From IMG/VR virus record IMGVR_UViG_3300028531_000001, positions 1 through 64,000 of that record: a stretch of 64,000 nt of DNA, one strand, 5' to 3'. A program made the translations under genes and the position numbers. Every line of letters starts with the position of its first letter. The stretch's first letter is position 1. The stretch is from a virus (taxonomy: Duplodnaviria > Caudoviricetes). Shown piece after piece: positions 1 through 64,000 of this stretch. Below the pieces are notes generated by a model. It worked only from the letters and a program-made list of their open reading frames with translations. It made no database searches and had not been told where the DNA came from.

Positions 1-6
1 GCCGAG

Positions 7-339
7 ATGGGGCAGGCCGTCGCCGACGTGACGACCCCGGTCGACGCCGACCTCGCGGGCATCCTCCCCGGCCAGATCCCCGAGTTCCTGAGCCGGGTCC
101 GCCTGCACACGCTGAAGGCCGCCCGGGCCGCCTGGACGAGGGTCGACATCCAGGAGCAGGACTACTCCGAGAAGTTCTCGCAACTCGGCGACCGGATCGA
201 CAAGCAGATCGAGGACCTCGTGGCGGAACTCTCCCCGGAGGCCGCCGCCGAGGCCGCCCAGGGGGGATACCCCCGCGTCGGCGAGATCAAGGCCGGGACC
301 TGCGACTACCGGGTCTGGCCGCCGGGCCTGTTCCGCTGA
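7..339 (+). CDS. Putative head-tail adaptor/neck protein (may start upstream of the window)
   Basis: Helical ~110-aa ORF directly before a head-closure-like gene; position only. Confidence 0.45.
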   Translation: MGQAVADVTTPVDADLAGILPGQIPEFLSRVRLHTLKAARAAWTRVDIQEQDYSEKFSQLGDRIDKQIEDLVAELSPEAAAEAAQGGYPRVGEIKAGTCDYRVWPPGLFR

Positions 340-368
340 CCGACCCGCCCTAACCCACGGAGCCGGCC

Positions 369-731
369 ATGCCCGTCTCGGACCTTCTCGGCGAGGTGGT
401 CGCGATCCAGTTCAACCCCGACGCCCAGGCCGGGGCGATGGGCGGGCCGAAGGACGACTGGCAGCCCGTCGCGGGCAAGGAGTCGGTCCGGGTCTCGCTC
501 CGCGAGCAGAAGCCCACCGAGACGGACCTCGCCGTCGCCGCCTCGCGCGAGTACGTCGAGCGGACCTTCACCGCCCGCTTCGACACGCCGCAGGACCTGA
601 CCTCGCAGCACCGCCTGGCGTGGGACGACCCGGTCACGGGCCGCGTGCGATACCTCAAGGTCGAGGGGCCGCCCCGCCACGGGCGCCACGCCGGCCAGTG
701 GGTCGCGGTGGTGACCGAGATGGCCCAGTAA
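369..731 (+). CDS. Putative head closure (head-tail joining) protein
   Basis: 120 aa beta-rich; 'RTFTARFDTPQDLTSQHRLAWDD...RYLKVEG' pattern typical of SPP1 gp16/lambda FII-like proteins. Confidence 0.6.
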   Translation: MPVSDLLGEVVAIQFNPDAQAGAMGGPKDDWQPVAGKESVRVSLREQKPTETDLAVAASREYVERTFTARFDTPQDLTSQHRLAWDDPVTGRVRYLKVEGPPRHGRHAGQWVAVVTEMAQ

Positions 732-817
732 CGCAACGCATCGCCGCGTGAACGCTCTTTGACATCCCGAACGATCGAACGAACGCGACCGGCGGTGCCG
801 GGCCGGGGAGGGTACGC

Positions 818-3800
818 ATGCCGCAACTCGGGATGAACTTGCAGTGGTGGGACCAGCTCTACCCGATCCGCTACTCGGCCGACATCATCGCCGGGCACAT
901 CACGTCGAACGACCTGCTTCGGCGGCAGACGGTGCTCACCGAGGCCCACGTCGCCGGGTCGGGCGTCTTCAAGGTCGCCGACCTCGACCCGCTGCTCGAC
1001 CAGTACCGCTACACCGGCCACGGCTACACGACCGGCGACACGATCTGGGTCGGCAACCCCGGCTCGGCCGAGAAGTGGCAGTTCCGGCACCGGGCCCTGC
1101 CCCGCACCAACGAGCTCTACTTCCGCGAGCACGTCTCGGGGGCCGACGCCGACTTCCCGGCCGGGAGCGTGATCTGGGCGGCCCGCGGCGGGGCACCCTG
1201 GACCAACTCGCAGTTCCACCCCGCCGAGCCCGAATACGTCAAGGGCGGCCGACGCACCGGGTTCCCGGCCGGGCTGCACGCCGGCCAGATCTACCGCGGC
1301 CAGTGCAACGCCCAGCGGTACACCAACCTCGGCCTGCACACGATCACCGCCCGGGGCACCGGCACGCTCCGCGTCAGCACCGTCGGCGTGACGCCCCAAC
1401 TCTACAAGACGCTCAACTTCATCGAGGGCGTCCCGCAGGGCGACCCCACGTTCACGCTGGACGAGTCGCAGTTCGCCAACAACGACCCGAAATACACCCT
1501 CGCGCTGATCGTCGAGGTGACCGCCTCGGCCTTCCCGTCGGAGGGCGTCGAGCCGTTCCACGACTTGAGAATCATCGCCCCGGACCCCGCAGAGCACACC
1601 GGCCCGTCTTCCGTCTCGCTCTACGCGGCCAACGCGTCGGACCCGGATTACTTCCTCTTCCGCCAGGACGCGGTCCGCATCCACGAGCCGTTCTCGCCGC
1701 TGCGGATCATCCAGCCCTACGGCACCGACGCGGGCATCGACGTGACCACCTGGGCCTCCCGCCCGGTCCCGACGCAGGGCTTCGGGGCGGTCTCGTCCAA
1801 GGGCATCCCGGTCGAGTGGTTCGTCAAGTTCGCCAACGCGTGCAACTCGGACTTCTGGATCGACATCCCCCACCGGGCCACGCTCGACTACTGCGAGGGG
1901 CTGGCCGCCTACGTCCGCGACAACCTCAACCCCGGCCTCAAGTGCTGGGTGGCCGCGGGCAACGAGAGCTGGAACTTCGCGAATCCCTGGGTCTTCGGGA
2001 TGCGCTACTACTGCGCGAAGTTCGTCGAGGACATCTCGGGCACGACCATCACCCGCTCGGGCACGGCCGCGACCGCCGTCCGCAAGACCGCCCACGGCCT
2101 CGCCCCCGGCGACACGGTGACGGTCACGCAGTCGCTCGACGCCAACTTCAACGGCGAATTCGAGGTCCTCTCGACCCCCAACTCCACGACGTTCACCTAC
2201 GCGGTTGCCAACACCGGGCCGACCACGGCGACCCCCCGAGTCGACCGCGAGATCGTCAGCTACAAGATTGAAGCGGCGACCAAGACGCTGCCCGAGGCGA
2301 GCCTCAACTGGCAGTACAACGGGTCGCTCACGATCTCGATCCCGAACTTCCTGGCCACGCTCACGGACGCCAACCCCGAGGTCACGCTCGGCACCCTCGG
2401 CACGGACTCGACGTGGTACTTCCGGTCGGGCGACCTGGTGCTGCTGTCGAACTTCGTCGAGCCCGAGGCCAACGGGTTCTACTGGTTCGACCTGAGCGCC
2501 AGCACCGGGACGGCGACCTTCACCCTGCCGCCCCGCACCAAGCAGGGCCTGCCCCCGCTATCCTTCGGCGCCAACCAGATGGCCACGCGGGACGGCACGT
2601 TCAAGATCAGGCAGGTGATCTACAACAACGTCTCGCGGGCCGCCGACTCCGAGGTCGTCGGCGACGCAGCGATGCGATATCAGAGCCGGATCGGCAAGGT
2701 GTTCGCCGACGCGATGCAGGCGATCGCCCCCGGCAAGATCGTCCCCCAGAACAGCACCGGCGTCTACACGCCCGAGGCCACGATCGAGAAGATGGTCCTC
2801 GAGCTGAAGGCGGGCGGCAGCACCGTCCCGGCCGGCCAGCGGATGGGCTCGGCCCCGTACTTCCAGGCCAGCGGCACGCATGCGACCGACATCGGCAAGC
2901 TCACCGGCTCGATCCGGGCGGTCTCCGCGACGTTCTTCACCTCGGCCGGCGGGCTCGCCACCGCCACCCTGAACTACGACCACGGCCTCACGACGGGCGA
3001 CTCCCTCTCAATCCAGAACGCCGCGGCCCCCGAATACTGCGGAGTCGTCCAGGTCACGGTCACCGGGGCCAGGACGTTCACCTACCCGATCTCCGGAAGC
3101 CCGGCGAGCCCGGCCCTGGCGATCGGCGGGACGTCCGGCAACCCCGGATCGATCTGGATCAGCCGGGCGACCACCGCGTTCCGCGAGCTCACCTCGCTGA
3201 CGCGGTCGGGGGCCTCGGAACTGACGGCCGTCTCCCGCAACCACGGGTACGAGGCCGGCGACGTGATCCGTTTCGGCGGCATCCGGCCCCGGTCCTACGC
3301 GGGCGACCGCACGGTCACCTGGGCCGACGCCGACTCGTTCAAGGTCGCGGTCCCGAGCGGCCTGCCGGACCCCGTGCCCGAGGACTGGAGCACGGTCGGC
3401 GGGACGGGGCGACGCATCTACACGTTCCGGACCGCTACGCTGACGCAGATGTTTGCGGATATGACGCACTACATCGACGTCACGCTCCGGGGCCGGCTCA
3501 CCACGCAGGAGGCGATCTTCGCACGCGAGGGGATCGCCCACTCGTGCTACGAGGGGGGCCACCACCTCACCAACTCGACCGGGGTCAATCACAACGGCCT
3601 GATCTCGCTCTACAACGACGTCAGCGACGACCCCAGGTTCCTCGACCTGATGGACCTGTGGTGGGAGATGGAGGCCGACGCCGGCGTCGAGTCGCAGAAC
3701 TGGTTCAAGATCATCGGCTATCACATGGACGAGAACTGGGGTCTGCTCAGGTCGATGTGGGACGCCGAGTCAATCAAGTACCCGAAGGCCCTGGCGATGG

Positions 3801-3898
3801 CGGCCGGCGGCGGGCCCGACCCCGACCCGCCCGCCGATTTCGCGTGCCTGATCCCCTGGGGCGACGGCCAACTGCTCCGGCTGGCTTACACGAACTGA
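818..3898 (+). CDS. Large virion-associated protein with glycoside-hydrolase-like (clan GH-A-like) barrel and four inserted beta-barrel repeats
   Basis: Motifs WIDIPH...GNESWN, APYF, YEGGHH; repeats HGLxxGD-x-V at 2093, 2420, 2981, 3242; SD GGAGGG upstream. Confidence 0.6.
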   Translation: MPQLGMNLQWWDQLYPIRYSADIIAGHITSNDLLRRQTVLTEAHVAGSGVFKVADLDPLLDQYRYTGHGYTTGDTIWVGNPGSAEKWQFRHRALPRTNELYFREHVSGADADFPAGSVIWAARGGAPWTNSQFHPAEPEYVKGGRRTGFPAGLHAGQIYRGQCNAQRYTNLGLHTITARGTGTLRVSTVGVTPQLYKTLNFIEGVPQGDPTFTLDESQFANNDPKYTLALIVEVTASAFPSEGVEPFHDLRIIAPDPAEHTGPSSVSLYAANASDPDYFLFRQDAVRIHEPFSPLRIIQPYGTDAGIDVTTWASRPVPTQGFGAVSSKGIPVEWFVKFANACNSDFWIDIPHRATLDYCEGLAAYVRDNLNPGLKCWVAAGNESWNFANPWVFGMRYYCAKFVEDISGTTITRSGTAATAVRKTAHGLAPGDTVTVTQSLDANFNGEFEVLSTPNSTTFTYAVANTGPTTATPRVDREIVSYKIEAATKTLPEASLNWQYNGSLTISIPNFLATLTDANPEVTLGTLGTDSTWYFRSGDLVLLSNFVEPEANGFYWFDLSASTGTATFTLPPRTKQGLPPLSFGANQMATRDGTFKIRQVIYNNVSRAADSEVVGDAAMRYQSRIGKVFADAMQAIAPGKIVPQNSTGVYTPEATIEKMVLELKAGGSTVPAGQRMGSAPYFQASGTHATDIGKLTGSIRAVSATFFTSAGGLATATLNYDHGLTTGDSLSIQNAAAPEYCGVVQVTVTGARTFTYPISGSPASPALAIGGTSGNPGSIWISRATTAFRELTSLTRSGASELTAVSRNHGYEAGDVIRFGGIRPRSYAGDRTVTWADADSFKVAVPSGLPDPVPEDWSTVGGTGRRIYTFRTATLTQMFADMTHYIDVTLRGRLTTQEAIFAREGIAHSCYEGGHHLTNSTGVNHNGLISLYNDVSDDPRFLDLMDLWWEMEADAGVESQNWFKIIGYHMDENWGLLRSMWDAESIKYPKALAMAAGGGPDPDPPADFACLIPWGDGQLLRLAYTN

Positions 3899-3907
3899 GG
3901 AACACCC

Positions 3908-5212
3908 ATGCCTCCCACAATCCACCGGGTCGTCACCAGGATCGGCCAGCTCGACGTCACCGGCTCGCCTTCCGACGGCCAGGTCCTCACATGGGACGAC
4001 GCGACGAGCCGCTGGGTCCCCGAGACCCCCACCGCCGCCTCGGCCGCGATCGGCGGGGCGGTCGGGGGCACCCCGGCGACCAACCAGATCCTCTACGTCA
4101 ACGGCTCGGGCAACCTCGCCCAGGGCGGCCCCGCGGTCGTCTCGGGTGTGCTCTCCAGCCCCGGGGCCGGCACCGACTCGCAGGCGTTCGGGGCCGGGGC
4201 CGTCGCCGCGGGGACCGACTCTATCGCGGTCGCCGGGTCGGTCGCAGGGAGCCGGTCGATCGCCATCGGCCGCGGGGCGGCCTCGGGGAGCGCGACCAAC
4301 GACTCGGTCTCCATCGGCCAGAACGTCTCGATGGCCGCGGACTGCTCGCAGTCGGTCGCCATCGGCCAGAACGCCTCGACCTCGCAGTATGGCGGTTCCG
4401 CGGTCGTGATCGGAGCCCTGGCCCGGAGTTCGACCAATTCCACGGTGGCGGTCGGGTACAGTTCGGTCTGCGGCGGGGTCGGTTCCTCGGCCATCGGCCG
4501 GGCCGCGTACAACGTCGTCGCCAACAGCGTCGTCTTCGGCGCGCAGTCGGTGTCCCTCGGCGGCGGGGTCCCGTTCCACGCTGCGGCTTATGTCAACAAG
4601 ATGGTCATCGGCCGGGGCCACGTCGACCCGTCTCCCGTGGCGGCCGTCGCCTACACGACCACCGGCGGGGTCGGCACCGACATCGGCGGCTCGGACGTGA
4701 TCCTGGCCGGCGGGATCAGCACCGGCCTCGGCTCGACCGTCAACGCCCGCGGCGGGGCCGTGCGGCTCCAGACCGCACCCAGGGCCCTGGCGACCGGCTC
4801 CACCGCCGGGACGCTGGTCGACCGAGTGGTCGTCGCCCCCGACAAGACGCTAGCCAACAACACGAACCACGCGGTCGCCACCGTCGCCCTCCCCGCTGGG
4901 GGCCGTGCCGGCCTGACCCTGAAGTGGTCGGTCGAGTCCACCGACGGGACCGACTTCCAGGTCTCCAGCGGGCTGACCACGCTCTCGATGGTCAATAAGG
5001 CCGGCACCCTGACCAAGACGGTCTCCGGGGCCTCGGCCGCCTCGTCGGCCCTGTCCTCCGGGACGCTGGGGGTCTTCTTCGACGTCGGCCTGGCCTCGAA
5101 CGTGGCCACCATCACCTGCAACGCGAACAGCTCGCTCACGCCGAGCACGGGCTACCCCCGGCTCCACCTCGTCCTCGAGAACAACTCGACCCAGGCGGTC
5201 GCCCTCGTCTAA
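3908..5212 (+). CDS. Tail fibre/adhesin-like protein with YadA-head-like repeats
   Basis: ~14-aa repeats 'S(I/V)AIG..A' across ~4170-4550; N-terminal 'PSDGQVLTWD' fibre motif. Confidence 0.65.
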   Translation: MPPTIHRVVTRIGQLDVTGSPSDGQVLTWDDATSRWVPETPTAASAAIGGAVGGTPATNQILYVNGSGNLAQGGPAVVSGVLSSPGAGTDSQAFGAGAVAAGTDSIAVAGSVAGSRSIAIGRGAASGSATNDSVSIGQNVSMAADCSQSVAIGQNASTSQYGGSAVVIGALARSSTNSTVAVGYSSVCGGVGSSAIGRAAYNVVANSVVFGAQSVSLGGGVPFHAAAYVNKMVIGRGHVDPSPVAAVAYTTTGGVGTDIGGSDVILAGGISTGLGSTVNARGGAVRLQTAPRALATGSTAGTLVDRVVVAPDKTLANNTNHAVATVALPAGGRAGLTLKWSVESTDGTDFQVSSGLTTLSMVNKAGTLTKTVSGASAASSALSSGTLGVFFDVGLASNVATITCNANSSLTPSTGYPRLHLVLENNSTQAVALV

Positions 5213-5226
5213 GGAGTCAACCCAGC

Positions 5227-5613
5227 ATGGCCTTTTTGAAGCCTTACCGAGACGGCAGCACGGGCGAGATCATCCCCGAGAGCTACTGGCGGGCGACCGA
5301 CCAGCGGATCGTCAACCGGCTGCACGAGCCCAACCAGCAGTACGCCGAGATCGTCTTCGAGGGGTTCGCCAGCCCCGGGGCGTTCGCCGCCGGCCTCAAG
5401 CCGCTGGCCGACGCCCGCAAGGTCTACTACGTCACCGGCCAGCCGTTCGCGGACATCGCCGGGGCCCCGGCGGTCGGCGAGACGCAGTACGACGCCAACG
5501 CCAACATGCTCGAGGACGCCGCCCTGTCGATCCTCGACACCGACTCGGGCGAGCCCGACGAGGACGGCAACCCGGTCATGGTCAGCTTCTTCCACGACGC
5601 TATCCAGGTCTGA
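5227..5613 (+). CDS. Hypothetical protein (possible fibre assembly chaperone)
   Basis: 128 aa, SD AGGAG, directly after the fibre gene. Confidence 0.5.
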   Translation: MAFLKPYRDGSTGEIIPESYWRATDQRIVNRLHEPNQQYAEIVFEGFASPGAFAAGLKPLADARKVYYVTGQPFADIAGAPAVGETQYDANANMLEDAALSILDTDSGEPDEDGNPVMVSFFHDAIQV

Positions 5614-5659
5614 CGATCGAGGCCGACTTCCAATTCCCGACCAGCCCCAGGGGTGACTC

Positions 5660-6901
5660 ATGGCTTACAGTTTGACGATCGCGATCGACGCCAGGGCCAC
5701 CGGGCTCACCCTCAAGGGGCGATTCTTCGACGGCACGGGCGCGGTCGGATCCGAGATCACGACGGGCTTCACCGCCGACGCTGCGGGCGGCTACCTCTGG
5801 AAGGGCGACTCCCCCAGCGACACCTTCGCCGGGAAGTTCGTCGCCTACACCGGGACGCTGGGCGAGGCCACGAAGATCGGCGAGACGCCCGTCACGCCGG
5901 CCTCGGCCGACTTCGCCCAGTCGGACATCCGCAAGGTCAACGGCTCGAACGTCGGGAGTTCGGCCGACCCGATCCCCGCGGAACTGACCGAGGCCGACCA
6001 CGAGGCCATCGCCGCGGAAGTCTGGGCCGCCACCACCAGGTCGCTGACCGACAAGGCGGGGTTCGCCCCCACCGCCGCGGCCGTCCGCACCGAGATCGAC
6101 ACCAACAGCACGAAGCTCGACGTGGCCGTCTCCACCCGCTCCACCTTCTCCGGGGGTGCCGTCGCGTCGGTCATCGCCCCCGTGACGGTCGGGACCAACA
6201 ACGACAAGACGGGGTACACCGCATCGGTCAACGGGACGGTCGTCCTCGCAGCATCGCAGCCGAACTACGCACCCGCGAAGGCCGGCGACGCCATGACGCT
6301 GACCTCCGCCTACGCCGGGGCCGCTTCCCTGGCCGGCATGATCACCGGCGGGGCGTTCACCGGGGCGGCACTCATCAACACCCCGAACGGCGGCGGCGGG
6401 GGCGGCAGCGTGATCGTCTCCGGCTATGCCGAGGGCATGAGCCCGGCCGAGCAGATCCTGGTCACGCCGGCCAACCCGATCGACACCGACGCCAGCGGCC
6501 ACGTCACCGCGACCAACGGCGGGAGCGGCGGCCCGACCGTCGACCAGATCGCGGCCCGACTCTTCGTCGAGGCGGACCACAAGCTCGACGTGGCCAGCGG
6601 CGGCGGGATCAAGGTCTCCCCGGGCGGGATCACCCCGGCCAGCTACGCCGGGCTCGGCACGCCGGGGACGGTGGCCGGCTCCCCCAGCCCGGCCGCATCG
6701 GGATTCACCGGGTCGTCGGGCTTGGCAGCCGTCGCCAACTTCCACACCGGGGCCTTCCTGCAATTCTCCACCGGGTCGCTCGCGGGCCAGTCCCGCAAGG
6801 TCACCGGCTACTCGTCGGCCCGGGCTCTGTCCTTCGAGACGCCGTTCACCTCGGCCCCGTCGGCGGGCGACGCGTTCGTGATCCTGGGCCGCTCGGAGTA
6901 A
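5660..6901 (+). CDS. Putative virion structural protein (Ala/Gly/Thr-rich)
   Basis: 413 aa, strong GC3 bias, 'VWAATTRSLTDKAGF' and 'VGTNNDKTGY' motifs, poly-Gly linker. Confidence 0.55.
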   Translation: MAYSLTIAIDARATGLTLKGRFFDGTGAVGSEITTGFTADAAGGYLWKGDSPSDTFAGKFVAYTGTLGEATKIGETPVTPASADFAQSDIRKVNGSNVGSSADPIPAELTEADHEAIAAEVWAATTRSLTDKAGFAPTAAAVRTEIDTNSTKLDVAVSTRSTFSGGAVASVIAPVTVGTNNDKTGYTASVNGTVVLAASQPNYAPAKAGDAMTLTSAYAGAASLAGMITGGAFTGAALINTPNGGGGGGSVIVSGYAEGMSPAEQILVTPANPIDTDASGHVTATNGGSGGPTVDQIAARLFVEADHKLDVASGGGIKVSPGGITPASYAGLGTPGTVAGSPSPAASGFTGSSGLAAVANFHTGAFLQFSTGSLAGQSRKVTGYSSARALSFETPFTSAPSAGDAFVILGRSE

Positions 6902-6908
6902 CCCAGCC

Positions 6909-7538
6909 ATGCCGGATCCCGTCCTGTCCGCGTGGTCCTTCGGCCCGGGGCCGGTCACGCCCGCCCCGGAGTCGGGGCCGGGCGGATTCGACCCGATCTT
7001 CGCGTGGCACTTCGGCAAGCCCGCGGCCACCCCGCAACCGCCGGACCTCGCGGGCGGGTTCGACCCGATCCTCGCGTGGTTCTACGGGCCGCCCCCCGCA
7101 GGGCCCGAGCCCGTCCTGCCCATCAACCTCCTGGCCGCGATCCGCGAGTACGCCCTGACGCTCCCGGTCGTCGGCCGCCTGACGGGGGGCTTCCGCACCG
7201 GCATCGCCAGGCGAGGCGGGGTCACGCCCTACGCGGTCATGCGGGTGGAGGGGACCTCGCTCGAAGGCACGACCGCCGACCGCGACCGGCTCCGCGTCAA
7301 CCTGCGGATCTCGGTGTACGACCCCGACTTGGACGAGGCGTCGGAGCTGGGCGAGGAGCTGGCGGACGAGCTCCTGAAGGTCTCATTCCGCTGGAAGCGG
7401 GGCGTCTCGGGCTTCCCGCAGGACCGGGGCCGCGTGCCGTCGGTCGAGGCGGTCCGGGCCCCCGGCGGGTCGCTCGACCTGGCGTGCATGACCCTGCGAT
7501 TCGAGATCCACACGACGAGGGAGAAGCCCGGTGGCTGA
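6909..7538 (+). CDS. Putative tail terminator (DUF3168-like) with Pro/Trp-rich N-terminal extension
   Basis: C-terminal ~140 aa 'PYAVMRVEG...RVNLRISVYD...ELGEELADEL' fold pattern. Confidence 0.55.
   Translation: MPDPVLSAWSFGPGPVTPAPESGPGGFDPIFAWHFGKPAATPQPPDLAGGFDPILAWFYGPPPAGPEPVLPINLLAAIREYALTLPVVGRLTGGFRTGIARRGGVTPYAVMRVEGTSLEGTTADRDRLRVNLRISVYDPDLDEASELGEELADELLKVSFRWKRGVSGFPQDRGRVPSVEAVRAPGGSLDLACMTLRFEIHTTREKPGG
6980..7079 (+). repeat. Two 28-nt direct repeats (period 72) encoding GGFDPI(F/L)AW
   Basis: gggcggattcgacccgatcttcgcgtgg at 6980 and gggcgggttcgacccgatcctcgcgtgg at 7052. Confidence 0.85.
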
Positions 7539-8091
7539 ACCGACGGAATCCGACATCCCGCCGGCCTATCCGGAGCAGCGGCAGAAGGAGGGGGCCAGGG
7601 GCCGGGCGGTGACGCTCGCCGACGGGCGGGAGTGGCTGCTCCACCCGACCTACTTCGAGGCGATCTTCGACGAGGTCCGCGACGAGGTCTTCGACCAGAT
7701 CCACCTGCGGGGACGCGTCGACAAGGAACTCGTCCTGAAGCTCGCGTGGGTCCAGCTCGGATTCAACTACGAGATCACCCAGGCCGAGTTCCTCTTCCTG
7801 GTCAACGCGACCCTCGGCCGCGAGGACCTGAAGGACGGCTTCACGAAGGCCGTTCTGGACCAGGCGATCCTCAACACGAACCAGCAGTGGACCTACTCCG
7901 ACTGGGTCCGCACGGCGTTCTTCGTCGGGGGAGTCGACCCCAGGGCGGCCCACGACCACGACCTGCCCGCCCTGCTCGCCCAGTTGGTCGCGTCCGGTCG
8001 GGTGGCCGACCCTAACCGGTACGTCGCCGCGCTGAAGGCCCGGCAGAAGCGGACCCAACTCGACACGATCGGCCCGCCCCCGGGGGTCTAA
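7531..8091 (+). CDS. Putative tail assembly chaperone
   Basis: GTG start, 186 aa helical, immediately upstream of the tape measure gene. Confidence 0.5.
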   Translation: MAEPTESDIPPAYPEQRQKEGARGRAVTLADGREWLLHPTYFEAIFDEVRDEVFDQIHLRGRVDKELVLKLAWVQLGFNYEITQAEFLFLVNATLGREDLKDGFTKAVLDQAILNTNQQWTYSDWVRTAFFVGGVDPRAAHDHDLPALLAQLVASGRVADPNRYVAALKARQKRTQLDTIGPPPGV

Positions 8092-8103
8092 AGGAGCCAG
8101 GAC

Positions 8104-9927
8104 GTGGCCGACCGCGAGTACGTGATCCGGTACGACACGGCGAACGTGCCGCAGTCGGTCGCCGCGATCAACAGCCTGAAGGCCGCCATCGACGCGCTCG
8201 ACGCGTCGGCATCGAAGAGCAAGAAGTCGCTCGGCGACGTCGGCAAGGCGACCGCCGCGATCGGCAGGACCGACGCCAAGGTCAAGAACCTCACCCAGGA
8301 CCTCGCCGACCTGACGGCCGAGGCGGCGAAGGCGGCGGCGGCCCTCCAGTCGATCAACGGCAACATCGGCAAGGTCGGCAAGTCGGCGACCAGCGCCGGT
8401 GCGTCGATCGGCAAGTTCGTGACGGCCGCGATGGTCGTCTCCGAGGTCAAGCAGGTCTTCGGGGCCGTCGCCGACGAGATGCAGCGGGTCCGCGACTACG
8501 CCCGCGAGACGGCCGAGGAGAACCTGAAACTCTACGACTCGCTGCGGGAACTCCAGAACCTCCGCAAGGAGGGGACGACCGCCGAGACCGCCCCGACCGT
8601 CATGGGGATCATGGCCCGGACGGGCCTCCGCGAGAAGGAGGCCGTCGACCTGCTCGAGTCCTTCGAGGGCTCGTTCCCCGCGGGGCACCAGAAGGGGAAC
8701 ATCCGCCCCGGCGGCGCGGCCGGGCTGAAGGAGGGCGACCCGACGCTGGAAGCCTTCAAGCAGGAGATGGCGATCACCGCGGGCCAGATCGGATTGAAGT
8801 ACGGGATGGACCCGAAGACCTCGGGCGACCTCGCGGGCGTCATGGGCCAGTACATGCCGATCACCTCCAAGGAGGACGTGGCCGGCCAGTTCGCCGCGCT
8901 CTCCTACGCCCTGAACGAGGGCCGCGGCAAGGTCTCGGCCCTGACCAGTTCGTCGGTCGGTCAGGCCGCGTCGCTGATCGGCAACGGCGTGGCCGACCTC
9001 TCGGAGATCGGGGCATTGGTCTCGGTCGGATCGACGATCACCAAGAGCGAGGCAACCGCCGGCACCGAGGTCAAGAGGCTCAATCGCGCCCTGAATCGGG
9101 TGACCGGCAAGGCCGGCGACACGCTCAAGCAGTTCGGCCTGGACAAGGTCGGCAGCGACGTCGAGAAGCTCCGGACCCTGGCCCCGATGATCACCGGCGA
9201 GGGGGGCGACCGCTGGCTCTCCGAGCGAGGATGGGGCGAGCAGGGCGACCGCAAGGCGTTGATCGGATTTGCGAAGAACCTCGACCTGATCGACATCCGG
9301 ACGAAGGACGCGAGGGCCCGGGCCGGGATGGGAGGCCAGGAGATCGCCGCGACCGAGAAATGGATGGCGAACGACCCGGCCGTGGCGGCCCGGATGGGCG
9401 AGAACAGCATCGCGGTGAGCAGGTACATGCGGGGGTTGGAGCAGGAGAACCTCCAGATCGCCCGTAAAAGCGCCGAGGGCCGGTTGCAAAACCCCAATCA
9501 GCCGGGCGGCCCGGGGATCGACACATTCGGGACGGGGACCGGGGACTCCCTCGTGGACTGGTTCACCACGATCGGCGCGCCTACGAGTTGGTTCGACCCG
9601 GCCAACGAAGGGAGCCGGCAGGCCCGGATCGACGTCGAGGCGTCCAGGCAGCTGGCCAAGTCGGCCTCCGACGTCGGGATCGACGTCGAATCCCGCTATC
9701 CGGGCCTGTCCTCCGGGATGGCCACGGGCGGCAAGTCGTTCGCGGAAATCTTCAAGGAACTCTCGCCCGACGTCATCGCCAGGGGCGGCAACCCCTACGG
9801 CGACAACTCCAAGGAAATCCTCAGCGTCCTGAAGGACATTCGCGACCAGGCCAGGCAGCGGGGCGGCGCGAATGCCCCCGGCGGCTTCGGCAACAACGGG
9901 GGCGGGGCCGTCGTGCCCCGACGCTGA
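8104..9927 (+). CDS. Tape measure protein
   Basis: 607 aa, Ala/Gly/Lys-rich helical, N-terminal coiled coil, SD AAGGAG, GTG start. Confidence 0.75.
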   Translation: MADREYVIRYDTANVPQSVAAINSLKAAIDALDASASKSKKSLGDVGKATAAIGRTDAKVKNLTQDLADLTAEAAKAAAALQSINGNIGKVGKSATSAGASIGKFVTAAMVVSEVKQVFGAVADEMQRVRDYARETAEENLKLYDSLRELQNLRKEGTTAETAPTVMGIMARTGLREKEAVDLLESFEGSFPAGHQKGNIRPGGAAGLKEGDPTLEAFKQEMAITAGQIGLKYGMDPKTSGDLAGVMGQYMPITSKEDVAGQFAALSYALNEGRGKVSALTSSSVGQAASLIGNGVADLSEIGALVSVGSTITKSEATAGTEVKRLNRALNRVTGKAGDTLKQFGLDKVGSDVEKLRTLAPMITGEGGDRWLSERGWGEQGDRKALIGFAKNLDLIDIRTKDARARAGMGGQEIAATEKWMANDPAVAARMGENSIAVSRYMRGLEQENLQIARKSAEGRLQNPNQPGGPGIDTFGTGTGDSLVDWFTTIGAPTSWFDPANEGSRQARIDVEASRQLAKSASDVGIDVESRYPGLSSGMATGGKSFAEIFKELSPDVIARGGNPYGDNSKEILSVLKDIRDQARQRGGANAPGGFGNNGGGAVVPRR

Positions 9928-10373
9928 TGGCGTCTCCTCAAGTCGTCCCGATCTTCGGCGACCTCGACCGCCACGTCGACGCCATGCGGCTCGACCGCGG
10001 CGAGTTGGCGACGGACCTCATGGACATCGCCGTCGAGGAGATGAAGGCCAGCATGGCCCGCCAGGAGGACCCCGACGGCAACGCCTGGGCCGACCTCAGC
10101 GAGTCCTACGCGAAACAGAAGGCCCGCACCCACCCCGGCCGGCCCATCTCGGAACTCGAAGGGCTGATGTCCAGCGACGACGAGATGAACGGCTTCCGGA
10201 TCGTGGGCGAGGCGTCCGCCAGCCTGACCTACGGCAACTCCCCCGAGGCCAAGGCCGAGGCCGAGTGGTTCCAGGACCCCGCGAACGACAACCAGCCGCC
10301 CCGCGTCTTCTGGGGGCTGACCAAGGAAGCCGTCCGCCGATCCGGCGAGCGGGTCCATCAGGCGTTCGACTGA
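9927..10373 (+). CDS. Virion morphogenesis/tail completion protein (P2 gpS / Mu gpG-like)
   Basis: 'RQEDPDGNAWADLSESYAKQK' and 'PPRVFWGLT' motifs; TGATG coupling to the TMP gene. Confidence 0.65.
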   Translation: MASPQVVPIFGDLDRHVDAMRLDRGELATDLMDIAVEEMKASMARQEDPDGNAWADLSESYAKQKARTHPGRPISELEGLMSSDDEMNGFRIVGEASASLTYGNSPEAKAEAEWFQDPANDNQPPRVFWGLTKEAVRRSGERVHQAFD

Positions 10374-10402
10374 CCAATCAACATCCGGCGAGGTGACGTC
10401 CC

Positions 10403-10840
10403 ATGCCCGCGACGAAGCTCTACATGAACTGGACCGGCGTGACGGTCACCCCGAACGGCGGGTCCGCGATCAACCTGACCGGCGTGACGGACGTGTCGTT
10501 CAACCGGTCGGGCACCAACAAGCCGTTCTTCGGCGACAACCGCCAGCACGCCAGGGCGATCCGCACGACCAACCAGGCCCGATCGGTCTCGATCTCCTGC
10601 GGCGACCTCTCGGCGCTCGACAGCGTGGCGATCGGCACCGTCTGCACCGTGGTCGGCACGCTCAACGACCTGCACAACGGGACCGGAAGCGGGGCGAGGA
10701 CCTACACCGCGATCAACGCCGTGCTCTCGTCCAAGCCCGACGGCAGCTCGAACGACGACTACGCGGGGACGACCTACTCGTTCGACTGCTTCGGCTCCGC
10801 CCTCGACGCCGACCCGATCTCCGTCGTCAACGCCACCTGA
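10403..10840 (+). CDS. Putative tail tube protein
   Basis: 145 aa, Thr/Gly/Ser-rich beta-sandwich pattern; SD GAGGTGA. Confidence 0.55.
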   Translation: MPATKLYMNWTGVTVTPNGGSAINLTGVTDVSFNRSGTNKPFFGDNRQHARAIRTTNQARSVSISCGDLSALDSVAIGTVCTVVGTLNDLHNGTGSGARTYTAINAVLSSKPDGSSNDDYAGTTYSFDCFGSALDADPISVVNAT

Positions 10841-10855
10841 TCGGGAGGCCGGACC

Positions 10856-11248
10856 GTGCCCGACCCAGCGACGATCTTCCCGCCGACGTTCCACGGCCAG
10901 GCGATCTTCGGGACCGCCTGGGTCGTGGCGGCCATGCCCAACCCCAACGACCGCCAGTTCTTCGCCCCGCCCGGCGTCAACGGGATGTTCTCCAAGAACC
11001 TCGGGAGCCGCGGCGGGCGGACCGTGATCCACGCCATGTGGCTCGGCGAGACGCCCGCCGTGATCGCCGCGGCCGAGCAGATCCTGTTCAACTTCTTGCG
11101 GTCGGGCCTCACGTCGGTCTTCACCGACCTGAACGGCTCGGCCTGGCCGCACGTCTGCATCGAAACGTACGTCTCCGAGGACGAGGTCCAGCCAACCAAC
11201 GGCGGCTGGGGCCGGTCGTTCACGGTGACCCTGTTCCACCACGCGTGA
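10856..11248 (+). CDS. Putative distal tail/hub-associated protein
   Basis: 130 aa between the tube and tail-tip genes; SD GGAGG. Confidence 0.4.
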   Translation: MPDPATIFPPTFHGQAIFGTAWVVAAMPNPNDRQFFAPPGVNGMFSKNLGSRGGRTVIHAMWLGETPAVIAAAEQILFNFLRSGLTSVFTDLNGSAWPHVCIETYVSEDEVQPTNGGWGRSFTVTLFHHA

Positions 11249-11255
11249 GGCCCCC

Positions 11256-13481
11256 ATGCCGCTGACGGACCCCTGGATCGCCCGCGACGAGGAGGGATTC
11301 GCCCTGCTGGGGGTCGACGCGGCCCTGCTCCAGGTCTACCGCTACACCCCGCCCGAGCCTCCCCCCGAGGAGCCGGAAGACCCCGAAGACCCGGAAGACC
11401 CGGAAGAACCGGAGGAGCCCGAAGACCCCGAGGAGCCCGGCCCGCCGCCGCCGGTCTTCGAGGAACTGCCGAACGTCCAGTTCCTGGGCTCGTCGATCCA
11501 GGAGGGGAGCGACCCGGGATCGGCGATGTTCGCCTACATCTTCGGCGGAGATTACGGTCCGCAGTCGGTCGCCCAGGCGCTCGACATCTCGTTCGACCTG
11601 CCCGGCACGGTCGACGCCGGGGACCGGCTCGTCGTCTTCGCCACCCGGCCCGACGGCGGGCGCGAGGCGATCTTCGACGGCATCGCCACCGACTTCTCGT
11701 TCGACCTCTCCGGCCAGTCCGAGACCGTCCAGATTGCGGCGGTCGGCATCGCCCGGGCGCTCTGGGACACCCCGATCGGCGGCCGATACCAGCGGGACGC
11801 CTCCGCCCCGACCGACCCCGAGCGGGACGTCCAGACCGACATCCCGGCCCGGTTCAATCCCGAGGGCCTGGCCAACTGCACGCCCGAGAATGGGGAGAGC
11901 TACCCGAGGTTCCTCGACGAGGGGATGGCCGGGACGCCCGACTACGAGGGCCGCCGCTGGGACCTGGCCGGGGCCGCCTGCTACCTCGTCTGGCACCACA
12001 ACAAGGACCAGCCGCAGGTCGAGAATCCGCTGACGGCCGAGTTGGAGGACCTGCTCGTCGCCAAGGTGCCGGCCGGCGAGGAGGACTTCGACCCGTCGGA
12101 CCCGCTGACCTACGAGGCCAAGCCGATCGTGATCCGGGACACCCCGATCACCGGCCGGGACTGGCCCAACGTCCTGTACGAGCTGATCCGCGACTTCGGA
12201 TTCGGGATGCGGTTCCGGCTCTCGACCACCGAGGACGGCAAGCCGCTGACGACCCTCGACGTCTTCGCCCAGCAGGGCGGCCCGGTCAAGGACCTCTGGC
12301 TCCAGCCCGAGGGCTCCGACCTCGACATGGGCTCGACCAACTTCTTCGCCGGCTCGATCGGCCGCGACGTCACCAACGTCGTCAACCGCTGGGAGGTGCT
12401 CGGGGCGCTCGAACGCAAGGAGGCGTCGTTCATCCTCTACCCCGGCTTCCCGTCCGCCTCGGGAGACTCCGCGTCGATCTCGACCCTCGACATCTACGAC
12501 CGCAGCCACGAGAACTTCAACTCCACCGAGGGCCGCCGCAACAAGTACCGGCTCTACGTCCTGGACGAGACCGGCGAGGGCCACTACGAGCCGGGCGAGG
12601 ACGAGAAGCTGACGACCGTCCCGGACCTCAAGGAGGTCTTCGACCCCGAGGACGAGGGCCTTATGGTGGTCCGCCGCCGCAAGCCGATCCGCGAACTGCT
12701 GACCAGGGACGCCAACGGCACGCCGCTGAGGGCCACGCTCTCGATCTCGAAGGACTATTACGGCGACCCCGGCCTCTGGGACGGATCGGGCACCTGGCAG
12801 GAGTGCCAGGGGGGCTGGGTCCTGCTCCAGGACCGCATCGGGATCTGGGTCAGCTGCGAGCACCCCAACGACTGGAAGGTCGGCGAGTGCAAGACCGCCG
12901 GGGCCCCCTACCCGATGGGCGTGGTCAAGGGGGTCGAGGACCAGGCCCAGGTCGGCACGTCGAACTTCGTGCTGCGGCTGACCTGCGTGGCCGAGACCGA
13001 CGTCCGGCTCCGCGGCGTGGCCGAGCCCACCGAGCGGTCGCCGATCTCGCGATCCATCACCCGGACGATCGACGCGGGCGACCGGCTCCGCAAGGAGACG
13101 ATCACCAACTCCAGCGAGTTCTTCGTCGAGGGGTCCGAGGGCGAGACCGAGATCGTGGTCCGGGACGACACCGAGACCGCCGAGTACGAGGCCGCCGCCG
13201 CCCGCAACGCGACCGAGTTGGGGGTCCTGGAGGGGGACGGGATCACGATCCCCTACCTGACGACCCATTACCAGGTCGGCGACCGCATCCGCTCGATCCA
13301 GGGGCGGGGCCTGTCGCTCAGGACCGACAAGGGGACGCTCATCAATCCCGACCTGCCGGTGGTCGTCGCCGTCCAGCACGACGGGGTGTCGCAGACGACG
13401 CAACTCTCGCTCTCCGACGCCGGGACGGCCCGGGTGAACTACGAACGCCGGACCAAGAGGCGCGGCGATGGGCGGATATGA
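11256..13481 (+). CDS. Putative tail tip/baseplate hub protein
   Basis: 741 aa acidic; C-terminal 'IPYLTTHYQVGDRIRSI' typical of hub proteins. Confidence 0.55.
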   Translation: MPLTDPWIARDEEGFALLGVDAALLQVYRYTPPEPPPEEPEDPEDPEDPEEPEEPEDPEEPGPPPPVFEELPNVQFLGSSIQEGSDPGSAMFAYIFGGDYGPQSVAQALDISFDLPGTVDAGDRLVVFATRPDGGREAIFDGIATDFSFDLSGQSETVQIAAVGIARALWDTPIGGRYQRDASAPTDPERDVQTDIPARFNPEGLANCTPENGESYPRFLDEGMAGTPDYEGRRWDLAGAACYLVWHHNKDQPQVENPLTAELEDLLVAKVPAGEEDFDPSDPLTYEAKPIVIRDTPITGRDWPNVLYELIRDFGFGMRFRLSTTEDGKPLTTLDVFAQQGGPVKDLWLQPEGSDLDMGSTNFFAGSIGRDVTNVVNRWEVLGALERKEASFILYPGFPSASGDSASISTLDIYDRSHENFNSTEGRRNKYRLYVLDETGEGHYEPGEDEKLTTVPDLKEVFDPEDEGLMVVRRRKPIRELLTRDANGTPLRATLSISKDYYGDPGLWDGSGTWQECQGGWVLLQDRIGIWVSCEHPNDWKVGECKTAGAPYPMGVVKGVEDQAQVGTSNFVLRLTCVAETDVRLRGVAEPTERSPISRSITRTIDAGDRLRKETITNSSEFFVEGSEGETEIVVRDDTETAEYEAAAARNATELGVLEGDGITIPYLTTHYQVGDRIRSIQGRGLSLRTDKGTLINPDLPVVVAVQHDGVSQTTQLSLSDAGTARVNYERRTKRRGDGRI
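11364..11435 (+). repeat. Eight tandem 9-bp units encoding PE(D/E)
   Basis: ccc gag gag / ccg gaa gac units read directly. Confidence 0.9.
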
Positions 13482-13800
13482 CGACGCGGAGATCCTGCGT
13501 GCCGAACGCCTGGCCGACGCCGACGCGGCCTCCGGGCCGGCCGACGACGCCGGGCTGGGCCGGTCCACGCTCCTGGCACGCACGGTCTCCGACGGATCGT
13601 ACCCGGCGACGGCCAAGGTCTTCTACGCGTGCGAGATCCTGGGCCTATTGGGCACCGAGGCCGAGGGCGCGTCGGGCGTCGTGGCGGCCGTTTCCGGCTC
13701 CAAGGTCTTCGCCCGCAACCTCGGCGGGGGCGTCCCCCCGGCCGGGACCGAGGTGATCATCACGCGCATCCCGCACCGCTGGGTCTTCCAGTATGATTGA
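13468..13800 (+). CDS. Tail-tip adaptor-like protein, paralog of the N-terminus of the next gene
   Basis: Shares EILRA, LGTEAEG, HRWV motifs with 13793..15115. Confidence 0.6.
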   Translation: MGGYDDAEILRAERLADADAASGPADDAGLGRSTLLARTVSDGSYPATAKVFYACEILGLLGTEAEGASGVVAAVSGSKVFARNLGGGVPPAGTEVIITRIPHRWVFQYD

Positions 13801-15115
13801 CGACGACGCCGAGCTGGAGATCCTGCGTGCCGGCCGCTCCGGACTGGTCGACGCCGGGGGCCGACGCCAGCCCCCGGGCGAACTGGGCAATCAGCGGATG
13901 GTCGGCCGGGTGACGACGCCCACGGCCGAGATCGAGGTCAAGAAATACCTCGTCGTGAACCCCGTCCGCATCCTGGGCACCGAGGCCGAGGGCCAGCCCG
14001 GGACGCTCACGGCGGACACGTCGGTCTCGCAGCCGGTCTACCTCGTCGGGCCGGGCAAGCCGGCGCAGGGGGACGACCTGATTTGCGAGCGGCTGACCCA
14101 TCGGTGGGTCGCACGCAAGAAGGGCGGCGGCGGCCGGTTCCTGATCACCGACAGGGACGGGTGCTCGCTGGCGGCCCGGCCGGGCGTGACGGTCACGGTC
14201 AAGAACGCGTCGAATATCACGGTCGCGACGGGCGTGACGAACTTCCTGGGCCAGTACCTGACCCCCGAACTCCCGTCGTCCGGCAATCCCTACACGATCA
14301 CCGCGCCGGGGTACACGTCGGGCAGCCTGACGTGGGAGGAGGCGACGGCGACGGCGAGCATCGTGACCGGGACGACCCCCGTGGAACTCCTGCACCTGTC
14401 GGAGAACACGGCGTATTTCCGGCTCCGGATCAACAACCCCTGCCCCGTCGGGTTCTCCGACCACGAGCGCCTGCCCGGCGCGACGGTCAGGATCGTCGGC
14501 CCGAACGGGTTCGACGAGACCCGCATCACCGATTCGATGGGGATGGCCGATTTCCCCGAGATCCACCGGACCTTCCAGGAACGCGGCGCCGCATTCGACC
14601 TCACGGTGACCCACCCCGACTTCGCGACGTTCGACTTCCCGAGCTATCTCGTCATGGGATGCGAGACGACCGGGCCTCAGAACGAGACGCTGACGATGAA
14701 CCACAATGAGGACCGGTTCTACTCGGGCCGGCTCTCCGCGGGCAACGCCTGCTGGAATCGCCCGATGCCGGCCCAGGTCTCGATCACGATCCTCTTCGAC
14801 GGGTCCGACCCGGTGATGACGAACGCGAGCGGGACGGTCGTCGCGAACCTCACCAGCCTGGGCGGCACCTGGTTCTATTCCTCCGACCCGGTCGACCTCG
14901 GGACGGGGTACACCGCCGTCTACAACTTCGCGCTCATCGGGGATTGCAATTTCGCAACCGCCCAGGCCGGCGTCGGAGTCGACTTCTACAACACGTTCGG
15001 CCTCGACACCAGCTACGGGACCTCCGACATGACGGGCACGACCTGCCCCGGGCCGACGTTCGGTTATTCCGGGGCGGGAACGGGCATCATTTCCGCATCG
15101 GCGGCCAGCCTCTGA
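13793..15115 (+). CDS. Putative receptor-binding/tail protein
   Basis: 440 aa, last large gene of the tail module; Ig/carboxypeptidase-regulatory-like segments ('LPGATVRIVG...ITDSMG'). Confidence 0.55.
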   Translation: MIDDDAELEILRAGRSGLVDAGGRRQPPGELGNQRMVGRVTTPTAEIEVKKYLVVNPVRILGTEAEGQPGTLTADTSVSQPVYLVGPGKPAQGDDLICERLTHRWVARKKGGGGRFLITDRDGCSLAARPGVTVTVKNASNITVATGVTNFLGQYLTPELPSSGNPYTITAPGYTSGSLTWEEATATASIVTGTTPVELLHLSENTAYFRLRINNPCPVGFSDHERLPGATVRIVGPNGFDETRITDSMGMADFPEIHRTFQERGAAFDLTVTHPDFATFDFPSYLVMGCETTGPQNETLTMNHNEDRFYSGRLSAGNACWNRPMPAQVSITILFDGSDPVMTNASGTVVANLTSLGGTWFYSSDPVDLGTGYTAVYNFALIGDCNFATAQAGVGVDFYNTFGLDTSYGTSDMTGTTCPGPTFGYSGAGTGIISASAASL

Positions 15116-15129
15116 TTGGATGGTGCCCC

Positions 15130-15372
15130 TTGGCATGGAGACACGACCTCTCGTCCCGCGAGAATTTCGACCTGCTCTATCCGACCCATCGGGCCGAGGA
15201 CCTGGCCCCCGACCCCGCATTCCTGGCCGCGAAAGACTGCACCACGTTCGTCGTCGACGAGGCGTGCGGGTGCTGCGACCGTCGGTGTCTCAAGGACGGC
15301 CTGCCCGGCAAGATCGTCTGCATGAAGGACTGCCTCGACTGCAAGTCGGCCGAGATTGCAGCCGACCAATGA
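15130..15372 (+). CDS. Small Cys-rich protein (start uncertain: TTG 15130 or ATT 15115)
   Basis: 8 Cys in ~80 aa, GC3-biased codons, ends just before a terminator. Confidence 0.45.
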   Translation: MAWRHDLSSRENFDLLYPTHRAEDLAPDPAFLAAKDCTTFVVDEACGCCDRRCLKDGLPGKIVCMKDCLDCKSAEIAADQ

Positions 15373-15375
15373 AGG

Positions 15376-15415
15376 ACGCCCGCCTCCCGCGATCTGCGAG
15401 GGGCGGGCGTTTTTT
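15376..15415 (+). terminator. Intrinsic terminator ending the tail operon
   Basis: ACGCCCGCC...GGCGGGCGT stem followed by a T tract. Confidence 0.85.
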
Positions 15416-15613
15416 AGCTGGCATTTTGCCTGATGTCAGTCGTCTTTTCGCTCTCGCACCGGGCCGCGGTATTCCGGCCTGCGCAGCGGCCTGACGTCGG
15501 CCTTCTTGGTACCGCTCGGAGCGTAACCAACAGAGCCGGTGGTGAGCGAGACCGTCGCGGAAAACTCCGGCTGAGCAGGTTTTGACACCCTGACATCTTC
15601 TGGAAGAATTACG

Positions 15614-16036
15614 CTACTCTGGCTCATTGGTAGCCTCCGGTGGCTGGATTAGGAACAGGTTTAACCTTCTCTCCAGCAAGAAAGTGCTGCTTGAGAAAAG
15701 TTGTACGCGGTAGGTGCCTGGTTCAGGAAAGACCACTTGGGGGATCTGAATCATTATTGTATGGACTGCGAGCGGATCGGACGACTCAATTTCCAGTTCC
15801 GCCTTAGCTAATGGCGGCAAGGACTCGTCATCATGGACGAGCAAAAGCGTGACGGGAAACGAGCTTCGAGCATCAGTTAGCTCGGCGACAGCAGCCATTA
15901 GCGGATGCATTGCCGGAAACTTGTGAGCGGGGATGTTTTCAAAGCAACCGATAATCGAGACCTTTCCTGTTAGCTGGTCCCGGATAACTTGGTCGCAGAT
16001 GTGGAGTGACAGGATGAACGGCGGCTGGTTTGTCAT
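15614..16036 (-). CDS. DUF6941-like hypothetical protein (moron)
   Basis: 'LHICDQVIRDQLTGKVSIIGCFENI...FP' and 'FPEPGTYRVQL' motifs; AT-richer DNA. Confidence 0.6.
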   Translation of the reverse strand: MTNQPPFILSLHICDQVIRDQLTGKVSIIGCFENIPAHKFPAMHPLMAAVAELTDARSSFPVTLLLVHDDESLPPLAKAELEIESSDPLAVHTIMIQIPQVVFPEPGTYRVQLFSSSTFLLERRLNLFLIQPPEATNEPE

Positions 16037-16313
16037 TTTGTTTCCCGAAGCTTGCTGAGCCTGACTGCTTTGAATATCCGGGAGTGACGTCTGAAACTTT
16101 AGGTTATTCCGAAGCAAGGAGCGAGCCGGCTACGCGGGAGACACCGCCCATCGTATTTTTCTTTCCTCACCCCCCTATAGACACGTGGAAGGAGGGCTTC
16201 TGCATCCCTCAGGGCGCCACCGTGTTATCTATTGCCACCAACGACTTACATCAAATCCGACCCCTCCAGACCGCCACCCCACCCGCTTATGCGTTCGAGG
16301 CTCAGTCGGCCCG

Positions 16314-16919
16314 TCAGGCGAACCTGCGGGCGAGCCCCAAAACCCCGGCCAGCCCCAGGCCGAGCATGGCCAGCGACGCGGGCTCGGGCACGACCTGCGG
16401 GGGCAGCGTGATCGAGAACTGGATGTCGCCGACGAATCGCCGCCCGTCGGACAGCGTCCCCGACCCCTGCGCCAGGCCCTCGACGGTCCCGACCGCCAGG
16501 AATCCCGTGTCGAGCACCGTCGAGGTCGGGTCGAAGGCCGAGAACCAGCCGCTCTCCATGCGGCTCGTGTAGCTGCCGCTGATCCCGACCCCGTCCGGGC
16601 CGCGGTAGACCCTCGCCGAGTTGACCGCCTCGCCCTGGGTCAGGTCGGAGATGGAGAGGAACGCCATTTCGGGGGAGTCGAAGCCGATCTCGATGTACGG
16701 CGGGAACGGGTCCTCCGGGTCGCGGGTCTCGACCTTGAAGGACAGCGTCCCGGACGACGCGGTACTGAGCCTCTCGACCCCGCCGCCGGGGTTGAAGATC
16801 GTGAGGGTGGCGGTGACCTGGGCGTTCTGGACCTGGAACGTCACGGACTCGGCGGACGCGGGCCGGGCGGCGAACGCGGCGGCGAGCACCGCGGCGAGGA
16901 TGGGCAGGCGGGCGGGCAT
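16314..16919 (-). CDS. PEP-CTERM sorting-domain surface protein
   Basis: Signal peptide MPARLPILAAVLAAAFAARPASA; C-terminus VPEPASLAMLGLGLAGVLGLARRFA. Confidence 0.9.
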   Translation of the reverse strand: MPARLPILAAVLAAAFAARPASAESVTFQVQNAQVTATLTIFNPGGGVERLSTASSGTLSFKVETRDPEDPFPPYIEIGFDSPEMAFLSISDLTQGEAVNSARVYRGPDGVGISGSYTSRMESGWFSAFDPTSTVLDTGFLAVGTVEGLAQGSGTLSDGRRFVGDIQFSITLPPQVVPEPASLAMLGLGLAGVLGLARRFA

Positions 16920-17006
16920 CGGGGTTCCTCCTTGGACGGGCTCCGGGCGGGATCTTCCGGGGGACATTCTGTCGTGCTGACACCACCGATTGCAATCACC
17001 CGGCGA

Positions 17007-17042
17007 ACAAAGCGGGGGCCGGCCATCGCGCGCCGGCCCCCG
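17007..17042 (-). terminator. Intrinsic terminator of the leftward antirepressor operon
   Basis: Perfect 11-bp stem CGGGGGCCGGC/GCCGGCCCCCG (17013-17042), then TTTGTT on the minus strand. Confidence 0.7.
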
Positions 17043-17071
17043 TTCCTGCATTGCGGGGTCGATTATGACGG

Positions 17072-17218
17072 TCACAAGTGCTTGCGCCAGGAGAACATCA
17101 GCAGCGAGCCGAGGACGATCACGCCGGCCAGGGCGGCGGGCATGGACAGGTCGATGACCAGGTTCAGTAGGTCCGAGCCTTGATGGCTTGAGACCGCCAG
17201 GGAGATTCCCAGGGACAT
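17072..17218 (-). CDS. Small membrane protein (48 aa)
   Basis: MSLGISLAVSSHQGSDLLNLVIDLSMPAALAGVIVLGSLLMFSWRKHL; one TM plus basic tail (below ORF-track cutoff). Confidence 0.5.
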   Translation of the reverse strand: MSLGISLAVSSHQGSDLLNLVIDLSMPAALAGVIVLGSLLMFSWRKHL

Positions 17219-17462
17219 CGTCAGCAATCCTTCCGCGGTCGTCGGTCCGGGGCCTTCCCTGCGGTGGTGGGTGAGATCGCCCGCACCATCCCGGCCGGGG
17301 GCGACATTCGGTCAGGCGCGGGCCGGGGCCCGTTCCAGTTCGGTCACTTCGGAGTAGTGGCGGACATACCTCGCGGGGCGGTACGGCAGGGCGTCCGGGC
17401 TGAACTCGCGGACGCATTCTCTCAGGATCGAGCGGAGCGGCCTCGGGGCCTCGGGCTCGACC

Positions 17463-17810
17463 TCAGCGGGCCACGGACGAGGGGAACTCGACGACCGGGC
17501 CGCGTGGGGTCGCCCGGAGCGTCGCGACGTGGAGCGTGCCATCGTGGATCTCGTAGTGCCAGGTGTCGGGGGCATCGTCTCGGCCGTCGGGCAGGCTCTG
17601 CGCCGACCAGGCCAACGCCTTCTCCAATGTCAGGTCGGAGCCGATCAGGAGGGTGATCGAGTTGACCTCCCCCTGCTCCACCCCGAGCCGCGTGAACTGC
17701 CGGAACCGCCTGCCGGGGGCCAGCGGCCCGATCAGGTGGACCGCCCCGTGCTCGTAGGGGTCGGGCTCGGGCAGGTCCTCGCAGCGGACGACGAGCGGGA
17801 CTGGGAACAT
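17463..17810 (-). CDS. Hypothetical protein
   Basis: 115 aa, SD GAGGTGA, GC3 bias. Confidence 0.55.
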   Translation of the reverse strand: MFPVPLVVRCEDLPEPDPYEHGAVHLIGPLAPGRRFRQFTRLGVEQGEVNSITLLIGSDLTLEKALAWSAQSLPDGRDDAPDTWHYEIHDGTLHVATLRATPRGPVVEFPSSVAR

Positions 17811-17835
17811 GCGTCACCTCGTCTCGAGGGTTCGG

Positions 17836-18684
17836 TCATCTCAGGCTCAGGACGGCGGGCGACGGCTCGGGCCCCGCGGCGGGCTCGGCCCGGATCAGGT
17901 CGAGCACCGCGGCCTTCCAGCGGATCGGCTGGATCGGCGTCCCGTCGGAGTGGCGTTTGTTGAGGTCCACGTAGACCCCGAAGACCTTGCTGGCCGGCGT
18001 CATCTCCCAGTGCTTGCGGGGCTTGACCTGGAGCCCGGCGGAGGCGAGCCGGAGGTTGACGTCGCGGGGGCCGATCCCGCCGAGCATCGCGCCCAGTTCG
18101 GTCGGCGTGCACAACTTCTCGTTCTCGGGCGACGGCAGGGCGATGGCAAGCTGATCGAGGACGCTAACTCCCCTGCCCTTGCGGTATCCCTTGTCCGCGG
18201 CGAGCAACGCCTGGTTGCCCTCCAGGCCGCACATGCCGACGATCGCCAGGCAGGCGGCGAAGTCGGTCTGCATCGCGGCGTAGTTGACGCCGGCAGGCTG
18301 GACGGGCGGCAGCAGGCCGAAGTGGCGGGCCAGGGCGTCGCGGCACTCGACCTGGAAAAGCTCGAGTTTCGGGCGGATCTCCGGGCCGACCTTACCGACG
18401 TTGATGGTCGCCAGCCACATGGGGACGGAGTTCAGGTCGAGCAGGAATTGTTCCTGCACATGTCCTCTCTCGTCTGGTGTGGGCATAATGCCCATACGAG
18501 CCCACGAAGATGCCCTGAGCTTCTTGAGTTGGGTCGTCAGGTCGATCCCCAGGCTCTCGCAGATCCGGCGGACGGAGACGAGCACCTGCCCTTCCGGGGT
18601 GCGGATCGCTTGCAGTTGGTCGCCGTGGAACTCGATCGTCTCCAGGCGGTTGCGGTCGCTCGGTAGTACGGGGACGCTGGACAT
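17836..18684 (-). CDS. ant: Phage antirepressor (P22 Ant N-terminal domain)
   Basis: 'IEFHGDQL...VSVRRICESLGID...VPMWLATINVGKV.PEIRPKLELFQVEC'. Confidence 0.85.
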   Translation of the reverse strand: MSSVPVLPSDRNRLETIEFHGDQLQAIRTPEGQVLVSVRRICESLGIDLTTQLKKLRASSWARMGIMPTPDERGHVQEQFLLDLNSVPMWLATINVGKVGPEIRPKLELFQVECRDALARHFGLLPPVQPAGVNYAAMQTDFAACLAIVGMCGLEGNQALLAADKGYRKGRGVSVLDQLAIALPSPENEKLCTPTELGAMLGGIGPRDVNLRLASAGLQVKPRKHWEMTPASKVFGVYVDLNKRHSDGTPIQPIRWKAAVLDLIRAEPAAGPEPSPAVLSLR

Positions 18685-18728
18685 TGTCTTCTCCGGCTTG
18701 GATGGGGTGAGGGCTCGGAGGGGCGGGC

Positions 18729-19220
18729 TCAGGCTTCGAAGACGTAGCAGGACTCTTCCGCCAGGCCGAACTCGAACGCCTCGCGGGCGTCGAACATCTC
18801 GATCAGGCGGTACTGCTCGTCGATCTCGTGATTGGCGATCTCGTCCAGCTCGGCCTCGACCTCGGCGCGGGCGTCCATCTCGGCGCGGAGGCGGACGAAC
18901 TCGGCCGGGGCCATCGCTTCGTCGGCGGCGAAGTCGGCGAGCACGTCGCCGCAAGCCGGGTCGGCCTGGATCGCCCGCAGGTGGCGGTGCAGTTCGGCCG
19001 ACTTCCGCGAGAGTTCGTTGGACCGAGCGAGAATCGCCTTGCGTGCGTCGAAGGCGGCATCGCTGTCGTCGCCCCAGGTGGCGTCAATCTGGTCCGAGAG
19101 GGAGAGTTGGATGAGGGCGATGTCGTCGATCCGGTCGAGGATCTCGATCGCGTCGGTGCCGTAGGAGGAGACGGGGATGGAGGCGTGGACGGACCGGGGG
19201 CGGGAGACTACCATGTTCAT
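18729..19220 (-). CDS. Hypothetical acidic helical protein, first gene of leftward operon A
   Basis: 163 aa, GC3 bias, downstream of a sigma70-like promoter. Confidence 0.65.
   Translation of the reverse strand: MNMVVSRPRSVHASIPVSSYGTDAIEILDRIDDIALIQLSLSDQIDATWGDDSDAAFDARKAILARSNELSRKSAELHRHLRAIQADPACGDVLADFAADEAMAPAEFVRLRAEMDARAEVEAELDEIANHEIDEQYRLIEMFDAREAFEFGLAEESCYVFEA
19186..19214 (+). promoter_or_regulatory. Predicted antisense sigma70-type promoter inside the first codons of 18729..19220
   Basis: TGGACG-17 nt-TACCAT. Confidence 0.5.
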
Positions 19221-19221
19221 C

Positions 19222-19300
19222 AGACCTGACCTCGTGCTAGCGGGGTTTGGTTCAGGCTCGGTCGGGAGGGCTCAATCTCCCGGCCGGGCCGTTTTCGTTT
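19222..19300 (+). ncRNA. Predicted cis-antisense sRNA A (two hairpins, terminator)
   Basis: Starts AGACCTG; hairpin 19255-19290 plus T-rich tail; homologous to 29669..29747. Confidence 0.55.
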
Positions 19301-19326
19301 GTCGCGTCTCTCGACCCGACAAGAGC

Positions 19327-19355
19327 ATATTAACTCTGGGTCTGTACTGAGTCAA
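19327..19355 (-). promoter_or_regulatory. Sigma70-type promoter of leftward operon A
   Basis: TTGACT-17 nt-TAATAT on the minus strand. Confidence 0.75.
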
Positions 19356-19468
19356 CAGAAAAGGGAAATAAAATCCGGTCTGGATTCCTCTCGGGTATTG
19401 CGTAGAGTTAAGTCGGTGCTAGAATCCCGTCAGACTGGATGTTGTCTCGTCTTTATGGATGCCCCGAC

Positions 19469-19678
19469 ATGGCTCCCGACAAACCTAAGAAATCAGTGAG
19501 CAAGCAGCCGACGGCAATCACGGTCAGGGGATCGAAGGAATGGCGCAGTTGGGTTGAGAAGATGGCAAAACACTGCATGACGGACACGTCGAAGCTCGTT
19601 GATGCAGCATTAGCGAGATATGGTAAGGAGCAGGGATTCGATGAGCCTCGACCTGACAGGCAAGGCGAGAACAGCTAA
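19469..19678 (+). CDS. Ribbon-helix-helix-like transcriptional regulator
   Basis: 'TAITVRGSKEWRSWVEKMAK...TSKLVDAALARY' beta-alpha-alpha pattern; divergent from operon A. Confidence 0.6.
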   Translation: MAPDKPKKSVSKQPTAITVRGSKEWRSWVEKMAKHCMTDTSKLVDAALARYGKEQGFDEPRPDRQGENS

Positions 19679-19777
19679 CCGCCTTGCTTCGTGATCTGGC
19701 TTACCCTTGCCGAATCGCCTCATAACCCGCAAGAATGGTTGCCATCAATCAACGGCACCATCCCTGCGGGTTTTCTC

Positions 19778-20884
19778 ATGCCGATTTCAGTGACCTGCCC
19801 ATGCGGCAAGAAACTCAAGGCACCCGACGAACTGGCGGGCCGGGTGGCCAAGTGCCCGAAGTGCGGGGCGAATCTGGATATTCCGGTCGAGTTCGCGGTC
19901 CCGGTGCTTGAAGCGGAGCCCGAGCCCGAGCCTGAGCCGCAGGCCGCGACGGCAGCCGATTCCCGGCCCGACGGCTGGATCGTCCGGTGGATGAAGGACC
20001 CGGTTGCGTTCGGCGGGACGCTCGTCATCGTGCTCCTGGTCGTTGGAGGAGGCATCTTCGTCTCCAACCACAACATCCGCATGGGCAAGATCGACGAGAT
20101 CCAGCGGCTGCACGAGCAGGGCCACGGACTGATCCGGGAGGGCGAGATCCTGGACGGCTATGCCACGCTCATGGAGTCGATTCGGATGGCCTCGCCCGAC
20201 GGCCTCGGGGACGAGGGGACGCGTCAGACGCTCGATTCCGACCGCGAGACGGTTGCCAGGATCCTGCCGCAGGTCGAGGCCGAGCGGAAGAAGCTGATCG
20301 AGGAACGGCGAGCCGCGGAACTGGCCGCACTCCGGGAGGAGCAAGGGCGTCGCGAGGCCGAAGAAGCGGAGGCCCGATCCAGGCTCAAATGGAGCGTCGA
20401 GGGCCAGGTCGTGCTCGAGCTCAAGAACGGCAAGGCGATCACGCTGCCGGACCTGAGCGTGCGGATCCTCAAGCCGATGGTCCCGATCGGGGACCTCGGG
20501 GAAGAAGAGAGCGGTGCCCTGCTCTCGACCGTGGCTTTCGCCGGCAAGACGGTCCGCGACGACGTGAACCTCCTGCTGGTCTTCCTGGCCTGCCGCCACG
20601 AGATGATCACCAGCACGGCCTACACGGACTTCCAGAAGATCCGCAAATACACCGACGACCCCACCTGGCCGCCGATCGCCGGGAAAGCCACGGTCGCCCG
20701 GGCCGTGACCGACCATAGCGGCCGGTTCAGGATCGCCGACGTCCCCGACGGCAAATACCTCGCCTACGCCAAGTATCGCTCCGAGGCGGATTACATCGAA
20801 TGGTGCACGCCGATCGAGGTCCACGCCGACACGAAAATCGAGCTCAATAACGAGAAGGCCGCGATCCTCCTGGACGGACGGTGA
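19778..20884 (+). CDS. Zn-ribbon membrane protein of planctomycete type
   Basis: N-terminal CPCG...KCPKCG, one TM helix, coiled coil, C-terminal 'TDHSGRFRIADVPDGKY' prealbumin-like domain. Confidence 0.75.
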   Translation: MPISVTCPCGKKLKAPDELAGRVAKCPKCGANLDIPVEFAVPVLEAEPEPEPEPQAATAADSRPDGWIVRWMKDPVAFGGTLVIVLLVVGGGIFVSNHNIRMGKIDEIQRLHEQGHGLIREGEILDGYATLMESIRMASPDGLGDEGTRQTLDSDRETVARILPQVEAERKKLIEERRAAELAALREEQGRREAEEAEARSRLKWSVEGQVVLELKNGKAITLPDLSVRILKPMVPIGDLGEEESGALLSTVAFAGKTVRDDVNLLLVFLACRHEMITSTAYTDFQKIRKYTDDPTWPPIAGKATVARAVTDHSGRFRIADVPDGKYLAYAKYRSEADYIEWCTPIEVHADTKIELNNEKAAILLDGR

Positions 20885-21028
20885 TCCGCCCCCCGCCCCG
20901 CGCGAAACGCCCCTCCGGTAGGCGTTGCCAAAATTCAACATCGATCCCGCAAACCTAACGCCCAACCCGCCTAAATCGCCCTCGGCTCCCACCCCGCGTC
21001 GTTTCGGCCGAATCCGGGCCCGAAATGC

Positions 21029-21057
21029 TTGCATACTGAATATCAGTACACTAAAGT
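21029..21057 (+). promoter_or_regulatory. Sigma70-type promoter with palindromic operator in the spacer
   Basis: TTGCAT-17 nt-TAAAGT; TACTGA-ATA-TCAGTA at 21034-21048. Confidence 0.55.
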
Positions 21058-21216
21058 CTGCCTGTGAGGGGCGGCCCCGGGGTCTTCACACGCCGCCTTG
21101 CGGGCGTCGGCGGGGCGTCCGACGGATCGTGATACTTGGGGGTTTGTGCGAGAATTGACGCGAACACGTCTCATGAATAAGCTGGCGTCTTCATCGTTGT
21201 TTGCCAGCATGACTCG

Positions 21217-21546
21217 GTGCGGGGTGATCCATTGGAAGTTCAAGCGGAAGACATCGCGGCGGACTTCGATCCCGGCCTAGGGGGCGGGGTGTACCGCTGG
21301 TCCGGCGGCGGCGAGACGGGCCCGGTCCTGTCCTACTTGGCGGTCGAGGGCGCCGGCGACGAGGTGATCTGTACGCGCTGTTATTGGGGCCGCCGGCTGA
21401 CGCTGGGGCCCGTGCTGGAGGCGGAGGGTCGCCGGGCGTCGGGAGGGGGGAATCCCGACCGCTCGACGGTGATCTGGCGCGACGGCAGGCCCGCGGCGTC
21501 GGTGAGCCTGAACGCCGACGGGAGCCTGTGCTCGGTCGAATTCTGA
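21217..21546 (+). CDS. Hypothetical protein
   Basis: 109 aa, abuts the repressor stop convergently; start uncertain. Confidence 0.45.
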   Translation: MRGDPLEVQAEDIAADFDPGLGGGVYRWSGGGETGPVLSYLAVEGAGDEVICTRCYWGRRLTLGPVLEAEGRRASGGGNPDRSTVIWRDGRPAASVSLNADGSLCSVEF

Positions 21547-21876
21547 CTACTTGCTGGCCTCGGGCGGCTCGATCTGCGTCAGGAGCCGCCAGGCTTCCTT
21601 GTAGCCGATGAACCGCACGTACCCCAGGATCTTGTTCTCGAACTCCTGGTCGTACCGGCTCATCGGCGGCAGGGCCGACTGGTCGTCGTCCAGGAAGTAG
21701 GTGACCGGCACCGAGAAGAGTTCCGCGATCTTCTCGATCGTGGCCAGTTGCGGGCGGTGCTCGCCGCGCTCCCAGCGGGTGACGTTCGACCGCGAGACGC
21801 CGACGTAGTCGCCGACCTCACGCTGGGTGAGTCCGCGACGTTCTCGCAGCAGGGCGACCTTTTTTGCGAAGTCCAT
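21547..21876 (-). CDS. XRE-family (CI-like) repressor
   Basis: 'LRERRGLTQREVGDYVGVSRSNVTRWERG' HTH_3; divergent from the early operon. Confidence 0.85.
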   Translation of the reverse strand: MDFAKKVALLRERRGLTQREVGDYVGVSRSNVTRWERGEHRPQLATIEKIAELFSVPVTYFLDDDQSALPPMSRYDQEFENKILGYVRFIGYKEAWRLLTQIEPPEASK

Positions 21877-22114
21877 AGCCCCAGACTTAATCTCTGCGCA
21901 CGAAGTTTCCAAGTCTAGCGTCCCATCTAAAAGCCGGATTGTCACACTTCCTCACCAAGCCATCTTGTTCTTGCCGTCGCCGGTGAGCTTTTGATACATT
22001 CTCTCGGTGCGATGCGGGGACCTTGCTCACCGGCCCGACGTGAATCATTCGCGGGCAGAGGCCGGATCTTTCCCGCGTCGCGTGGAATCAACATTTGTTC
22101 CAGAAGAGGTGAGA

Positions 22115-22660
22115 ATGGGTCACCCCCTGCTCGCGGGCGAGGTGAGGCCGCGGCCACACTCGGACCTGCCGCTGAGGCCGACGGTGCGTTGGATGACCGC
22201 CGAGCACATCCGGGCGGCGGCGGAGATCGACTTCGCGGGCACGCCCTGGGACTGGACGGGGCCCCGCATGGCCGAGTTCCTGGCCCGACGCGGCTGCATG
22301 GGCCGGGTGGCCGAATCGGCCGGCTCGGCGGTCGGGTTCGCGTTGTACGAGGCGAGACGGCCGACGATCGAGGTGCACAAGCTGGTCGTGGACGCCGAAT
22401 ACCGCGGCCTGGGCGTCGGGGAGGCGTTGGTCCGGGCCCTCGCGGCGAAGCTCGACGGGGCGACCTGGGGGCGGCTGCTGATCAACGTGCGCGAGACCAA
22501 CCTGGACGGGCAGCTGTTCCTGCGCGAGCAGGGATTCCTGGGGCGGCGGGTGATCCGGGGCCACTTCCCCGACTCGGGCGAGGACGCGTTCGAGATGGTG
22601 CTGACGGCCGACCGGGCGAGGCTGGCCCGGCCGGGGTTCCTGGGGCGGAGGCCCGCATGA
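22115..22660 (+). CDS. GNAT acetyltransferase, RimI-like
   Basis: 'VDAEYRGLGVGEAL' motif A, 'VRETNLDGQLFL...GF', 'GEDAFEM'; SD GAGGTGA. Confidence 0.8.
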   Translation: MGHPLLAGEVRPRPHSDLPLRPTVRWMTAEHIRAAAEIDFAGTPWDWTGPRMAEFLARRGCMGRVAESAGSAVGFALYEARRPTIEVHKLVVDAEYRGLGVGEALVRALAAKLDGATWGRLLINVRETNLDGQLFLREQGFLGRRVIRGHFPDSGEDAFEMVLTADRARLARPGFLGRRPA

Positions 22661-23490
22661 GGCAGTATCTCGACCTCCTGCGGCACGTCATGGACCACGG
22701 CGAGGACCAGCCGTCGCGTTCCGTCCTGGCCAGCACGGGCGAGCGGCCGTCCACGCGGAGCGTCTTCGGCCATCAGTGCCGCCACGACCTACGCGACGGC
22801 TTCCCGATCGTCACGACGAAGTACGTCCCGTTCCGCCAGGTCGCCGCGGAGCTGGCGTGGTTCCTGAGCGGATCGACCAACGTCGCCCCGCTCCACGAAT
22901 CGGGCGTCCGCATCTGGGACGCCTGGGCGACGGAGGGCGGCGACCTCGGGCCCATCTACGGCGCGTTGTGGCGGAACTGGCAGGGCCGGGGCGGGCGTGT
23001 CGACCAGATCGCGGAACTGGCGGCGGGAATCCGGGCGGTGGCCGACGACCCGCACGACTCGCGGGCGAGGCGGCTGGTCCTCACGTCCTGGGACCCGTCG
23101 GCCATGCGGCAGGTCAAAGGCCCGTCGGGATGCCACACGCTCTGCCAGTTCTACGTCAGCAAAGGCCGGCTGTCCTGCCACCTCTACCAGCGGTCGGCGG
23201 ACCTGTTCCTGGGCGTCCCCTGGAACATCGCGTGCTACGCCCTGCTGACGCACCTGATGGCGAGCCTCTCGGGGCTCGAGCCGTTCGAGTTCATCCACTC
23301 GTTCGGCGACGCCCACATCTACGCGAACCACCTCGATCAGGTGGCCGAGCAACTCACGCGCGACCCCCTGCCCTTGCCGACGCTGAAGATCGACTCCCGC
23401 TTCGGCTCGATCGACCGGTTCGACCCGTCGTGGGTCTCACTCGATAGTTATGCGTCCCATCCCAGGCTCTCGGGCGAGGTGGCTATATGA
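22657..23490 (+). CDS. thyA: Thymidylate synthase
   Basis: MRQYLDLL, LGPIYG, catalytic GCH, YQRSADLFLGVPWNI, GDAHIY. Confidence 0.95.
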   Translation: MRQYLDLLRHVMDHGEDQPSRSVLASTGERPSTRSVFGHQCRHDLRDGFPIVTTKYVPFRQVAAELAWFLSGSTNVAPLHESGVRIWDAWATEGGDLGPIYGALWRNWQGRGGRVDQIAELAAGIRAVADDPHDSRARRLVLTSWDPSAMRQVKGPSGCHTLCQFYVSKGRLSCHLYQRSADLFLGVPWNIACYALLTHLMASLSGLEPFEFIHSFGDAHIYANHLDQVAEQLTRDPLPLPTLKIDSRFGSIDRFDPSWVSLDSYASHPRLSGEVAI

Positions 23491-24029
23491 TCGTCTGCGC
23501 GATCGTGGCGATGGACCGCAACGGACTGATCGGGGCCGGCGGGAAGCTCCCCTGGCACCTGCCGGGCGACTTGAAGCGGTTCCGGGCCCTGACGATGGGC
23601 TGCCCGGTCATCATGGGCCGGAAGACGTTCTGCTCGCTCGGGAAGCCGCTGGATGGCCGGGAGAACATCGTCCTGTCGCGGTCGGGACCGAAGATCGGCA
23701 AGGGCTTCCGGGTCTCCCCGTCGATCGAAGACGCGATCGGCTACCACGAATATTGGGGTACGCCTCGTGTCTGGATCATCGGCGGGGCCGAGGTCTACGC
23801 GGCAACCTGCCACCTGTGGGACGAACTGGCGATCACGAGCGTCGCTGGAGACTACGCGGGGGACGCCCACTTCCCGCTAGACGCGGTCGACGCGATCGGC
23901 TGGAAGCTCGTGAAGCACGCCGGCTTCGTTGTCGGCGGCTTGCCCTTCCACACGGCGAGCAAGTTCCGCCGGATCGAGCCGGGCGAGGCCCCCGTCTCGA
24001 TCAACCCCGCCATCCCGCTCGGATCTTGA
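23487..24029 (+). CDS. folA: Dihydrofolate reductase
   Basis: IG..GKLPWHLPGDLKRFRALT, IMGRKTF, WIIGGAEVY. Confidence 0.95.
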   Translation: MIVCAIVAMDRNGLIGAGGKLPWHLPGDLKRFRALTMGCPVIMGRKTFCSLGKPLDGRENIVLSRSGPKIGKGFRVSPSIEDAIGYHEYWGTPRVWIIGGAEVYAATCHLWDELAITSVAGDYAGDAHFPLDAVDAIGWKLVKHAGFVVGGLPFHTASKFRRIEPGEAPVSINPAIPLGS

Positions 24030-24069
24030 GCCCGCCCTGTCATCAACTTGTCACCGGGAAGTCATCGCC

Positions 24070-24468
24070 ATGTCACTGAACACGCCCGAGCCCGCGCCTA
24101 TCCCGATCGCCGGCCAGCCGGTCTGGCCGCTGGTGATCGCGGACATGAAGGAATACGCCGGCCAGTTCTCGGAAGGGACCAAGACCGCCGAGGTCGCGTG
24201 CCTCATCGCCCTGGACGCATGCGAGCGGGATTCGATCGGCGCCAAGAAGTACGGCACCCCGCTCTGCGTTGGCGACGGCCGGAACGCCCTCGTGGACGCC
24301 TATCAGGAATCGCTCGATCTGATAGTCTATCTCCGTAAAGAGATCGAGGAGTGCCAGGGCGCATCCTTAGCCGATGACGACGGCTTGGCGGTCGCTTACG
24401 AGGACGCGATGAGTGCTGCCCTGCTCCTCAAGACGATCCTGCTCCGGCGCGAAGCCAAGCCCGCCTGA
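24070..24468 (+). CDS. All-alpha NTP-pyrophosphatase (MazG-like) phage protein
   Basis: 'RDSIGAKKYGTPL...DAYQESLDLIVYL' motif. Confidence 0.5.
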   Translation: MSLNTPEPAPIPIAGQPVWPLVIADMKEYAGQFSEGTKTAEVACLIALDACERDSIGAKKYGTPLCVGDGRNALVDAYQESLDLIVYLRKEIEECQGASLADDDGLAVAYEDAMSAALLLKTILLRREAKPA

Positions 24469-24862
24469 CTCCCCTGCCCTGCCCGGCCCTGGAAACACAG
24501 CCAGCCCGCCATCTCCAACGAGGGATGACGGGCTGGCATGGCTCACTTGCCCCGGCAGGGTCGAGACAAGCAATATAGGGCAGCTTTCAAGGCGTGGCGA
24601 CCAACGGACGGGTCCTGGAATCGCCTACTGGCGGTTCGCTGTTGGCCGCGAAGGCGTCCGGGAGGACTGGCTACCCCCGCGGGCACCATAAGAGGGATCG
24701 AACCGCATTCTAGCCAGCGTCGTTTCGCTGAGAGACCTGTGGCCTCGGCACAACCGTGCCCCATGTACGATGCGACCCCGGTGGGATCCTACTGACCAGA
24801 CTGGCCGGCGCTCAGATCCGACAATGCAATAATAGGTCGCTCACCACCGCAAGTCAACACGA

Positions 24863-25273
24863 CTACGACACTGAATCCGTCGAATCGTCCTCAATCGGGA
24901 TCAACTCCATCTTGACCGCCTTCCCATAGATCGCTGCGATCTTGTAGAGCGTATCGAGCGTCGGATTCAGGTGGCGGGCATTCTCCAGTTTGGAGATCGC
25001 CACGCGAGACACGCCCGACTTCTCGGCTGCCTGGTCGAGAGTCCAGCCATGCTCTTCCCTGGCGGTCTTGAGTTCAGACGCGACCTGCGTGATGAAGTAC
25101 CATTGCGGCTGGTACACCGTTCCGCCTTGGTCCTCAAAAAATCCCATCGCCCGTAGCCGCTCTTCGCTCGGCTGCTCCTTGTCGAGCCAGGCAATCTCGG
25201 CCCCTTCAGGCGTGTTGGGATCATAGTACGGATCGTATCCCGGTTCTCCCGGTTTTGGCGTTGGCTTGTCCAT
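24863..25273 (-). CDS. XRE-HTH antitoxin-like regulator
   Basis: 'LKTAREEHGWTLDQAAEKSGVSRVAISKLEN' HTH after an unstructured N-terminus; follows a toxin-like gene. Confidence 0.75.
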   Translation of the reverse strand: MDKPTPKPGEPGYDPYYDPNTPEGAEIAWLDKEQPSEERLRAMGFFEDQGGTVYQPQWYFITQVASELKTAREEHGWTLDQAAEKSGVSRVAISKLENARHLNPTLDTLYKIAAIYGKAVKMELIPIEDDSTDSVS

Positions 25274-25316
25274 ATCGGCTTCCCTTGTTCTCGGGTTGTG
25301 TGTCAGAATGAAAGAG

Positions 25317-25346
25317 GCTGGCCGGGGGTTGCAGCCCCCAGCCAGC
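25317..25346 (-). promoter_or_regulatory. Hairpin between the toxin and antitoxin genes
   Basis: GCTGGCTGGGGG-CTGCAA-CCCCCGGCCAGC then CTCTTTC on the minus strand. Confidence 0.6.
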
Positions 25347-25369
25347 GGTCAGGTTTGCGGCCCACCCCT

Positions 25370-25612
25370 CTAGACGAGGTAGGCTGTGATCACCCGGACC
25401 AGCTTAATCGGCTGGTGTCGTTTGACCCTGTAGACGACTAAGAACCGCTTTCCTTTGGCGGTCCACCCGAACCCGATCGGAAGTCCGCTTGATCGGCTTG
25501 CTTCCGGTTCGTGGTTCGGGTCGCTTATCACTCGCTCGCAGTCCTCCTTTGTGATTGGCCTGTGGGCGAAATGCCCCAGGTTCCATTCGTCCCACTCGAA
25601 CTCAATTTTCAA
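25370..25612 (-). CDS. BrnT/RelE-like toxin
   Basis: 'EFEWDEWNLGHF..RPITKEDCE' and 'FLVVY...VRVITAY'; TTG start with SD AAGGAGG. Confidence 0.7.
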   Translation of the reverse strand: MKIEFEWDEWNLGHFAHRPITKEDCERVISDPNHEPEASRSSGLPIGFGWTAKGKRFLVVYRVKRHQPIKLVRVITAYLV

Positions 25613-25791
25613 AGAGCCTCCTTTCGTCCGATCACCGATCGAACGAGTACACTTTAATGTTCGTCACGAATTAGTTCAAGATCGAAGTTTGAAAACTGTG
25701 AATTTTCGACGCATAAATGACTCATAAACGGCGCATAAAAACAGGGGCCGCGATGGGCCCCCGTGCTGCGACGATGGTGTGTGGCTGAGCT

Positions 25792-27162
25792 TTATCGCAG
25801 CGTCCCCTTCGCGAAGTTCGTCAGGTTATCCCCCTCCGAATCATTCCGCACCGTCGAAGGCTGAGCCGGCCCGCCCGCCTGGACCGTCCCGATGGCCGGG
25901 TACGGCAGCTTCTCGATCACGTCCTCGGCCACCCACCATCCCCCCGGCCCGTAGACGCCGTCCCGCCCCGCCGAGACGATCTGATACGTGTCCGGCTTGT
26001 GCCACCGGCTGTTGGGGATCGGCGGCGGCTTGAGCCCGCCCGTCGCGTAGGGCTCGGCCACCGGCAGGCTCGGCCCGCTGGTGTACGGGTTCGGGCCCGG
26101 CGAGACGACCAGCCCGCGGTACGTGGCGAAGGCACCGACGGGCTCCCCGTCCAGGTTGCAATCGTCGGGGTCGTAGCCCGATCCGTTGTAGGCGGAGAAG
26201 TAGGCGTAGGCCCGCCGCCCCGTCCCCGACCCGAGCGGATCGACGTAGCTGGGGAAGCCGTCCCCGTCGAGGTCCACTAATCGCCCGGCCTGGAACTCGA
26301 ACAGGGGCTTGTCGCGGTTGAGTTCGACCGAGTCGCCGATGAAGGGCTGGGTCTGGCTCTTGGCGAACCCCTGCGTCCCGAAGCCCCCGGCGTGTGGCGC
26401 CGGAAGGCCCCCGAGGAAGAACACCAGGCATTCGTCGCCGGTCAGCAGGACGGGGACGGGGTTGATCTTGCCGTCCCCGTCGAAGTCGTAGCCCCCGCCC
26501 CGCACCGGCAGCGGCTCCTCCAGCGGGATCGTGGACAGGACGACGCGGGGGAATGCCGCGTTCAGCCGACGCCGGGATTCCTCGCGGAACGGGGCCAGCT
26601 CGGGCGCCAGGTCCAGCCAGGTCGCGGCGGAGTAGTCGCCGGTCTCGCACAGGGCGATCTTGCTGGGCGGGTAGTGGCCACGCATCGACTTGTACGCCGC
26701 CTGCCCGGTGGCGAGCATGTTGATCTCGGCCGTGACCGTTGCGTCCTTGGCCGATCGAACCGCCCCGTTGATCGCGGGCAGCAGCAGGGCGATGAGGATC
26801 GCCAGCACGAACATGACGACCAGCAGTTCGACTAGGGTGAAGGCGTTGCGGGATGCTCGTTGATCGAGGTGGCAGCGATCGATTTGATCCCGGAGATTCC
26901 GCCCCACCGTGTTGGCAGTCAGCGTCTGGCCCGAAAGGTGGCCGCTGACGCGGTCAGCCCAATCCTTTGCGTCGGCGATATGAGTAATGCCAGCCTCTTC
27001 ATAGAGGTTAGAGTTGGTGACAATCGTGACTTTGTATTTCGTTTGCCCGAGGCAATCGATGGCCGCCCTGATATCGCCTCGCCGGGCCTGCCATTGGGAC
27101 GGAATTCCGTCTTTCCAGTTCGTCACAGTCCAATCCAGTCTCTTCACGTCGGTCGTAGCCAC
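25792..27162 (-). CDS. Fusion: 107-aa N-terminal domain + type IV pilin/pseudopilin (N-methylation motif)
   Basis: Internal RNA|FTLVELLVVMFVLAILIALLLPAI (Phe108 at 26841); 'YQIVSAGRDG' and 'DNLTNF' C-terminal motifs. Confidence 0.8.
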   Translation of the reverse strand: MATTDVKRLDWTVTNWKDGIPSQWQARRGDIRAAIDCLGQTKYKVTIVTNSNLYEEAGITHIADAKDWADRVSGHLSGQTLTANTVGRNLRDQIDRCHLDQRASRNAFTLVELLVVMFVLAILIALLLPAINGAVRSAKDATVTAEINMLATGQAAYKSMRGHYPPSKIALCETGDYSAATWLDLAPELAPFREESRRRLNAAFPRVVLSTIPLEEPLPVRGGGYDFDGDGKINPVPVLLTGDECLVFFLGGLPAPHAGGFGTQGFAKSQTQPFIGDSVELNRDKPLFEFQAGRLVDLDGDGFPSYVDPLGSGTGRRAYAYFSAYNGSGYDPDDCNLDGEPVGAFATYRGLVVSPGPNPYTSGPSLPVAEPYATGGLKPPPIPNSRWHKPDTYQIVSAGRDGVYGPGGWWVAEDVIEKLPYPAIGTVQAGGPAQPSTVRNDSEGDNLTNFAKGTLR

Positions 27163-27188
27163 AGTCCTGCCCTTTCAAAAGAAGCCGA

Positions 27189-27320
27189 TCAGTCCGCCAT
27201 CACGCTCACGGCCCACCCGTCGTTTGCAGCCTCGGCCCACTTGTATCCCGCCACCGCGACCGCCATGCAGAGCAGCAGGGCGGCCAGGATCAGGCGGGCG
27301 TCGGAGAGGTCAAGTCGCAT
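27189..27320 (-). CDS. Small membrane protein (43 aa)
   Basis: MRLDLSDARLILAALLLCMAVAVAGYKW... Confidence 0.45.
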   Translation of the reverse strand: MRLDLSDARLILAALLLCMAVAVAGYKWAEAANDGWAVSVMAD

Positions 27321-27669
27321 CGGCTCCGGCCTCCGATGAATGTTCCGCCCGAAGCACCTGGATTGCGTCAGCAAAGGTGAACCAGCGAAGCCGGTCGTAT
27401 TCGATCGTTGCGGAGTCGCCGTCGTCTCGGTCCTGAGAAGGCATTCTCTGGACAACGACATTAGCGGGACCAGATGTGTCGCGCGTGATCCCGTACGGGC
27501 CAGTCCTGCCACGCCCAACGCAGAGAACCGTCCCCTCGCTGAACAAAAGAAGCGTGCCCGGATCGCGATGCGGCTCCCTGCTATCGAGGCAGATCTCGGC
27601 AAACGTGGTCTCGCGATCTTCGGAGACCACGGACAAGACGCCGCTGCTGATGAAGATTAGGAGTTTCAA
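27310..27669 (-). CDS. Hypothetical protein
   Basis: 119 aa, coupled to neighbours, TTG start. Confidence 0.45.
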   Translation of the reverse strand: MKLLIFISSGVLSVVSEDRETTFAEICLDSREPHRDPGTLLLFSEGTVLCVGRGRTGPYGITRDTSGPANVVVQRMPSQDRDDGDSATIEYDRLRWFTFADAIQVLRAEHSSEAGADAT

Positions 27670-27890
27670 ACTTCAGCTCCAATGTTTTCGGTGTGTGCGA
27701 AGCAGGGATTCAAGCCATCGTTAAACGCCCAGATAACAAGATCAGCTTCCGCTCCACCCGGCTGATCGCTGAAATACATCAGGTTGCCCGAGAATCGCTT
27801 GACAAATACGAACTTTGGATTCGCTTTGCTGCCAACGGCACTCGGGTCATACAGGAGTCGCTCGCCCACTTTAGGCTTTCGAGTAAGCAT
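27666..27890 (-). CDS. Hypothetical protein (small beta domain)
   Basis: 74 aa, SD AAGGAG. Confidence 0.55.
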   Translation of the reverse strand: MLTRKPKVGERLLYDPSAVGSKANPKFVFVKRFSGNLMYFSDQPGGAEADLVIWAFNDGLNPCFAHTENIGAEV

Positions 27891-27940
27891 TCACTTGACT
27901 CCTTTCCTTGACCTGATAGTAAACTTCGCAACCTTGCTGC

Positions 27941-28228
27941 TCACTTCTCGCCCCCTTCCTTGACCACCGTCAGATCCTTCTCGCCCGTCAGCACCCACCG
28001 GCCGGTCTCCGCATCCCACGTCGCGGGGCTGCCTCCGATCCCTGTCGGCCCATTCTCCGCGCCGATCCCGACCACCGGATACCTCGGCCCGGTGAACCGA
28101 TAGCCGTCCGCATAGACGAGGTAGGCCAGGCTGCACAGGGTAGCCACCACGACCGCCGCCAGGCCGTAGTTCCGAACCCTCAGGCCGGCGCCCGATCCGC
28201 CCTCGCTGATCCCATTCGAGTCAGTCAT
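27941..28228 (-). CDS. Single-TM hypothetical protein
   Basis: 'YGLAAVVVATLCSLAYLVYA' TM segment. Confidence 0.5.
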   Translation of the reverse strand: MTDSNGISEGGSGAGLRVRNYGLAAVVVATLCSLAYLVYADGYRFTGPRYPVVGIGAENGPTGIGGSPATWDAETGRWVLTGEKDLTVVKEGGEK

Positions 28229-28461
28229 CCCAGCCAACTCCCATCCCAAAAGCGCGCGGACCTGCCCTGCGGCCCGAGCCACGCCACGCCCCATGTCGGA
28301 CCCCGGAAACGCCCGGGACCCTCCCCATTCCTCATAGCCCAGAACTTCGATACGATTCGATTCGTCGGAACGGACGGAATATTCTAACGCTTATGTTGTG
28401 AAAACAAGTTCAAGTCTCAAGTTCGGCGCGATTCGGAGTTTTTCTCGCCCAGGTCCTCCGG

Positions 28462-28746
28462 TCAATTCCTCGCCGCAATCCTGTCCTGCCCCGCCTCGCT
28501 CTCTCCTTCATCCAGGCTCGCCAGCCACAGCCTCGCCGGCATCCGGAACGGCACCGGCTTCGCGTTCACGACCTTGAACCACCGCCACTCGAAGCACCTC
28601 CTCACCTTGAACACCCGGCCCTCGTGCGGCCTGAGGACCGACTCAAGCCGGTCCCCGATCTCGGCCAATTGACACGCCGCCTGCTGGCCCGACTCGATCA
28701 TCTCAAGCAGCTTCGTCGCATGGGCGACCAGTTCCGCGTTCGTCAC
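28462..28746 (-). CDS. Hypothetical protein
   Basis: GTG start, 94 aa, GC3 bias. Confidence 0.5.
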   Translation of the reverse strand: MTNAELVAHATKLLEMIESGQQAACQLAEIGDRLESVLRPHEGRVFKVRRCFEWRWFKVVNAKPVPFRMPARLWLASLDEGESEAGQDRIAARN

Positions 28747-28975
28747 TTCGTTCGCTCCCCTCGCGCCTTCGGTCCCCGTGCTTCTCCGTCCGCTTCTGTT
28801 CCAGTTGCTCCCTGGCGAGCCGGGCATCCTCGGTCTCGCCCGGCTCGCCGTCCGCCATGAATGCCAATGTGCCCACCACGACCCCGCCCACGATGATCGG
28901 GCCCCACACCACGAGGAACACGATCACGACGATCTGCTGCGGTAGAGTCAGTTCCACGTCCAAGCTCCGTCCCAT
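28703..28975 (-). CDS. Membrane protein
   Basis: 'IVVIVFLVVWGPIIVGGVVVGTLAF' hydrophobic stretch plus charged tail. Confidence 0.55.
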   Translation of the reverse strand: MGRSLDVELTLPQQIVVIVFLVVWGPIIVGGVVVGTLAFMADGEPGETEDARLAREQLEQKRTEKHGDRRREGSERSDERGTGRPCDEAA

Positions 28976-29053
28976 GAGATGGCCAGGTTCGTCGCGCACC
29001 TTCCACGCGGCCGGGCGAGCATGGGCCCCGCCCGGCGTCCCGCACTCGCCGGA

Positions 29054-29668
29054 TCAGACCCGGCCCAATCGCAGTTCCAGTTCGTCTTCCAGCACGTCGC
29101 CCGGCATGCAATCCATCAGCCAGGCGTCTTCCTCGGCTTCGACCCGGGCCCAATACTCGGCCGCGGTCAGCGTGCGGCCTTCCAGGTACGCGAGGCGGTC
29201 TTCCTCGGACAGGCCCGGGCCATGCGAGGCGGCGGGCTTCCGGTGTGCGGCCTTGTTCCGCTCGAGTTTCCGGACGAACCCGCCGAGGAAATCGGCGAAC
29301 TCGGCGGCGGTCATGTCCCGCGTCAGTTTCGAGGGGCGATCGGCCGTCTCGGGCGAGTAGGCCAGGCCGGACAGGTCGAAGGCGGGGCCCATGTCCGAGA
29401 TACGGCCGAAGTGCGGGGCGGGGGCCTCGTGGGCGGCGTCGACCCGAAGGGCGGGGGAGGGCTCGACCTCGGTGGCTACCTCGACGGCCTCGGCCTGCTC
29501 GACCTCGGCGAAGTATTCCTCGATCCCGTGGCCGAAGTGGGGGAGGCGGTCCCGGTAGTTGCCGCCGTCGAACAGGACCTTCGAGGTGGAGGTGATCTGG
29601 CGGGCCGCGTGGATGGCTTCGGTGGAGGCGGACTTGACGCGGCCGGTGCGTGCGAAGATAGTGCTCAT
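29054..29668 (-). CDS. Hypothetical protein, first gene of leftward operon B
   Basis: 204 aa, GC3 bias, downstream of a consensus promoter. Confidence 0.7.
   Translation of the reverse strand: MSTIFARTGRVKSASTEAIHAARQITSTSKVLFDGGNYRDRLPHFGHGIEEYFAEVEQAEAVEVATEVEPSPALRVDAAHEAPAPHFGRISDMGPAFDLSGLAYSPETADRPSKLTRDMTAAEFADFLGGFVRKLERNKAAHRKPAASHGPGLSEEDRLAYLEGRTLTAAEYWARVEAEEDAWLMDCMPGDVLEDELELRLGRV
29634..29662 (+). promoter_or_regulatory. Predicted antisense sigma70-type promoter inside the first codons of 29054..29668
   Basis: TTGACG-17 nt-GATAGT. Confidence 0.55.
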
Positions 29669-29747
29669 AGACCTGCTCCCACTTATCCTGGGGGTCTGGT
29701 TCAGGCCCGGTTAGGAGTTGGCGCTCCTGGCCGGGCCGTTTGTTTTT
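29669..29747 (+). ncRNA. Predicted cis-antisense sRNA B (homolog of sRNA A)
   Basis: Starts AGACCTG; AGACC/GGTCT hairpin, then hairpin 29704-29737 plus TTTGTTTTT. Confidence 0.6.
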
Positions 29748-29772
29748 GAGGGCTTTCGCTCTCGACAATCAG

Positions 29773-29801
29773 ATAGTACGCCGCATTTCTGGTGATGTCA
29801 A
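29773..29801 (-). promoter_or_regulatory. Sigma70-type promoter of leftward operon B
   Basis: TTGACA-17 nt-TACTAT on the minus strand. Confidence 0.8.
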
Positions 29802-29928
29802 TATTCTGTGTCAGAAATAAATTTTGAACGCCACTCTTATTGACCCGGTGGTATCATGTCTTTGATGTTGTCGAGAACTTGGGTGAGCACTAAATTTCAT
29901 CCCTGAACCGAATCGCGAGGGTCCTGAA

Positions 29929-30153
29929 TTGAGGCTTCAAGTGAAAAAGGGTAGGGGGCGACCGAAGAAACCGACAGGCGAAGGCATTCAGGTCCGGATC
30001 GACTCCGACCTTGTCAGGAAGGCTAAGTTCTTAGCTGCCCTAGAGAACATGGAGCCTGCCGCCTACATTAGTCATCTCTTAAGGCCGGCCGTAGAGCAGG
30101 CATTCAAAAAGGCCGGCAGGGAATTTATCGAGGACGCCCAACCAGAGGAGTAA
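29929..30153 (+). CDS. RHH-like regulator with AT-hook-like KKGRGRPKK (start 29929 TTG or 29941 GTG)
   Basis: 'IQVRIDSDLVRKAKFLAALE...ISHLLRPAV' pattern; divergent from operon B. Confidence 0.6.
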   Translation: MRLQVKKGRGRPKKPTGEGIQVRIDSDLVRKAKFLAALENMEPAAYISHLLRPAVEQAFKKAGREFIEDAQPEE

Positions 30154-30265
30154 TTTGCAACTTGCAAATAACCCCGGAACCATCCGCCTCGTTCAGTCTT
30201 TTGCAAGTTGCAAATAACCACCGCCGGGCCTGACCGGCACAGCCCTCTTTTGCAAGTTGCAAATA
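30153..30265. repeat. Three parS-like 15-bp palindromes TTTGCAA(C/G)TTGCAAA
   Basis: Copies at 30154, 30200 and 30249, each followed by TA, directly upstream of parA. Confidence 0.85.
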
Positions 30266-30343
30266 GGCCGAGTCGACTCCAGACGCCAGCGACCAACCGC
30301 CGATCCTCTCTAATGCCCCAATGACGGGGCAGGGGAGGATCGC

Positions 30344-31135
30344 ATGCGTTCGATCGTGCTGCTGAATCAGAAGGGCGGGGTCGGCAAGACCTCGACCTGC
30401 CACCATCTCGCGGGGACGCTGGCCAAGCGGGGCCGGCGCGTCCTCTGCCTGGACGTCGATCCCCAGGCCAGCCTGACGCAGGGCTTCTTCGGGCCCGAGT
30501 GGACCCGGTCGCTCGACCCGTCGCGGTCGATCGCGGCGTACTACACCGAGGAAGGATTCGACCCGTCGATCCCGATGGCGGTCGAGACGCCGGTGCAGGG
30601 GGTCTCCATCATCCCCGGCTCGGCCCGCCTGAACTCGTTCAACCTGCCGGACCCCGAGGGCGACCACCGGCAGTTCGTCCTGCGCGAGGCCCTGGCGGAC
30701 CTGGAAGGCCAGTACGACGACGTGCTGATCGACTGCCCGCCCAATCTCTGCTTGTGCTCGTGGTCGGCCCTGGCGGCGGCGGACGGGGTCATCGTTCCGC
30801 TCCAGGCCGAGGACTACGGCGCGCAAGGGATTTTCGCGATCACCGGCGCGATCGAGGCCGCCCGCCAGCAGGTCAACGCCTCGCTGGAGCTCTACGGCTT
30901 CCTGATCACGATGTACAACAAGGCCCTGTCGATCCACGTCGCCTACGCGAGCCAGCTCCGCGACCTCTACGGGGCGAAGGTCTTCGCCACCGAGATCCCG
31001 CTGGCCAAGGACTTCAAGGAGGCCGTCGCCAGCCGCCTGCCGATCTCGCACTACAAGCCGAAGTCCGCACCGGCCAGGACGCTGGCAGCCCTGGCCGCGG
31101 AGCTCGACGCGCTGACCATGACGGAGGCCGCGTGA
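30344..31135 (+). CDS. parA: ParA family partition ATPase
   Basis: Deviant Walker A KGGVGKTS, DVDPQASLT, LIDCPP. Confidence 0.95.
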   Translation: MRSIVLLNQKGGVGKTSTCHHLAGTLAKRGRRVLCLDVDPQASLTQGFFGPEWTRSLDPSRSIAAYYTEEGFDPSIPMAVETPVQGVSIIPGSARLNSFNLPDPEGDHRQFVLREALADLEGQYDDVLIDCPPNLCLCSWSALAAADGVIVPLQAEDYGAQGIFAITGAIEAARQQVNASLELYGFLITMYNKALSIHVAYASQLRDLYGAKVFATEIPLAKDFKEAVASRLPISHYKPKSAPARTLAALAAELDALTMTEAA

Positions 31136-32040
31136 TGGCGAAGGGTGCCGACATGCTCCGCGCGAAATTCGGCGCGAACATGGCCGAGTCGATGGCCGCC
31201 AGCACGACCGCCCACGCCCCGCACATCATGCCGGGGGCCGGGTCCGCCCAGGAGAAGCAGGAGGGGACCAAGGCCCTCCGCGACGGGAAATTGATCGAGC
31301 TCCGGAAGATCATGCCCGACCCCGACCAGCCGCGCAAGGCGTTCGAGCCCGAGGAACTCGAGCGGCTCTCGTCGTCGATCCGGGACAGGGGGGTGCTCCA
31401 GCCGATCCGCGTCCGCTGGTCGGACGAGCACAGGATGTGGGTCATCATCGCGGGCGAGCGGAGGTATCGGGCCGCACGGATCGCGGGCCTGTCCGAGCTG
31501 CCGTGCGTGACGGTCCACGCCGAGCAGGACGCGGGCGAACTCCTGATCGACCAGCTGATCGAGAACTGCCTCCGCGAGGACCTCCAGCCGATCGAGCAGG
31601 CCAACGCGTTCAAGGCCCTCATGGACCGCAACGACTGGCCGGCCTCGCGCCTGGCGATCGAGTTGAACCTTTCGAACTCGATGGTCAGCCGGGCCCTGGC
31701 GCTCCTGAAGCTCGCCCCGGAACTCCAGGCGCAGGTGGACGCGGGCGAGTTGCCGGCATCGACCGCCGTGCAGATCGCGAGGGTCGAGGACCCCGCCGCC
31801 CAGGTCGAGCTCGCCGAACGGTCCAGGACCGAGAGCGTCAAGGCGATCAAGGCCGAGGTCGCGAGCGAGGCACCCAGGGGCAGGGGGCGCGTGGCCACCC
31901 GCATCACGATTTCCAGGGCATACGGCCAATCGACCCTAACCTACGCAGGTCCGGTGGGGGCATCTCGCCAGGAAGCGATCGAGGCCGCGAAGAAGTTCCT
32001 GAAGGACCTGGCGAAGGACCCGAAGCTGTCGGACGGCTGA
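31135..32040 (+). CDS. parB: ParB family partition protein
   Basis: PDPDQPRKAF, IAGERRYRAA CTP-binding motif, REDLQPIEQA, HTH. Confidence 0.95.
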   Translation: MAKGADMLRAKFGANMAESMAASTTAHAPHIMPGAGSAQEKQEGTKALRDGKLIELRKIMPDPDQPRKAFEPEELERLSSSIRDRGVLQPIRVRWSDEHRMWVIIAGERRYRAARIAGLSELPCVTVHAEQDAGELLIDQLIENCLREDLQPIEQANAFKALMDRNDWPASRLAIELNLSNSMVSRALALLKLAPELQAQVDAGELPASTAVQIARVEDPAAQVELAERSRTESVKAIKAEVASEAPRGRGRVATRITISRAYGQSTLTYAGPVGASRQEAIEAAKKFLKDLAKDPKLSDG

Positions 32041-32701
32041 CCATAGGGCCCCACTTCGACCGGTCGACCGCCGCGTCCTCGGGCGGCAACCCCGCCAGCG
32101 ACCTCCACAGCCCCCGCATCGGGTGTCCCGGCGGGTACTCCGCCAGCTTCGCCAGGGCCTCGGCCTTCTCCGCCTCGGGCATGGCGACCGACGCGGGCTC
32201 GGGCGGGGCCTGCGGTCCGGGGGGCTTCGCTTCCGTCTCCCCCCGGACCGGCCCGGGGCTCCCCAAGCCCACGGGGCCGGTTTCTCCTTTTCTCTTCCCT
32301 TGTGGATCTAATTCGGGTGCGAGCGATTTCACCCCGGGGGATGACGCCGATTTCACCCGGGGCGTGTCAGGAATTTCACCCCCCCTCCAAATGAGATAGA
32401 TCAGCCGGCCGCTGGCGAAACGGCCCGAGGCGTCGTCCTCGCGGCGGATGTGCCCGGCCTTCTCGAGCCGCGAGAGGCTCGACTGGATCGTCCGCTCGGA
32501 GCACCGGCCCATGCCGGCCAGGGTGCGGTTTCCCATCGAGGCCCAGTCCTTCGACCGGGCAAATCGGAGGATCGACGCCAGCGTCTGGATGTCCCGGGCC
32601 TTCAGCCTCGGGTCGTCCTGGACGTGATGGGGGACCGCCGAGAAGAACGGCACTTTCGGCTTGCTTCGCGCGGTCGGGCGCGTACAATCGACGTAGCTCA
32701 T
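31904..32701 (-). CDS. Winged-HTH plasmid-type replication initiator (putative); 3' end overlaps parB
   Basis: 'FSAVPHHVQDDPRLKARD...RTLAGMGRCSERTIQSSLSRLEKAGHIRR' HTH_36-like. Confidence 0.65.
   Translation of the reverse strand: MSYVDCTRPTARSKPKVPFFSAVPHHVQDDPRLKARDIQTLASILRFARSKDWASMGNRTLAGMGRCSERTIQSSLSRLEKAGHIRREDDASGRFASGRLIYLIWRGGEIPDTPRVKSASSPGVKSLAPELDPQGKRKGETGPVGLGSPGPVRGETEAKPPGPQAPPEPASVAMPEAEKAEALAKLAEYPPGHPMRGLWRSLAGLPPEDAAVDRSKWGPMVSRPTASGPSPGPSGTSSRPRSLPGEMPPPDLRRLGSIGRMPWKS
32325..32383. repeat. Three iteron-like ATTTCACCC repeats inside rep
   Basis: Copies at 32326, 32350 and 32373 (period 23-24). Confidence 0.6.
32661..32688 (+). promoter_or_regulatory. Predicted countertranscript promoter inside the 5' end of rep
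   Basis: TTGCTT-16 nt-TACAAT. Confidence 0.55.
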
Positions 32702-32805
32702 TGGGCCTGATTCCCGTTGAGTGCCACGCTCAGGCGGTGCGGGCAAGCACCGACCCCGAGCAAATCAATGCCCCGCGGACGCTGCAAACGTTCGCGGGGT
32801 TTTTT
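32695..32805 (+). ncRNA. Predicted countertranscribed RNA antisense to the rep leader
   Basis: Ends in CCCCGCGGACG-CTGCAAA-CGTTCGCGGGG-T6 (32771-32805). Confidence 0.55.
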
Positions 32806-33042
32806 CGTACCCTCATATCTATCGCGCCCGGTCTCAATTGGCAAGCTCCAGTAATACTGGAATCTCCGCCGACCGATGCGCGGTAATACCGAGGTCCCGA
32901 ATCCTATCCCGTAAACGCAAGGCTGCCGCGGCCTCCGCCGCTCGGTGCATGCGTTCAGTTTACTCGATCAGGCCGGCCGATCAAGGCCGATGATCCATTT
33001 TCTCACCTACAGTCTCAATTGCGACAATTCTGCATTTCCGCC

Positions 33043-33071
33043 TTGCTGGCGGGTGGGGCGGGGCCTATACT
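33043..33071 (+). promoter_or_regulatory. Sigma70-type promoter of the rightward early region
   Basis: TTGCTG-17 nt-TATACT. Confidence 0.75.
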
Positions 33072-33164
33072 GACTCATAACGAGGTGAGAAGATGTTGCC
33101 TGTCGTGCGAGCGGGGTGAGCGGAAAGCTCCCGCTCCCGGCGGGATACAGATGGATGGGCTCCC

Positions 33165-33932
33165 ATGAGCGATGCGCCGACCCTTGCCAGCCCCGACGAC
33201 ATCCCCTACGACCTGGCCTATGACGCCTATCGCCACACGAGCCATTTCCCAGAGGACCGGGCGGAGCGGGCCAGGGCGGATTACGCAGAGGCCGTGAACG
33301 GCTTCTACGCCGAGTGCTGGAGGAGATGCGTCTCGGACGAGCAGAGGGAGATCCTTGCGGCCGAGATGGCTGCTTACCGCGAAGCCTACCTGGCTAGACG
33401 CAAGGCCCTTCTGTCGGGCCAGTCCCGCCTCGTCTCGGCCCACATCGCCGGGCCGTCCAACTTCCCAGTGCGGCAGATGCGGAAGCGGTATGACGCGGAT
33501 CACAGCCGCACGATGGACTTCCTCGAGTGGGACCGCAAGGCCAGGGCCGCCATCCTTCGGAAGATCAAGGAGGCGAGGCCGGCGGAAGCGATCGAGAACG
33601 AGCGGGTACTTTCTTTCACGAGGGACATCGCCGACATCCTCGTATCGATCCACCACACCGACACGGGGAAGCACTACTCCGACCGCTCGTTGCTGGTGAG
33701 GTCGATCGCCAGCAAGACGAGGCGGCGGGCGATGGCGGGCGATGTCCGGGCCGTCGAGAAGGCCATCGAGATCGTCCAGGTCTACAACCGGAAGTATTCG
33801 CCGGCCGCTATCGCGGAGCGGCACAAATTCTGGGGCTTCGCCGACCTGGCCCGCGAGAAGGCCGGCCTCGTGTGTGCCGAAGCGGCAGAAGGGCACGCGC
33901 AAAGCGGGTTGGGCGCGCCGGATGAGCATTAA
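33165..33932 (+). CDS. Hypothetical phage/plasmid protein
   Basis: 255 aa helical; 'SAHIAGPSNFPVRQMRK' motif. Confidence 0.65.
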   Translation: MSDAPTLASPDDIPYDLAYDAYRHTSHFPEDRAERARADYAEAVNGFYAECWRRCVSDEQREILAAEMAAYREAYLARRKALLSGQSRLVSAHIAGPSNFPVRQMRKRYDADHSRTMDFLEWDRKARAAILRKIKEARPAEAIENERVLSFTRDIADILVSIHHTDTGKHYSDRSLLVRSIASKTRRRAMAGDVRAVEKAIEIVQVYNRKYSPAAIAERHKFWGFADLAREKAGLVCAEAAEGHAQSGLGAPDEH

Positions 33933-33974
33933 GCCGACCGAGGTCTGAATCCTTTCGCTCCCCGAGGTGAGAAA

Positions 33975-34307
33975 ATGATACCTCCGACGCAGGAACCCCC
34001 GATGACGCAGCAGCAGCAAGCCCCCGGACGATTCGGCCCCCTGGCCAACCTGTACTACCTGCTCTCGAGCGAGTCCCGGCTGGCCCTGCTCGAGCGGATG
34101 GCGAAGGGCGTGACCGCCCGGAGCGAACTGATCGACCTGGAGGGGATCGGCCAGTCCAGCACGGCCCACAACCTCGGGCACCTCCGCCGGGCCGGCCTGC
34201 TGCGGCGGTCGGTCGGGCAGGGGGGCGTCCGGTACGAGATCGTCGAGAGCCGCGTGCGGGAATTGATGGACCACCTGGGATCGCTGATCGGATCGAGCAC
34301 CAATTGA
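33975..34307 (+). CDS. ArsR-family wHTH regulator
   Basis: 'LSSESRLALL...QSSTAHNLGHLRRAGLL...VRYEI'. Confidence 0.75.
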   Translation: MIPPTQEPPMTQQQQAPGRFGPLANLYYLLSSESRLALLERMAKGVTARSELIDLEGIGQSSTAHNLGHLRRAGLLRRSVGQGGVRYEIVESRVRELMDHLGSLIGSSTN

Positions 34308-34319
34308 AGGGAGGCATTC

Positions 34320-34703
34320 ATGAAAGCCTGCTGCTTCTGCCAAGGACCGCTGCACCCCGATCCCGGCTTCGGGGTTTGCGAGGAATGCTCGGGGTCCATC
34401 CGCAAAGAGATGGTCTTCGAGGGCGATGAACCGAGCGAGCACGAGGACGAGCCGAAGGTCTGCGAGTGCAACGCCACCATCGATGAGGTGAACGTCGCCA
34501 AGCGATGCGGCTGCTGCAAATCTGAAGGATGCAGTGTGTGCCTGCCCCAAGGGGAGTGCGAGGAGTGTTTTGTCGAGAACGCTCAGGAGAGGGCTAAAGA
34601 GGAATACGAGAGTGACAAGTGGTCGATGAAGCGTGTCCTGGAAAAGAGACGGGCTTCGGTCCAACTCAAGCACCAAGAAGAACTGCAAAACGCCTTCAAA
34701 TAA
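34320..34703 (+). CDS. Cys-rich metal-binding protein
   Basis: 14 Cys in 127 aa (CCxC, CxxC, CxC, CxCC); SD GGAGG. Confidence 0.6.
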   Translation: MKACCFCQGPLHPDPGFGVCEECSGSIRKEMVFEGDEPSEHEDEPKVCECNATIDEVNVAKRCGCCKSEGCSVCLPQGECEECFVENAQERAKEEYESDKWSMKRVLEKRRASVQLKHQEELQNAFK

Positions 34704-34731
34704 TCATCCCCAACTGAGAAGGACACCATCC

Positions 34732-35868
34732 GTGGCGACCGCGACCGAAAGCCTGACCTTCCGCTGCAACCGGGCTCTGCTCCAGAGGGCCTTCGCCGAG
34801 ATCGTCGGCGTCGCCCCGTCGCGCAGCCCCAAGCCGATCCTCCAGAACATCAAGATGGCCGTCGGCCCCGATGGCGCATCCCTGATCGCGACCGACCTCG
34901 AAGTGGCGATCACCCGCGAGGTCTCGGGCGTGACGTCCGACCGGCCGGCGAGCCTGATCCTGCCCGCGGCGAAGGTCGGCCAGATCCTCCGGGCCAGCTC
35001 CGACGACGACCTGACGATCGACCTGGAAGACGGCAACCTGACGATCCGAGGGGCCCGGAGCAAATTCACGCTCCCCTCGAGCGACCCGGCCGAGTTCCCC
35101 GAGCCGCCCGCGTTCGACTCCGAAGACTTCGCCTCGATCCCGGCGGCGGACCTACGCCGGCTGATCCGGCGGACGACGTTTGCCACCGACGTCGAGAGCA
35201 CCCGATACGCACTGGGCGGGGTGCTGTTCGAGTTCGGCGACGGGACGCTGGCGGGGGTCGGGACCGACGGCCGGAGGCTGGCACGCGTCGTCGTCCCGTG
35301 CGAGGGGCAGGGGGGATTCACGCCGCCCGGGAAGGCCCCGGTCATCCCCACGAAGTGCCTGAACCTGCTCCTGAAGTCCCTGGAAGACACCGACCCGCCC
35401 GTGCACGTCCGCGTCGACGCCGACCGGTCGGTGATGTTCCGCACGCACAACGCGACCATCTACAGCCGCCTCGTCGAAGGCCGCTTCCCCCGCTACCAGG
35501 ACGTCTTCCCGGCCGAGGCGACCGCCGTCATCCCGGTCGGCGTCGGGCCGCTCCTGGCCGCCACGCAGCAGGCCATGATCGTCACCAGCGAGGAAAGCCG
35601 GGGCGTCGATTTCCGCTTCGACTGCGGCATGCTCTCGCTGTCCAGCCAGGCCCCCGATGCGGGGAGTTCGACGGTGGACCTGCCGATCGACTACGACGGC
35701 CAGGCGATCGAGATCACGTTCGACCCGCGGTATCTGATCGACGCGCTGAAGGTTTTGGATGAATCCGCGAATATCTCGGTCGAGCTGATCGACCACAAGA
35801 ACGCGGCCGTCTTCAGGACCGAGGACGATTACACCTATGTCGTCATGCCGCTGACGTCGCGGCGTTAG
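34732..35868 (+). CDS. dnaN: DNA polymerase III beta sliding clamp
   Basis: 'PKPILQNI..ATDLEV..STRYALGGV..GTDGRRLA..SRLVEGRFPRY..FDPRYLIDAL..YVVMPL'. Confidence 0.95.
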   Translation: MATATESLTFRCNRALLQRAFAEIVGVAPSRSPKPILQNIKMAVGPDGASLIATDLEVAITREVSGVTSDRPASLILPAAKVGQILRASSDDDLTIDLEDGNLTIRGARSKFTLPSSDPAEFPEPPAFDSEDFASIPAADLRRLIRRTTFATDVESTRYALGGVLFEFGDGTLAGVGTDGRRLARVVVPCEGQGGFTPPGKAPVIPTKCLNLLLKSLEDTDPPVHVRVDADRSVMFRTHNATIYSRLVEGRFPRYQDVFPAEATAVIPVGVGPLLAATQQAMIVTSEESRGVDFRFDCGMLSLSSQAPDAGSSTVDLPIDYDGQAIEITFDPRYLIDALKVLDESANISVELIDHKNAAVFRTEDDYTYVVMPLTSRR

Positions 35869-35876
35869 GAGGGGCC

Positions 35877-36065
35877 GTGGCATACATGCGTTGGGCGGAA
35901 GTGGCCGAGACGGCGGCCGTGCTGGGCGCCGTAATCGTCGGGATACCCGCCATCTGCGGGTGGGTCGGGTACAGGTGGGGGAAGCGGGCGAGGCCGGGCC
36001 CGGAGCGTGAGCCATTCGGGGGTGAGCAGACGTTCGAGATGCCTGGATCTGAGGGGAGGGACTGA
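35877..36065 (+). CDS. Small membrane protein
   Basis: One TM plus basic tail; SD GGAGG. Confidence 0.5.
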   Translation: MAYMRWAEVAETAAVLGAVIVGIPAICGWVGYRWGKRARPGPEREPFGGEQTFEMPGSEGRD

Positions 36066-36307
36066 TGGCGACCGAGACGACGGGGCTGGAGTGGGAGGAA
36101 ACGCAGATCGACGGCAAGTCGTTCTGGGTGACCGAGTCTGGCGAGTTGGGACTGTCGATCGGAGTTTCCGGCAATGAGTATGTGTGGGAGATGTGGTGCT
36201 TTTGCTGCAACAACAAGCTCGACGACGGCTCTGAACCCACCCTCGAAGCCGCCAAGGCCGCCGTTGAGCGGATCGTGGGGCAGGACCAGCCGGGAGGTGC
36301 CGGATGA
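36065..36307 (+). CDS. Hypothetical phage protein
   Basis: 'GLEWEE...TLEAAKAAVE' motif. Confidence 0.6.
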   Translation: MATETTGLEWEETQIDGKSFWVTESGELGLSIGVSGNEYVWEMWCFCCNNKLDDGSEPTLEAAKAAVERIVGQDQPGGAG

Positions 36308-36870
36308 GCGACGAGACTGCGGCGGCGATTCCTGATGAACTGTGGGGGCTGCGATGGAAGGGCAAGGAGAGCCAATGGCTTTCTGAGGGCGACTGGGATA
36401 TCGCAGCCTGCGTATCGAGAGAGGCGACTCAATCGGATGCGTTCTGGAGCAAACCGCAGCACCGGGACTTATGGGAGCCCGTCCTCATCGGCGTGAGCCC
36501 CGCCATCCGCGACGAGCGTGACGCACTGCGGGCGGAGAACGAGAAACTGAGGTCGGCCGCTATCAACATGGCTCGGGCGGCGGGGAATGAGTCCGAGAAG
36601 TGCGATCACTGGATTGCCGAGCATATCAGGTTGGCCGATCGCATCGCGGAACTAGAAGCCGAGCTTGCCACGCTGCGGGGCGAGGGGCCGCTACGGGTCG
36701 GGGATGTGGTGCAGATGCTGTCCCCAGACGGGATGCGGTGCATGTTCATCGTCGAGCCGAGCAACATTGCTCCAGGCGGGTTCATCCAGCAGTCCCTGCA
36801 TTTGGGAGCCCAGATCCATCGCATCGGCCGAGCAGTCCGCATGCCCGATGGGACGCCCGTGGACCAGTGA
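36304..36870 (+). CDS. Modular coiled-coil phage protein, paralog of 42381..43112
   Basis: Shared DNA blocks; SD GGAGG. Confidence 0.6.
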   Translation: MSDETAAAIPDELWGLRWKGKESQWLSEGDWDIAACVSREATQSDAFWSKPQHRDLWEPVLIGVSPAIRDERDALRAENEKLRSAAINMARAAGNESEKCDHWIAEHIRLADRIAELEAELATLRGEGPLRVGDVVQMLSPDGMRCMFIVEPSNIAPGGFIQQSLHLGAQIHRIGRAVRMPDGTPVDQ

Positions 36871-36899
36871 CCCAGGCCAGCAGGGGAGGTGGGGGATCT

Positions 36900-37595
36900 A
36901 TGCGAGTCTACCTGGCCAGTCCGAATACGCAACAACAGGCTGAGCACGCCTGCGACATGCCGGTCCTGCTGTCGTTCGGCTGCTGGTCGGACTGGATGGA
37001 CCGCTACCAGGCGACGTTCTCGCGGTTGTTGATCGATTCGGGAGCTTACAGCGAGTTGAACTCAGGTAAGAAAATCGATCTCGATGCCTACATGGATTGG
37101 GCCGGTCGGTGGGTCGGGCACGCCGACGCGATCGCGGGGCTGGACGACATCTCGGGCGACTGGCGGCGGTCGCTGGCCAACTACGAGCGGTTCGTTTTGG
37201 GCTTCCCGACGTATCACGACACGGACCCGCCCGAACTCCTCGACGACCTGATCGAGATCGCCCGCGAGCGTGGACGCTGGATCGGCCTGGGCGTCAAGCC
37301 GCCGCGAGAGGGCAAGGAGCGATGGATCCGAGACGCATGCGAGCGAATTCCCGAGGACTTCCACATCCACGGCTGGGCGCTCAGGCGATACACGCACGTC
37401 AGGCGGATGGACTCGGCCGATAGCACTAACTGGTGGCGGGACGCGATGAAACTCCGCGTTACAAGCGGGCTGGAACACCTGACCTACGGCGAGTGCCTCG
37501 GAATCGTCGTCAAGCGATATCAGCGGTGGGAGAGGACGATCAAAGAGCCCGCAAAGCAGCCGAGCCTGTGGGATTCGCTGGAGGTGGCCTTGTGA
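36900..37595 (+). CDS. TGT-superfamily transglycosylase, DpdA-like
   Basis: LLIDSGAYS, LDDI, FPTYH, IHGWA and DSADSTNW motifs; coupled to queE. Confidence 0.7.
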   Translation: MRVYLASPNTQQQAEHACDMPVLLSFGCWSDWMDRYQATFSRLLIDSGAYSELNSGKKIDLDAYMDWAGRWVGHADAIAGLDDISGDWRRSLANYERFVLGFPTYHDTDPPELLDDLIEIARERGRWIGLGVKPPREGKERWIRDACERIPEDFHIHGWALRRYTHVRRMDSADSTNWWRDAMKLRVTSGLEHLTYGECLGIVVKRYQRWERTIKEPAKQPSLWDSLEVAL

Positions 37596-38206
37596 AGACT
37601 TACGCGGTCAAGGAGATCTTCTACTCGATCCAAGGCGAGGGGGCCAAGGCGGGCCAGCCTGCGGTCTTCGTCCGCCTCAGCGGCTGCAACCTCTGGTCGG
37701 GCCGCGAGGAAGACCGGGCCACAGCAGCCTGCCGGTTCTGCGACACCAACTTCTCGGGCGGCGCCAAGTTGACCGCCGAACAGATCGCCGACCAGGCCCG
37801 GTCGCTCTGGCCCAACGAGACTCCGGGCTGGTGCGTCCTGACGGGCGGTGAACCGGCCTTGCAGGTCGATCGGGAGTTGGTGGCGGCACTCCGGGCAAGG
37901 GGATTCCGGGACGCGATCGAGACCAACGGGACCGTGCCGCTCGGCCTCCGCCATGACTGGGTCACGCTCAGCCCGAAGGCCGGGACGACGATCGAGCAAA
38001 CCTACTGCGATGAACTCAAGGTCGTCTACCCGCAGGAGGGATTGGACCTCGAAGACCTGGGCTCGATCGCCACGACGCGGCGGTATCTCCAGCCGATGGA
38101 CGGGCCGGACCTCGATCGAAACCGGGCGTCGGCGGCGGCGTACTGCCTGGCCCATCCCGAATGGGCGTTGAGCCTTCAGATTCACAAGATCCTGGGGGTG
38201 GCCTGA
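37592..38206 (+). CDS. queE: 7-carboxy-7-deazaguanine synthase (radical SAM, CX14CX2C type)
   Basis: KEIFYSIQGEG, CNLWSGREEDRATAACRFCDT, TGGEP, IETNGT, SPK, QIHK. Confidence 0.92.
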   Translation: MKTYAVKEIFYSIQGEGAKAGQPAVFVRLSGCNLWSGREEDRATAACRFCDTNFSGGAKLTAEQIADQARSLWPNETPGWCVLTGGEPALQVDRELVAALRARGFRDAIETNGTVPLGLRHDWVTLSPKAGTTIEQTYCDELKVVYPQEGLDLEDLGSIATTRRYLQPMDGPDLDRNRASAAAYCLAHPEWALSLQIHKILGVA

Positions 38207-38697
38207 TGCCCCGCCTCAAGCTGACCCCCGAGCAGCGGGCCGCGATCGCAGCGGCCCCGAAGCCGCCGACGATCGAAACGCTGGGGCTGGGCGAGCCGAA
38301 GCCCCGCAAGCCACGCCGGTCGATGCTGGGCACGCTGGGCGGTCCGGGCCCGTGGCGGATCGTGATCGAGGGGTGGCACCCGGAAGGGACCGTCAACAAC
38401 CTGATCGGCAAGTCAATCGGACACATCACCGGGCTCAAGCGGAAGGACGAGGCGACGCTGTTCGCACACCTGCTGGGCGTGGTCCCGGCGGCGACGGGGC
38501 GGAGGCGGCTCCGGGTGACGCTGGTGTATCCGAAGGGGCGGAAGTCCCACGACGCGGACAACCCGGAGAAGTCGATACGGGACGGGCTGGTCCGAATCGG
38601 GGCGTTGGTGGACGACTCGCGTGAGTGGCTGGACTCGGCCGAGTCCCAGGCGGCGGTGGGCGGCAAGGCGACGATTCTTGAGATGGAGGATTGCTGA
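38206..38697 (+). CDS. RusA-like Holliday junction resolvase
   Basis: 'HDADNPEKSIRDGL...LVDDS'. Confidence 0.7.
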   Translation: MPRLKLTPEQRAAIAAAPKPPTIETLGLGEPKPRKPRRSMLGTLGGPGPWRIVIEGWHPEGTVNNLIGKSIGHITGLKRKDEATLFAHLLGVVPAATGRRRLRVTLVYPKGRKSHDADNPEKSIRDGLVRIGALVDDSREWLDSAESQAAVGGKATILEMEDC

Positions 38698-38975
38698 TGT
38701 CGGAGGTTGCTGCCCGAATGCCGGTAGAGGTGAACCTGGCCGGGATCATGCACGATGTTCGTGAGTCCGAGGGGCTGATCGTGTTCGTTCAGCAAGATCC
38801 GTTCGGCCCGATCCGGTCGCGGTTCTCATTCCGCCGAGAATGCCAGTGCTGGTACGTCTCGATCGAAGGGACCGAAGATTCGGTCAGCGTGACGCACATT
38901 GCCCGAGCGTATGAGGAAATCTGCAAGGTGTTCGGCGGAAACTTTGAAGGCAGGAATGGAGAGCACAACCCATGA
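38697..38975 (+). CDS. Hypothetical protein
   Basis: 92 aa, coupled. Confidence 0.5.
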   Translation: MSEVAARMPVEVNLAGIMHDVRESEGLIVFVQQDPFGPIRSRFSFRRECQCWYVSIEGTEDSVSVTHIARAYEEICKVFGGNFEGRNGEHNP

Positions 38976-39223
38976 GGCGACTTTCTGACATGAGCGGCGA
39001 AGAAAGAGCCGCATACCTCAATATGCTGTGTGCCGCGACCCAGGCTGTCGTCCCGCCCGGGGTCACGCTGGTGATTGGACTGTTGGATGAGGACAAGTCG
39101 CGAGGCCACTGGGTCGGAAACGGAGAGTATCCGGACATGGCCCGGCTTGCGGCCGAGATTGCCTCGGACATCGAGCGGGATAGTAAGAGCGGCAGCAACC
39201 AGTTTCCGCCCTCCGAGAACTAG
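38972..39223 (+). CDS. Hypothetical protein
   Basis: 83 aa, ATGA-coupled. Confidence 0.55.
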   Translation: MRRLSDMSGEERAAYLNMLCAATQAVVPPGVTLVIGLLDEDKSRGHWVGNGEYPDMARLAAEIASDIERDSKSGSNQFPPSEN

Positions 39224-39304
39224 CCTGGATGCCGTGACCGCTGCCTGCGGGCTGGCCCTGGTGGTGGACGACGTGGCGACGCTGGTGGGCGCACTGGAGG
39301 GGAT

Positions 39305-39587
39305 ATGAGAGAGCGGCGAGAGTTCAGCGAAGGCGAATGGGATTCTGAGTTCGACGGCGACGGCTATCTCATCAACGGGATCATCCGTGTCCCGATGACC
39401 TACGATGAGTATCCAGCCGACGCCAAACTGATCACGGCGGCCCCCCGACCTGTATCGAGCCTGCGAGGCCGCACTGGCGAAACTGGACTACATTCGCGGC
39501 GTCTGGGGCGACGAGGGCGTGACTCGATCAGTCGCGGATCAACTTCGCTCGGCTGTCGAAAAGGCTACCTTGATTGAGACCGACTAA
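39305..39587 (+). pseudogene. Frameshifted small phage protein (+1 C in a C6 tract)
   Basis: Removing one C at 39441-39446 restores 'DAKLITAAPDLYRACEAALAKL' and a stop at 39585-39587. Confidence 0.65.
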
Positions 39588-39629
39588 CACCACCGCCCGC
39601 GTGGCGGCCGACGAGGGAGGCGGGGCGAG

Positions 39630-40076
39630 ATGGCAGAGCAAGAAATGGATGCGATGACGAGAGCGGGCAAGCAAATGGCCTCTTGCTTCGGCGGTGGGTA
39701 CGTCGTGGGTGACGACGAACGCATTGCCCGGCAGGCCGCCGAACGCCGGGCCGAGGCTGCGGAGGCGAGGCTGGCGGAGTTGATCGCGGCAGCGAAGGTG
39801 GCGTTCGACGCGATGAATGACGCCTACTACGGGATCAGCCGAAGCCTCGACTATGAGAAGGTGGCCGGCTTCGAGGCAGCCATTGCCAAGGCCGAGCGTG
39901 AGCCCGCCACGCCGCCGGCGGATGCGGCCGGGGCGGAGGGAGGGGAAGTCTGCGAACAGATCACGCCTGACGACTTTGATGGCATGATCGACGTCGCAAA
40001 CGACCCGGAGTCGGCTGTCGGAAGGCTCAGGACTGAGACCCGAAGGATTCCGATGCGAGAGGACACCGACCAATGA
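39630..40076 (+). CDS. Hypothetical coiled-coil phage protein
   Basis: 'RAEAAEARLAEL...FEAAIAKAE'. Confidence 0.6.
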   Translation: MAEQEMDAMTRAGKQMASCFGGGYVVGDDERIARQAAERRAEAAEARLAELIAAAKVAFDAMNDAYYGISRSLDYEKVAGFEAAIAKAEREPATPPADAAGAEGGEVCEQITPDDFDGMIDVANDPESAVGRLRTETRRIPMREDTDQ

Positions 40077-40246
40077 CCGAGAACCGTGTGCTCATCGCCC
40101 TCTACGCGATCCTGCTCACGCTCTGCCTGCACGTCGCCCTCGCCCCGCTGATCTCTTGGGCCTGCGAGCGGTGGGTGGACTGGCGACGCGAGCGAATGTG
40201 GCGGCGATGGCAGGACAAAGCCAAGGCGGAGGGAGGGGACTCGTGA
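40073..40246 (+). CDS. Small membrane protein (57 aa)
   Basis: TM 'VLIALYAILLTLCLHVALAPLI' plus Arg/Trp tail; coupled at both ends. Confidence 0.55.
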   Translation: MTENRVLIALYAILLTLCLHVALAPLISWACERWVDWRRERMWRRWQDKAKAEGGDS

Positions 40247-40449
40247 AAACCTTGATCGAAATCGCACTGTCGGCCTGGTGCATGATTGGCCTGATACTGG
40301 CAGTCCTCGCCTCCCTCGCCTTTATGCTCTGGGTCGGGGAGAAGCTAATCGACTTCATTCTGATCCGACTCCAACTGAAGCGTGAATTCTTGGCATTCGC
40401 CTATCAGCGAATCCGATCGAGACAGCAGACGCAGGACACCACCCGATGA
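40243..40449 (+). CDS. Small membrane protein
   Basis: GTG start; TM 'AWCMIGLILAVLASLAFMLWV'. Confidence 0.5.
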   Translation: MKTLIEIALSAWCMIGLILAVLASLAFMLWVGEKLIDFILIRLQLKREFLAFAYQRIRSRQQTQDTTR

Positions 40450-40688
40450 CCGCCGACCAATTCGCCGCCCGATTCTCCACACGCCTCTCCGAACTGATCG
40501 ACGACCGGGGGCTCAGGCTGCACGACGTGATCGACGCCTCGGGGCTGTCGCAGAACGTCGCCGGGGCGATCTCCGGCGGCCGACGCGAGCCGACGTTGCG
40601 GGAGGCGATGGTGCTGGCGCGGGCGTTGGGCGTGTCGCTGGACGTGCTGTGCGAGGGGCTGCTGGACTTCGAGTGGGAGGGGGAGTGA
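40446..40688 (+). CDS. XRE-family HTH protein
   Basis: 'LSQNVAGAISGGRREPTLREAMVLARALGVSLDVL'. Confidence 0.75.
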   Translation: MTADQFAARFSTRLSELIDDRGLRLHDVIDASGLSQNVAGAISGGRREPTLREAMVLARALGVSLDVLCEGLLDFEWEGE

Positions 40689-40996
40689 TGAATATGCGAC
40701 GCAAGTCGGCTGTGAAATGGACGCACCTTCCCAGTGGAATTTCGGCCGTGGCCGAAGCCGATCGGGATGTTCGTCTTCCGGGAGTGTCAACGATTGCCAA
40801 GAAGTTGCTCGCCGCTCGGGTCTGGGCGTCAACGCAAGAGCGACCAAAGGGGAATCGACGCTCCTACGTGTGCTGCCCATATCAGGCCGTGAAGGACCAC
40901 AGAAACGGCCAGGTGCTCATGGAAGATCCGGCACGTTTTCTGAGTGGCGACCTCGACCCGCTGCTCAGACTAGCCCTGAAGGAGGCCAGGCCGTGA
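40688..40996 (+). CDS. Truncated release-factor-2-like protein lacking GGQ
   Basis: 'SAVKWTHLPSGI', 'AKKLLAARV', 'RSYVCCPYQAVKDHRNG', 'FLSGDLD' parallel the RF2 C-terminal region; SD GGAGG. Confidence 0.7.
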   Translation: MNMRRKSAVKWTHLPSGISAVAEADRDVRLPGVSTIAKKLLAARVWASTQERPKGNRRSYVCCPYQAVKDHRNGQVLMEDPARFLSGDLDPLLRLALKEARP

Positions 40997-41181
40997 GCCA
41001 GCGAACGGCGGCGGAGATCCGGCGGGAGATCGAGGAACTCACGCGGCAACACGACGATCGGCTGGGGCGATCGACCAATCGTGCTCTCCAAGCGTACCTG
41101 ATGCGGACGCACGATGAGACTTTCGGCCGGCTGCGGGCCGAACTCGCGGCAGCCGAGCGGCGGGAGGTGGGGAATGGGTGA
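40993..41181 (+). CDS. Hypothetical helical protein
   Basis: GTG start, 62 aa, coupled. Confidence 0.5.
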   Translation: MSQRTAAEIRREIEELTRQHDDRLGRSTNRALQAYLMRTHDETFGRLRAELAAAERREVGNG

Positions 41182-41524
41182 GATCGACGACATCCAGGCC
41201 AAGATCAAGCAACTTGACGACCTGGAGTCCTGGCTGGAAGCCTCCGGGTCGGATTACGAAGACGGATGGTCTCCCACCTTCGCGGGCGTGATTGCGATGG
41301 TCAACGGCTACGCCATCTGGTTGGGAGAACGGGCCGAGCGGGGAGGCCGACCGAAACGAGAGACGTCGGCTTGGCTGGACGCCGAGATCGCCGACGTGCG
41401 GCGGACACTCGGCGCTTACGAGGCGGACTGGGATGAGTCGCCGCTGCTGGAGGCTGTGCGGAAGGCGGCCCAGGATTACATCGCGGAACTAGAAGCCGAG
41501 CGGCGGGAAAGGGGCGAATCATGA
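41174..41524 (+). CDS. Hypothetical protein
   Basis: 116 aa, SD GGAGG. Confidence 0.6.
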   Translation: MGEIDDIQAKIKQLDDLESWLEASGSDYEDGWSPTFAGVIAMVNGYAIWLGERAERGGRPKRETSAWLDAEIADVRRTLGAYEADWDESPLLEAVRKAAQDYIAELEAERRERGES

Positions 41525-41766
41525 GCACCGCGACGAAGATCCCCCACATCGAGGCCAGCCTGAAGGGGCGGCGGGTCACCATCACGTTCGACCGGCACCC
41601 CGACACGATCGAGGGCGTGACCGTGCTCGGACAGGTCTGGATCGGGAGCGACGCGTACCTGCGGGTGGCCTATTCGGACGGGCGACGGAGTTCGATCAAG
41701 GCGTCGGCGATCCTGGTGATCGAGGAACTTGAGGTGAGGGAGGACGAGGAGGTCAGCCGGGAATAA
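41521..41766 (+). CDS. Hypothetical small beta-barrel protein
   Basis: 81 aa, coupled. Confidence 0.55.
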   Translation: MSTATKIPHIEASLKGRRVTITFDRHPDTIEGVTVLGQVWIGSDAYLRVAYSDGRRSSIKASAILVIEELEVREDEEVSRE

Positions 41767-41894
41767 TCGGCACAAACGGACTCGCTAATGAGACTTGAAT
41801 CTTAGTAATCATTATCGGACCCGACTCCGACGCCGATTCTTGCCTCCCTTTCCGCAATCCGAGCCGCCCGAGGATACATTTTCTCACCTCGCCC

Positions 41895-41923
41895 TTGACG
41901 ATCGCCTGCGATCAGGCTACCTT
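41895..41923 (+). promoter_or_regulatory. Sigma70-type promoter with palindromic spacer
   Basis: TTGACG-17 nt-TACCTT; GATCGC-CT-GCGATC overlaps it. Confidence 0.6.
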
Positions 41924-42069
41924 ACCCATGCGAAGGTGATATTATGTTGCCAGCGCGGGCCGGAAGCGTGGCCCTCCCCCGTCCGGACCTGTCCGAACCC
42001 GCCGACTCATCGTCGGCTTTCTTTCGGGGGTCGAGGTGAGGAAATGGATCTACACCAGAGGAGTCGGGA

Positions 42070-42363
42070 ATGAGGATCATCGCTGAGACGAAGAATCTGG
42101 CCCTCGACTCCCGGGGGCGGGTGTACCTGCGGACGTTCTGGGGCGGCGAGTTCAAGTCATCGGAGGGGTGGGAGGAGGACCTGATCCAGTGTGACCGGTT
42201 CGCGGGCTCGGAACTGGTCGGCATGCGGTCGCCGAAGTTCTCGGTGCTGGTCGAGGCGAATGAGTTCGCCCGGCTGGACGACGCCTGGGCTGAGGCCCGT
42301 GGGGAGACGCTGGACGACGTGCATGCGGAATGGGAAGCGGGATATGTGGCGGGCGTGGCCTGA
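42070..42363 (+). CDS. Hypothetical protein
   Basis: 97 aa, SD AGGAG. Confidence 0.6.
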   Translation: MRIIAETKNLALDSRGRVYLRTFWGGEFKSSEGWEEDLIQCDRFAGSELVGMRSPKFSVLVEANEFARLDDAWAEARGETLDDVHAEWEAGYVAGVA

Positions 42364-42380
42364 GTATGGGGAGGTGGGGG

Positions 42381-43112
42381 ATGGGTGACGAGAATCTACC
42401 GGCCGAGATTTACTGGGTTGTGGACAGCGATGGGAGTTTCGTCCGGTCGGGCAATTGGGAATTTCTCTATTACACGCATCCGGATAACGCCAGTCTATCT
42501 CTCGGGCGTGGTGAGCGGGTTGTCCTGGCCGGCGTGAGCCCCGCCATCCGCGACGAGCGTGACGCGTTGCGGGCGGAGGTGGAGCGGCTGGATATCGGCG
42601 ATGCAAAGATGGCGATCCGAATTGCCGAACTCGAAGCATCTATTCGCGTGTTCCTATATGCCACCCACAGCCCTGAGACGCCCCATCATCAGCAGGAGGC
42701 CCTTACTGCAAAGATGGAACTGTGTGCTCAGGTTGGCCTCATGGGAAACGCCAAGCCGACCAAAGGGTGGGCTTTAGCTATGGCGGCGGAGATTGATGCG
42801 CGGGCCAAAGTTTCACCGTTCGCTAAACCGGAGGATCGCCCAGAACAGAGAATCGCCTCGGGTGTCGAACTCGATGCGACTCAGTGCTTATCGGCCGAGA
42901 TCGCCAGCCTGAAGGCCGAACTTGCCACGCTGCGGGGCGAGGGGGCAATCGAAATTAGCAAGAGAATAGCCATCGGTGACCCAGTCGAGGTGATTCACGC
43001 TGGGGTTCGATACGTGGGGGCTATCTCCGGGGGCGAACTCAAGAGCGACGGAGCAATCCGCCACGACGCGTCCTTCGACACGACGACCAATCGTTCGCCC
43101 GGCACCGTCTAA
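42381..43112 (+). CDS. Modular coiled-coil phage protein, paralog of 36304..36870
   Basis: Shared DNA blocks; SD GGAGG. Confidence 0.6.
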   Translation: MGDENLPAEIYWVVDSDGSFVRSGNWEFLYYTHPDNASLSLGRGERVVLAGVSPAIRDERDALRAEVERLDIGDAKMAIRIAELEASIRVFLYATHSPETPHHQQEALTAKMELCAQVGLMGNAKPTKGWALAMAAEIDARAKVSPFAKPEDRPEQRIASGVELDATQCLSAEIASLKAELATLRGEGAIEISKRIAIGDPVEVIHAGVRYVGAISGGELKSDGAIRHDASFDTTTNRSPGTV

Positions 43113-43133
43113 ACCTGCCACTTTGGAGCCCCA

Positions 43134-43346
43134 ATGAACCTCTCAAACCTCATGCCGATCGCCTTCGCCTATCTCTCATTCGTCGGCGTGGTCACCACCC
43201 CGATCGTCTGCAAGAGCCTCGCGGCCATATGGCGTGAGCCGAGGCCCTGCCCGGCCAACTCCGGCTACCGCCGCCATACTGCCGCCTATCTACGGACGAC
43301 GCAGCATATCCACGAATCGCTCCGCCGCATCCCCGGCGGGAATTGA
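43134..43346 (+). CDS. Small membrane protein
   Basis: N-terminal hydrophobic helix. Confidence 0.4.
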   Translation: MNLSNLMPIAFAYLSFVGVVTTPIVCKSLAAIWREPRPCPANSGYRRHTAAYLRTTQHIHESLRRIPGGN

Positions 43347-43353
43347 GGGCACT

Positions 43354-44229
43354 ATGAGCATCGCCACCATCGACCCGACCCTCGACCGCAACGCCTGGCT
43401 CCAGGCCCGCATGAGCGGCATCGGGGCCAGCGAGATTGCCACCGCAGTCGGCCAGAACCACCGCAAGTCGCCGCTGGAACTCTGGCTGGAGAAGACCGGC
43501 CAGAAGCCCCGAGACAGGGCCACGATCCCGATGCGGGCGGGGAACCACCTGGAGCCGCTGCTGGCCGAACTGTACCAGGAGGAGACGGGCCGGGAACTGC
43601 TCAGCCAGCAGGTCTTCCTCCGGGGCGAGGATCGGCCCCACCTGCTCGCCACGATCGACGCACTGACCGAAGACCGCGTGGTCGAGTTCAAGACGACCAC
43701 CGACCGCAACAAGGACTTCGAACTGGACGCCGACAACCTGCCCGAGACGTGGCAGTGCCAGGTCCAGCAGCAGATGTACCTGGCCGAGAAGGACCGGGCC
43801 GACGTCGCGGTGCTCGTGAACTGGACCCAGTTCCACGTGATCCCGGTGTTCCGAAACGACGACCTGATCGCCGCGATGCTGCCGCACGCGGACAAGTTCT
43901 GGAGGTGCGTCGAGACTCGGACGGAGCCGACGTCGCGGACGGGGGACGGGGAACTGTATCAGTACCTCCCGGCGCGTCCCGAGACGATCACGCTGCACGA
44001 CCAGGCCCAGGCGTGGGCGGACGAGTATCACCAGATCTCGGGCGAGTGCTCAGGACTGGACAAGCGGAAGAAGGAACTGCGGGGGCTGCTGCTGGACGCG
44101 ATCGGTCCGTTCGAGGCGGCGTACCTGCCGGACGGGCGGCTGCTGACGCGGAAGGTGATCCGGACGAAGGGGCATACGGTGGGGCCGGGGCAGTATGTGA
44201 AGTTGGCTTTCGGGAGGGCGGAGGGATGA
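43354..44229 (+). CDS. YqaJ-like viral recombinase exonuclease
   Basis: 'WLQARMSGIGASEIA...SPLELWLEKTG', 'TIDA...VEFKT', 'QVQQQM'. Confidence 0.9.
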   Translation: MSIATIDPTLDRNAWLQARMSGIGASEIATAVGQNHRKSPLELWLEKTGQKPRDRATIPMRAGNHLEPLLAELYQEETGRELLSQQVFLRGEDRPHLLATIDALTEDRVVEFKTTTDRNKDFELDADNLPETWQCQVQQQMYLAEKDRADVAVLVNWTQFHVIPVFRNDDLIAAMLPHADKFWRCVETRTEPTSRTGDGELYQYLPARPETITLHDQAQAWADEYHQISGECSGLDKRKKELRGLLLDAIGPFEAAYLPDGRLLTRKVIRTKGHTVGPGQYVKLAFGRAEG

Positions 44230-44585
44230 GCGAAACGAAACGCAAGACGATGGCGGAGTGCATCGAGGACGGGGTCAAGTTGCTGGATGAAAAGCGGCCC
44301 GGCTGGCTGGAGAAGATCGACCTGAGCCGCCTTCGACTCGACGAGCACTGCAATTGTGTCCTGGGCCAATGCTTCGGTGATTATGAGGAGGCGTGCGGCC
44401 GGCTCGGCTTATTTGCATACCGGAATGAGGACGAGGCAAGCGTGTCGGCAACGCAGTTTGGTTTTATGTCGAACCGGCTATTCCGACCCGTCAACGACGA
44501 CATCGAATATTTCGAGATGCCGGCTCTCCAAGAAGCCTGGATCCGCCGCCTGATCCAACTCAAACAAGAACGCGGCATCGCCTGA
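44226..44585 (+). CDS. Hypothetical phage protein, paralog of 59292..59657
   Basis: 'GVKLLDEKRPGW...IDL..L...CVLGQ'. Confidence 0.65.
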   Translation: MSETKRKTMAECIEDGVKLLDEKRPGWLEKIDLSRLRLDEHCNCVLGQCFGDYEEACGRLGLFAYRNEDEASVSATQFGFMSNRLFRPVNDDIEYFEMPALQEAWIRRLIQLKQERGIA

Positions 44586-44617
44586 ACCTCTCAACTCTCC
44601 CTCTCTTAAGGAATCCC

Positions 44618-45541
44618 ATGAGCATCGCCCCCTACGACCGCGACACCGAAATCGAAGCCTACGACGACGAAGAGACGCAGGAGGTCAACCTCGGCGGGAC
44701 CGCGATCGAGCTTGCGACGCGTGCCGAGATCGCCGCACAGGTGGCGGTGGCTCGCCAGTATCCGAGGTCGATCAAGCGATTCCTTAACACGGCACGGGAA
44801 ATGGCCACGCTCGACCCGCGCATGGCCGAGGCTTGCAACTACGCGGTCCCTCGCGGCGGCAAGATCATCGAAGGGCCGTCGGTCCGACTCGCCGAGATCG
44901 CCGCTTACGCCTGGGGCCACCTGAGGGTCGAGGCGAAGATCGTTTCCGAGGATGAGCGGTTCGTGACCGCCAGGGGCGTGTGCCATGACATGCAGACCAA
45001 CGTCTTCGTGGCTTACGAGACCAAGCGCAAGATCAGCTACTCCAACGGCCGCCGATACAACGACGACATGATCGCCACGACGGGCAACGCGGCGGCTTCC
45101 ATCGCCCTGCGCAACGCGATCTTCCGGGTCATCCCCAACGCCCTGATCAAGCCGCTGGCCGACGAGGCGAAGATGTGCGCCAAGGGGGACGTCAAGACGT
45201 TGTCGGCCCGCCGAAGCGCGTTGCTCGAGCACTTCGGCCGGCTCGGCGCCAAGCCGGAGGACGTCTACCGCGTCCTCGGTGTTGCCGGGGTGGAGGACAT
45301 CACCCTCGATCACCTCCTGACCATGCAGGGGATCGCCGCGGCCATCAAGGACGGCGAGACGACCTTCGAGTCTGTCTTCACCGTGCCTGTCACGGTGGCC
45401 AGCAAGTCCGAGGGAATCACGGCCACCCTGACGGCCAAACTCGCCGAATCCCCCGCCCCTTCGAAGGCCGAGCCCGCCCCGGCCGCGACGCCGAAGGTCG
45501 AGCCGGCGAAGAAGACCCGCGAGCCCGGCGAGGACGGCTGA
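44618..45541 (+). CDS. Putative single-strand annealing protein (YqaJ partner)
   Basis: 'RAEIAAQVAVARQYPRS...YAVPRGGKIIEGPSVRLAE'; near YqaJ. Confidence 0.6.
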   Translation: MSIAPYDRDTEIEAYDDEETQEVNLGGTAIELATRAEIAAQVAVARQYPRSIKRFLNTAREMATLDPRMAEACNYAVPRGGKIIEGPSVRLAEIAAYAWGHLRVEAKIVSEDERFVTARGVCHDMQTNVFVAYETKRKISYSNGRRYNDDMIATTGNAAASIALRNAIFRVIPNALIKPLADEAKMCAKGDVKTLSARRSALLEHFGRLGAKPEDVYRVLGVAGVEDITLDHLLTMQGIAAAIKDGETTFESVFTVPVTVASKSEGITATLTAKLAESPAPSKAEPAPAATPKVEPAKKTREPGEDG

Positions 45542-45549
45542 ACCACCGA

Positions 45550-45586
45550 GGGGCCTGCGGCGTGGGTCGCGGGCCCCCTGCTCTTT
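45550..45586 (+). terminator. Hairpin after the SSAP gene (weak U tract)
   Basis: GGGGCCTGCGGC-GTGG-GTCGCGGGCCCC then CTGCTCTTT. Confidence 0.45.
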
Positions 45587-45615
45587 CCCAAGACCGATCG
45601 GCACCGAGGTTCCCC

Positions 45616-48600
45616 ATGCACCAGCCGAGTATCCGAGCGTCGATCATCACCCGCAGGACGTACTGCCGACCTCTCGACGACGAGGGGACCGTATTCGAGA
45701 CCTGGCCGCAGGTGATCGACCGGGTCAAGTCGCATCAGCGATGGCTCTGGGAGAACGCCCAGGGGTTCAGCCTGTCTCCGAGTCAGGAAGACGAACTGGC
45801 GGAACTATCCGGCCTCATGCTCGACCGGAAGTTGATGCCCGCGGGCCGGACCCTCTGGCTCGGCGGGACGGACATCGTCAAGCGGCGGGCCGCATCCAAC
45901 TACAATTGTTCGTTTCTCAAAACGAAATCGGTCCACGACATCGTCGACGCGTTCTGGTTGCTGCTCCAGGGCTGCGGCGTCGGGTTCAAGATGGAGACGG
46001 GCGGGCTCAGCGGATTCAACAGGAAACTCGAAATCCAGGTCGCCCCCTCGACCCGGACCGACGCCAACGGGCGGGACACGAACGAGGAGCACTTCGACTC
46101 CGAGAGCGGCGTATGGACGATCAACGTCGGCGACTCTGCCGAGGCGTGGGCCAAGGCGGCCGGCAAACTCGTCGTCGGAAAGTTCCCCGCGAAGGTGCTC
46201 CGGATCGAGACGACCGAGGTCCGCCCGGCCGGGACTCGGCTCAAGGGTTACGGCTGGATCTGTGCTGGCGACTCGCAACTCCTGAAGGCGTTCACGGAGA
46301 TCGCCGGCATCCGCAACCGCAAGGCCGGGAAACTGCTCACGAAGCTCGACGTGCTCGACCTCGTGAACTGGCTCGGGACCGTGCTCTCGACCCGCCGCTC
46401 CGCCCAGGCCGCCCTCATGGATTACGGCGACAAGGAGTGGGAGGACTTCGCCACGGCCAAGGCCCCCGGCTATTGGGAGAAGAACCCGCAGCGGGCCCAG
46501 AGCAACAACGGCCTGATGTTCTGGGAGAAGCCGAGCCTTCGTGAAATCCGCTCGATCTTCAATATGATGGTCGAGCACGGGGGGGGCGAACCGAGCTTCA
46601 ACAACGCGGCCGAGGCCAGGCGTCGGGCCCCTTGGTTCGACGGTTTCAACCCCTGCGTGACCGGAGACACCTGGGTCCTGACCACCGAGGGGCCGAGGAA
46701 GGCTGTCGACCTCGTCGGGCAACCCTTCACGGCGATCGTCGATGGCCTGCCGCACGACTCGACCGACCGCGGGTTCTACCCGACCGGCGAGAAGATGGTC
46801 TACCGGGTCGAGACCGATCGGGGGTACTCGTTCGAGTGCACCGACAACCACCAGATTCAGGAGGTCTATTCGCTTACCGCGAAGTCGCGTCGGACCCGAT
46901 GGACGGAACTCAAGGATCTCAAGGTCGGAGACCGGATCAGCCTGCACAACCACGAGGACGCCGCGTGGTCAGGGGCCGGGAGCCGCGAGGAGGGCTGGCT
47001 GGTCGGCAGCCTTCTCGGAGACGGTGTCTTCATGGGTGGGAATGTCGAGACGGCCCGCCTGTCCTATTGGGGGCCGACGAAGGAAGTGATGGCCGGGATC
47101 GCCCGGGATTCGATCCTCTCGACCGTTAAGGCCCGATCGGACTGCGGGCGACGATCCCCCGGCGGGGTTCAGGAGATCAAGTATGATCGAATGAACCTCA
47201 GCAGCACCGGCCTGCGGTCGATGGCCGAGTCCTTCGGGCTAACCGCGATCAAGACCCTGGGGGATGAGGTCGAACATACGTCGTCGGACTTCCACGAGGG
47301 GTTCCTCTCGGGATGGTTCGACGCCGACGGATCGGTGTGCGGCGGTCAGTCACACGGCGTCTCGGTCCGCCTCACCTCGGTCATACTGAAGAACCTCTAT
47401 GCGGCTCAACGCATGCTGGCCCGGCTCGGGATCATCTGCAAGGTCTACAAGGATCGCCAACCCGAAGGACCTCGCACGCTCCCGGACGGCAAGGGCGGGG
47501 TCAAGGACTACAACTGCCAGGCCGGTCACGAATTGATCATCTCGGGCAGGAGCCTCGCCAGGTTCGCGGAACGTGTTGGCTTCCGGCATCCGGCCAAGAG
47601 TAAGAAGCTCGCGGCCAGGATGGACGCATACCAGCGAGGGCTCAACCGCGAGCGATTCACGGCCCGGATCAAGTCGATCAGGCCGGTCGGCGTCCAATCT
47701 GTCTACGACTGCACGATCCCGACGGCCAGCCAGTTCGACGGGAATGGGGTGAACCTCCACAACTGTTTCGAAATCATCCTGGCCGACCGTGGTTTCTGCA
47801 ACCTCTTCGACATCAACGTACTGCGGTTTGTTGATGACCATCATGGCCTGCACCGGGCGATCTATTTGGCCGGCAGGGCGAACTACCGCCAGACGCTCGT
47901 GGACTTGCGTGACGGCATCCTCCAACACTCGTGGCACGAGAACAACGAGTTCCTGCGGCTCTGCGGCGTGGGCCTGACGGGGCTCGTGACTCGGCCCGAC
48001 CTGGACGACTATGCGCTTCGGCAACTCCGCAACTCGGCGACGGCCGGGGCCTACTCGATCGCGGACGAACTCGGGCTGGAGCGGCCCAAGAACGTCACGA
48101 CGATCAAGCCGTCGGGCACGGTCTCGAAGATCATGGACTGCACCGAGGGGGCCCACAAGCCTCTCGGCCGGTACATCTTCAACAACGTCAACTTCTCCAG
48201 GCATGACCCGCTCGTCGGCATGCTCACCGACGCCGGATACGACGTGCTGGACAATCCCACCGACCCGGCGGCCGTGCTGGTCAAGATCCCGACCTCGTGG
48301 CCGACCGTGCCGTTCGGGCTCTCCCCCGCCGGAGTCCCGGTCAATCATGAGTCGGCGGTCGATCAGTTGGAGCGATACCGCAAACTCCAGAACAGCTACT
48401 GCGATCAGAACACGTCGATCACCGTCAGCTACGACCCGTCGGAAGTCCCGGCGATGTCGAAGTGGTTCGACAAGAACTGGGACAGCTACGTCGGTGCCGC
48501 CTTCCTGTTCCGCAACGACCCCACGAAGACAGCGGCCGACCTCGGGTTCGCGTATCTCCCGCAGGAGGTGGTCGACGCGGAGACGTACCGGAAGTACGAG

Positions 48601-48690
48601 AGTCGATTGAAGCCGATCGACATCGACGCGGCGTCGGGTGAGGACCTGATCGACGCGGACTGCTCGACCGGCGCGTGCCCGGTCCGGTGA
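45616..48690 (+). CDS. nrdJ: Class II (B12-dependent) ribonucleotide reductase, intein-containing
   Basis: TRRTYCR, MPAGRTLW, YNCSF, GCGVG, NP[intein]CFE, TTIKPSGT, CSTGACPVR. Confidence 0.92.
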   Translation: MHQPSIRASIITRRTYCRPLDDEGTVFETWPQVIDRVKSHQRWLWENAQGFSLSPSQEDELAELSGLMLDRKLMPAGRTLWLGGTDIVKRRAASNYNCSFLKTKSVHDIVDAFWLLLQGCGVGFKMETGGLSGFNRKLEIQVAPSTRTDANGRDTNEEHFDSESGVWTINVGDSAEAWAKAAGKLVVGKFPAKVLRIETTEVRPAGTRLKGYGWICAGDSQLLKAFTEIAGIRNRKAGKLLTKLDVLDLVNWLGTVLSTRRSAQAALMDYGDKEWEDFATAKAPGYWEKNPQRAQSNNGLMFWEKPSLREIRSIFNMMVEHGGGEPSFNNAAEARRRAPWFDGFNPCVTGDTWVLTTEGPRKAVDLVGQPFTAIVDGLPHDSTDRGFYPTGEKMVYRVETDRGYSFECTDNHQIQEVYSLTAKSRRTRWTELKDLKVGDRISLHNHEDAAWSGAGSREEGWLVGSLLGDGVFMGGNVETARLSYWGPTKEVMAGIARDSILSTVKARSDCGRRSPGGVQEIKYDRMNLSSTGLRSMAESFGLTAIKTLGDEVEHTSSDFHEGFLSGWFDADGSVCGGQSHGVSVRLTSVILKNLYAAQRMLARLGIICKVYKDRQPEGPRTLPDGKGGVKDYNCQAGHELIISGRSLARFAERVGFRHPAKSKKLAARMDAYQRGLNRERFTARIKSIRPVGVQSVYDCTIPTASQFDGNGVNLHNCFEIILADRGFCNLFDINVLRFVDDHHGLHRAIYLAGRANYRQTLVDLRDGILQHSWHENNEFLRLCGVGLTGLVTRPDLDDYALRQLRNSATAGAYSIADELGLERPKNVTTIKPSGTVSKIMDCTEGAHKPLGRYIFNNVNFSRHDPLVGMLTDAGYDVLDNPTDPAAVLVKIPTSWPTVPFGLSPAGVPVNHESAVDQLERYRKLQNSYCDQNTSITVSYDPSEVPAMSKWFDKNWDSYVGAAFLFRNDPTKTAADLGFAYLPQEVVDAETYRKYESRLKPIDIDAASGEDLIDADCSTGACPVR
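46654..47763 (+). mobile_element. Intein (370 aa) with LAGLIDADG endonuclease in nrdJ
   Basis: CVTGDTWV...VYDCTI...NLHN|C; GSLLGDG and GWFDADGS motifs. Confidence 0.93.
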
Positions 48691-48713
48691 CTAACCTTCC
48701 CGGAGTCCCCTCA

Positions 48714-49025
48714 ATGACCCAACTCACCTACGGCGATCCCAGCCTCAAACACCTCAAGCAGAACCTCGGCCTGATCCTCGGCAGTGCCGCCTACGTCACG
48801 CACCGGGCGATTCTCGAGACCCTGCACGAGCGGGGCACGGTGACGTCGGCCCAGCTCAACGCGTCGAATCTCGACCGATCGAAGGTCGCCGTGGCGTTGG
48901 CGGAACTCAGGCGGGCCCACCTCATCGACCTGATCATGGGCGACGGGCCGCTGCCGGACTGGCCGATCCGGCTGACGAAGGCGGCGGCGGAGCGGATGGG
49001 GCGGCGGCTGGAACGGGCGAAATGA
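48714..49025 (+). CDS. Winged-HTH protein
   Basis: 'RAILETLHERG...DRSKVAVALAELRRAHLI...IRLT'. Confidence 0.6.
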   Translation: MTQLTYGDPSLKHLKQNLGLILGSAAYVTHRAILETLHERGTVTSAQLNASNLDRSKVAVALAELRRAHLIDLIMGDGPLPDWPIRLTKAAAERMGRRLERAK

Positions 49026-49243
49026 TGATCCTTCAAGGGGACGCGCGGGGAACGGCCGGTTTCGGGGATTCTGTCCGCGTAAGTCGTTAGGAGGAAGCGG
49101 TTTCCGGGTGCGCGAGGATGGCGAGAGATCGGCGCGGCGGGAAACGCCGATTTTGGGGGCTTGATCGACGCAAGTCCTTGACACGAAACGACTCGATCGC
49201 GCGACAGTGCTTGGGTTCGGAAACTCCTTCAAGAAAGGCTCTC

Positions 49244-49744
49244 ATGGACTTCTGCAAGATTGACGATCGGGCGATCACTCCGAAGCGGGCCCACAAGAAA
49301 GACCTCGGGCAAGACATCTACGCGCTCGGAGATGTGACGCTCCGACCCGGCGAGAAGAAGCGGATCAAGACGGGCATCAAGATCGCCCTGCCCCGCGATT
49401 CCAGCGGCCTGTTCTGGGACAAGTCCGGCCGGGCGGATGCCGGGCTCGTGGTCCACGCCGGGGGAATCGACAACGGGTACATCGGCGAGCTGGAGGTGAT
49501 CGTCCAGAACCTCCAGATCGGGGACCTCCTGGAGGCCCTGATGGCGAGACTGGCCGGGGACCTCGACGTCTCGCCCTCTTTTATCTACGAGCGGGACACC
49601 ATCCACGTCCCCTACGGCAAGCCCCTGACGCAACTCCTGATCGCGGACCTGGCCTTCGACGAGGCTAACGAGGTGGACCGGGAGACGTTCGAACGGCGGA
49701 CCACCGAGCGGGGCGAGGGCGGGTTCGGATCGACCAGCCGATGA
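49244..49744 (+). CDS. dut: Trimeric dUTPase
   Basis: GQDI, DKSG, GGIDNGYIGE, TQL, RGEGGFGST. Confidence 0.9.
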   Translation: MDFCKIDDRAITPKRAHKKDLGQDIYALGDVTLRPGEKKRIKTGIKIALPRDSSGLFWDKSGRADAGLVVHAGGIDNGYIGELEVIVQNLQIGDLLEALMARLAGDLDVSPSFIYERDTIHVPYGKPLTQLLIADLAFDEANEVDRETFERRTTERGEGGFGSTSR

Positions 49745-49974
49745 GACCACCCCCGGACATGCCCCTGGACTGGGAGGAGCGGCCCGGCGGCTGGCGGACG
49801 ACCGCCGGCACGTTCGTCGCCGTGGTGATCCCCCTCCCGTCCGGCGGGTATTCCTGGGTGGCGGTGGACCTGGAGCCGCATGGGGTCCACGGCAAGGGCA
49901 AGGCGGGGACGTTCCGCGGGGCGTTGGACGGGGTCGATGGGATCTACAAGAGGGGGAAGGACGGATGGGGATGA
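49741..49974 (+). CDS. Hypothetical protein
   Basis: 77 aa, ATGA-coupled. Confidence 0.55.
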   Translation: MRPPPDMPLDWEERPGGWRTTAGTFVAVVIPLPSGGYSWVAVDLEPHGVHGKGKAGTFRGALDGVDGIYKRGKDGWG

Positions 49975-50127
49975 GCCTCGCGGCGGATTGGATTCGACAT
50001 CTGCTCAGGTGGATGAAGTTCGAGATATGCCTGCTCTATAGGGAGTGCTTCATCGAGGAAATCTGGCCCTGGCTCTATGCGATGCTAGAGGCCGAACAAC
50101 GCAAGTTGGAAAGCGAGGGGGGCGAGG

Positions 50128-50415
50128 ATGTGCACTGACATCTACATGCCGGACGGCGGCGAAATCTCGAATCGACGCGAGATCAAAAGGGCACTACCGA
50201 AGATCATCTACCGGCAGGACTACTATATCGACGACTATGACCCGGCCGACGACGATGGCGAAATCTGCCTCTGTGCCGTGGATATGCGGGCGACCGCCAA
50301 GGCCAACGGGTATCGCGTCATCCCCTTCGGGCCGGGCGACGTCTACTTCGTGAAGCGAGGCCAGAGGCTGAGGAATCACGCGGAAGTGAAGTTTCAGGAG
50401 GCTCACCGACGATGA
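50128..50415 (+). CDS. Hypothetical protein
   Basis: 95 aa, GAGG upstream. Confidence 0.55.
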   Translation: MCTDIYMPDGGEISNRREIKRALPKIIYRQDYYIDDYDPADDDGEICLCAVDMRATAKANGYRVIPFGPGDVYFVKRGQRLRNHAEVKFQEAHRR

Positions 50416-50597
50416 CCATCGACCAACTCCAGGCCCACGTCCAGTACCTCAACCTCCTGCTCCGGCGCGAGACGGCGAAGTCGAACCCCGACCGGACGCA
50501 GGTGGCCATGCTCACGTCGCAGCGTGATGCGGCGGTCGGGCGGATCAATCGGGCCAGAAATCATGGCGATCCCTTGATCAGTACGATACCCTTGTAG
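50412..50597 (+). CDS. Hypothetical protein
   Basis: 61 aa, coupled. Confidence 0.5.
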   Translation: MTIDQLQAHVQYLNLLLRRETAKSNPDRTQVAMLTSQRDAAVGRINRARNHGDPLISTIPL

Positions 50598-50672
50598 GGC
50601 TCGCCTCTTTTTTATTTGTACCCGAGGTGAGGTTGTGATACCTCACCGGATCAGTCGAGATTGGGGTGAGTC

Positions 50673-51062
50673 GTGGCGTGGCCCTATCAGCGGATCCAGG
50701 CGAGGACGGGGCCGAGACGCCCGGCCACCCGGCCCATCCGGCGTGACATCCTCACCGCCCTGGCCTGCCTGGGGCTGGGGAAGTACGAGTGGATCGTCGT
50801 GGCGAAGGTGCTGCTGGAGACCGACCCGGAGGTCCAGCGGGCCACGATGGTCAATCAATCCAGCCTCGCCCGGGATTACGGCGTGCCGAAGCAGCGGATC
50901 TCGGAGGCGATCCGCAGGCTCAGGGACCGCGGCATCCTGAGCCTGCACGGGGACGCTGCCGGACTCTACGCGATCAACCGGGACGTCTATTCGTGGCTCG
51001 CGACGGACGGCCAGGCGGCCCTGTCGGACGATCAAATCGCCCAGGTCAACCTGGCAAACTGA
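50673..51062 (+). CDS. Stand-alone lambda-O-like N-terminal wHTH domain
   Basis: Aligns with the N-terminus of 51074..52294 (LGKY, PKQRIS, N..V..W..DGQ). Confidence 0.65.
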   Translation: MAWPYQRIQARTGPRRPATRPIRRDILTALACLGLGKYEWIVVAKVLLETDPEVQRATMVNQSSLARDYGVPKQRISEAIRRLRDRGILSLHGDAAGLYAINRDVYSWLATDGQAALSDDQIAQVNLAN

Positions 51063-51073
51063 GGGGGCCGGTC

Positions 51074-52294
51074 GTGGCTTATCGCTGGGGGAAGATCAAC
51101 GACGGGGATCCATTCCACCGGATCACCAAGGACCTGCTCAGGCCGCTCCTGACGGCCGACCTAGGCAAATACGACGGGTGCCTGATCGCCAGCCTGATCG
51201 ACGAGAGTTGGACGAAGCCCTACGTGGAGTCGAAGCGGCGGCCGAATGCGGAGGTCGAACCCGTCCCATTCCGGGTGCCGTGCAGCCAGATCGCCCGCGA
51301 CTTCGGCTGCCCCAAGCAGCGGATCAGCAAGGCGAAGCGGACCCTGATCGCCCGCAGGATCATGATCGAATTGCCCGACGGGACGGTCCTCTTCAACAAG
51401 AATGTCGACGACTGGATCGGCCTGGACGGCCAGCCCCAGTTCACCGAAGGGCAACTCCAATTGTTTATACGGGATGGGATGGCATCGTCGAAGAAAACCA
51501 AGACGACACACAACTGTGTGACGAAAAAGGGGCGGTCGAAGCCAAACGACACACTCCAGGGTGACGAAACCGGGAAATCGGGCGGCCCCGACACACAACT
51601 GTGTGACGTTCTGCATGCCAGCGAGAATCCCGTATCCGGCGACACACAACTGTGTGACGCTCGACCGGAAAACGACACACAACTGTGTGACGCAACGACA
51701 CACTCGGCTGTGTCGTCCCACTATATAGGAACGCGCCCGTCAGAAGACTCAGAAGACTTCAATACAAGAGGTGCTACGCACCAATTCGCGGGCGGGCGCG
51801 ATGCCGGCGGCGGGGAGACCATCGGGGAGGGGCCGAGGAAGGTGCCCGACTTCCCCGCGGTGCTGCCCAGGCCGACCGACGTCCACCCCGGCCCACACGA
51901 GCCGGACTGGGAGCGGGTCGACTTCGCCCGGGGCCTGGCGATGAAGCTCTGGATCAACGACCGGCTGGGGCTGGACATCCGGGCCCACGCCCGCCAGTGG
52001 CCGAGCGAGTGGTTCGTGAGGGTCGTCAAGCGGCTCTGGGCCCAGCAGGCGTACCCGCACAGCTTCAAACTCCTGCGGACCATCCTGAACGGCTGGGACC
52101 GCAAGGGCGGGCCCGACGCGGGGCCGGAGGACGACTACGACGACAGGCTCGAGTTCATCCCGCAGTCGAAGCGGGGAGTCCTGCCCCTGTCCAAGCCGGG
52201 ACCCAGGCCGACTTCGGATGACAAATCCCTGAATGAGTTCATCCCCATATCCAAACGATTCGCCCAAGCCCAGGCCAACGGGAGCCCACTGTGA
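51074..52294 (+). CDS. Phage replication initiator (lambda O-like) with internal origin
   Basis: wHTH 'SQIARDFGCPKQRISKAKRTLIARRIM...FNKNVDDW'; iterons in the linker; directly upstream of dnaB. Confidence 0.75.
   Translation: MAYRWGKINDGDPFHRITKDLLRPLLTADLGKYDGCLIASLIDESWTKPYVESKRRPNAEVEPVPFRVPCSQIARDFGCPKQRISKAKRTLIARRIMIELPDGTVLFNKNVDDWIGLDGQPQFTEGQLQLFIRDGMASSKKTKTTHNCVTKKGRSKPNDTLQGDETGKSGGPDTQLCDVLHASENPVSGDTQLCDARPENDTQLCDATTHSAVSSHYIGTRPSEDSEDFNTRGATHQFAGGRDAGGGETIGEGPRKVPDFPAVLPRPTDVHPGPHEPDWERVDFARGLAMKLWINDRLGLDIRAHARQWPSEWFVRVVKRLWAQQAYPHSFKLLRTILNGWDRKGGPDAGPEDDYDDRLEFIPQSKRGVLPLSKPGPRPTSDDKSLNEFIPISKRFAQAQANGSPL
51505..51714. repeat. Origin iterons: four exact 19-mers GACACACAACTGTGTGACG plus two degenerate copies
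   Basis: Exact at 51505, 51590, 51641, 51674; degenerate at 51548, 51697. Confidence 0.92.
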
Positions 52295-54894
52295 GCCGCG
52301 AACCCAGGAACAATCATCCGCTTTCCGGCAAGATGCCGCCGTCGAATGTCGCCGTCGAGGCCGAGGTGCTCGGGGCGTGCCTGATGAGCCGGGAGGCGAT
52401 CGACGAGGTAGCCGACGTGCTCAGGTCCGAGGACTTCTTCCGGGCGTGGCACGGGGAAGTCTGGTCCGCGATCAAGGGGCTCTGGTCGAAGGGCGAGCCG
52501 GTCACAATCGCGTCGGTCGCCGAAGCCCTGAAGGGCGAGGACAAGGCCGCCGACTTCGCCTCGCTGGCCGAGATCACCGCGAACACGCCGCACTCGGCGG
52601 ACGCCCGGTACAACGCCGAGATCGTGAGGCAGAAGGCGGTCGGCCGGGAATTGATTCGCTGGTCGAACGAGGTCCTTGCGGCGGCCTACGCCCAGCAGGA
52701 CACGAGCAACGCCCAGGTCCAGGACGCCCTCTCCGGTTTACTCAAGATCGCGGACCGCGGGGCGACCTCCCGGGTGTATGACGCCCCCGCGTTCATGGAG
52801 ATCGCCTGGAACGGACTCCAGGAGCGACGCCTCGGCAAGGCGACTGGGCTGAAGATCGGATTCCCCCAACTCGACGAACTGATCGGCGGGTTCGCGAATC
52901 AGCAACTGATCATCGTCGCGGCCAGGCCGGCGATGGGCAAGACCGCGTTCGCCATGCGGATTGCCGAGGCGTTCGCCGTAGACCAGGGACTCCCGACGCT
53001 GATGTTCAGCATGGAGATGGGGGTCGAGGAATTGGCGGACCGGCTGTGGAGCGGCCGCTCCCAGGTCATGGCCGACAAACTCAAGAACCCGATGTACCTG
53101 AACGACTCGGACGAAAACAGGCTCGGCAAGGCCCACCGGGACCTGGCGGATTCGGCCCTCCACATCGACGACACCGCGGCCCGGAGCGTGGAGCAGATCG
53201 CCGCGACCGCCAGGCGTCATGCCGGCCGGGGCGGGCTGAAGGCGGTGATCGTGGACTATCTGCAATTGATCGAGGAGGACTCCGATCGGTCCAGCCGGCA
53301 GGAGGAGGTCGCCCGGATCACCCGGTCGTTGAAGGCCCTCGCCAAGGAACTCAACCTGCCAGTCGTGGCGCTCTCGCAGTTGAACCGCAAGAGCGAGGAT
53401 CGCCCGGATAAGAGGCCGAAGCTGTCGGACTTACGGGAGTGCGTCACGGCCGACACGACGATTTACTGCTCGAGGACCGGTCGTATCCGGACCGTCGGCG
53501 AGTACGTCTCGTCCGGCGTCGGGCCGTCGGTCTACGGACTGGACGATCGGGCATCGTCGGGGCCGTGGAAGGTCGGGACGTCCAAGGCCGAGCCGTTCTG
53601 GTCCACCGGGGTCAAGCCCGTGTTCCGAGTCAGGACGGCCACCGGCCGGCAGATCCGCTGCACCGCGAACCATCCCCTCCGGACGATCGGCGGGTGGAAG
53701 CCCCTGGAAGAAATCCGGGTCGGCCAGCGGATCGCCTCGCCCCGATTCCTCCCCGAGCCATCGTCGGCGGCCGACCCGATGCACCGCGACGAGGCGAGGC
53801 TGCTGGGCTACCTGATCAGCGACGGCACGTATCTCCCGCAGCGGAGCGTCGGGTATGTGAAGGCCGACCCCGCGATGGTCTCCGAGGTCGAGCGGATCGC
53901 GAGGGATCGGTTCGGGATCGAGGCGAAGGACCATGCGTGCCGGGGGCCGGCGAGGCAGATCGAACTCACCCGGAGGGATTGCGGCCCCGGCGGGAACCCG
54001 GTCATCGAGTGGCTGAAGTCGCTGGGGATTCACGGCCAGAAGGGCCACCGGAAGACGATCCCGGATGCCCTGCTCTCCTCGCCGAACGAGATCGTCTCCG
54101 AGTTCATGGCCACGCTCTGGGCGGGCGACGGGTGCGTGACGAGGCGGAAGCACGGCGGGTACGCCCTGAAGTTTAGTTCCACGAGCATGCGGCTCCTGGA
54201 GCAGATGCAGATGCTCCTGCTCCGGTTCCGGATTGTCTCGGTGCTCGGCAAGCCCGGCCGCAACACGAAATCGACCCGGGACATCGCGTTGCTCTCGATC
54301 TCGGACTCGAGGCAGGTCATCCGCTTCTCGGAGCACTTCGCCCTCCCCGGCCGGAAGGGCGAGCAACTCGAGTACGCCGCCGACGAGTGCCGGATGATGG
54401 ACGAGAACTCGCACATCGACCGGATGCCCATCGAGGCCACCGCGATGATCTCGTCGGCCAAGCGGGAGGCCGGACTGTCCTGGTCGGGCCTCGGCTACCG
54501 GTGCCAGGGCAAGGAGATCCACCCCGGCCGATTCGCCGAACTGGCGGACCGGCTCGGCCACCGCGGGATGCAGTCGGTCGGGGCGGCGGACGTGCTCTGG
54601 GACAAGATCGTCTCGATCGAACCCGACGGCGAGGCCGAGACCTTCGACGTTCGGGTCCCGGGCATCCACAATTTCGTCGCCGGCGGGATCTTCGCCCACA
54701 ACAGCGGCGCGATCGAGCAGGACGCCGACAAGGTGATCCTACTCCACCGTCCCGAATACTACGACCCGACCGACATGCCCGGGACCGCCGAGGTGATCGT
54801 CGCGAAGAACCGCAGCGGGCAGACCGGGACCGTGCGGCTGAGGTGGGACAAGGAGACAACCAGATTCTCCGTCGATCCCGACGAGCAGTTCTGA
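52291..54894 (+). CDS. dnaB: Replicative DNA helicase, intein-containing
   Basis: AARPAMGKT, FSMEM, VDYLQL, LSQLNR, LRE[intein]SGAIEQDAD, KNRSG. Confidence 0.95.
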   Translation: MSREPRNNHPLSGKMPPSNVAVEAEVLGACLMSREAIDEVADVLRSEDFFRAWHGEVWSAIKGLWSKGEPVTIASVAEALKGEDKAADFASLAEITANTPHSADARYNAEIVRQKAVGRELIRWSNEVLAAAYAQQDTSNAQVQDALSGLLKIADRGATSRVYDAPAFMEIAWNGLQERRLGKATGLKIGFPQLDELIGGFANQQLIIVAARPAMGKTAFAMRIAEAFAVDQGLPTLMFSMEMGVEELADRLWSGRSQVMADKLKNPMYLNDSDENRLGKAHRDLADSALHIDDTAARSVEQIAATARRHAGRGGLKAVIVDYLQLIEEDSDRSSRQEEVARITRSLKALAKELNLPVVALSQLNRKSEDRPDKRPKLSDLRECVTADTTIYCSRTGRIRTVGEYVSSGVGPSVYGLDDRASSGPWKVGTSKAEPFWSTGVKPVFRVRTATGRQIRCTANHPLRTIGGWKPLEEIRVGQRIASPRFLPEPSSAADPMHRDEARLLGYLISDGTYLPQRSVGYVKADPAMVSEVERIARDRFGIEAKDHACRGPARQIELTRRDCGPGGNPVIEWLKSLGIHGQKGHRKTIPDALLSSPNEIVSEFMATLWAGDGCVTRRKHGGYALKFSSTSMRLLEQMQMLLLRFRIVSVLGKPGRNTKSTRDIALLSISDSRQVIRFSEHFALPGRKGEQLEYAADECRMMDENSHIDRMPIEATAMISSAKREAGLSWSGLGYRCQGKEIHPGRFAELADRLGHRGMQSVGAADVLWDKIVSIEPDGEAETFDVRVPGIHNFVAGGIFAHNSGAIEQDADKVILLHRPEYYDPTDMPGTAEVIVAKNRSGQTGTVRLRWDKETTRFSVDPDEQF
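53440..54702 (+). mobile_element. Intein (421 aa) with LAGLIDADG endonuclease in dnaB
   Basis: CVTADT...TANHP...FAHN|S; GYLISDG and LWAGDG motifs. Confidence 0.93.
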
Positions 54895-55172
54895 CCTCCT
54901 CACCCCGCACGGCCAAGGACGGCCCTCTCCGCCCCGCTGACGCGATCCCGCCGCCAAACCCGATAGATCCCGCCTCCTATCCTTCCTGACGCCGTAGCGA
55001 GCCCGCCAGGCCCCTTGGAGCGAACGCCTGATTAGGCCGAGGTGAGCAGATCTGCCCTCACCTCGCCTCACCTGCCCTGTCCTCAGGCCCGCATTCGGCC
55101 CGCCTCGCATCGACGCCGATGCCACGCGACCCCGGCGATTCCGGGGCGAAACACGATTTCCGGCCGCCCCGC

Positions 55173-55201
55173 TTGACATCGGAGGGACAAGGCGGTATTG
55201 A
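55173..55201 (+). promoter_or_regulatory. Sigma70-type promoter
   Basis: TTGACA-17 nt-TATTGA. Confidence 0.6.
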
Positions 55202-55250
55202 TTGGAGGGCGGGTAACATCTCCTCACCTCGTTATGGATCGGAAATCGAT

Positions 55251-55556
55251 ATGACCGGAGCCACGAACACGATCGCGGACCAGGCCGGCGCCATGAAACT
55301 CCTCTCCGACGAGACGCGGCTGAGGACGCTGGTCTTCCTGAAGGACGGCGAGAAGAACGTGACGGAGATCTGCGGGCACCTCGGGCAGAGCCAGCCGGCG
55401 GTGAGCCACCACCTCGCCCTGCTGCGGGTGTCGGGGCTGGTGGGGTCGCGGCGTGAGGGGAAGCACAATTATTACTCGATCCAGCGGGGCCGGTTGAAGG
55501 AGCTGACGTCGGTGATCGGGGAGATCTCGGGGCGGGCGAAGCGGAAGGGGGCGTGA
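55251..55556 (+). CDS. ArsR-family regulator (host-like)
   Basis: 'LLSDETRLRTL...NVTEIC..LGQSQPAVSHHLALLR..GLV..RREGKHNYY'. Confidence 0.9.
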   Translation: MTGATNTIADQAGAMKLLSDETRLRTLVFLKDGEKNVTEICGHLGQSQPAVSHHLALLRVSGLVGSRREGKHNYYSIQRGRLKELTSVIGEISGRAKRKGA

Positions 55557-55557
55557 C

Positions 55558-56568
55558 ATGGGAGAGGCCACCAAGATCCAGTGGGCGCACGACACGTTCA
55601 ATCCCTGGCGGGGCTGCACGAAGATCAGCGACGGATGTACCCACTGTTATGCCGACACGATGGCCAAACGGAATCCCGCCGTGCTCGGCATCTGGGGCGA
55701 CAACGGGACGCGGGTTTTCGCCAGCGAGGCGAAGTGGAAGGAACCGCTGAAGTGGAACAAGGAAGCTCGCATGGCGGGCGAACGGCGTCGCGTGTTCTGC
55801 GCCTCGATGGCCGACGTGTTCGAGGACTGGGATGGGCCCATGGTGAGCCACAAAGGCTTGCCTTACTGGTGGTGCAAAGGCTCGATCTCGAACTCCCCGA
55901 TCCCCTCGACCGGCCTCGGGGAGGGCTGCCGCCTGATGACCATGCGAGACGTGCGCGAGCACCTCTGTGAATTGGTCTGGGATACCCCGCACCTTGATTG
56001 GCTCCTCCTAACGAAGCGGATCGAGAACGCGGCCCGGTTGCTCTGGGAGATGGGTTTCATCAACTCCCCGCTGACGAATTACTGGCTCGGCACCACGACC
56101 GAGAATCAGGAGCAGGCCGACAAGCGGATCCCGATCCTGCTGAAGACCCCTGCCCCGATTCGCTGGTTGTCGATGGAGCCGCTGCTTGGCCCGGTCAATC
56201 TCAACGCTCTTAACTGCGTAGGAGAACCCGGAGAAGGGGGCGAGGAAGGTTTCTACCGCGACTGCCTGAGCGGCAGAGATTGGCATCCCGAGTGGGAATG
56301 CGGCGAGTCCTGGTCTGGCCCCTTAATCAACTGGGTGATCGTCGGCGGCGAGTCCGGCCCCAAAGCTCGCCGCTGCGACCTCGGATGGATTCGCTCGATC
56401 GTCGATCAGTGCCGGGCGGCCGGGGTTCCGGTCTTCGTCAAGCAGCTCGGCACCGTCTGGGCCCGCGAGAACGGGGCCAGGGACAACCATGGCGGCGACC
56501 CGGACGAATGGCCGAGCGATCTCCGCGTCAGAGAATTCCCCCAGCCCGTCGCATCGGAGGCCACCTGA
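55558..56568 (+). CDS. DUF5131 (phage gp37/gp68) family protein
   Basis: 'TKIQWAHDTFNPWRGCTKISDGCTHCYA', 'VFCASMADVF', 'WVIVGGESG', 'FVKQLG'. Confidence 0.9.
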   Translation: MGEATKIQWAHDTFNPWRGCTKISDGCTHCYADTMAKRNPAVLGIWGDNGTRVFASEAKWKEPLKWNKEARMAGERRRVFCASMADVFEDWDGPMVSHKGLPYWWCKGSISNSPIPSTGLGEGCRLMTMRDVREHLCELVWDTPHLDWLLLTKRIENAARLLWEMGFINSPLTNYWLGTTTENQEQADKRIPILLKTPAPIRWLSMEPLLGPVNLNALNCVGEPGEGGEEGFYRDCLSGRDWHPEWECGESWSGPLINWVIVGGESGPKARRCDLGWIRSIVDQCRAAGVPVFVKQLGTVWARENGARDNHGGDPDEWPSDLRVREFPQPVASEAT

Positions 56569-56569
56569 C

Positions 56570-56728
56570 ATGGGAGCCATGAAACGCATCTACACCGACC
56601 GCCTGTTGGGCATCGTGCGGACCGAGCCCAAGACGACCGAGCCGAAGCCGAAGCCGCCCCGCAAGGCGGAGCCGAGGAAGCCGGCCGGGGGCGAGACGAT
56701 GATGTTCCGGTTCGGGGAGGAAGGATGA
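56570..56728 (+). CDS. Small basic hypothetical protein
   Basis: 52 aa, coupled to the next gene. Confidence 0.4.
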   Translation: MGAMKRIYTDRLLGIVRTEPKTTEPKPKPPRKAEPRKPAGGETMMFRFGEEG

Positions 56729-56931
56729 GCGATCTTCCGCTATCTATCGCCGCAGTCGGGTTGATCCAGGCTGGGTTCACCCTCGTCGGAATGCTTCACT
56801 CCGTCGCCAGCAGTTCGACACCGAAGCCGAAAGTGAGCGTTCAAATCTGGCTATCGTTCCTGTTCTGGGGCCAAGTGTTCTGGATGCTCTGGTCAATCGG
56901 CTACCTCGCATATAGGGCATTCACCGCATGA
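56725..56931 (+). CDS. Two-TM small membrane protein
   Basis: Two hydrophobic stretches. Confidence 0.55.
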   Translation: MSDLPLSIAAVGLIQAGFTLVGMLHSVASSSTPKPKVSVQIWLSFLFWGQVFWMLWSIGYLAYRAFTA

Positions 56932-57362
56932 GCAAAGCCTTCGACAAGTATCGAGAGAATCCACACCTTCCCGAAACCTTCCGCCGGAGAGTCGAGGCTA
57001 TGGCGAATGGGGTGAGTCTCGAAACGGTGTGCATCCGTCTTCACGGTGCCCTGAACTCGATGCCGGAAGACCGCTTCGAGATCATGCACGACCTGTACCG
57101 CGACCTATGCAAGCGGTTGGACCTGCCCGACGACGATATCGGGGATGTTACTCGGCCGCTCCGGATCATCAAGCGGATCAAGCAGGAGGCGGGTGCGTAT
57201 CTCGCGGAGGATCGAGGCGGCCACGTCGTGGTTGTCAGGGAGCCGTTCGGACTCGACGACGAGCCTCGCGTGAAACTGTTCAAGCACCATTGGTATCTGT
57301 GCAAACTGGACGGTGAATGGTGGATCGCCGACCCCAGCACATGCGAAGGGGACACGGACTGA
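56928..57362 (+). CDS. Hypothetical protein
   Basis: 144 aa, coupled at both ends. Confidence 0.6.
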   Translation: MSKAFDKYRENPHLPETFRRRVEAMANGVSLETVCIRLHGALNSMPEDRFEIMHDLYRDLCKRLDLPDDDIGDVTRPLRIIKRIKQEAGAYLAEDRGGHVVVVREPFGLDDEPRVKLFKHHWYLCKLDGEWWIADPSTCEGDTD

Positions 57363-58450
57363 TGACCAAAGCATTCGAGATCTACATCAAGCCCGAAGAC
57401 TTCGCCGCGATGGTCCAGCGGGGCTGGCACCTGTGGTCCGGGTTCAGCGCGGAGTACGGCTGGGATGCCGGGCTGGGGATGCACCGGGTGAGGCTGGAGG
57501 AGTCTGGCAAGGACAGGCTCAATCTCCCGAACTGGTGGGAGGCCGAGCATGAGCAAGCGAGTGAGCGTATGCATGAGAAGTTAAACCGGAAGATAGCTGA
57601 GGAGGTGGCTCGGATCAAGAAAACGAGGCCCAAGCCCCCGGCTCCCGGCCCGCAGGGAGATACCGACTCCCCCCGCTGGCCCCAGTCGTTCGCCGATGGC
57701 ATCGAATCCGTGTTCCTGGGATGGCTTGATGGGCGCGATGGCTACCAAGACCTCTACGCGTTCCGGCTATCGGAAGGCGAGTCCTGGCGAGTGCTCGTAA
57801 GGTGGGGCGAGTGGACGGGCTACACGCGATCGAAGAACGTCAGGGAGATCGACAACAAGGATGCCGATCCGTCGCTCTGGGAGGCCAAGCAGCGGGCGAT
57901 TGCGAAGGGGCTGATCCCGTCCGAGACCAAGGCTGACGACGACGACGGCGAGTCCCCCCGCTGGACGACGGGCTTCACCAGCGACAACGGCATCACATTC
58001 CTCGGCCGCTATGACACCGTGGGCGGCAAGTACGACCTCTATGCATACCGCGACCACACTCCGCTCTGCGTGCTCTTTGCGAGGTTCGGCGAGGACCGCT
58101 GCGACTTCCACGCGACGACCCCCGACCAACTGAGCGGCGACAGCCACGACGCCCTGCAAGAGGCGAGGACGCGGGCCGAGGCGAGGGGACTTCTGGGTAA
58201 GCCTAGGTGGGAGCACGATTCGGCATGCTGCACGTTCCTTGGCTGCTTCAACGGACACGACCTCTATTTCTGCGACAAGGACGAGATGGGTGGTGCGGTG
58301 CTCGCCCGTTACGGAAACGAAGGCAGCAATTACAGGTCGGCGGTGCTCTTCGCTGGCATCGAGAAGAATTTGAGTATCCCCGGGCTGGCCGAAGCCTACC
58401 GCCGCGCCGTCGCCCGAGGACTGATCGAAGCACTCACCCCAACGGAGTAA
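57362..58450 (+). CDS. Protein with three tandem ~85-aa domains
   Basis: PRW...FLG...DLY...R(W/F/Y)G...L.EA..RA.A(K/R)GL three times. Confidence 0.7.
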   Translation: MTKAFEIYIKPEDFAAMVQRGWHLWSGFSAEYGWDAGLGMHRVRLEESGKDRLNLPNWWEAEHEQASERMHEKLNRKIAEEVARIKKTRPKPPAPGPQGDTDSPRWPQSFADGIESVFLGWLDGRDGYQDLYAFRLSEGESWRVLVRWGEWTGYTRSKNVREIDNKDADPSLWEAKQRAIAKGLIPSETKADDDDGESPRWTTGFTSDNGITFLGRYDTVGGKYDLYAYRDHTPLCVLFARFGEDRCDFHATTPDQLSGDSHDALQEARTRAEARGLLGKPRWEHDSACCTFLGCFNGHDLYFCDKDEMGGAVLARYGNEGSNYRSAVLFAGIEKNLSIPGLAEAYRRAVARGLIEALTPTE

Positions 58451-58454
58451 GCCA

Positions 58455-58685
58455 GTGGACGAATCCCCCATGAACTTCCTGGAAACCGTCGAGAACATCG
58501 AGCGGAAGTTCGATGCCATCGCGGCCACGCTCGTCATGATGTACGCCGGCAGTTCGGAGCTTGAGGCGAGCTTCGACATCTACTGGCAGTTCTTCGTGAA
58601 GCCCTACGTCAAGTGGGTGGAAGCCTACTCCAAACGGGCGACCGAACGCATCCTCACCCAACACGGCCTCGCCCACCTCATCTGA
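58455..58685 (+). CDS. Hypothetical protein
   Basis: 76 aa, SD GGAG. Confidence 0.5.
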   Translation: MDESPMNFLETVENIERKFDAIAATLVMMYAGSSELEASFDIYWQFFVKPYVKWVEAYSKRATERILTQHGLAHLI

Positions 58686-58698
58686 ACGGAGTAATCCT

Positions 58699-58911
58699 AT
58701 GCTCGTCCTGGCCCGAGCCGAGAGCGAACGCATCAAGATTGGCGACGACATCACCATCACCGTGACGGAGATCAACTGCCGCCGGAAGGTCGTCCGGATC
58801 GGCATCGACGCGCCGGCCCACATCCGGGTGGATCGGGAGGAAGTCCGGCGGGAGATCGACCGGGTTGCCCGCGAGAACAGCGAACAGGCCCAGGGGGACG
58901 GTGCGGCCTGA
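58699..58911 (+). CDS. csrA: Carbon storage regulator (CsrA/RsmA family)
   Basis: 'MLVLARAESERIKIGDDITITV...VRIGIDAPAHIRVDREEV'. Confidence 0.9.
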   Translation: MLVLARAESERIKIGDDITITVTEINCRRKVVRIGIDAPAHIRVDREEVRREIDRVARENSEQAQGDGAA

Positions 58912-58977
58912 GCGTCGGTCGTTGAGGTGAGGCAATGAATCATTCGCAGTTCGGTGAACATTTCCAGGGGAGACAGC

Positions 58978-59295
58978 ATGAGTGACCAGCCGATCGTCGC
59001 CGACGCATGCACGGACCACGACACCACTGAGCGGGGGCGACGCAAGGACGAGGCCCTCGCCATCCTCGACGCGGCCATTGCCGTCGCATTCCACGCGGGC
59101 CTGCCCAGCCTGGCGATCGCTAACCAGATCACGCGGACTCGGGCGGCGGTGTTCGCCTCGATCGCGGGACAGTGCCCCGGCCAGAACCTCCAGTGCCTCG
59201 AAGTCGAGACCGAGCTGGCGAAGGGGTACGGCGAGGCGGTGAAGCAGGTCATCGGGCTGTGCTCGGACGTGATCTTCGAGGAGGACGGGGCGTGA
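58978..59295 (+). CDS. Hypothetical protein
   Basis: 105 aa, GGAG upstream. Confidence 0.55.
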   Translation: MSDQPIVADACTDHDTTERGRRKDEALAILDAAIAVAFHAGLPSLAIANQITRTRAAVFASIAGQCPGQNLQCLEVETELAKGYGEAVKQVIGLCSDVIFEEDGA

Positions 59296-59657
59296 TCGAG
59301 ACTCTCGCCCAATGTGTCGACCGGGGCGTCCTATACCTCGACAACAAGCGGCCCGGCTGGCCCGGCCGGGTCGATCTCTCCACCCTCGACATGGGCAACG
59401 GGTGCTTCGACCTGCTCTCCCAGGTGGAGGGCGTCAACTACCGGCAGGCCCTCGTCCGGCTGGGGCTGAGCGACGGCGAGACGCGGGGCCGGGACGGGCG
59501 GCAGGCGTACCCCGACCTGGCGGGCATCCCCTATGGGTACATGGCCCACGCGTCGGAGCCGCCGCAAGAAGGGATCGAGCGGTTCGGGGTGGCCGAACTC
59601 AATGCGGCCTGGGCGGAACGGATCGGGCAACTGAGGGATGAAAGGAAGGTGGTGTGA
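59292..59657 (+). CDS. Hypothetical phage protein, paralog of 44226..44585
   Basis: 'GVLYLDNKRPGW...VDLSTLDM...LNAAW'. Confidence 0.6.
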   Translation: MIETLAQCVDRGVLYLDNKRPGWPGRVDLSTLDMGNGCFDLLSQVEGVNYRQALVRLGLSDGETRGRDGRQAYPDLAGIPYGYMAHASEPPQEGIERFGVAELNAAWAERIGQLRDERKVV

Positions 59658-59872
59658 TGACGGCGTACCAGTATCTGCTTTTCGTGTTCGTCGCGGCGTG
59701 CTTCTCGGCAACATTGCTCGCTCAATGGTACGCCCTTTGGGTCGTCAGGAGGGACATCGACAACCTCTCTTCTCGCGTGAACATGCTGGAGTTCATGAAC
59801 GACATGACGCCAGAGAGCAGAGAGTCCTTCGATGCGTATCGCGAAAAGTTGAAGCAGACCTATGGAGCCTGA
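59657..59872 (+). CDS. Single-TM protein
   Basis: 'YLLFVFVAACFSATLLAQWYALW' plus coiled tail. Confidence 0.55.
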   Translation: MTAYQYLLFVFVAACFSATLLAQWYALWVVRRDIDNLSSRVNMLEFMNDMTPESRESFDAYREKLKQTYGA

Positions 59873-59874
59873 CC

Positions 59875-60432
59875 ATGCCCGCCTACTCCCACGCCGACGC
59901 CGATACTATCGACCTGATCAACCGCACGATCGACGCCTACCATCCCGAGCTGGCGTCCCACGAGGTCATCGTCGCCGCCCAGATGTGCGAGCCCAGCGAG
60001 AAGGAAGCGGTCAAGGCCGAGAAGGAAGGCCGAGTCCCCCGCCCGCTCAAGCTCAACGGCTGGCCCTGCCACGCGACCGTCCGGAAGACCACCGTGCAGG
60101 AGCGGATCGGCGGGATGGCCGATGCCCTGATCACGCTGGACGCCCTGCACTGGCGGGAACTGGACTTCGCGGGCCGCATCGCCCTGCTCGACCACGAACT
60201 GACGCACCTGGAGATCGTCAGGGACAAGGAGGGGTTCCCCAAGTCCGACGACGCGGGCCGGCCGGTCTTGAAGATGCGGCTGCACGACTGGCAGCTCGGC
60301 GGCTTCCGCGAGGTGGCGGCCCGGCATGGGCAGGCGGCCCCGGAGGTGGTTTCGTTCCGCGAGGTGGCGACGGCGTATAAGGATCAACTAATGTTCGCGT
60401 TCGATCGGGTGCCGCAGGAGGTGGGGGTATGA
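59875..60432 (+). CDS. Putative phage metallopeptidase
   Basis: 'ALLDHELTH...RLHDW..GFREVAARHG'. Confidence 0.75.
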   Translation: MPAYSHADADTIDLINRTIDAYHPELASHEVIVAAQMCEPSEKEAVKAEKEGRVPRPLKLNGWPCHATVRKTTVQERIGGMADALITLDALHWRELDFAGRIALLDHELTHLEIVRDKEGFPKSDDAGRPVLKMRLHDWQLGGFREVAARHGQAAPEVVSFREVATAYKDQLMFAFDRVPQEVGV

Positions 60433-60542
60433 CACCCGACCAGGCTGACGACGCACTCACGATCATCGCCGCCCTGCTGATGTTCATCGGACTCATCATC
60501 GCAATCCATTCGATCCGGGAACGCAAGGGGACCAACGCATGA
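60429..60542 (+). CDS. Small membrane peptide (37 aa)
   Basis: MTPDQADDALTIIAALLMFIGLIIAIHSIRERKGTNA; coupled at both ends. Confidence 0.55.
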   Translation: MTPDQADDALTIIAALLMFIGLIIAIHSIRERKGTNA

Positions 60543-60892
60543 CCACCGCCACCGCAGTCGAGCCCAAGATCCACCTGCACGTCGACCGCGTCGTCCGCTG
60601 GGCACTCGCCCGCATGTTCGACTCGCCCGGCAAGTTCGGCGTCGTCAACCTCTCGCCCGAGCACGACGAGCAGTGGTCGCACGACTACGCCGCGATCGGC
60701 TTCCGCGTGATCCCGCCGGAGGGCTACCTCGACTCGCAGTCGTCGGCCTACGCCCGGCGGCGGGCGGACGGCGTCGCGGCCCACATGCTGGCGTCGTTCT
60801 ATGGGATGCCGGGGTTCGCCGTGCGGCACACCGAGCGGCAGGGGCGGTACGTGGTCGAGGTGTTCCGCGTGAAGCCGAGGGAGGCCAACTGA
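60539..60892 (+). CDS. Hypothetical protein
   Basis: 117 aa, GC3 bias. Confidence 0.55.
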   Translation: MTTATAVEPKIHLHVDRVVRWALARMFDSPGKFGVVNLSPEHDEQWSHDYAAIGFRVIPPEGYLDSQSSAYARRRADGVAAHMLASFYGMPGFAVRHTERQGRYVVEVFRVKPREAN

Positions 60893-61719
60893 TGATTGCG
60901 AAGGCGAAGACGAACACGGAGATAGTCCGCGAAGCCTACCGGGCCCTCGCCATGGAGGTGCCGACGTTCCGGTCCGGGGAGGTCGTCGGGCGGACGGGCC
61001 TGGAATCCCTGATCGTCACCAAGGTGCGCCAGGATCTCCTGAGGCGGGGCAAGATCGACCCCGCGATCTGGCTCCCGACGGTCGGCTCTCGCCCCAGGGC
61101 CGGGGCCGCGTCGCGTTCTCCCCAAATCCGCCGGCTGTTCGAGGCGTACGAGGCACTCGCGTCCGGCGGTAGCCGGTTCGACTCGCGGACGATCGTCGAA
61201 CGGACGGGGATGGAGTTCGTCTTCGTCCAGAGGATGCGATATCGCCTCCTGAAACGCGGGAAGATCGACCCGAGGCGATGGGTGTCCACGAAGGTCGAAA
61301 ATTCCGCATCGGTCGCGTTGAAGGCCGACTGCGAACGCGTGCTCGACCACCTGGACGACGCCTGCCGCCAGCGGGAGGTCCAGGTCCACGCGTACCTGCG
61401 AGGGGTACTCGGCCTGTCGGCGACCTCCCTGAGCCGGATCAGGAAGCACATGCTCGCCACCGACCAGATCCTCCCGTCGGACTGGCCGACGGGGCGGGAC
61501 CTGAGACTGAGGCCCGAGCCCGAGCCGAAGCCATCCGAGCCGGAAGAGGTCGGTTATCGCCCGACCCCCGACGAGATCGCCGCCGCGTGCGCCGAGATCC
61601 GGGCGGAGCACGAGGCGTCGGGGCGGAGGTCGAAGTCCATGGCGGCGACGTGGATGCCGAAGCTGGCTCGGATCTATCACGACGGGCGGAATCGGGGGCT
61701 GCGAGGAATGGCGGATTGA
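60892..61719 (+). CDS. Putative DNA-binding protein with three wHTH-like repeats
   Basis: 'EAY.ALA...RTG.E...R..LL.RGKIDP..W' twice plus a degenerate third copy. Confidence 0.6.
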   Translation: MIAKAKTNTEIVREAYRALAMEVPTFRSGEVVGRTGLESLIVTKVRQDLLRRGKIDPAIWLPTVGSRPRAGAASRSPQIRRLFEAYEALASGGSRFDSRTIVERTGMEFVFVQRMRYRLLKRGKIDPRRWVSTKVENSASVALKADCERVLDHLDDACRQREVQVHAYLRGVLGLSATSLSRIRKHMLATDQILPSDWPTGRDLRLRPEPEPKPSEPEEVGYRPTPDEIAAACAEIRAEHEASGRRSKSMAATWMPKLARIYHDGRNRGLRGMAD

Positions 61720-62055
61720 GACGAAAGGTTGTGCGGCGTGTAGTGGGGTGGAGGGAAAATTTAAGTTCTGGACGCTTGCGACCGACAGGTTTTGGGCGAG
61801 CGCTCAACACACCTAGGTCCACAAACCGAATATACGGTAGACCAAGGATGTTGCGAGGAGACAACACGAATGCTAGGCGGGTCCGAAATCAGCAATGGCG
61901 GGCGATGATTCAAGGTTTCGCTCGGAAAGGCAAGGGCTGTTGGGATTTCTCGAAAAACATCCAAAGTCCCATAGAGAAACCAACGAGAGTCAGCCTATCT
62001 GTTCTATGCGGGTGGTGACGGAGCGAGTTTGGTCCTTGCACCAGGAGATCACAGT

Positions 62056-62850
62056 ATGATGGGGATGCCGGCGAAGAAGATGCGTGGGGAGGTTGCCTTC
62101 ACCTACGAAGGCGCTGACGTACTGTTTAACGACAACCGCCTCGTCTCTCTGACGGACATGTGGAAGGCGGCGGGAAAGCCCGCCACAAAGAAGGTTGCAC
62201 ACTGGCGTCAGATCGATGAGACCGCCGATTTCGTCGCCTCGGTTGCGGAGAAACAAAAGGTACGCCCTGGGTACCTTTTCGCCGTAACCCCAGGCCGCAA
62301 CGGGGGAACCTTCGCTCACTGGCAGATTGCCCTTGCCTACGGCAAGTATCTCAGCCCCGAGTTCCACCAGCACGTCAACTCTGCCTATCGAGAGTGGTGC
62401 AGGGAGGAAGCTGACCCCGGCTTGAAGGTGGAGAGGGGGATCCAGGGCTACAAGCGGAAGGGGTACGATCCAGCCTGGATCAAGGAGCGGGTTGAGGGGA
62501 TTGACGAGCGAAACCACTTCACCCAAGTCCTGAGCAACCATAACGTCAAGAACAATGGGAAGCATGATAACGGCTATGCGGAGGTTTCGCGGACCGTCAG
62601 CCTCGGCGCGACTGGATTCACCCCCTCGGAATTCAAGAAGCGGAATGGGTTAAAGCCTTCCGCACGAACCCGAGACCACTACGACCGTGTTCAGCTGCAT
62701 CGTGCAAAAAACATCGAATTTGAAGCAGGGCATCTGATTCAAAACACTGCCGCCGACGGGAATTCAGAGTGCGCCGAATGCTGCCGCAAGGTCGTTCGCG
62801 AGACCAAGCGATACCTTGAAGCTATCCACGGCAGCGTCGCGATCCACTGA
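62056..62850 (+). CDS. KilA-N domain protein
   Basis: 'VSLTDMWKAAG...HWRQ...GRNGGTFAHWQIALAYGKYLSPEFH'. Confidence 0.88.
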   Translation: MMGMPAKKMRGEVAFTYEGADVLFNDNRLVSLTDMWKAAGKPATKKVAHWRQIDETADFVASVAEKQKVRPGYLFAVTPGRNGGTFAHWQIALAYGKYLSPEFHQHVNSAYREWCREEADPGLKVERGIQGYKRKGYDPAWIKERVEGIDERNHFTQVLSNHNVKNNGKHDNGYAEVSRTVSLGATGFTPSEFKKRNGLKPSARTRDHYDRVQLHRAKNIEFEAGHLIQNTAADGNSECAECCRKVVRETKRYLEAIHGSVAIH

Positions 62851-63416
62851 TCCACCAATACACAGCGGACAACGCCGAGGCGGACGAGTCGTTGCCGCGA
62901 GGGCCAGCCGGGGCTCATCACCCCGGCCCCGGTCCAGATCGCCGCCAGCCTGGGCGGGCTGAATGCCTTTCCGGCCCGGCCCAGGCATAAATTTTCCCAC
63001 GTCTGCTGGACATTGGTTTATCGAGGGATAGTATTCACACGGCGTGATGGCATCCACGGGAACGGACAAAGCCAAACGAGGTGCGGGATGGGATCGAGCG
63101 GATTCGGCGGCACGGTTGCAAGCCTCACTAATCCGAAGGCTGAGGTCGCGCAAATCGGACGATGGACTATCAGCGATCACTCTAGCGGCGGTCTGCGAGG
63201 TATTTCCGTGTCCTTCGGCCTGCAAAGCGAGCAACTTGTACCAGGGGTAGTCGGGGAAGACTTCATGATCACACTGGACGATGCCGGTGGCGCGCATAAA
63301 GGGGTTGGGATTCTCAAGAGCTTCCATATAAGCAGCCACGCGCCAACGTCCTATGTGGCCATGAGTCAGGGGAAATGGGATTCCCCACTTTTTGATTGAC
63401 GTACGATGATCCCATC

Positions 63417-63455
63417 GAGGGCCGCCCCGGATCGAATCGGGTGCGGCCCTCTTTT
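63417..63455 (+). terminator. Intrinsic terminator
   Basis: GAGGGCCGC...GCGGCCCTC then TTTT. Confidence 0.6.
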
Positions 63456-63469
63456 CGTTGAGGCGTGAT

Positions 63470-63964
63470 ATGCCCCTCCACCGCATCATCTCTGGAGGCC
63501 AAACCGGCGTCGATCAAGCCGCACTCAAGGCCGCTCGGCTAGTCGGACTCCAGACCGGCGGATGGGCCCCTGCCGGTTACCTCACCGAAGACGGGCCCGC
63601 CCCCGCCCTGCTCCGCTCCTTCGGCCTGGCCGAGCACGAGTCGCCCAAGTATCCGCCCCGCACGCGGGCGAACGTCCTGGAGGCGGACGGGACGCTGATC
63701 CTGACGACCAATAAGATCAGCCGGGGGACGAAACTGACGGTGGACGAGGCCATGCGGTCGGGCAAGCCGTGGAAACTGGCGATCGAGGGCGAGAACGACG
63801 TGACGCCCCGGGACGTGGCCGAGTGGATTGCGGCGAATGGGATCGGGTGTTTGAATGTGGGCGGGCCTCGGGATTCGTCGGCACCGGGGTTCGGGGAGAA
63901 GGCGGAGCGGTTTTTGGAGCGGGTGTTTCGGCTGGCGGTGGGTGACGGGGAGGCGACGGGATGA
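63470..63964 (+). CDS. Circularly permuted YpsA-type SLOG protein ('molybdenum carrier' family)
   Basis: 'IISGGQTGVDQAAL...GGWAP.G..TEDG...RTRANV..ADGTL...GT..T...LNVGGPR'. Confidence 0.85.
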   Translation: MPLHRIISGGQTGVDQAALKAARLVGLQTGGWAPAGYLTEDGPAPALLRSFGLAEHESPKYPPRTRANVLEADGTLILTTNKISRGTKLTVDEAMRSGKPWKLAIEGENDVTPRDVAEWIAANGIGCLNVGGPRDSSAPGFGEKAERFLERVFRLAVGDGEATG

Positions 63965-64000
63965 AGGGAAAGAGACGGTCAGCGAAAATGCGGAAGGTCG
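63961..64000 (+). CDS. Start of an ORF running off the window
   Basis: ATGA-coupled, MKGKRRSAKMRKV..., open to the edge. Confidence 0.35.
   Translation, partial: MKGKRRSAKMRKV

What the first reader, a model, noticed from the sequence alone, without database searches (positions are those of the whole stretch)
40688..40996. GGQ-less mini release factor 2 mimic
Seen: 102-aa ORF with its own SD. Against the RF2 consensus as I recall it: SAVRITHIPTGI = SAVKWTHLPSGI; AMKMLRARL = AKKLLAARV; QIRSYVLHPYQMVKDHRTG = NRRSYVCCPYQAVKDHRNG; VLDGDLD = FLSGDLD. It starts just after where GGQ would be (upstream in-frame residues read GGGV) and lacks the codon-reading SPF domain. Established: GGQ is required for peptidyl-tRNA hydrolysis. 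Inference: a non-catalytic decoy that could bind ribosomes, PrmC, ArfA or RF-sensing defences, or promote readthrough.
Basis: partly seen in the sequence, partly recalled or inferred. Interest (0 to 1): 0.85.

Follow-up and report, generated by a model that had tools for sequence, protein, structure and literature searches.

The report
Phage mini release factor 2, no GGQ
An uncultivated high-GC phage carries a small, selectively maintained gene that is the tail end of bacterial release factor 2, cut off exactly after the catalytic GGQ motif. It cannot release peptides itself and probably binds something RF2 normally binds, but its function is untested.

Summary
Window 40688-40996 (+) encodes a 102-aa basic protein (pI 10.3) with its own Shine-Dalgarno site. 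It is homologous to the last ~110 residues of RF2: TIGR00020 E=8e-8 over profile positions 249-352 of 353, and a family profile against solved RF2 chains gives E=8e-13, equal to E. coli RF2 residues 256-362.

It starts at the residue after GGQ. It lacks domains 1 and 2 (the SPF codon reader), the GGQ loop, the RSQxxN motif and about 13-17 residues of helix alpha7 and the switch loop.

It is not a decaying fragment. About ten relatives in metagenomic phage contigs form three subfamilies:
- A: 102-104 aa
- B: 116-127 aa
- C: 63-91 aa, only domain 4 plus a basic helix

All have an SD and ATG at the same point, and three have in-frame stops 4-6 codons upstream. dN/dS is 0.15-0.30. No other RF2 piece lies in the 76.9-kb phage record, so it is not a split RF2.

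The function is untested. My best guess is a non-catalytic RF2 mimic that occupies an RF2 binding site on the ribosome and modulates UGA/UAA termination. The rivals are an RNA-binding derivative like plant PrfB3, or a decoy for PrmC or another RF2 partner.

I file it as a new variant of a known kind. An earlier first-stage note on this same stretch gave the same reading.

The parts
40688..40996 (+). mini-RF2 gene: 102 aa, pI 10.3, stop TGA. Homologous to E. coli RF2 residues ~253-365, minus part of alpha7 and the switch loop.
40675..40685 (+). Shine-Dalgarno-like GGGAGGGGGAG.
   Evidence: All family members have GGAGG/AGGAG/GGAGAG 5-9 nt before their ATG or GTG.
40706..40759 (+). Residues 7-24: beta-hairpin matching the two strands of RF2 domain 3 that follow the GGQ loop. 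It contains the retained T-H-x-P-S/T-G motif.
   Evidence: Model, alignments, VIA-align Z about 5 to RF1/PrfH/RF2 domain 3
40766..40834 (+). Residues 27-49: helix matching the N-terminal part of RF2 helix alpha7. The RSQxxN motif before it is lost. About 13-17 residues after it (end of alpha7 and switch loop) are missing.
40856..40987 (+). Residues 57-100: RF2 domain 4 (R-S-Y-V..P-Y-Q..V-K-D-x-R-x-G ... L-x-G-D-L-D-x-L-L). This is the only part kept in all three subfamilies.
40446..40688 (+). Upstream 80-aa XRE/Cro-type HTH gene. Its stop overlaps the mini-RF2 start (TGATG). This neighbour is not conserved in relatives.
40993..41181 (+). Downstream 62-aa helical protein. Its GTG overlaps the mini-RF2 stop (GTGA). 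It is homologous to the gene downstream of the closest relative (L003) but not to those of other relatives.

Best explanation
Shown: this is a real, selectively maintained phage gene in the early/replication operon. It encodes a truncated derivative of release factor 2 made of three pieces: the beta-hairpin and first half of helix alpha7 of domain 3, beginning at the residue after GGQ; a short linker; and domain 4. It has no GGQ, no SPF/PCRF codon reader, no domain 1 and no switch loop, so it can neither recognise stop codons nor hydrolyse peptidyl-tRNA. It belongs to a small family of phage mini-RF2 proteins whose common core is domain 4.

Inferred: the protein is basic and keeps the parts of RF2 that lie against rRNA. 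These are domain 4 at the 30S decoding site and the T-H-x-P-S/T-G hairpin of domain 3. I therefore think it acts as a non-catalytic mimic that occupies an RF2 binding site on the ribosome. This would compete with or modulate RF2-dependent termination, or A-site access, early in infection. About 70% of this phage's crudely called ORFs end in TGA. The direction of the effect (host shut-off, UGA readthrough or frameshifting, protection of the A site) is unknown.
For: Homology to RF2:
- TIGR00020 E=7.9e-8 over profile 249-352.
- Six-frame hit at 40679-40978.
- Family profile vs PDB RF2 E=8e-13; RF1 is weaker.
- All top Foldseek hits are RF2/RF1.

Truncation is real and conserved:
- SD plus start codon at the same position in every member.
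- In-frame stops 4-6 codons upstream in three members.
- A library search without length limits found no fused or longer form of this type.

Selection:
- dN/dS 0.15, 0.20 and 0.30 in three pairs, with dS above 1.
- Lengths are conserved, and two paralogues sit on one contig.

Phage context:
- In the window: ParA, beta clamp, RusA, YqaJ, RNR, dUTPase, DnaB.
- Relatives lie in early regions of phage-like contigs that carry integrase, terminase and portal genes.

Not a split RF2: no PCRF domain and no second RF-1 domain in the record.

Basic character: net charge mostly +4 to +7 (one member +1), against 0 to +6 for the same segment of cellular RF2.

TGA ends 45 of 65 crude gene calls.

Domains 2 and 4 form the codon-recognition superdomain at the decoding centre (PMC6742477).
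Against: - No binding or activity data exist.
- Without domain 2 and the switch loop, canonical RF2-like docking cannot be assumed. In RF2, domain 4 packs on domain 2, so a free domain 4 may expose a surface meant for another partner.
- Structural matches are weak (Foldseek E >= 0.02; VIA Z about 5 for residues 1-54 only). The inter-lobe geometry is uncertain (pTM 0.45).
- The charge difference from cellular RF2 segments is modest.
- The family is rare: about 11 proteins, none in 50,697 isolated-phage records.
- The host is unknown.
Confidence: 0.35

Rival explanations
1. A repurposed RNA-binding protein. Like plant PrfB3, an RF2 derivative that lost GGQ and SPF and now binds and stabilises petB mRNA, the mini-RF2 would bind a specific phage or host RNA rather than the ribosomal A site.
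For: PrfB3 is a precedent (PMC5897788). The protein has pI about 10. The N-terminal beta-beta-alpha lobe resembles dsRBD and hibernation-factor folds at the same weak Z as RF domains. All termination-specific motifs are lost.
Against: No RNA target or conserved neighbouring RNA element was found. The most conserved part is domain 4, for which I know of no free RNA-binding activity (my own knowledge, not tested here). The structural similarities are at noise level.
Confidence: 0.2
2. A decoy for a protein that recognises RF2. Candidates are the GGQ methyltransferase PrmC (which, from my recollection of the RF1-PrmC structure 2B3T, contacts domain 3 and the domain 2/4 region of the closed factor), an ArfA/BrfA-type rescue adaptor, or an unknown defence or toxin protein that targets RF2. 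Titrating PrmC would leave RF2 unmethylated and weaken termination.
For: The fragment keeps the parts flanking the methylation site but not the substrate Gln. The short linker predicts a compact, closed-like shape. The highest query-normalised Foldseek TM-scores among the full-length release-factor chains (0.38-0.40) are to free or PrmC-bound closed factors (2b3t_B, 2ihr, 1rq0), against 0.29-0.34 for most ribosome-bound forms. One ribosome-bound RF2 (5u9f_Z) also reaches 0.40, so the difference is small.
Against: The GGQ loop, the main PrmC contact, is absent. Subfamily C keeps only domain 4. ArfA is restricted to some Proteobacteria and binds domain 2 and the switch loop, both of which are missing here. 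No partner was tested.
Confidence: 0.15
3. A non-functional relic: a 3' piece of a host prfB gene picked up by the phage and drifting.
For: GC3 of the gene (0.66) is lower than that of its neighbours (0.77-0.94). The family is rare.
Against: Intact ORFs of conserved length occur in at least 7 contigs and three subfamilies. Each has its own SD and start at the same position. dN/dS is 0.15-0.30 with saturated dS. There are specific, shared deletions relative to RF2.
Confidence: 0.03

Closest known systems
Bacterial release factor 2 (PrfB, TIGR00020; e.g. E. coli RF2, PDB 1GQE)
   Same: Clear sequence homology to residues ~253-365: the post-GGQ strands of domain 3, the start of helix alpha7 and domain 4. 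It is closer to RF2 than to RF1.
   Different: One third of the length. It has no domain 1, no domain 2/SPF, no GGQ loop, no RSQxxN motif and no switch loop, so it cannot decode stop codons or release peptides.
Plant chloroplast PrfB3
   Same: An RF2-derived protein that lost both GGQ and SPF and took on a non-termination role (PMC5897788).
   Different: PrfB3 is described as an additional RF2-related protein of land plants that lost the two motifs; I did not compare sequences or lengths. The phage protein is a ~100-aa C-terminal fragment. The two are independent derivations.
ArfB (YaeJ) / ICT1 / mtRF-R (C12orf65) and PrfH: short RF-family rescue factors
   Same: Small proteins built from part of a class I release factor. 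The N-terminal lobe of the model aligns weakly with their GGQ domains.
   Different: All of those keep GGQ and are hydrolases. ArfB has a basic C-terminal tail instead of domain 4. The phage protein lacks GGQ and keeps domain 4.
Phage-encoded release factors and small viral RF-1-domain proteins
   Same: Phages are known to carry RF genes. PHROG 19918 (355-position profile, function unknown) matches at E=2e-5. The ESM Atlas lists viral clusters of ~95-aa RF-1-domain proteins as nearest neighbours, at scores of 0.84-0.85, which the tool rates a lead only.
   Different: I could not see whether those ~95-aa viral clusters have GGQ, because no sequences are returned. None of the 50,697 isolated-phage records holds a member of this family.

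Membership tests
Release factor 2 (PrfB, TIGR00020) | Full-length match above the curated cut-off (370 bits) covering domains 1-4 | tested here: not met
   31.7 bits, profile positions 249-352 only. The protein is 102 aa.
Release factor 2 (PrfB, TIGR00020) | GGQ catalytic motif | tested here: not met
   The protein begins at the residue after the GGQ column. In-frame stops lie 4-6 codons upstream in L007, L004 and L008.
Release factor 2 (PrfB, TIGR00020) | PCRF domain with the SPF stop-codon reader | tested here: not met
   No PF03462 match at E<=10 anywhere in the 76.9-kb record.
Release factor 2 (PrfB, TIGR00020) | Homology of the C-terminal region (post-GGQ domain 3 plus domain 4) | tested here: met
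   E=7.9e-8. Family profile vs PDB RF2 E=8e-13 over residues 4-98.
Pfam RF-1 domain (PF00472) | Score above the gathering threshold (35 bits) | tested here: not met
   17 bits, E=0.006, profile 31-116/116: the part after GGQ only.
ArfB/ICT1-type codon-independent rescue factors | GGQ domain followed by a basic C-terminal tail that enters the empty mRNA channel | tested here: not met
   No GGQ. The C-terminus is RF2 domain 4, not a tail.
PrfH | Match to TIGR03072 above the cut-off (166 bits), GGQ, and an RtcB neighbour | tested here: not met
   14.4 bits, E=0.02. No GGQ. The Pfam and PHROG scans of selected neighbouring ORFs named no RtcB; no direct RtcB search was run.
Phage mini-RF2 family (defined here) | 63-127 aa, own SD/start at or after the GGQ position, conserved domain 4 motif R-[ST]-[YW]..P-[YC]..V-x-D-x-R/T-x-G ... 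L-x-G-x-[LI]-[DA], phage context, purifying selection | tested here: met
Ribosome-binding / termination-modulating activity (works-like claim) | Physical association with ribosomes or an effect on RF2-dependent release | not testable with these tools
   Needs biochemistry.

The most novel reading that the evidence does not exclude
The mini-RF2 family is a phage-encoded antagonist of host release factor 2. It would be a catalytically dead domain-4-based mimic that sits in the termination site (or titrates PrmC), so that early in infection the phage reprogrammes UGA/UAA termination. That would be a previously undescribed way for a virus to take over bacterial translation termination.
Probability: 0.2. 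Interest if true: 0.85.

Novelty: new variant of a known kind. Interest (0 to 1): 0.62.

Why it matters
Class I release factors are among the most conserved translation factors, and every short bacterial derivative known so far (ArfB, PrfH) keeps the catalytic GGQ. Here several phage lineages hold under selection a fragment that begins exactly after GGQ and whose minimal version is domain 4 alone. That suggests this part of RF2 has a binding activity of its own that a virus can exploit.

If it interferes with termination, it would be a natural, genetically encoded tool to tune UGA/UAA termination. It would also be a new class of phage host-takeover protein. If instead it binds RNA or PrmC, it would be a bacterial-world parallel to plant PrfB3. 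Either outcome can be tested directly with a 102-aa synthetic gene.

Tried and rejected
- Homodimer prediction for the protein (alignment A5, 2 copies): no verdict, score 0.00. This is evidence neither for nor against.
- Sequencing-run search: no RNA holder listed. There were only two small-share DNA holders and I laid no reads, so it says nothing on expression or habitat.
- IMG/VR scans with the single protein and with three family alignments. They found only a full-length, probably host, RF2 (L009) and one 63-aa domain-4-only ORF (L010/L148).
- Genome and metagenome scans with the subfamily A alignment returned only cellular full-length RF2 genes at 27-47% identity (best segment). No prophage copy in a named genome was found, so the host is not identified. 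One genome scan with A5 failed for lack of conserved columns.
- tblastn against isolated phages gave only unannotated Listeria, Enterococcus and faecal 'phage' records at 30-32% identity and E of 2e-4 to 4e-3, which I take to be host prfB (not checked).
- Foldseek (PDB, BFVD) and VIA-align gave no strong structural match. RF chains lead the PDB list, but at E >= 0.02 and Z about 5.
- Split-RF2 idea rejected.
- Conserved gene-pair / toxin-antitoxin idea (HTH upstream, 62-aa downstream) rejected. The upstream genes differ in every lineage, and the downstream gene is shared only with the closest relative.
- Search for TGA-readthrough candidates: only one same-frame ORF pair separated by a TGA (10403-10840 / 10856-11248), which is not convincing.
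- Suppressor tRNA: none. The record has one tRNA-Met.
- I did not run complex predictions with E. coli PrmC or RF2. A stand-in host and likeness to solved structures would make either outcome uninformative.
- Literature searches found no description of a GGQ-less phage RF fragment.

Full report
**What is there**

The window is the first 64 kb of a 76,864-bp linear IMG/VR virus record (CheckV completeness 83%, GC about 65%). At 40688-40996 (+) lies a 102-aa ORF. It is preceded by GGGAGGGGGAG at 40675-40685. Its ATG overlaps by one base the TGA of an 80-aa XRE-type HTH gene at 40446-40688. Its own TGA overlaps the GTG of a 62-aa gene at 40993-41181.

The gene sits in a long co-directional early/replication operon:
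- ParA (30344)
- DNA polymerase III beta clamp (34633)
- QueE-like radical-SAM protein (37433)
- RusA (38161)
- YqaJ exonuclease (43234)
- Ribonucleotide reductase with an intein (45175)
- dUTPase (49118)
- DnaB with an intein (52291)
- DUF5131 (55558)
- Phage metallopeptidase (59638)

A tape-measure-like protein and virion proteins lie in the first 15 kb.

**Is it RF2-like?**

Yes. NCBIfam prfB (TIGR00020) matches residues 7-97 to profile positions 249-352 of 353 at E=7.9e-8. prfA (0.005) and prfH (0.02) are much weaker. Pfam RF-1 matches only its post-GGQ part (31-116/116) and stays below the gathering score.

A profile of five family members hits solved RF2 chains at E=8e-13 to 1e-9, with residues 4-98 aligned to E. 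coli RF2 256-362. It hits RF1 chains only at 4e-8 or worse.

In a multiple alignment with full-length RF2s, the protein begins at the residue after GGQ. It keeps the S-A-V-x-x-T-H-x-P-S/T-G-I hairpin, the first part of helix alpha7, and the whole of domain 4 (R-S-Y-V..P-Y-Q..V-K-D-H-R-x-G ... L-x-G-D-L-D-P-L-L).

It has lost the RSQxxN motif and, in net, 13 residues (17 deleted, offset by small insertions) that cover the end of alpha7 and the switch loop. In RF2, domains 2 and 4 form the codon-recognition superdomain. The switch loop links that superdomain to catalytic domain 3 through H69 and the decoding centre (PMC6742477).

The AlphaFold2 model has mean pLDDT 84 and pTM 0.45. It shows strands at 7-12 and 19-24, a helix at 27-49, a poorly defined linker at 50-66, and a small alpha/beta C-terminal lobe. 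Every top Foldseek hit in the PDB is RF2 or RF1, but only at E >= 0.02, because the two lobes sit differently. VIA-align gives Z about 5 for residues 1-54 against RF1, PrfH, mtRF-R and RF2. That is no better than for other beta-beta-alpha folds. Homology therefore rests on sequence profiles, not on the fold search.

**Is the truncation real, and is the gene alive?**

An exhaustive HMMER search of 1.84 billion representatives and a profile search of 5.8 billion proteins found about ten relatives.

| Subfamily | Members | Length | Notes |
|---|---|---|---|
| A | P0001 (this gene), P0002 (76%), P0029 (55-57%), P0003 (50-54%) | 102-104 aa | |
| B | P0018, P0030, P0031 | 116-127 aa | Longer linker; JGI's pipeline calls them 'release factor 2' |
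| C | P0025, P0032, P0027, plus a 63-aa ORF on a 132.8-kb IMG/VR contig (L010:5968-6159) | 63-91 aa | Only a basic helix plus domain 4 |

The remaining hits are ordinary RF2s or fragments of them. No longer or fused form of the mini type appeared, although one search has no length limit.

Where long contigs exist, the context is phage-like:
- L003 and L007 are two parts of one 53.9-kb Logan contig with Rad52, ThyX, methylase, integrase, terminase and portal. That contig carries two paralogues.
- L008 is a 112-kb contig with DnaB, phage metallopeptidase, beta clamp and integrase. That gene set resembles the window's.

Every member has an SD 5-9 nt before its start codon. In L007, L004 and L008 an in-frame stop lies only 4-6 codons upstream. 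None can therefore encode GGQ. The window's upstream 'GGGV' is just the SD read in that frame.

Nei-Gojobori estimates show purifying selection with synonymous sites near saturation:
- Window vs L003: dN/dS = 0.15 (dS 1.17)
- L005 vs L008: 0.20
- L003 vs L007: 0.30

The pseudogene reading is therefore rejected. The one oddity is a lower GC3 (0.66) than in neighbouring genes (0.77-0.94).

**What it is not**

- It is not a split RF2. No PCRF domain and no second RF-1 domain exist in the record.
- It is not part of a stop-codon-recoding kit. The record's only tRNA is tRNA-Met, genes read well in code 11, and no convincing TGA-readthrough candidates were seen.
- It is not half of a conserved two-gene module. 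The upstream neighbours differ in every lineage, and the 62-aa downstream gene is shared only with the nearest relative (44% identity).

**How it most likely works**

Shown: the protein cannot be a release factor, because it has no GGQ and no codon reader. It is basic, with pI 10.3. Family net charge is mostly +4 to +7 (one member +1), against 0 to +6 for the same RF2 segment. The element under the strongest common constraint is domain 4. Subfamilies A and B also keep the T-H-x-P-S/T-G hairpin of domain 3.

Inferred: it retains a binding surface of RF2 without the chemistry.
- I rank first (about 0.35) a ribosome-directed mimic that interferes with or modulates RF2-dependent termination or A-site access. 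TGA ends 45 of 65 crude gene calls in this phage.
- I rank second (about 0.2) an RNA-binding derivative analogous to plant PrfB3, which also lost GGQ and SPF (PMC5897788).
- I rank third (about 0.15) a decoy for an RF2-binding protein such as PrmC.

The loss of the switch loop, and the existence of domain-4-only members, argue against a simple RF2-like docking and keep all three open. A homodimer prediction gave no verdict and is not used as evidence.

**Novelty**

Known short RF relatives (ArfB/ICT1, mtRF-R, PrfH) keep GGQ. PrfB3 is a eukaryotic, organellar, RF2-related protein. I found no paper describing a GGQ-less RF2 C-terminal fragment family in phages, and no member in 50,697 isolated-phage records.

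The ESM Atlas points to viral clusters of ~95-aa RF-1-domain proteins as the nearest neighbours. Its scores of 0.84-0.85 are rated a lead only, and I could not inspect those sequences.

I file it as a new variant of a known kind. The identity is secure and the mechanism is open. An earlier first-stage note on the same stretch read it the same way.

Noticed in passing
window 45175-48690 and 52291-54894: Both the ribonucleotide reductase and the DnaB helicase genes carry inteins with LAGLIDADG homing-endonuclease domains.
   Followed up: no
L003:10001-10309 and L007:5924-6235 (one Logan contig, SRR30518537_696, 53.9 kb): The same contig carries two mini-RF2 paralogues (P0002 and P0029, 57% identical), each in an early-gene block. 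The contig may hold two adjacent prophages or be a chimeric assembly.
   Followed up: partly
L010:5968-6159 (IMGVR_UViG_3300010371_000028, 132.8 kb): A 63-aa ORF consisting only of RF2 domain 4 behind a short basic N-terminus. It has an SD, and its stop overlaps the next gene's ATG. This is the minimal form of the family.
   Followed up: partly
window 40688-40993: GC3 of the mini-RF2 gene is 0.66, against 0.77-0.94 for its neighbours and about 0.95 for the structural genes. This may reflect foreign origin or weak codon adaptation.
   Followed up: no
window 10403-10840 and 10856-11248: Two high-GC3 ORFs in the same frame in the tail region, separated by a TGA and five codons. They could be two genes by chance or a readthrough product.
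   Followed up: no
window 37433-38206: A radical-SAM protein (Pfam Radical_SAM, E=1.5e-7) that I read as QueE-like from its sequence, in the early operon. If so, it could hint at 7-deazaguanine DNA modification. No other pathway genes were looked for.
   Followed up: no
L149:558-630 (record 64558-64630): A single tRNA-Met (CAT) is encoded in the part of the record beyond the window.
   Followed up: no
window 17836-18954 (-): An anti-repressor (Ant)-like protein on the minus strand, between the structural and early regions.
   Followed up: no
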